The notes: generated from the sequence alone by a model not told the origin. DNA of 36,164 nucleotides from Bigelowiella natans CCMP2755 (GCA_000320545.1 ADNK01002957.1:1-36164), one strand, 5' to 3'. Shown: positions 1-36,164, counted from the first letter of the stretch. Program-made: numbers and translations.

Positions 1-3322
<3,322 letters not shown>

Positions 3323-3656
3323 CTAGTGCAGGTGATGAAGTGGTAATATTGGCAGAGCAAATAAAGCAGTTTCATGCGATTCACAATAAATCGCAATATC
3401 ATCATATATTATGATGTGCTAACCACGCCGAGGATACGATAAACTCGATGCATGTGAGCTATGGCTGTGAGCCTGAACATTTTTAGCATTATAAGGCCTT
3501 TAGTACATGTGCCATTTTTAGCTAATCACGTATCTATGCACGTACATACTGCAGTATAGCGTTAGCAATTGATTGTTATTCGTCTTCGCTCATTGCTATA
3601 GACCCTGTATGCATGCAATAGATGTGTGCTAAGCTAGCAATATGTCTCCATAGAAT

Positions 3657-3684
3657 TAACGACGGGGTGTAACGACGGGGTGTA
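3657..3684. repeat. 13-bp perfect tandem duplication TAACGACGGGGTG x2
   Basis: Units at 3657-3669 and 3670-3682, in a convergent intergenic region. Confidence 0.9.
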
Positions 3685-3998
3685 TTGACTACGCATGCGC
3701 AATGCAAAGAAATGGCTGTGCATATAATATCAATGTGTTATATACGTAAGTGATGTTGGGCAATTCATGAACAGCATCCCTCAATGCTGACGCGATGGTA
3801 TCCTGTAATAAAGAGCTGCAATTCTGTTCGCATTGGACGGTATATAGGAAATGACCGCTGGCACCAAATTGAGACAAAATAATAGAACTTAACGCCGCCA
3901 ACGCTGTCATCAACATATCCTAACTCTTTGCTGCACTCCATCCAGTAAGCGTTAATTGAAACACATCTCGTCTGGAACGGGAAAGATGCATGCTACTC

Positions 3999-5438
3999 TC
4001 AGTCGTCATCGTCGTCGTCATCCATTGGCGGATTATTGACTAGATTTTCGAGCTGCGCGGCCGGATTCTTCCCTACTTTCTGCTCGAGATTCGTGAGTAT
4101 CTTCTTCACTTGGCTCTCCCATAGCCTGGGAACCCCCACATCATAGACCTCTAGCAGCACCCTGTTCTGCGCTTCGAGCTTCCGCCGCTTTATCATTTCG
4201 TCCTCAAAGGCCTTCTTCATCGACGATAGTCCCTTCTCAAACACCTCACGCATCTCCTCCGCCTCCTCGAGTTTTGCTTTCATCTCCTTCAGGGCGGTCT
4301 CTGTCTTCATTCCAGCCTGTAGCGCCTCCGTATAGTCTTTCCTCAGCTGCTCCAGCTCGCCCTGGTTCTTCTCTTGGGAGGAAGAACTCTTCGCCTTCTC
4401 CTTTCGCAGCCGCGCGATTTCGCCCTGCGCAGCCGTCAACTGCCCCTCCATCTCTGCCAGAACGTTCGCTGAAGTGTCTAAGGCGCCCGACGCCTTCAAA
4501 GCTTGAAACTCGCCGAGGAAGCTCTTGAAGCTGTGCCGGGCTGATAGCAAAGTCCCTGTCACACCTTCCTTCTGATTGGCCGAGGCGAACACCTCGCTCC
4601 CCGCGCGGAGAGCCTTCTTGAGCACGCCGAGGCTCGATTTAAGCGCATTGGCTGCGGGTCCGCCTGGTTCTACCTCCTGCGCTTGGAGGCCTTTCTTGAA
4701 GCCTCCCAAAACATCGCTCAGGATCTTCTGCACGATGCTCATCTGGATAGCGGGAAGCTCCTTCATGTTGGCCTTTACGTCACTCATCGCACTCATAAGC
4801 GGCGCAAGATCAACCTTGACAGCTGGTGCTGTTCTCCGAGGGAGCTCAAGAGTAGAGGCTGCTGTATCAGCCGCCTCCTGAGAAATCATTGCGGTAGTAG
4901 CAGCAGCTCCTCCCTCCTGCTGTTTCTTGGCGTCTGATGAACTCGTTGTAGTTACAGCCTGTTTGCCCTTCTTCTTTGCCTCGCTTGGCGGTTTCTTCTT
5001 TGTTGCTTTTAACGGACGAAGAAGCACGGCGACAAAGCAGTTCTTCTTCTCGCTATCATTACACGTCGTCGTTGTTACCCCGGCGAGGTTGCCAGCTAGA
5101 ACGCCTGGGTGGGTGCGCTGCGAGGTGGGGGGGGAGGGAGCGAGTGCCTGAAGATCCTTCACCAATGGCGAGCTGAAGTTTGTAATGATCAGTTTCTGCT
5201 CATTTAACTTCGTTCCCTTCAATAAGCCACCAAGACTGCTGCCATCATTGTCTTTGACCTTGATCCCCTCCAGACGCTGCATCATGGTCTCCTGCTCATT
5301 GAATTGGAGCTGAGCGGCCTGATCTAGAGTCTGCCAGTTTATCCGCCACGCCTGATAGCTTACCGTAGCGTAGTGTCGAGTCTTTAGCTTCTTGCCCAGC
5401 GCGTCGCTCTTCAAGAAATCTACTCCAGCGGCAATATG

Positions 5439-5473
<35 letters not shown>

Positions 5474-6443
5474 GCTGCTGCTGCTGGCTGACAATAGCCC
5501 GCACCAGCGTGCAAACGAATACCCATCGTAGAGCCTCGCCACGTGAGTTGCAATATGCAACTCCGACCTTCTGGCCGCGATCCACGATGTCAAATGCAGC
5601 ACCAGGCGATGGTGTGACGTTGAAGCGGAAATTCACGTCAGTGGGGGAAGCTGCCCCCCTACCCCCTGTACTCGAGGTCCAAAGGACTTTGCGAGTGGCT
5701 GCTACTTGTGCGTAGAGGTAGACGGTGAAGAGCTGCGAGTCTGCAGACCATAGCAGCGCTAGGCCTGCAGGGAAACGCTTTCCCTGTGGGAAGAAAGAGG
5801 TGGAGAAAGGAAATGACTCAGAAGAAAAAGGACGACGAGGCAAAATTAGTAACGGAGGGCCCGTGCCAGCAACCATGCATTTCACAATCGATCGATTGAT
5901 TTTTTTATGGTGCATTATTTGTTCTTCTTACATTGTTAGTCGTGAAGATGACTGTGCTGGCAGCAAGCGTTCGGTTCCGTTTCGAGGATGCTTGAGCTCC
6001 TCCTGCCGACCCGTCTTCTATCGTCTGACAAACGAGAGTCCATTTTACAAAAGTGATACTTGTTATATGTAGTAGATGATAATACTATGGGTGAGGAGGA
6101 AGCTCATAAAGGGCAAAATTCGTTCACATTCCTCATCCTAATATTTCTAGATTCGGTTTATTCTCTGCACGCATGGCACAATTGCTTTTGGACCTTTTCC
6201 TCTCCAGCTGTGCCAATGGCAGAGGACGGTTGCAAAGCACTTGCTACCGAGTTTGAAGTGGTCTGCTCCGGCCTACACCAGGGCCCCGAACAATAAGCTC
6301 TCACAATCATTTTACATGAAGCGGGGAGGAATAATACTCACATACATACGCATCCGAATCGAACACAACCTGGAAGCTGGTGGTAGTGTAGGAAGTCCGG
6401 TCTCCTCTCCATCCCCGTCGGAGCTCCAATCATCGTCAGACAT
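3999..6443 (-). CDS. FKBP15/WAFL-like protein (WH1/PH-like domain + degenerate FKBP domain + C-terminal coiled coil), ~676 aa
   Basis: Exons 6443-6370, 6272-6194, 6024-5932 and 5783-3999 have GT-AG boundaries and consistent phases (2031 nt); the 638-aa track ORF reads into intron 3. Segments TLAASTVIFTTNNGKRFPAGLALL..LFTVYLY, FRFNVTP..VAYCNSRGEALRW, DFLKSDALGKKLKTRHYATVSYQAW and GGLLKGTKLNEQKLII follow the order and pattern I recall for FKBP15, then a long heptad-rich coil. Gene model strong, family call by eye. Confidence 0.6.
5440..5472. repeat. (GAT)n coding microsatellite giving poly-Ser in the FKBP15-like protein
   Basis: Lies inside the long open exon, between the putative WH1-like and FKBP-like parts. 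Confidence 0.9.
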
Positions 6444-6925
6444 CTAGATTCATTCACATCGCATAGTCGAAGAAGAGGCCAAACCTCACGTCAGAAAGGG
6501 TCATCATCTTTCTCGAATCATCTCAGTCTGATGAGCGGATCCAAAAAGCATATCGCAGGCCTCGAGAGACAACTCGAGACAAATTTCTATACTCAGATCC
6601 TTCGGACCATGGTCATTCGCCCTACCTCGCCGTCTGAGGAACCAGCCAGCTCGGAATCAGATCGCAGATATGCGAGAGGAGGCTCGAGGAGGGGATAACA
6701 ATTCTTTGGAATGTCCAAACCGCAGATAGCCTCCGATGTTTCCTCGATCGTGTTGGAGCATGCTTTTGCAACATATACAACACTAAATTCGAAGTAACTC
6801 ATTTTTAGGCAGCAATCTATTGGACATTTCAAGGCTAAGACAAGTAAAACAAAATCTTATGTGAAAACGGCCTGCGTTTCCTCGATTTCACGAGTGAGAT
6901 TCGCCAAATTCAACAACCGACCGCG

Positions 6926-9045
6926 ATGGATCGGCCCTACGACGGTGTGAGCATGTTCCGACGTGCAAGATACTAATCCCCCCCACCCCACGAGTGAGAG
7001 TGTAGCTGTGCGGTTCACGTGTAGCCGTTGAGATTTACTTTTCAAGATATAATGAAGAGATCCGCTTTGTTTCGTAAAATCATAAAAAAACAAGAACTCG
7101 ATATTGAGAAATAATAGCATTGTGCACATCTAACGCCCTTCTACACAGTGGTGATATGGGGTGCAACCGGTTTCACGGGGAAGATCGTCGCAGCGTACTT
7201 TCAGGACCTAAAAGAGAGAAAAGCTCTTGGAGGCATCCGCTTTGCGCTTGGTGAGGCTACTCGCAAATCATGTTGATATAAGTCAAGGGACATGCGTTGT
7301 GCGTGCACACGCGCCATCTCGCGAAGCTCGCAACCACTGATATATTTGTGTGTGTGGGGATGATTCACTCCTGGCAGCGGGACGGAATGCAGAAAAGCTA
7401 AAGACGGTGCTCAAGCAGATAAAGTCGGAGGCCCCTATCGTGATCGCCTCCCTCACAAATGAAGACAGCTTGGCGGCGATGTGCGCGTCTACGAGGGTGG
7501 TTATGATGCCTCTCACGTCCAATTTTTCCTGCATGCATCCTTAATTTCGACCTCTTAGCAATCTTTGTATTCAACCGTTAACAGGTACTCCTGAGTACAG
7601 TCGGGCCCTTCATGAAGTATGGTGGGTGTATTGAAAGCATAATCACATTTTATGCTACTCTGCCTACTGCTAATTAGAGGCTGAGAGTTGTTCCTCTTGG
7701 CCCTTTTCCTCCTCCTGTTTCTTTCCCTCCTCCTGCTTCTTTCCCTCCTCCTTTTCAATTCTGTTGTCTGTTCTGTTATGATCGACACGTAGGCACGCCT
7801 GTTGTGGCGGCGTGTGTCCAGCAGGGGACTGACTACGTGGATACCACCGGAGAGACGCCTTGGGTAATGATGATTCTGATGATGGTGTAGGATGGGGGGT
7901 GATGATGAGAACGATTTGATGATAATGGCGATGAAGATGATGAAGAGGAGCAGCGAATGGTTCGTCGTGAATGTTAGCCGTTGACATCACCAATCATGAT
8001 GATGGTTGATTAGGTTCGTGAGCTGATCGATCGATTCCATGCATCAGCGAGGGGGAGGAAGACCTTCATTGTCCCCATGTGCGGCTTTGATTCTATTCCA
8101 AGCGACCTGGGCGCGTATATCACTGCTGCGGAGATCAAGAAGCGGTTGGAATCACGCCGACGCCCCTCCCCTTTTCTTTATCTTCCCCTTCTTATTCCTC
8201 TTCACCAGCGTTATGGCATATTCCGTGTTGTATCGAATGCCATCGTCAGCGCTTTTCCTTCTTTTTGCTTTGTGGTAGATACGGATGCGCAACGAGAAAG
8301 ATTGAAAACTTCGTCACGATGACTGGTAGTGCTAGTGGAGGGACCTTGGCCACAGGAATGTATGTAGCAGCTACAGCAGCAGCCATTGGCAGAACAATAA
8401 TCATATAAATTTACTTGTTGTCATCACAAGAAGGATATGCTACCATCCCTGCCTCATTGGAGAGAAGTGAAGTAAAGGGGGCAAGATACTTCTAGCTGAT
8501 ACATTATTAAAGCTTCCCTCTTCCTTCATATTTGCTATTCATATTCTAAAGCATGATGGAGAGACAAGCACCCCATCGGTTGCACGACGTCTTCGTTCTT
8601 GGCGGGCAGCGCAAGTGTGGCGTGAGGGAGGAGGACAAGGACTTTAACAGGGTTGAGTTCCATGAAGGTGTGGGAATGTGGGCAACGACTTTCGGGATGG
8701 CCAAGCTAAATACTCGCGTTGTGCGAAGGTGCGGAACAGCAGCTTTAGCGATGATAATAATTAATGATGATGATGATGATGATGGTCCCATACCATCCTC
8801 TCACCTCTCAATGCTCTCCTCGTTCCCTTTCCCTTCAGATCTAATAGCCTATTCGAGGCTGAGGGCCTTGGTTATGGAGATAATTTTAACTACCAAGGTA
8901 CTAGTACTACTACTACTACTTCTACTACTATTACAGTACAACTACATCTTGTGAGTTTATGTACTATTGGATTCCACGTCCTCCTCTCTATACTGAGGAC
9001 TTATTGATTCACTTGCTGCATATATAACGCACACACGGAGCATGC

Positions 9046-9087
<42 letters not shown>

Positions 9088-10462
9088 CCACCGCAATGAG
9101 AGGAAGACAAGGGCCACCGCATGTGCGAGTTGGGGGACTATTCCATATGTAGTAATTTTCTTGCTGCTACTACTCATCCCATGACCCCCGTACATATTGC
9201 TTCTCTCCTCCTCCTCCTCCTCCTCCTCCTCCTCCTCCTCCTCCTCCTCCTCTGCCTCAGAGAAAGCTCTTGTTCCGACGGAGAAGATTGCAAAGAAGGT
9301 GGAATAGAGAGCTAGTAGTAGTAGCAGTAGTAGGGTGGGTGTGGTACTAGTAGTACCAGCGTGATTTATCTGTGATTTGACAAATACGAATGGTTTCTAC
9401 TTCGGGGGGGAATGGATGGAGTGACATTCTTGTAGAGGAAAAACTGTGAAAACGGTCGCATCATATCGCCACTACCGTCGTCTTTTCATCCTTCTCAGCC
9501 TTTCTCTTCCATTCCTCCATGATGATGGCTGATCTTTTCGGTGTACGAAAAGGTATGGCGAGCTGCCAATGCTCCTCCTGACGTCATCGAGAGAATGATT
9601 AAACAAGGGCGCTTACCGACGCCAGGAAAGGTCTCCGCCGTACTAACTATGTCTGAAAAATAGCGATAAGAAGAAAAATAATCCCTAATGGTGGTGACAA
9701 CAACGGTAGTGGTGATGATGATGATGAGGAGGAGGAGGATAAAGACGATGATGGCAGCCCTCCGTTTCCCCTCCCCTTCTGTGCACCGCTATTTTGCGAA
9801 ATATATGTACTGAAGGGCCCTTCTAAGGCGGAGAGGAAGAAGAACTGGTTCATATTCACGATGGATGGGACAAGTGAGGATGGCCGACACGTCCGCACAG
9901 AGGTTCTCTCAGCGAAAATAATATCGCGATGGCCATACTTGCTAAAGGGGGGGAGGGGGGGGGGGGTGGGTCGCCCTGCCTGTACTGACCGACCAAGTAG
10001 CTTATTTTGGAAAATCATTGAGTCAATTCTCTCTCCTCCCTTTGCCACTGCCGCTGCTTCTACAACAGATCAAGGGAGGGGATGCAGGGTATGAGGAAAC
10101 GGCGAAGATGGTAGTAGTAGTAGTTGGAGGAGGAGGAGGAGGAGGAGGAGGAGTTGTAGTGGTAGTGTTGAAGAAGTTGATTGCGGGCAGTACGCATTAG
10201 TAAGTAATGGATAGAGTTATTATCTTTTGGCTATATTTTTGCGATGACGGAAGAACCATGTCATCTCATTCCCCGACAATTAAAGGTGGCTGAATCGGCG
10301 ATTCTCCTCGCATCGAAGAAGGGGGAGCTGCTGAAACGCAAGGGCGCACACGGGGGAGTTGTAACCCCGGCTTTTGCCTTTGGACGACAGCTGGTAGACC
10401 GCTTGGTTGCTGCTGGAATCCACTTTCATGCATCTCCTACTGCTGTGGTGTCTAAACTTTGA
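6926..10462 (+). CDS. SCCPDH: Saccharopine dehydrogenase-like oxidoreductase (SCCPDH / trans-acting enoyl reductase family), 14 exons, C-terminal SKL
   Basis: Spliced protein has MDRPYDVVIWGATGFTG (Rossmann), AGRNAEKL, STVGPFMKYGTPVVAACVQQGTDYVDTTGE, VPMCGFDSIPSDLG, SGGTLAT, MAKLNTRVVRRS, GDAGYEETAKMVAESA and GGVVTPA, all hallmark family motifs. Ends AVVSKL* at 10462. Confidence 0.93.
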
Positions 10463-11251
10463 TCAACGGGCTGTATTATCACGCATGCTCATGTGCATAA
10501 TATCATGCATTTTTAGATGACATGATGAGGCCGCGCGTGCATTATTGCGAGCAGGGCAGCTGCTGCATCATAAATGAACATGCGCTCAGGAGGAGGACCA
10601 CAACAGACAATGCGGTGGCCGCCAGCTCTTGCAAAAAAACGTTTCTGCGAAGCAAAGCGGACAAATTATAATAATAAAAAAGCCAATGGTGGCGGCTTTG
10701 GCTCCAGATAGCGTGCATATGCATGTGCATATGCCCACGCGGGATTATGCCAGGTGACCTTGCTAAAAATGAGCCGTCTCCTTTTATTGGAGGGTGCGAA
10801 TTTTCAGACAATAATGCACCTGAATGGACCACTTATACCAGTCGCGTTGTTTGTTAATTATATGTGCGCACGCCATACATGTTCAGCAATTTACTTTCAC
10901 TATGTACATGTCCCTATGTGGGCTACATAGCTTTCTTCATAAATTTTTAAACGAAGCTAGTAACAACGTCTCATGCATTATTGTAAGACAGCAGTAGCTA
11001 CTTTTACGCGGCCTGCAAGCCCCTGACTGCACGCATGCATGTTGTGCCTGTAACCTCTTACGTTCATCACGCACCATTGTTTAGCAGCAACAGCTTCCGA
11101 AAGACGATAGGAGTACTATGTAGCATAAAAACCGCCACCCATCGAAAGGCATAGGATGGCGGTGCGAAGTGAGCACCATGTTTGCATCTGCTATACAGCT
11201 TCTGATTGAATGTGTCCTATGGCTAGTGCTGCTACGAAACAGTACGGGATC

Positions 11252-13082
11252 CTATGTTCCCACACGAGGGAGAGTGACAGACCTTTTAGAAATGGTGTAT
11301 CTGTTCAACATCATCCTAAGTCTCGCTAGCCTACTGTTGCTCCCGCTGTTAGAATGACTCATTCTGGTGCTGTTTGTGCTGCATTGCGACTCTAAGTGAC
11401 GATCATCCTTACTGGGCTTGAGCGAACTAGCTGCTCCCGCACCATCGCTGGGTTTCTCTTTGTTGTCTATCTTGCTTGAAAGTGAGCATGCTATGTTGGA
11501 GAAGCAGGTGATCGTAGACACTGCGTCGGACTCGTAGCCGCCTCCATCCCACCAATATATCAGCGAAAGTAAGAACAACGAGGACTGCTTTTGTTTCTCG
11601 TCCAATCTAGCCGCAGAGGTTCCAATAACACGACTGTCGCAGTCAAAACCCGTGGAATGTGATGATAACAGGGAAAATGGCGAGGGTAACGGAGGGAGAA
11701 GTTTGGTGCGTGAACGAAGAGTATCGCTCCCCATTTTTACCGATTTTGCCTTTGTCCTCTCCCGTTCTTTCTCATCAATACATTGCTTGCTTGGTGTGGT
11801 GTGCCGCTCTTGATTTCCCTTTCCCAGTGTCGGCTCTTGATTACCCTTTCCCAGCGTCGATAAGCAACATAAAGGGACCGAGAAGCGGCAGATAGTAACA
11901 TCACAGGTGGTAGAGATACCAGAAGGAATAGCAGCCTTTTCTTGCTTTCGCTGCATTATGTGTCCTCCCCGTCCTCCTTTGTTTCCTCGTTTCTTCCTCC
12001 TCTCCCTTCTTCTCCGATCTACCTCATCATTCCGTCCAATATCGTCGCTAGAGCTGTCAGGTAGCTTCGATTCTGGGTCGCCCATCCTACTAATTATTGG
12101 TTTTGAAAAAGACAAAAAATGTATTATTAACACTTATTTAGCTTTCTCTCCTTTTTCTTCTTCTTCTTCTTCTTCTTCTTCTTCTTCTTCTTCTTCTTCT
12201 TCTTCTTCTCTTCTTTGTCATCTTTGCCATTGTCATTTTATATCACTTAGTAGACCATAGGTTGGACAGCGGCGCGATCGTGTATTCAATGTATGAGGAC
12301 AAGGCCGATGAGATGCAGATCCCACGACCAAAGAGAGAGAGCGCGAGATTTTTCGTCATCTCATCTTCATTATCATCGTGTTTCACAAGCGGTAAGCGGT
12401 ATCATTCAAACAATGTTTCAGTCTCACGTTAATATCAAACCTGATTGCATTATATTGAATAATCGAGTGGAGGATAAGGGTGTTCATTCCAAGGCAGTTT
12501 CCGCTCTTCTCCCACAAGTCCTCCTCTCCTCCCCCCCCATTATTTGCTGGCCTTCTGCTCGCAATGGATTCGAACACATACACGACCGGGTAGCCGCATA
12601 ATAACCCTGTGCTTGTGGTTCTTGCGATCATTCTGATAATAGGGTACACGACAACGTCGATAAAGGCGACAAATCGGATAAAGAAGCGGAGTCAAACCTT
12701 GCCGCTTGCATCGTTGCCGTCGTATTCATCTGAAAGACAGCTCCCGTAGAGATGACCAGCGGCGACGATGTACCAGTGCTAATATCAGCACTGCTACTAC
12801 TGCCACCCCCATTATTTGTTCTATGCTTGCTGCTGTACTGAGGGCATCGTACCCGCAGGCTGGTGAGCACATTTTTCGTAAAATTGTACAGCCTTTCCCT
12901 TATACTATGTTGAAGCCTCTTCGGAAGCCATCTGAGGGGGGGGGAAACCCGTCATTCTAAAATGCTCCTCCTACCGTTTGATTGATTGACTCCTTACCGT
13001 GGAGAAGAAAGTGTAGAATCGATGCTGATTAGTCCTAGGGTGGAGAACCTGGTGTTTGATTGAGGGGCTTTAGCGCTATCAT

Positions 13083-13115
<33 letters not shown>

Positions 13116-14211
13116 AATTACTATTACTACTATTTACTACCAAAGCTGCTGCTAGTGCTACTATCATTTTGACATCGATAACGGTGACGGCAACAACTAC
13201 ACTTTCACAACGACGACGGCGACGATGACGGTGACTATAACGAGAAGGACTTTTGCTCGAGATGCATAGAGAGGAAACGCGCAAGCCGAGGGCGGTTTGC
13301 AATGAATATCTGCTCCATCCCAAAGCTGTCTTTTCTGCAAAAATCAGTTAATAGCTACTATCAACCCACACAAGTTCCATAGTCGTCGTCGTAGTAGGAG
13401 AAGTAGTACCCCATGGAGAGTACAATCACATTATCAAACGCCATCTTTGAAGGAAGTAGGCAAGAAGACAAGGATGGTTTTTGTCGGCCCCTTGCCAAGC
13501 GTTTGGCCATCCTGTTTGGGTCCCAAATGAAAAGAGAATTAGGTGAATGGGCGACGGTTCATTTCCAACATGATCCAATGTGTTATCGTTCAGTGACAAC
13601 TAACAAGGCTGCAGCTGCCAATCAATGGAAAATAGGAGAATGCCCGCTTGATGGATGATATGCATATTCATGCTCAGTGTCTGATGTCATGCGTCATTGT
13701 CCATTGATCTGCAATGACAGTCGTACAGCACATAATTTGATAACGTTCTCATGCTTCTTCCCACCTCGCGATGACGGTACCGATGATAGCACTGCTAACA
13801 TCACCATGGTCGAACAAGAAAGACGGCCTATTCGTAAAACCAACAACCAAACCACAAAAGCAATGGAAACGCCGCACTCTTCGTGCCTCTAGTTATTTAG
13901 CGTTCTTTCGGCTCGGAAACAATATTTATCGCAGGGAAGATTTATATTCGAAAAGTAGATGGAAAACCGTGGCCCATGCTCTGAAACAGCGAGGAGGTCC
14001 TTCGCGAGAGCATCAATCCTAGTCACGACCCCCGACGAACGGCTGAGGCAGCGCCGAATCTGCGGTAAGCCACCATTGAATTATACGAAGCGTGCACTGA
14101 ACAATTTACAAATTGAAAATATGTTTGTGTCGAACAGACGCTGGCAAGAAGTGCGGCGCGCACATCAGAGAGGGAGGGGACAGCGGATGCGTCGAGACGC
14201 TCTCCATGCAT
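11252..14211 (-). CDS. C1orf74-like (UPF0739/DUF4504) protein, multi-exon, with long low-complexity insertions
   Basis: Spliced motifs ALAKDLLAVSEHGPRPSFLFDHG, EQIFIANRPRLARFLSMHLEQ, GLLCGYPVVY..GNCLGM, ICRFSVP and terminal ISKRSVTLPRVGT* parallel my recollection of C1orf74 (EVLAVARGLKPAVLYD, HLEQ, GILLGYPVPY..NCL, YSFSVP, VTLPAVAL*). Start ATG 14211 inferred; some internal boundaries unresolved. Confidence 0.75.
11806..11859. repeat. 27-bp imperfect tandem duplication encoding TLGKGNQE twice
   Basis: gctcttgatttccctttcccagtgtcg and gctcttgattaccctttcccagcgtcg. Confidence 0.9.
12155..12209. repeat. (TTC)n microsatellite, intronic
   Basis: Directly visible. Confidence 0.95.
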
Positions 14212-14694
14212 CCGATCGGTCGCAGGCTCCCGACCGGCCCGAGAAAGTCGGCTACAAGCCAAATTCAATCTTGCGACAACGAAAATGGGTAAATTTACTG
14301 TTTATCCACAAAAATACAGAAATACCATATCTCTATGTAAAAACGTAATACACCATGTTAACTTATCTCAGAAAACCCGTCTTTTACATCCGCCGATTGC
14401 GAAGAAAAAGCGGTGGGTAAAATGAGGTAGACGTAGCCTTTTTATTGGAGGAATAGGGGCCATTTCTGAGAGAAAGAAGTCTCGCGAAGGGGTTGCAGCT
14501 TTTTCTCCGCGTTCTAACCTTGAAAACTGGCGTAAGGCGGAAATAATAAAATCGGCCATCATAAGCATGTCGTTATCTTATTTTATAGCTCATTTACTAG
14601 TTTTAAGCACTATTCCTTCAGCACGGGAGAGCATCGAGCCCCCCCTACTCTCCAACTAAACTTCCTTCCAACGCCCTGTCCCCGGTCTGCAGCC

Positions 14695-15849
14695 ATGGCT
14701 TTCAATCTACAAGCTCTTATTGCAAAGAGGACGAAAATAGAACATCGAAGATATTCGGAATGTAAGCAAAACAGCCTTGGGAAAATGGATGAGCAAGTTT
14801 CGCAGCTCTCGGAGGCATTCGGCGTCAAGTTTGAGGATTTGAAGGGATTTCTCCTTAATGCAAAGATGAAAGAGGCTGTGAGTCAAACCTTGAAGCTTCC
14901 ATCTTCTGAATACCTGTGTGGGTTCGACATGAAAGGGCACTTGAATTGCGATTTCGACATTAAATCGAATGGCCTTGATGCCAAACACTCTTCTATGCTT
15001 GATGACTCTAAGGAGCGCGTTGGAGGCGGAAACAGTGTAATGTGGGATTCAAAGATTCATCGACAATTGAGGTATCCAGGGTATGTGGAGGGCTTCAATC
15101 TGAATCTTGACAACAAGCACGGCAAATCCGACAAGAAGGGCTTCTCTTTTGACAGCAGTGAAGGCAGCAGTACTGGCTCATCAGCGACCTATTTGGGGGA
15201 TATAGGTTCTATTGGAAGCATTTGTGATTCTCCTCGAGTGCATGCAACAGTCCCATCGATGACCTTAGCTCGGAGTAGCTCCGGAGATACTATGGGCGGT
15301 TTGACTGGTGACGTCTTCAAGCTGCCGAACGACCCAGATTTTACATTCTTTTCCGACGGAGACGATGACGAGGGTGAGGATACGGCAACTGACACTGCGC
15401 ACTCTAGCATTTCTATTCTTTCCAGGATATCTGAACGATGTCCTGATGTGGATAAAAAGATAGAAATGTCTCCTAAACGGGAGTCGAAGAATAGGAAGGC
15501 CAAATTGTACGTTGATGGATGTGAAAGCGTTCTTCAGCTCGATGCGAACCGGTCGATTTTGAGTCAAGAGGTGTTAATGAGAATGAAGATGTCTTTTTAT
15601 CGCCAGTCCTTGGCTGGGGGGTGGAAGAAAAAGAGAGTCCGTGATGAGGCCTCGAAGGATGTAAAGATGGATACTACTCAGCAGCAGCGACTCAAACGAA
15701 TTCGCATCAAGAAAGAATCTAGTGACGAGGATCTCTCTGTGCAACAGTTTTCTGAAGAATTTCTGAGAAGCTTTGCGAATCGAATTGTGAGCTGCCCTCT
15801 TTGCAGGGTGCCCTCTAACATTGGACACGAGGGTAATGTAAGGTTCTGA
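14695..15849 (+). CDS. Hypothetical Ser/Asp-rich protein, ~384 aa (ends at 15818 if a 20-nt intron is spliced)
   Basis: Uninterrupted 1155-nt ORF without microsatellites and with protein-like composition; basic clusters KKKRVR and RLKRIRIKKE. No family recognised. Confidence 0.75.
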   Translation: MAFNLQALIAKRTKIEHRRYSECKQNSLGKMDEQVSQLSEAFGVKFEDLKGFLLNAKMKEAVSQTLKLPSSEYLCGFDMKGHLNCDFDIKSNGLDAKHSSMLDDSKERVGGGNSVMWDSKIHRQLRYPGYVEGFNLNLDNKHGKSDKKGFSFDSSEGSSTGSSATYLGDIGSIGSICDSPRVHATVPSMTLARSSSGDTMGGLTGDVFKLPNDPDFTFFSDGDDDEGEDTATDTAHSSISILSRISERCPDVDKKIEMSPKRESKNRKAKLYVDGCESVLQLDANRSILSQEVLMRMKMSFYRQSLAGGWKKKRVRDEASKDVKMDTTQQQRLKRIRIKKESSDEDLSVQQFSEEFLRSFANRIVSCPLCRVPSNIGHEGNVRF

Positions 15850-16911
15850 ACCATTGCCGATCGAGGCTTTTGCAACGGCAGATTAAATCTCCTTGGGCGA
15901 TGTATGTTGAGCCGAGGAATATGTATTTTGAGCCATGGAGCGTGTTTGTGAAATCTAAACATCTAAAAATTCGGATTTGTTTGGATGGCGAATTTTGGAC
16001 CATCATACCGCCGCACATGCGAGGACGTGAGCTACTTTATCATGACCAAGCCTCATTCCATGTATGTTGCTTGTACAACGATACTCGTATATTAGTATCG
16101 TACATGCATGCACATGTGCATGTACATGTACGCGTTCCAAGCAAGACATTAGATCCTGTCCCATTCTCTTAACGGAATATGTGCTGTATTGTTTGATCTA
16201 ATAATGATGTTCGTAGCTATGTGTCGCGATCACAAGCCTATCATAGCAGCTAGTGTCTAATAGGTCTAGCTATAGCTAGGCTAGTAGGCCAGCAAGCACC
16301 ACGTGTCACAAGCACTTATAGACACTGTAGCCACTTACTCCACAACGACGTGTACTACGAATTGACATCATCATTAGCTATCTCTATCTAGCTATTATCA
16401 TTATTGTTATTGTTGTGCTAAATCGACTTGGTCAGGTATGCACGTCGACGAGATGAGACGTCTAGATGTACATTGTCTGGGGTTAGATGTGAGCCTGAGA
16501 CCGTAGCAGCAAACGCATGCGAGCAGGATCATGCTCGCGCCATTGTGGGGAATTGAAATATAAGCACAAGCATGTAGGCTGTAGATTGACGCGAAATGAT
16601 CATGCAGTATGACACATGTGACAAAGCTTATATGACTGAAATGTGATGATTCATACGAGCTTAGGAAAGACTAGAATTCGAACATTTAAGCGTACTAATT
16701 TGTGATACGACACAGAGAGCATTTTGATAATTTGGCCTGGCCATGGTAGTTAATGCATAATATGTTTCCTACAACTGCTGAGCGATGACATTAATAGTTT
16801 TTAAAAAAAAGACGACTTTCGCTTATGAAATGAGCGATTTTGATTGAATGTGAAACAAATTTCACACGACTTCAGTTAAATTTAGGTAGTCTGCGTACCT
16901 CTGAAATCTTC

Positions 16912-18156
16912 TCAATAGTTCGATTTTATAATTTCCCAAAATGGGTCCTTGTATGCTCCATATCGGATGCAGTTGTCCCCATTTTCCTTACATGGATGGT
17001 TAATCTCTGTCCAAGTTCCTGGAGTGGCCCATGAGCACATAGATTCTAGTGCAAGAGCATTATTTCCCTTCTCAAGTCGCATGTATCCCATTTCCCCCCA
17101 GTATTCTCCCCATGAATTTCGCACAATCCAGTATTTATTTCCGTCTTCATCCTCACCCCAGCCGGTTACAGAAACAATGTGATTGATGTCCCGATCTTGC
17201 TTTTTATCGTCTTTCATGATCCCCCCAGTGTAATCAAGGATGGGCTCGGCATCGATTCCGCATGCTATGGGACCCCTTGTATGAATTTCTGCCATCATCT
17301 TCAATTCTCCTCGCACTTCACCATACTCCGCAATCGTTGCATTGGGAAAATAATCAATTTCGGCACACCTGCCTCCCATGGATTTAAAGGTGCTGCAAGT
17401 ACGACACACATTCTGGTTGTCACATCTGGTATTAGCCGATCTACAGAAACCCTCCGTGCTTTCTTCCGAACATGCAATGTACTGCTGACATGTATCAAAA
17501 GGGACGAATCCAGAAGTTTTAACGAATTCGAAAGCTCCCGTAGCAGAGCCTCCGTGACATGAGCCTGCAATATCCATACCGCAGTTGAGGAGGTATTGGA
17601 TCGCTAGATTGATCTCAATCCCCTGTGCACTTCGTGCAATCTTGATACGGTCAGCTAGCGTAGAGAGCGCGCCATGTGCCCAGCAGCTGGCCAACAATTA
17701 TTTAACAAAAACATACTTCAATTCATGATCACTCAGTTAACAACTGTCTGTTCTTTCTATTCCTATGAATCAGGGAATTCAGTTGTATACCTTCCACAGT
17801 ACTGTGGGATATGTTGGTTCAAATTCTTAGTTAGGTATGAGACGCCAGATATGTTGCCCCAATTGAAATCCGTCGGTAGGTTCGATGTGTTGATGTAGGT
17901 ATGCGGAACTGGGAGTTTGTAGTCGTTCCTCTTCTTATGCCCTTTCATATGCTGAGGTTAGAGTAAGAGCATGCTATTAACTCATCTGTAACTTCGATAG
18001 CATTCACACCAAGGCGGATGAATCTTCTACCTTAAATTCTGAGACGTATCCGTGCTTGTGCTGTAGTGTTCCGACAATCAACGCTGCAATAATGACACCC
18101 CGAAGTCTCGAGGAAAACGACAACTCCGATTGAAACGGGTGCAGCATTGGGATCAT
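16912..18156 (-). CDS. CTSZ: Cathepsin Z/X (papain family C1A cysteine carboxypeptidase), 353 aa, 3 exons
   Basis: Exons 18156-18031, 17951-17791 and 17686-16912. Catalytic region NQHIPQYCGSCWAH carries the cathepsin-X-specific HIP insertion; also INHIVSVTGWG (His) and YWIVRNSWGEYWGE (Asn), a short prodomain and an N-terminal hydrophobic stretch. Confidence 0.95.
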
Positions 18157-18599
18157 CCAGATAAGCTTCTAAGTAAGCTTCCCTATCTGTTTTTGGCGAT
18201 TATCACTGCCCTTCGAAGCGGGGGGAGCTATTCGTCTACTGTCTGCTTGTAAAGCAAGAGAAGAGCTATGCAATCGAAACTACGGCTTCTTCTTATTTTC
18301 GTGGCTTAGACTAGACCTATATACACATTGCGTCTTGATCTTTGGCAAGTCGCACATTCGAAATGATTCCCATTTTCGTAAATTACGACGAGTGCTCGTG
18401 AATTGTTTTGTACCACGAGAAACAGCCATTATTTTCTTCGCAAATTGTGGCAAAAATCATTGTCGCTAGACATTTCTCACATGTTTTCCCATCTTTTCGA
18501 GAGAAAGATCACGATATCATGCTAGATGGATGATATTTTCTATCTACGACATCATCAACTTCATGTCGCCTAACAGCAACAGGTGAACCCGAACATCCG

Positions 18600-20475
18600 A
18601 TGACGGGATCGAGTTCGGGCAAAAGGCAAATCGGTGACGGGGAGATGAATAAGCAGGAGCGCAAGATAGAACAAAACAAGAGTTACACAGAAGTGAAAAG
18701 GGCCACAGAAACACAATCGAAAAAGCTACTGGGTGCGTAAATGTAGCGAAGTATTTGTACGAAAACTCACATACATCGATGTGTTGTTGAGGCAGGAATA
18801 GATTCGGAACATAAGCTCCGGTCCGAAAACCTTCCTTTCGATATTGACGTGGTGATATTCATCTTTCCGTACTGCCGTTATTACCATGCCACACTCAATG
18901 GGTCGCATGATCCGTCTTCTTAGTGGTATCCTCGCTTAAAACGGCACACCTATAAAAGTTTCTTCTTACCCCTCACACGACGAGAAGCACAGGTAGCATT
19001 TTACCCAACATGCATGAATAATATCGGGCGTTCTGACGTATAATTTGCTGTCGTCGCCCAATTGAAACAGGCCATCCTGAATCACTATCAAACCGCGTAA
19101 GAAGAGCCACTGCTTATCATCCTAACAACGTTGAAAGCATTCTCAGCAATCAGCTGAGCAATCGATAGGGTGGTGAACGATTTTTGTTTCATCATTGGTT
19201 TGTGTGTTGCTTCGGTGTCCAGATACTTAGCGAGGCACCGACTCCGTCGATCTGATGTCCAGGCAAGAGGAATATTTACTCACAACCAACAGTGCTTTGA
19301 ACAACACAATACCATCAAAATTGGATGACTGATTACGAAGAATAATGTAGAAGTATATCTACATGATATTACTAGCTAATGATGATTATTATTGTCATTA
19401 TTGTCATCATCATCATCATCATCAATTGATTCAGGTCCTTGAAGCTCTCGAAAGAACCCTTGATAAGTTGTTTTGGAAGAGGTTCAGGGGAAAGAGCGCA
19501 TTCTTACGACTTTGCGGTTGGAATGTCACAAACGCACGCACGCACACTCCCACACGCATACTTATCTTTCTTTAAACTGCGTTTATCGAAAACCACCGCT
19601 CAATCGCACATTTCTTTGATTTTATTGATATTGTCATTACCCCACTCTTGTTCCCCTTACTACGCACGCACGCTGCTGTATACAGGAAGAAGTCCCAAGG
19701 ACGGGGACCCGCTTGACAAGTAGTACTTTCTACTGCATGCTTATATATCAATATAACGACGTGAAGGCTACCTTTAATAACACAGAAGAGAGAACGTGCT
19801 CCCTCTTATCGCAGTAAGACTACACAATTAATATACGTGCACATTCTATTTCTTCTGTGATCGATCTAGGACTAAGGTGTGGGCAATGTACACGAAGCAG
19901 CTGAAGGAGATATCAGGAAAGAACGCATTCACGCAGAAGGGAGCCTACCGCGAAATTGACGTCAACTTGAAGCTACGAGCTATTGGAAGAGTACGGAAGC
20001 TGAACAAAAATCCCTTCCAAAGCTATATTAAACTAACCGCTGACCGCCCATAGTGATAGATCATCACTTCGTCAGCCGATCCTATTCCTTTTGTCTTGTA
20101 GGTTAATTACCTCAGCGTATCAAATGGCGCAGAAGCGCTCGCATTGCTGCTATCTTCTGAACGCGTGTACACTGACCTGCACGATTGGCTCAGGTCAGGT
20201 CTAGGAGGAAGGATTCGTAGCTACATGTTTTGTTAGCGATTATCTATCTGCTGCTGCCAGATGGAGAGCCGTATAATTTGTCATCATCATCACCACCGTC
20301 ATTATCATCATCATCACCAACAATCACCATCAATCATGAAACCGTTGAATAATAGGCATGGAGAGCCAGAGCAGATTGTTCTGAGAGAATGGGACGAGGA
20401 TATGCGAGTAGATCGCGAATTCCGAGTATACGTTCATCAGTCGAAGATATGCGCTATTTCTCAGTCAGTAGATAT

Positions 20476-20516
<41 letters not shown>

Positions 20517-22125
20517 GTTCTTAAAAGCACAGAAAGAGAGGAGTTTTCAAAACTGAGTGTACATCGTCGTTTGCTGCTGATAGCAACGACGAATAGGGAG
20601 AGAAGAAGAATGGCTTTATGGCTTACGGAAGGGGGAGAGAGAGGAAGGAGGGGGAGAGGGGATATCAATCCTCATAATCCGATCAACGCGTGTGTGAGGC
20701 TCATGCGTCTTGTTCGGTTTATTATTGGCACTGATTTCCAGCTACTTTGCTGCTGCTGCTGCTGCTGCAATAGGTACGACCACTACACATACTATCCGGA
20801 GCTCGCACAACACAAAGCCACCATTGAAAAACTGATTCGGGAGGAATGGGCAAAGATACATCTAGAGGTATTATCACGTATCACGGACCACGAGTATGCT
20901 TTAGGGTTGAGGGGGGGGGGAACAAGGAGAGGGAGACCGATCTCCTCAATCCCTTCTCAAAGGAGAAATATCTCATAATCAAGTATACTGATATCAACAT
21001 GAAGAACATACATCCCCACAATCGTCATCATCATAATCATCATCATCATCAGCGCAATGATTTATATTGATAGCACCACCTTCCTCTCCCTTCGCTTCTT
21101 TCTCTTCCTCTGGTTCTCTTCTCTCCATCATCATCTTCTTCTTCTTCATCTTCTTCTTCTTGCTCCGCTTCTTTTCTTCTTCCAAGGTTGGGATCCACTC
21201 GTATTGTATGGACTTTGTCTACATCCCAGCAGCTGAGAAGTCAGCGAGAGTCAGAATGGTGCGCGACGACCACCAGCTATCATCCTAATCAGTGGATAAT
21301 ATAAATCATATCAAATGATAATAGTAACAATAATAATAATAATAATTAATCTTCTCTGTGAATGAAGTATGTGACTTTCACTAGGAAGCATAACTGCTGC
21401 ACCTAACAGCAGCCATAATACCCCGATGAAACCTACCGTGCACATATCATCGTAGTAATGCGTGCTGATTGAGCAGCTTTCTCCCCCCCCCCCTTCCTTA
21501 GATCGAAATAAGCCCATTCCTCCCATGCACAGGGCCTGCATGCTTCAGCTGGACGAAAGATAGGGTTAGTGGTGATGATGCGTCTCGAGTGAGAGAAGAT
21601 ACTGGGGGGGGGGGGGAGGGGGGGGGATAAGAAGAGGACGATGATGAAAAAGAAGAGTAAGGAGGGGGGGGAGGAAAATAACCTTAATGATGACAACGAC
21701 GGCGATGACGACGACGATGAGGAAGAGGAAAGCAACTACTGTGGTGCATGTTGTACGTCTATATGGTGATAGCAATGTAACTGTTGTAGCCAAATAACGA
21801 CGCTTCTTGCTCTTCCTTATTATCATCATCATGCAAGAAACTACCATCCCTAGTCACAAAGCATCAACGCGATGAACAAACACCAATCTCTTCCAATAGG
21901 ATGTGCTAGAGGGACGCTCACCCTTTGAGTTTCGGCTTGTAGAGGAAAAGAAGTACGGGAAGGAGGATGAGCAAAAGCAGCAGCAGCATCAATCCCTCCT
22001 GACTCAAATTGTAGTCATCAATAGTACACTATTGTGTAGTAGAAGTAAAAGTTATTGAAGAGGTCTCCCCCCTCTTCCCAACCGACCCTTCTTGCAGAGG
22101 ATTGATCATGCTAATGTGCTTGTGT

Positions 22126-22170
<45 letters not shown>

Positions 22171-22230
22171 TGTGTGTGCTGCTGTGATGATGATGATGAT
22201 GATGAACTAGGTATAAATTAACGATGATGA

Positions 22231-22262
<32 letters not shown>

Positions 22263-23393
22263 ACTATGGTAGGTGGAAGCTAATTGGGATCGACGATGGT
22301 GTGCTCAGAGTGCTGATAATGATGATAATAATAATGGCCATTTTAGCATTGGAACAGAGACGAGATACTATAAAGAGGTCAGTATTCAATCCCTCATGGT
22401 TCTTCGTAGCATTGCTACTTGTTATGACCCCCCCCCCCCCCCCGCCCCCTCTCCTTCTCTTGTGCGTGTGCGTGTGTGTGAGAGTGTGTTGTAGGAGTAA
22501 TTTATTCTCTATAATTTCTTTCTCCGCCCTTCCTTCCTCCGCGTATGCTGCTGCAACCACAACTACCAGATCTGGGGCGAGCTAGGGTTAATTAGAGGGG
22601 GAGGGAAGGATGCAAAGTCCATGGCGAAATGGAGTGGTATTGCGAGAAGGGTAGCATTCAGTTGTGGTCTTGGGGTGGCCTCATTCTTGGCGTTTCGAAC
22701 GGCGGCGTCCTCGTCGTTGGCGTCGTCTTTCACATCATCGCCATTCTCAACTTCAGGTAGCTCTGATGCATAAGAGAGGGAGAGGGAGAGAGAGAGCACG
22801 CCTAATGATTTGTTACATCTATTTATTTTGCTTAATAGCCTTGATCGGAGGTGGCACTGACATTTTCAATTTAGTCCCGATGTTTCTTCTTTTTCCTCAT
22901 TCAAACGACTCGAATCCATCTTCTTTCCCCCCTCTCCCCCCGCAACCCCTCCCCCCCCCTCCCTCCTCCGTTGTGACACGAACGATACCAAAGAGAGTTA
23001 CCACTTGAAAGAATCTGCTACTTCTGATGACAATACTACTCTGGCAAGGCTATCCCGATTAGATGTGTATAAGAGAATAACACTGCTACTTTACATTCTT
23101 GTCAGTAATCGGTCATCGAAGGGCCTGTACAGCTATTAGTGTTGGCGTGATGATAAGGTAAATAGATACACATGATACCAATGATGCCTGGAAGAATGAT
23201 GATGATGACGATGATGATGATGATGACGATGTGGTATCGTTGCTTGATTGTTCCACACCTCAATTTATAAACACTCTCTGCCCCTTGACTTTCTTTCAAT
23301 ACAAAGAGCTAATGATAACTCTTCCCCTTCATACGAAAACTAAGGATATCGATTAGATGACTCTTTATCCCTAGTCGCTTAATCTTTGCATCT

Positions 23394-23441
<48 letters not shown>

Positions 23442-23510
23442 TTATATCTCTTTCTCTCTCTACATGAAGCAATCGTCATTATCATCATCATCACCATCAT
23501 CATCATCACC

Positions 23511-23543
<33 letters not shown>

Positions 23544-23624
23544 CCCATTAGTTTCCTCTTGAGCATCATTCACTTCTCCAAGGACTACAACAACAGCAGG
23601 TATATTATATGAAAAGCACGGCAA

Positions 23625-23658
<34 letters not shown>

Positions 23659-23809
23659 GGCAGAGTTCGCGGAGACCTTTGGAAAGAGAGGAGGAGGAGG
23701 AAGAGGAGCCACCAGCAGCCGCTGGGAGAGGGTAGTTTTTGCGTGTCGCACACATCCAAAGTGTGAATATGTGCAGATATATCTTTCTGTCATTTTGGTT
23801 AATGTATTG

Positions 23810-23843
<34 letters not shown>

Positions 23844-24096
23844 ATGAATACAGTATAGCTTTATTCGTATACGGCACTTTGAAGAGAGGGTTTCACTGGC
23901 ACGGGAAGTTTCTCCAACGCAATGCAGACTACATAGGTATTATTAGGAGCCCTTGGCACTCTGTGTGTCATCGTAAATCATTATTGTACTCCTCAATATC
24001 CTCGTAATAGATGTACTTAAGAGAAGGGGGAGGAGGAGGAGGAGGGGGATGGAATATATCGCAGCTGCTGCTTCAAGCTGTAGTTTATATTATATA

Positions 24097-24135
<39 letters not shown>

Positions 24136-24396
24136 TTGTATGAGAGACAGATGTACATACACATCTTGCGAAGGCCGGACCGATTTTTCCCCTTTTTCTT
24201 TTTTGTTCTTCTTCTTCTTCTTCTTCTTCTTCTTCTTCTTCTGTTATTATCTTCACACTACGAGTACTATCCTAGGAAAAGGCAAATCTGTGGAGAAATT
24301 TCCGCTTGTATTTGGCTCGTCTGGCGTTCCTTATTGTCTCTATGATCTCAAAGTATATACTATGCGTATACACACTCACACACACACACATATACA

Positions 24397-24449
<53 letters not shown>

Positions 24450-24723
24450 AATATGTATTTATTTATTGTAAATACAGATATACTAAATAAAATTTTATGT
24501 TTCACCACGATAAGAAGAACTCTGGTAGATAAATACATAGCGCCTCTTTATTCGTGTCGTGCTGCTGCTATCGTGTCCTTGTGGACTAGAAATAATAACG
24601 ATGATTGGCTGCCAACCACTACTAATACTACTGCTACGGATTGAAACATCGTCAATACAACAACGATAACAACAACAAGAACAGCAACAACAACTACTAC
24701 TACTACTACTTACTACTACTACT

Positions 24724-24754
<31 letters not shown>

Positions 24755-25762
24755 GCTACTACTGCTACGAGAACATTGTGTTATCCGAATTATCAGGGCA
24801 GTGGGTACCAAGTTGAAGGCGAGCTATACTGGTATTCCTGTGTTAGGATGTGTGATGAGATGAGCGATGCTGGTGATAATGATGATGATGATGATGATGA
24901 GGGTGGTAGATATCAATGATTGAGGGGGATCTAAGGATGGCAGTAAAGAAGCATCTTGTGACAGAAACTCCACACACGCGTACATGCTCGAGTATTTCTC
25001 CTACAATAGGGTAGATGAGGAGACGTTGGAAGGTTTGGACGAATATGAAGGTATTAGATACTATAGGCAATGGCGAGAAGGGTGCTAATGGGTGATAGGA
25101 TGCTGCGCTAACGATAAGTAATATAAATGTGGTGATAGAATGCTTCACACGCAAAGGTGTCATCAAAAAGCATTATATACGGAGGAAGATCAAGATCGAA
25201 GCGGTACGGAGTCAAGCATGCGGTTACAGCGGCCAGACGCAAACCTCGATGATTGCTTGCTAGATTTCGCCGGGAATCAGAAAAGCACACATCGCCTTGA
25301 TCGTTATCACCTTCCATCATCGTTATGCCCACGCTGCAAACGTCGTGCATGCATGCTCCAATATATCATGTTCATCATGACTGCTACCTCTTGCTAGGAG
25401 GGTGATGGGATCAGCGTTGGCGCTTTTGTATACTTCAAGTCATCGTCCAACGAGGAGCTGAAGGCATTGGTGATAATGATAATTAACTACAGACCTTTTA
25501 ACACCGCGGTGCTAGGAATACACACTCTGCCACGCACGATGCGTGCTTTCAGCCTATTGACCATTGTAATCACGTTGCTGCTTTCTACCATTGCCAGCAA
25601 TAATTGCAGCATGCGAGATGTACATGTTGGGGGTTTCTTCCTTTTATTTCTTCTGGCTGTGTATGGCTGCTGCAGGAATTCCATCCTCGATATTCTCTTT
25701 CATATCATAAGAAGAATTATGATGCCATTCGTCATATCCAGGTTGTCACAGAAAGATGCCCA

Positions 25763-25804
<42 letters not shown>

Positions 25805-25814
25805 CACATACATT

Positions 25815-25855
<41 letters not shown>

Positions 25856-25932
25856 TTGGTAGCGTCAAATACTCCGACCACACTGTCTGCATATATGAGG
25901 AAACGAATAACCCAAGGGGGATGATAAGGGTG

Positions 25933-25973
<41 letters not shown>

Positions 25974-25978
25974 TCTCT

Positions 25979-26017
<39 letters not shown>

Positions 26018-26102
26018 GCACCACACGCAGGTGAAGCAACAGCTGTACCTTGAAGACGAACACGGAGAAGGAAGATTTGGTGTGGACCTGAAGTTGGGAT
26101 GA
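18600..26102 (+). CDS. CDC123/R2K-type ATP-grasp domain - hydrophobic linker - gamma-glutamylamine cyclotransferase (GGACT/AIG2-like) fusion protein, ~647 aa, ~28 exons
   Basis: Phase-consistent exons: 18600-18633, 18796-18851, 18924-18992, 19071-19096, 19223-19262, 19435-19516, 19686-19719, 19870-19990, 20102-20193, 20356-20463, 20774-20867, 21187-21258, 21502-21564, 21900-22010, 22273-22377, 22570-22756, 22839-22850, 23133-23157, 23552-23599, 23660-23731, 23854-23936, 24276-24352, 24797-24831, 25010-25050, 25157-25203, 25398-25469, 25676-25741, 26031-26102 (1944 nt, no internal stop). The two domains are well supported; the linker exons and start codon are less certain. Confidence 0.72.
18796..21950 (+). 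other. Coding region of the CDC123/D123-like (R2K clade) ATP-grasp domain
   Basis: Motifs FDIDVWYPRLKRHTYKSFFLPL, AFLRLCGRSPKD, EALALLLSSERVYTDL, IVLREW, REFRVYV, AISQYDHYTYYPEL, YCMDF and IEISPFLPCTGPACFSWTKDRDVL. Confidence 0.88.
24402..24445. repeat. (TA)n microsatellite, intronic
   Basis: Directly visible. Confidence 0.95.
24655..24768. repeat. Compound (AAC)n/(TAC)n microsatellite, intronic
   Basis: Directly visible, imperfect. Confidence 0.9.
25767..26014. repeat. (CA)n, (GA)n, (CT)n, (CA)n microsatellite cluster in the last intron of the ATP-grasp-GGACT gene
   Basis: Directly visible. Confidence 0.95.
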
Positions 26103-26923
26103 ATGGATGGTAGTGAGGCCGAGGGGACGGAATTAGCGAAGATCACGAACTCTTCCACAGCCGGTATTATGATATGCAAGCGAGTCATACGATAGAAAGG
26201 AGGGAGGGGGTGCATGAATCTCAAGCTATGCTTCTTTAATGCTATGTTACGCACTCTGCCGCGAATCGTACTGTAAGAGTTACCGAAAGGCACATCGAAT
26301 CAATGCACAATGAAAACACGCCAATACATGTCGCTATATATGGGATGGTGCCCCGTACGAGCCGTGGCATTCGGCTAGCCTATTTGTTAAGCGTATAATG
26401 TCATGTGCGGCAAGCTGCCACCATCGCATATAGCGCGCTCACCAGCTCCATTGCAAGTTCCGAACAAAGCAGTGCATGCTACTCATTTTCAACGAGGATG
26501 TTAATGAGAAGACTGATAGGCGCGATGATGAATGTGTGACTCAGAACAATAGACGCAAGCAACTGTGCACAGCCTAGAATTCAATGGAACACCAACTCGT
26601 CATTTGTGCGTGTGCGAATGCTGCATGCGCGCTACTATGGCTTGATACGCCACACCGTGGTGAAGTTGGAAATATAGCATATTGCTGAACGAGCAACAGC
26701 AACACCCGTGCCAGCGATGCTAACAACACAGCATGAGTGGAAGTATGCGCCATGTAAATTGTGAAAACAAACTTGAATTCTATCTCGCATGTGCACAGTT
26801 CTGCAAGCTATCAAATGTACGGATAGCATTCGAACATGCAGCCTCTGTGACCTGCGGACAATGCATGTCTTTTCTCTCGCAAAATTTTGATTTTATATAT
26901 TCACTGAATAGACGGGGGAGCCA

Positions 26924-27944
26924 TCATCTGAAAGGTTCAGATACATCTAAAAGTTCTTGCACGTGCTTGAGGGTCGATACCTCACTGTGAAGTTGATGCA
27001 AGCAATCATTCATTTCTTGGCTAGCTTCAATATTTCTGATCATTTCACACAGTTTCTGGTTCAAAGGAGCATCGCATCCTCGCCGCTTTGCCATGGAGCA
27101 CACCCACCCGTTTATAGATTCAATCTGGCAATTTCGTTATCCACACCCACACGTACAAATAATACGTCACGCCCTGGTTTGCATACTACTCCAACTACAA
27201 CTCAAGTCTAGCTCCGCTTTTCATTTCTCACCAAACAAGACGCAGGGTGATGAACTAACCTCAGTTTGCTTCCTCTTCAAGATATCTGTTAGCATCGAGG
27301 ACGTGTTTGCTTGCGTCATCTCTGAGACTCGCAGCACTGCGGCTACAGCATCCTCCTCGGATGCAAAGGCATTGTGGACTCCCAGGACTGCATCAGAAAC
27401 GGCAAAAGTCTCTCTAGCAACCTACCATTGACATAACAACTTACTGTTTTTGTGAAGTCGTCTTGTGGTAGCAGGAAGAATGTTAGCGCCCTCACCAGTA
27501 CAACCTCAAGCGTAATCATCACTATCATCACCATCATCATCATCAACAACAACATCGTTATCATCACATCTGGTACTACTACTACTAGTAGTAGTCTTTA
27601 TAAGCTGCAACCCTTGCTGATATCTCCCTGAGGCCTTGGGGTTGATCGCGAAAAATGTACCCATTCTGCACGCCTGTTTTACAAAAATGATGAAGATTAG
27701 TGACATATACACCCGCAACATACTCGCTATATACATCTCCCAGGGATGAAAGGAAAGATAAAATAGAGCAAGAATCGCAAGCGCGTCACAAGGTGATCAA
27801 TCTGTCAATATTCAGCAAAAGTGATTGCCATAGGAGAAACAGCCTCGTTTTTTTGTTCCTATCCCACACTAATTCAAATCTTGAGAGTGCAAATAAAGCA
27901 ATAACACCAATCGTACATAAAAGCCTTCTTCCTTTCTCCACCCC

Positions 27945-27985
<41 letters not shown>

Positions 27986-28975
27986 CTTTATTTCGTGAAG
28001 CTTCTCACGGTAGCAATACCGAATATAGCGGTGAGTGGATTGATAGCGCAGTTTATGATCAGTTTTCTCCACAACATGGCCTCTTTCTCACATTGCAAAA
28101 CAGCCTTGGGGAGGTATGAATTTAAATACGTATAATTAACATCGTGAGGTAACAATATTAGTAAGTAGCAGTGGAGAAGGGGGTAGAATAAATCGAAGTA
28201 TGCTCATGTTGTAAATCTTGCTCTGCATTTTTGTATAAGAGCCGCATAAAAGATACAAAGCTGCACATCTTATTCAACTGTAGGCCTGAATCACCACCAT
28301 GCTTACCACATCATCATCATCATCATCATGATCACCATCATCATCATCATCGTTCTCACGCAATTTCTAGACAACAGCAAGTTGTTACTCTTGTCTCAAT
28401 TCCACAATCCGTAAGCAACGATGCTATCCTTTCGCTCACTTCCATTTCCTTGTACAAAACACATCGTTATCATCACCGTCATCGTTGTATTTGTTGTCTA
28501 TCTCGCGTGCGTCTGAATCCCTTCAACATTCATACTCACTTATAACGATATGAAATTCGCAATGAAAAACGATCATCACGATTGTGGAAGAAGAAGGCTA
28601 TATATACGAGGAGGGTCTATTAATATACGTGTAATGAATAATGGTAGTAGTGTTTGTTTGAAACCGCGCTTGCCAATGCAGTATCCCCAGAGCCTTGATG
28701 CGTCACTATTCCAGGCTGAGATTATTTGGTAGATGGTACTTAGGGAGATTTACACAGGAGAGCTGCTCATACATGCCTCATTCTTCGATGATACCTCTAC
28801 TATGGCTCCGTGGCTTGTCGTTCCAATGGCTAGGTGCAGCTTTACCCAGGAATATCCCGTAGAAACATGCAATGCGGAAAACGACGACGGGTTGATGCAA
28901 AACAGAAAAGGGAGGAAACAGAGAACAAATATTAGCATAGCGGAGGAGCGTGCTGCTGGCTGTACTACTACGCAG

Positions 28976-29010
<35 letters not shown>

Positions 29011-29184
29011 TCCTTTTAGTGTGTCTATATGCTTTGCATATCCTATTTCTCTATTCAACTTGAATAATAAGTCCTTCACCTTATCTGTTCGATTTACAGA
29101 CCCGATAGCATCCAACAGGGTCTCCTCTCGGCCCATCCCATTCTGCAGCGACACCAACACTCCACCTACACGGTTTGATGTGTA

Positions 29185-29232
<48 letters not shown>

Positions 29233-30284
29233 CGTGCGTGTGGGCGTGTGGGTGGGTGCTCATGCAACATAAATAGGGTTAGGGTTGGGTATTATCACTG
29301 TCATCATCATCACCAACATCACCAATTACATCATCATACCACCTGTGCTAAGTAGCTGAGCAGCTATACGACCTGCCTCAAAGGTTTCCTCCACACCTCG
29401 ATAAGTAAGCAGCTATGAGTCTGTCTGAAATAACTCTTAAGATGGTTAGAGAGCATGTGTCATCTACAGATAGATAATCACAAGATATTACCCTTCGCAA
29501 ACACAAATCCGATCTCCGGCCGGCCAACTGATGAGATATTGATGGTGAGGATGATAACTAAGTCACAGGATATTAGCAGATCACTATTCTTCTTCTTCTT
29601 CCTCCTCCTCCTCCTCCTCCTCCTCCTCCTCCTCTTCCACTTTCTTCTTTTTCATTCCCTTCCTATCCCTCTCCTTCTCTAGCTTCCTTTTGTGTCACAC
29701 ATTTGAGAACATCTGAAGGCGTAGATGCTGTGTTGCAATCGACCCTTCTGCGACCCCCTGGTAAAGGTTGAACGATGTAATGTTGGAGAGCCTCAAACTT
29801 TGATCTAGCTCAAACAGAATTGCATATGAAACTATTGATTAGACCATCGAGCGACTGCACAATGATTCCTCCTTGTAGATTGATCTTCCGAATGTGCTCC
29901 TTCCATTTCGTGTAAAGGCACACGTTTGTGACAGTGCCCAGCGTGCCAGCCCATAAAGACCTAACAATCCACCACGGATAATCACAATCAAATAAAGCAA
30001 AGTAAATTCGCGAGATTTCATACCCCATGGCTCCGCCCCCCAGCACAACGCTGCGTGGCAAAAACATCGAGCGAGTTGGTGAAACACGACCGAGACTCTT
30101 TGGAGATTATCACCAGACGTAGAATGAGACACTAAATGGCAAACAGTTTTTATCATATATGTAATGAAATGATCCCTAATTATCATATCAATCAAATCCC
30201 CAGCTTCGATTCTCACAAAATTGTCCTTTTTGTGTCACAAGGCACACATTCTTGCAGTCTTATTCTTAGAATGGTCAAGTCCAT
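26924..30284 (-). CDS. panE: 2-dehydropantoate 2-reductase (ketopantoate reductase, PanE/ApbA family), multi-exon; 5' end uncertain
   Basis: Spliced motifs VVLGGGAMGSLWAG, GFVFAKG, VLVSLQNGMG, GTTSHGA, HQGSGDT, LWRKLIINCAINPLTA (catalytic Lys), GVQNG and NTSSMLTDILKRKQTEIESING (catalytic Glu). Stop at 26926-26924. Confidence 0.92.
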
Positions 30285-30820
30285 CAAATCAACTTTTGAT
30301 GGTCAAACCCATCACTGGATTTTTCTTTCGCCGAGGAAAGGGGGGGTACTAAAAGCCGGACAATTTCAGACTCAACTCTGTGACTTAAGATGAAAAGGAG
30401 TCGAAGAAAAGAAAGTCTACTCGCATACGTCGACAACGGGATCTGTCCCTGAATATACCTAATAATTAACTGCCAGAATTTCCAAAATAATATGTGAAAC
30501 AAAAGAAAATTAGATCTAGATCTACGACCAAACTTGCAGGGCTTTTATCTGCAGTAGTCGGAGGTATAAAGTCTGAATAAAACGGCTCGGCGTTTAATTT
30601 TCCAACCCAGACAGACACATGTGCAACAAAAAGGATAGAAAGGAGATTAGGTCTACATTGATAGGGCTATTTGTGAGTAAATTTTGACCGGACTTTTACT
30701 TAATTCCACGGCCACACCGCAAAGTCGGAAGTGCTTCTATCCCGCCAAACATCTCAGATTGGTTTCTTGTGTGTTTTCTGGCTCGGAAGTGAGCATGTAA
30801 TTTTGGAGCAGTTGTTTTCC

Positions 30821-33614
30821 ATGTCGCAGGGGGCTCAACATCGAGAGTTTAACGTGGGCAGGGAAACCCTTCCGTGGGGATTTTCACATCTGAAATCTGA
30901 AGAGAACAATGCTCAGAATAATTCTGTGACAAGCGCTGTTTGACAGATATCGCAGACGAGGAAATAAACGAGTCTGATTTTTATGTAGAATACTTGAAAT
31001 TCTGTGAAAAAGGATGAAATTAGCCTTATTATTCTTCTTCATCATAAGAATTTGCTTCCAACTAAGTCTGAATACTCAACGCGGTCAGGGCGGAGCCCCC
31101 GAGTTCAGGAGGGAGCATCCCACGCCCCTTCTATTAATCTCCCTTCATAATCATGCAGGGAGGAGATCCTTCATATGATCCGTTCCTATTTGGAGCGTAT
31201 TCTAATGGTGCTGAGTTGACCATGGACAACTTGAGCTTCCCTGGGAGTGAGAGCAACAGCTTTCTGGGAGTTGGCTCCACCAAAAGCAGCAACCTGAACT
31301 CCTTTGATCCATCATCTCTTTTGACCAGTGAAATTAGGGGACCCTTTGATGTAATTAAATTCCACATGCCTGTCTTCATAAGTAAGAAAATAAGTCCGTA
31401 AATCCCCAGAATAAATATATTTTTGAAAGGATATCAAAAGTATGATTGAGCATTCTGAAGATTCTTCCATATTGACTTTTCCTCCCTTCGATTTCAAAAG
31501 AAGATTCAGACTCTTAGTTACAGCTCCACCAAACTTCGTACATCTTCCCACAGCAACAAATAACTTTAATTGCTGATAATTAGCAAAAATCCGGATCGAA
31601 GGTGGAAATCCGGCCAACCAGAGTGAGTTCACGGAGAACGGTAAAACCACCAAATATCCACGTATAGTATCCACAAAGAAAACATTTACTTTCCATCTAT
31701 AGGCTGGCAAAAAAAGGGCATTGGAAACGGTTCCCGCTAAGACAGAGAAAAAGGAGAAGAGGACGCGAGCATCAAAACCTGGCCAACCACGCCCCCCAGG
31801 TCAACTTTTCATTTAATCGCAAGGCAGTCATTCGAATAGCTTCATGATTTTTCTCAATTTAAAAGGGTGTAATGGGAAAACTTCGACCTCCTTGAAGCTA
31901 TTCTGGTGCTCTCCAAAGGACTCAGGGGAACATCCAGTCGACTCGTATCAAGTGCAGAAGAGGGAATTTGTTACCGGTCAAAAGTCTAGGGTAATATTTA
32001 CTAGTCTCGACTCGCACTCAAAATTATGGTGTAGCTTTCATATTTTAAAACTTTAGAGATCTCCATGAAATTAAGTCAGTATCTTTCACTTCTTCAACCC
32101 CCTTCTCCCTTTAGGTTCCGCCTTGGCAAGATCTTTTCCCAAAGGCTGGTGTGGGGAAGACCTCATACGAACTACAGGGACTTTCACCTGGAACGTTGAC
32201 ACAGTTTAGAGTCAAAGCACACAATAAGATCGGATGGGGAAAATTCTCACGTGCGTCTGACCCATTTCCAACTGAGGTGCCGTCTGTGTTTCCCTCAATC
32301 TGCATCTTACCGTTGGAATTTCTCCGTTCATTGTGCATTAATTCCTACCCACCTTTGAAGTTACCTTTGATACCATATCTGCAATTCTCAGAATGCCCCG
32401 CAGAAACGAAATTTGAAAGGAACTTTGGATCCATCGGTAATTGCTCTTTGATAATTGCTCTACTAAATTGATTCAAACTAAAGTTACTCTCGCAACCTTA
32501 AAAAAAGATATTTTTTCTCGAATACGTTTTCTTTGTCTAAAGATGATCCAGTGGGATGTTCCAAAAATACGACTGGGTAAAGGAGCTTTCGGGATTGTAT
32601 TCCGTAGCGCCATCGGAGGCTATCGAGGAACCACCGTAGCAGTAAAGATCGAACGTAGCGTTCACATCTATGGAGACAATACGGAAGAAGAGAAGGAAAA
32701 ACTTTCGGTAGATATCAACAGCATTGTGGAATGAAGCTGTAATATAACGCTTATTTATCTCGTCATTTTGCCACTACACAGTCTTGGCTCCGCGAGGTGG
32801 AAATTTTGTCCTCCCTGCGGCATCCGAACCTAGTGCTGTTTATGGGCGCTTCGCAGTGTGAAGGCCGTTTGTATATCCTTACGGAGTATATGTCGGGAGG
32901 TTCCCTTGAGAACGCAATTTATCGCCCAATCAATCCATTGCAGGACCGGTAAGCGAGTTAACCTCGCCCCTCTCTCTGCGATTCTATCTCTGTTGTCATC
33001 ATTCTCACTTAAAACGTTACTCTAGGACCTGGCTTCAGTCCATCCTCGCTCAAGTTGCTTCGGCAATGGAATTCCTTCATTCGAATGATCCACGTATAAC
33101 CCATCGTGACCTCAAGCCCGCGAATGTCCTCCTTGACAAGACCTGGGTTCACGCCAAGGTAGGAGAACAGATTTTTCAGAGAAGCATGTGCAGATTATGC
33201 AGTTGTTCAGCTATTTTTTGTTTCTCCATGAAAAAGGTGTGCGACTTTGGATTTGCGCGGATGCACAAGAAAGAGGTCATGTCGACGCTCACCAAGTTTG
33301 CGGGGACAACACCTTACATGGCACCTGAGGCACTAGGAGAGGAAGATAACGTTTCTGCCAAAGTCGATGTCTACAGCTTTGGGGTAATGGCTGCAGAGGC
33401 CCTTATCCAAGAACGGCCTTTCCCAAAGTACACAAATGCGGAAGTAATGAAAGCAGTCTGCATTCGGAATGAGCGTCCATACAATCTTGAAGGGCGGGTT
33501 CCGAAGCAGGTGCAGTCGTTGATTGAGGAGTGTTGGGACACAAATCCAGACAATCGACCTGTATTTGCCACCATAATCAAGCACCTAAACTCGTTAGGAT
33601 GGAAGATGGTGTAG
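30821..33614 (+). CDS. TKL-family Ser/Thr protein kinase with an N-terminal fibronectin type III domain; 5' exons uncertain
   Basis: FN3: PGQPRPP..SLKLFWCSPKDSG..SYQVQ..YELQGLSPGTLTQFRVKAHNKIGWGKFS. Kinase: LGKGAFGIV, VAVK, REVEILSSLRHPNLVLFMGA, TEYMSGGSL, HRDLKPANVLL, VCDFG, GTTPYMAPE, DVYSFG, CWDTNPDNRP. Confidence 0.92.
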
Positions 33615-34193
33615 AGTAGTAAATAGTTGTACACTGCTTAAGATAGGCTAATATCACACTATCGGCTCCATCTTCCGTTCCCTCGTGTTCGTTAGCATAT
33701 TTGTTCAATAGTTTTGTTGCAGTTTGATGTCACGTTAGCAAAAGAAATACGAAATTCCACAACAAGCCCATTCCCTATCATGCACCACTATGCGCATTTA
33801 TTATTGTGCGTGCGCTGCATGTTGGGTGCGGAAACTAATTGCAATGTTGTTTGCGACAGATGTCATGCCCTGTGTGCATGTTCTAATCTAGTCTAGTAGT
33901 AGTAATCACGCCGCTAGCTCTAGTAGAATGACGACATCAACGCCAAATTTTACTGCACGCATGCATGCACATTTCATAGCGCGCAGCATGTGCTATTGCT
34001 AGATTGCTTTTGGCGGCGCACATGTTGTTATGCATGCATTTGTGTAAATTGCATGTTCGTTCGAAGTGGGTCAGACAAATTCTTCTCCTTACATTTGTTC
34101 AGCTTGAAAACGGCCTGTATTTTGACCATAAAATGAGTGAAGGAGTTGTCGCGCAAAGGGAATGGAGCTTGCGTTGCCAGATATTCCCACACT

Positions 34194-35173
34194 ATGGCGT
34201 CCGGCCCGTCTACCTCTACGAATGTGGCGGAGAAGAAGATGTCGATCGCCCCTGACTCGGCAATTTCGCCCACCACATCTTCGATATATTTATGCGCTAT
34301 CGTGGTATTACATGACCATGATGGTTGGCGCGCACTGAGTTCATCTTTTTTATTTCGCTCATGCGACTACTACCACATTTATTTCAGGTCGGAGCCATTG
34401 CATTCGGAAAGCAGAATATCGAGATCCCTTCTCTCACAGGCCCTCCTGCTGCGACGAAGCCTTACGATTCGTTCAGCGAATTCTACACTTTTTACTCTAG
34501 CGAGCATCAGGTCCTACATACATGTCGTTTGTTGACGATTTTGCTAGCATCCTTCCAAAACAGATACTACTCTACGAGCGATGCAACCGAGGGGCCCCCT
34601 TAATTTTACCTTAAGCCATTATCAATTTCTTTTTTTTCGTATCCTCTTTCCCCAGAATCCGACCTGCCGGCTGCTGCACGTTATAGGTTGTTATTATTAC
34701 AACTCTCCTCTCGCAATGTGATGAAGCCACTACCCGCAGCACTTTGTTTCTATTCACCTCCTCTCCCTCTTCCTCAGGAACAGGGTTGATCACTGTTCTA
34801 TTAGTCAACTCACAAACGGCGGAGCCGTCCTTGTTACCCTCCCTTGGCATCGCTGCTATGAGCGGGTGTGCTTTCACATTAATGATGATACTAATCACGA
34901 CTAACGATTCTAAAGATGAGGAGGAGGAAGAAGATAGTCAATTCTATTTTTAATGCTACGAATGTAATACCACATCGATGCGAACAAGTCTCTTCATTTA
35001 TCTCTATTCGAACTGTGCCGTCGCTGATAGAGACTCCGTATTGACAGAGAACGTATGGGTTTAAGGGGATAATTGGTTGTTCATATGAGTCTTATTTCTT
35101 AGTAATAATACGGGTGCTGTTGTTTTTAGATACATCGCTTGTAAGGCTCTCGTCGGCGTCGAGCATGGGTAAG

Positions 35174-35242
<69 letters not shown>

Positions 35243-36095
35243 CCCTATCGCGTGCGTGTATGCGTGCCTGTATTATTGTGAAGTAAAAAACAAAGAAAAA
35301 CTATCATCCATGAGAGACTCTTGATTTTCTCAATCAATTCGTAGTGAGATCATGTTATATTTCCTATGCTTTTTTGAGCGTGAATGTGACTTAATCGGTT
35401 TTCCTATCGTCATCATCATCATCGTCGTCGTCCTCCATTTCATTTTGTTGCGCTGTATTGACACGGAGTCCTTCCTTCGTTCTCTGGATTCTTGCCCCTC
35501 TTCTCCCCCCCTCCCCCACCTTCACCATCATCATTCTCCCCATTTCATCAGTGCGACTTATTCAAGCATTGATGCGCTCATCACATATTGACTCACGTAG
35601 GTTCTTCGAGTTTGGAATTGCGCTTGCATCCCTAATATGCGCGACCAAGGCAAAAAACGCATTATCAACATCACGTGTGCTGTGCTGTTCCTGATGCGTA
35701 TGGTGGTAACAATGGTGTACATGCAAGCAGCCCGTGCACGATTCAAGCTCATACTGTGTGATAGGATGAGAGAATATTCGTATACACAGCGGCAGAATAG
35801 CGCGGGTGTATTATTACTTCATTTGCATCAAGTCCTAGCAACGATCCAATTGTTGATGAAGCTACTATCAAAATATATTTGTATTCATGAACCCATCATC
35901 CTGTGCTTCGACTGCTATCGGCAAAATTTCCTAAAGAATGATGATGATGATTTCGGCGATAATGGTACTGAGCAATAAACTTATGATGCTGTTCATTAGC
36001 TCTTCGGGGGGAGAATCTCTGTTTCCCTTCTCATCCCTTTGATCGGTAAATATGCATCAAACACACGCAAAACGAGGCCTGGATGCACTGTGAGG

Positions 36096-36150
<55 letters not shown>

Positions 36151-36164
36151 ATAATAATATTATA
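34194..36164 (+). CDS. DUF962/Mpo1-like membrane protein, 3'-partial
   Basis: Spliced KPYDSFSEFYTFYSSEHQ|NPTCRLLHVIG|TGLITVLL matches the DUF962 N-terminal signature (FYPFYLSEHxNxxCRxLHxxGT). Further hydrophobic exons at ~34777, ~35130 and ~35601; I found no terminal exon, so it probably continues past the window. Confidence 0.8.
36099..36164. repeat. (TA)n microsatellite at the window end
   Basis: Directly visible. Confidence 0.95.

Follow-up and report, generated by a model that had tools for sequence, protein, structure and literature searches.

It has been an open question since 2015 whether any CDC123-like ATP-grasp protein acts as a ligase; what is documented is ATP binding and hydrolysis, and we know of no CDC123-family protein for which ligase activity has been shown. 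GGACT (gamma-glutamylamine cyclotransferase) is said, from work of Oakley et al. in 2010, to act on free gamma-glutamylamines. In butirosin biosynthesis, reportedly described by Llewellyn et al. in 2007, the ATP-grasp enzyme BtrJ adds a gamma-glutamyl group which BtrG, of the GGCT fold, later removes as 5-oxoproline. These are separate bacterial proteins encoded in a gene cluster, and BtrJ lies outside the R2K clade; the pair may serve as a working precedent for combining the two chemistries, by functional analogy only. The btr genes are listed in PMC13707489. CDC123 itself is an ATP-binding ATPase chaperone for eIF2 assembly, which is its only documented role (PMC12860950). The ExR motif puts R2K among the peptide-bond-forming ATP-grasp ligases, the strand-2 Lys is termed 'absolutely conserved' in the R2K.1/CDC123 template, and occasional polar substitutes for the Asn of the (D/E)xN motif are known (PMC4431377). 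Amoeboid protists carry non-canonical R2K.1 proteins in multiple copies, and no cyclotransferase fusion is mentioned among the CDC123-like proteins of that study (PMC4431377).

The current study describes a real, transcribed and spliced gene of 25 coding exons in the alga Bigelowiella natans, found in a 36,164-nucleotide stretch of DNA (the window), which encodes a single chain of about 631 aa. The N-terminal two thirds of the protein form an ATP-grasp module of a divergent CDC123/D123-like (R2K.1) type, and the C-terminal ~190 aa are a GGACT module with its YGTL motif and catalytic-position Glu intact; the linker between them is variable, ~95 aa long and contains a hydrophobic stretch. The protein is an orthologue of a conserved protist family sharing the same domain order. 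Gene, fusion and orthology, taken jointly, are very nearly certain.

Gene structure and transcript evidence

The gene occupies positions 18600-26102 on the + strand (1896 nt; 631 codons plus the TGA stop) and is split into exons of 26-187 nt. The borders of every exon are AG/GT once cut offsets are applied, all junctions are GT..AG on the + strand, and exon-by-exon phase tracking runs without a stop from 20102 to 26102, and also from 18600 when the homology-placed 5' exons are included. RNA contigs of runs X1, X3 and X7, from three studies, lead from the D123-like exons over four linker exons into those of GGACT, a linkage seen in contigs, which by themselves do not prove single end-to-end molecules. 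The GT..AG joints in these contigs are 20865>21185, 21257>21501, 21563>21899, 22375>22568 and 22752>23102 in the first half, and 23933>24273, 24830>25009, 25047>25154, 25202>25397 and 25468>25675 in the second. Contig pieces of these runs are contiguous over 20465/20777 and 22010/22273, and in X7 one 1565-nt contig, recognised by its depth label, supplies all listed joints from 20865 to 25154. The joints 23157>23854 and 24352>24797 have no listed rows and are deduced from the lengths of the pieces and the depth that their contigs share. Unspliced contigs over intron 22 are also present, and would truncate the GGACT module in part of the RNA; the transcript continues beyond 26150, 3' of the TGA.

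The original prediction had proposed one transcript and one open frame leading from an R2K/CDC123-like ATP-grasp module into an intact GGACT module, and the contigs and phase checks agree with this, the interval 21900-23936 singled out for checking being crossed by contigs. Neither these contigs nor the homologues described below bear out the refuting outcomes that it had named. Its stop codon at 26100-26102 is also that of our model. Its 28 exons and 647-aa product are here revised to 25 coding exons and 631 aa, and the peptide 'YFSYNR' ahead of VDEETLEG is intronic because exon 21 begins at 25010. No matching B. natans protein model was found in the protein collections searched.

The two modules and the linker

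A profile built from 42 homologues (530 positions) matches the window exons collinearly over positions 16-524, with a best E of 3e-15. Exons 1-8 were placed by homology and splice logic, RNA contig support beginning further 3'. Exon 1 (18600..18692) is tentative, with no RNA contig; it starts at the first in-frame ATG after a stop and ends in a GT donor in phase 0. Exon 2 (18792..18851, …SEHKLRSENLPFDIDV) matches profile positions 16-36 (E 5e-8) as well as P0042 by tblastn, and exon 3 (18924..18992, WYPRLK…) matches positions 36-59 (E 7e-7). Exon 4 (19071..19096), placed by splice sites and phase, and exon 5 (19223..19256), the fitting AG..GT candidate out of eight with the right phase, are the weakest; the exon lengths obtained with this choice of exon 5 agree with the 539 nt of the X1 contig upstream of 20354. 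Exon 6 (19435..19516; positions 69-112, E 2e-6) ends in …AFLRLC, exon 7 (19686..19719; placed by motif, tblastn with P0042 and the profile) bears RSPKDGDPL, and exon 8 (19870..19990) matches positions 119-157 and passes the phase check. In the X1 and X7 contigs, the loose end that precedes 20354 corresponds to the 3' end of exon 9 (20102..20193, …LLLSSERVYTDLHDW; E 3e-12). Exons 10 (20356..20463, GEPEQIVLREW; E 3e-15) and 11 (20774..20867; E 3e-7) are defined by RNA contigs, and exons 12 (21187..21258) and 13 (21502..21564, IEISPFLPCTG…FSW; E 7.5e-9) by their joints. Exon 14 (21900..22010, …PFEFRL; positions 293-310) encodes the C-terminal part of the D123-like module and exon 15 (22273..22377, …NWDRRW…; positions 317-335) the final family-conserved block before the linker, both with RNA contigs.

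The sequence motifs on which the original prediction was based are all present on the + strand where it had placed them: RSPKD at 19688-19702, LREW at 20381-20392, EFR at 20417-20425, AISQ|Y over the 20463/20774 junction, MDF at 21208, IEISPF at 21502-21519, FVYGTLKRG at 23864-23890 and LDEYEG at 25035-25052. Against Pfam D123 (PF07065; cut-off 24), exon 10 by itself reaches 22.3 bits (E 8e-5), and a six-frame genome search gives 23.7 bits at the locus and 25.9 with its neighbours, flagged above the cut-off. The strand-2 Lys position is occupied by Arg 19507-19509 (…FLRLC), which is invariant in the 42 family members; we take it to correspond to K104 on the basis of its distance to (S/A)P(K/R)D and of the K/R alternation in B. 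natans paralogues. The second conserved Lys/Arg, in the S2-S3 loop, is present as the RSPKD Lys (19697-19699), invariant in the family; ExR is present as the EFR of exon 10, 97% conserved; and the strand 4 Asp (human D233), at the catalytic position, is the Asp of MDF (21211-21213), equal to the invariant D263 of P0051. The (D/E)xN of the last strand (human D246xN248) is not matched, since IEISPF keeps Glu (21505-21507) and replaces Asn with Ser (21511-21513), a Ser that is invariant across the fusion family.

Both folds of the original prediction, Cdc123-type ATP-grasp and GGACT, are borne out on a close homologue by sequence and structure matches. For P0051, the nearest homologue, the AF2 model reaches a pLDDT of 85 and a pTM of 0.84, and it matches Cdc123 structures with TM 0.66-0.68 (4zgp/4zgo, Foldseek E 6e-11), a test of the homologue rather than of the window protein. 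Like canonical CDC123/D123 (human 8phd, S. pombe 4zgn-4zgq), the module has the R2K.1-type ATP-grasp fold in the homologue model, and it shares ExR, the Asp, the last-strand acidic residue and the S2-S3 loop basic residue; unlike canonical CDC123, to which it is ~18% identical, it has Arg for the strand-2 Lys, ExS for DxN and a fused GGACT. It is not the housekeeping CDC123, as a canonical copy lies on another contig, C237 (FPKLN, EMRCFV, IDMHPFG…LLF), which makes eIF2-gamma binding or a role in eIF2 assembly unlikely for the fusion protein. We consider it likely that the D123-like half binds ATP; that it is a ligase is possible but less likely than not.

Exon 16 (22570..22756), bounded by listed joints on both sides, encodes lineage-specific linker with one hydrophobic stretch (hydropathy, KD19 1.49), and exon 17 (23106..23157), given by the 56-nt piece past joint 22752>23102 and the phase check, a second, short hydrophobic run. 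The GGACT module starts in exon 18 (23854..23936; E 1.6e-9), whose 3' joint lies in the same contig and whose YGTL substrate-binding motif, LFVYGTLKRG at 23861-23890, is matched by IFVYGTLKRG in an alignment with 2kl2/1vkb. Pfam GGACT (PF06094) gives this exon 19.1 bits (E 0.002, cut-off 22.8, with a single exon as query), and the family profile covers all GGACT exons. Exon 19 (24276..24352, …FPLVFGSSGVPY…; E 1.7e-6) has RNA contigs, and exon 20 (24797..24831, 35 nt) is joined to exon 21 (25010..25050; joints, E 7e-4), which encodes LDEYE. Its Glu at 25047-25049 is invariant (E470 of P0051) and falls on the Glu of the LDDFE motif when aligned to the solved mouse GGACT, the equivalent residue being marked by the human E82Q mutant structure 3jud. 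Joints define exons 22 (25157..25203), 23 (25398..25469) and 24 (25676..25741, …YDAIRHIQ; positions 490-524), and the coding part of exon 25 (26031..26102, VKQQLY…, with the TGA at its end) is covered by contig pieces 26029-26150, its VKQ..Y being invariant in the family. The homologue model matches human and mouse GGACT with TM 0.76-0.78 and rmsd 2.0-2.3 A, and sequence matches concur. Compared with GGACT (human 3jub/3juc/3jud, mouse 1vkb), the C-terminal domain of the homologue has the same fold at 28-31% identity, with YGTLKRG and the Glu of LD(D/E)xE shared; the animal enzyme is free-standing and ~150 aa long, whereas in the fusion it is the C-terminal domain of a ~630 aa protein and has an extra conserved tail (Y..I.HI.VKQ..Y). 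The GGACT half is probably catalytic.

A conserved protist family

The original prediction had implied that the architecture is rare, yet homologues with both domains are common in public protist proteomes, auto-annotated as gamma-glutamylcyclotransferase, the databases' only label for the fusion. The architecture was thus already present in databases, unnamed and unstudied, and is less singular than had been thought; no paper describing a D123-GGACT fusion was found in the literature. At least 100 database proteins have D123 followed by GGACT, in Amoebozoa, Heterolobosea, stramenopiles and a colponemid, and clusters bearing both families number more than 100; many of the homologues are transcriptome ORFs marked 'complete'. 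All ten homologues scanned have this order (D123 52-72 bits, GGACT 52-69 bits). The sharing of the fusion with more than 100 other protist proteins indicates that this is a conserved enzyme and no isolated case.

Named relatives include the Acrasis kona 'gamma-glutamylcyclotransferase' (P0032), Planoprotostelium fungivorum PROFUN_07061 (P0071), Physarum transcript 05824 (P0025), and proteins of Heterosigma akashiwo (P0035) and Seminavis robusta ('AIG2-like family', P0127). The B. natans protein has the order and motifs of these relatives (RLCGRSPKD, GEPEQ, EFR, ExSPF-x-CTG, YGTL, LDEYEG, HIxVKQ), with conserved blocks 50-87% identical and exons collinear; unlike them, it has a linker of ~95 aa against a typical 30-60 aa, and its gene lies in 25 small exons. 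The whole family keeps RSPKD, ExR, the Asp, YGTL and the catalytic Glu, with Arg always standing at the strand-2 Lys position and ExS at that of ExN, and every invariant residue of both modules is retained in the window, where exons 6, 7, 13, 21, 24 and 25 bear the signature RLCGRSPKD … ExSPF-x-CTG … LDEYEG … HIxVKQ. Of the 90 GGACT-bearing proteins that were scanned, 78 have RLCGRSPKD together with ExSPF, and this tie to the fusion speaks for the two halves having co-evolved. Non-canonical R2K.1 proteins also include the fast-evolving CDC123-like paralogues found in amoeboid eukaryotes, in Legionella and in giant viruses (Burroughs, Zhang and Aravind 2015, PMC4431377), and B. natans has at least eight further non-canonical R2K.1 loci; unlike the fusion, ExN-type D123-like paralogues, those of B. 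natans included, retain ExN and have no GGACT.

Proposed mechanism and its alternatives

The explanation that we favour on balance is that a D123-like ATP-using half is combined with a GGACT half that cleaves gamma-glutamyl-amine bonds. The GGACT half would cut a gamma-glutamyl-amine (isopeptide) bond by cyclisation, giving 5-oxoproline and a free amine, and the D123-like half would bind and use ATP on a substrate shared with it. The latter may form a gamma-glutamyl or other amide bond, with gamma-glutamyl as a temporary label or protecting group in the manner of BtrJ/BtrG, or alternatively may hold a protein substrate. Both halves would probably lie on the cytosolic side, tethered to the membrane in some members and possibly in B. 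natans. That the two halves work on one gamma-glutamyl substrate is possible but rather doubtful, and since CDC123 is known only as an ATPase chaperone, writer-eraser or protecting-group chemistry is something we infer. A ligase and a cyclotransferase acting on one bond would make a futile cycle unless a step intervened, which counts against the mechanism, as do the changes from strand-2 Lys to Arg and from ExN to ExS. A self-contained, ATP-driven gamma-glutamylation and de-glutamylation of proteins, for example on lysine or other amines of cytoskeletal or membrane proteins, is improbable.

The D123-like half could instead be an ATP-driven binding or assembly module that holds a protein or peptide or tethers the enzyme, leaving the chemistry to the GGACT half alone, which would take off gamma-glutamyl-amine links or gamma-glutamyl caps. 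This would suit the documented activities of CDC123, namely ATP binding, hydrolysis and eIF2-gamma binding (PMC12860950; PDB 8phd and 4zgn titles), and the Lys-to-Arg and Asn-to-Ser changes fall on Mg/ATP-contacting template positions (PMC4431377). However, 42 sequences from distant supergroups share the RSPKD Lys, ExR, the Asp and the Glu of ExS without variation, consistent with a working active site, and no partner protein is known for the D123-like half; we regard this reading as somewhat unlikely. A futile cycle would be avoided if the order were reversed, the GGACT half releasing the amine of a gamma-glutamyl-protected precursor for the ATP-grasp half to ligate to another carboxylate or, in a variant, with the 5-oxoproline-derived glutamate as what is ligated, so that a two-step small-molecule exchange would replace a reversible protein mark. 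The activity of GGACT on free gamma-glutamylamines (PDB 3juc title) fits this order, and the high pTM of the homologue model would suggest a fixed two-domain body able to hand on a product, but the flanking genes (a papain-like protease and a kinase) are unrelated and offer no pathway neighbours, and no prokaryotic operon counterpart was found. We consider this order quite unlikely.

The appearance of a fusion might also arise from two separate genes, D123-like and then GGACT, joined by read-through or by assembly of overlapping transcripts. It is a caveat of contig data that a contig crossing two genes shows no single transcript, and the two joints without listed rows leave room for this reading. 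Against it, the four linker exons, although defined by RNA alone over 455 nt, are open and in the correct frame into GGACT, for which the chance is by our estimate ~1e-4 (0.95^151 x 1/3); family blocks are conserved on both sides of the linker; and more than 100 homologues have both domains in one chain. Two separate genes are therefore extremely improbable, a reading close to refuted.

The gene illustrates that a well-conserved gene, when split into such small exons, can drop out of reference annotation. The conservation of the fusion over several eukaryotic supergroups, and an active-site signature found almost only with it, offer a clue, of the Rosetta-stone kind, that gamma-glutamyl-amine bonds are what this branch handles, and the fusion makes the ligase question directly assayable, with glutamate and amines in and 5-oxoproline out. 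If gamma-glutamylation and de-glutamylation of proteins were true, the CDC123-like R2K clade would gain its first substrate chemistry, and protists a new reversible mark on proteins.

Gene structure and transcript support

The gene at 18600-26102 (+ strand) consists of 25 coding exons totalling 1896 nt (631 codons and a stop), with a mean intron of 234 nt. The original prediction had come near with 28 exons and 647 aa; the exon-by-exon phase check replaced both figures. The motifs it quoted were all located on the + strand where it had placed them, and the coding sequence is indeed not apparent as an ORF, as the region has no long ORF and the coding pieces measure 26-187 nt. The TGA at 26100-26102, the stop already proposed, is reached through exons 25676-25741 and 26031-26102.

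Transcript contigs from three studies (X1, X3 and X7) lack introns, and these runs, labelled 'RNA?', are therefore taken to be RNA. They give ten listed GT..AG joints in the range 20865 to 25675, and their record coordinates are contiguous over 20465/20777 and 22010/22273. In X7, all listed joints from 20865>21185 through 25047>25154 bear the depth label of a single 1565-nt contig. The loose contig end before 20354 corresponds to the 3' end of exon 20102-20193, and AG/GT borders are present on all exons when cut offsets are applied. Joints 23157>23854 and 24352>24797, absent from the listed rows, were deduced from the lengths of the pieces, the contig depth they share and record arithmetic. 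The contigs are assembled, and single molecules are not proven by their joints. Upstream exons 1-8 (18600-19990) were placed from homology, AG/GT sites and phase, and together they match in length the 539 nt by which an X1 contig reaches upstream beyond 20354; in the gene model, certainty of placement is lowest for exons 1, 4 and 5. The raw RNA run X21 yielded 24 placed reads from 6% of the run, too thin for transcript ends or strand, and strand assignment therefore rests on the GT..AG joints.

The exon chain 20102...25469 forms a single open frame: the D123-like part leads over four linker exons of 111, 105, 187 and 52 nt, and FVYGTLKRG is entered in the correct phase. Phase was tracked with each exon and each split codon translated separately. 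The linker exons were placed from RNA and not from frame, and we estimate the chance of an open, in-phase passage through them at ~1e-4. The proposed one-frame splicing from the D123-like domain into the GGACT domain holds. Opposite linker exon 16, the - strand carries an acidic 78-aa ORF (22563-22799). As the junctions on either side are GT..AG on the + strand, it was not accepted as a gene and was treated as a by-product of composition.

In all three runs, unspliced contigs over 25175-25426 (intron 22) are about as deep as the spliced form, which suggests that retention of this intron is frequent. If translated, the retaining RNA would meet a stop ~19 codons into the intron and lose the last third of GGACT. 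Further unspliced contigs extend over introns at 22803-23089 and 24803-25038. The introns are filled with CA, GA, TA and trinucleotide repeats, a microsatellite being present in nearly every one (for example at 20478-20515, 22110-22170, 23395-23435, 24090-24135, 24400-24450, 25770-25855 and 25935-26015), and these were skipped as repeats in read placement. Two neighbours, which by eye resemble exons of a papain-family cysteine protease (16912-17697, - strand) and of a protein kinase catalytic domain (33066-33614, + strand), show no obvious connection with the fusion gene.

A conserved family with two recognisable folds

The fusion family was gathered in two rounds, the first with a B. natans paralogue as query and the second with the top fused match, the database protein P0051. 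The same domain pair occurs in other protists: precomputed Pfam lists place both PF07065 and PF06094 in over 100 clusters, 500-790 aa long. Sources include Amoebozoa (Planoprotostelium, Physarum, Balamuthia, Pelomyxa), the heterolobosean Acrasis kona, the stramenopiles Heterosigma and Seminavis, one colponemid, MMETSP transcriptomes and many metagenomes. A scan of 185,579 bacterial and archaeal species genomes, limited to what its pattern can detect, found no relative. Domain searches on the B. natans gene used single exons, and whole-protein Pfam coordinates, alignment, folding and fold search used database homologues. With hmmscan, D123 fell near residues 100-320 and GGACT near 310-630 in all ten homologues examined (52-72 bits each). 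In tblastn of 28 homologues against the window, each exon was matched in order, and a 530-position profile of 42 homologues gave collinear + strand matches from position 16 (18792) to position 524 (25777), with E-values of 3e-15 to 0.05 and no notable competing matches elsewhere in the window. By these sequence matches, the gene is an orthologue of the D123-GGACT fusion family. Searches of two protein collections gave no identical protein. In one of them, a phmmer search of exon 10 against 1.84 billion representatives, the top matches, at 49-68% identity, came from fragments and members of the fusion family, although a fragmentary model inside a 50% cluster could escape such a search. The gene appears to be without a correct public model.

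An AlphaFold2 model of P0051, built from the family alignment, reached a mean pLDDT of 85.3 and a pTM of 0.84, and was poorly defined only at the N-terminus and at linker residues 371-382. In Foldseek against the PDB, Cdc123 structures head the ranking (E 6e-11, TM by target 0.66-0.68), followed by mouse and human GGACT (E 3e-9, TM 0.76-0.78, rmsd 2.0-2.3 A), with GGCT, ChaC and ordinary ATP-grasp ligases at lower ranks. A PDB sequence search with a homologue as query agrees (GGACT, E 5e-9; human CDC123, E 7e-5). Single-exon PDB searches were weak: exon 18 reached E 0.65 with GGACT as top matches, and exon 19 gave noise. At Foldseek rank 36 stood PDB 9i09, part 2 of a chromatophore transit peptide of the rhizarian Paulinella, with a GGCT-like fold. 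This structure is a reminder that the GGCT-like fold can be put to non-catalytic use; the catalytic residues are conserved in the fusion family.

Active-site residues and the B. natans paralogues

Across 42 homologues, the invariant or near-invariant residues of the D123-like half are the Arg of FLRL, RSPKD, SER, GEPEQ, EFR, the Asp of xDF, E-x-S-P-F, C-T-G and F..W, and those of the GGACT half are YGTLK, GVPY, GE, LDEYEG, KG.Y.R and the tail Y..I.HI.VKQ..Y. The B. natans gene retains all invariant family motifs. Compared with the R2K template (PMC4431377), two departures are fixed in the family, strand-2 Lys to Arg and the Asn of ExN to Ser. Among 156 retrieved proteins scanned, Arg and ExS occur together in 78 of the 90 with a recognisable GGACT half, and ExN-type D123-like proteins are without GGACT; signature and fusion therefore travel together. 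The fusion proteins belong, as a variant, among the CDC123-like R2K ATP-grasp proteins. In the family alignment, two cysteines of P0051, C110 (RLCG) and C284 (CTG), adjoin active-site motifs and are 90-100% conserved in the fusion subfamily; they are missing in ExN-type paralogues.

A long ORF on another contig of the assembly matches JGI model Bigna1/90870 at 100% identity, which assigns the genome to B. natans. Above the Pfam cut-off, B. natans has no fewer than eight D123-like loci besides the fusion gene, mostly long, intron-poor or intronless ORFs. Loci L001-L008, on contigs C3582, C909, C3090, C3306, C3124, C3123 and C1581 of assembly G000, carry (S/T)RSPKD, LREW, EFRCFV and IELNPF, and all are ExN-type and without GGACT. 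On C3123, ~9.7 kb separates two identical copies, L006 and L007; L004 has an in-frame TAG. At its C-terminus, L005 (1324-2331, - strand) has a hydrophobic stretch, then RLRRRR and the stop, an arrangement that looks like a tail anchor; this stretch occupies the same place as the hydrophobic linker of the fusion protein. Canonical CDC123 exon fragments (FPKLN…APTDA, EMRCFV, IDMHPFG…LLF) lie on a separate contig (L009, G000:C237:28500-33500, + strand). L009 has Thr at the second basic loop residue and His at the last-strand Asn, as read from fragments, which may be a reading effect. Given this separate canonical CDC123, the fusion gene is a CDC123 paralogue and not the housekeeping gene, and a role in eIF2 assembly is unlikely for its product. 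The Pfam GGACT profile found no match in the B. natans genome, the fusion gene included, because the exons are too short for the first pass; the result is silent on other copies.

Probable compartment and possible chemistry

Family linkers span 29-114 aa, and 8 of 37 contain a 19-residue window with a Kyte-Doolittle mean of at least 1.6. Long linkers often have two adjacent hydrophobic runs and short ones an amphipathic patch only. A single transmembrane helix between the domains was judged unlikely as a family trait, since most members lack one and long linkers tend to two hydrophobic stretches. In B. natans, run 1 (exon 16) reaches 1.49, and run 2 (exon 17 into exon 18), a stretch of ~14 residues before GGACT strand 1, is too short alone for a helix. 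A membrane hairpin is only partly supported here, and a membrane tether of this protein is possible. As most family members are without a hydrophobic segment, the two domains most likely share one compartment, probably the cytosol, as the N-terminus is hydrophilic.

Full-text searches gave no paper that pairs CDC123 or D123 with AIG2, GGACT or gamma-glutamylcyclotransferase in the sense of a fusion, and the word 'cyclotransferase' is absent from the 2015 R2K paper (PMC4431377). Database labels of family members read only 'gamma-glutamylcyclotransferase', 'AIG2-like' or 'hypothetical'. The architecture is visible in databases, yet undescribed and uncharacterised, and the B. natans gene is apparently one more, unannotated, member.

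It is established that GGACT closes the gamma-glutamyl moiety of gamma-glutamylamines into 5-oxoproline and sets the amine free, as the titles of PDB 3juc and 3jud indicate and as Oakley and colleagues reportedly showed in 2010. Butirosin biosynthesis, with BtrJ and BtrG, offers a precedent for pairing both chemistries; the likeness is in function only, and the pair is not a relative. R2K enzymes share ExR with amide-forming ATP-grasp ligases, their role as protein-peptide ligases being a prediction (PMC4431377), and canonical CDC123 binds and hydrolyses ATP as a chaperone of eIF2 assembly (PMC12860950). Plain writing and then erasing of one bond would waste ATP. An exchange, in which erasure precedes writing, is a live option, as is a binding rather than a ligase role for the D123-like half; the gamma-glutamyl group could also serve as a transient tag or protecting group. 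The gene encodes a single chain whose two modules are intact, and purifying selection acts on both across supergroups. The family may couple ATP use to making, holding or exchanging a gamma-glutamyl-amine bond, which the GGACT half would resolve.
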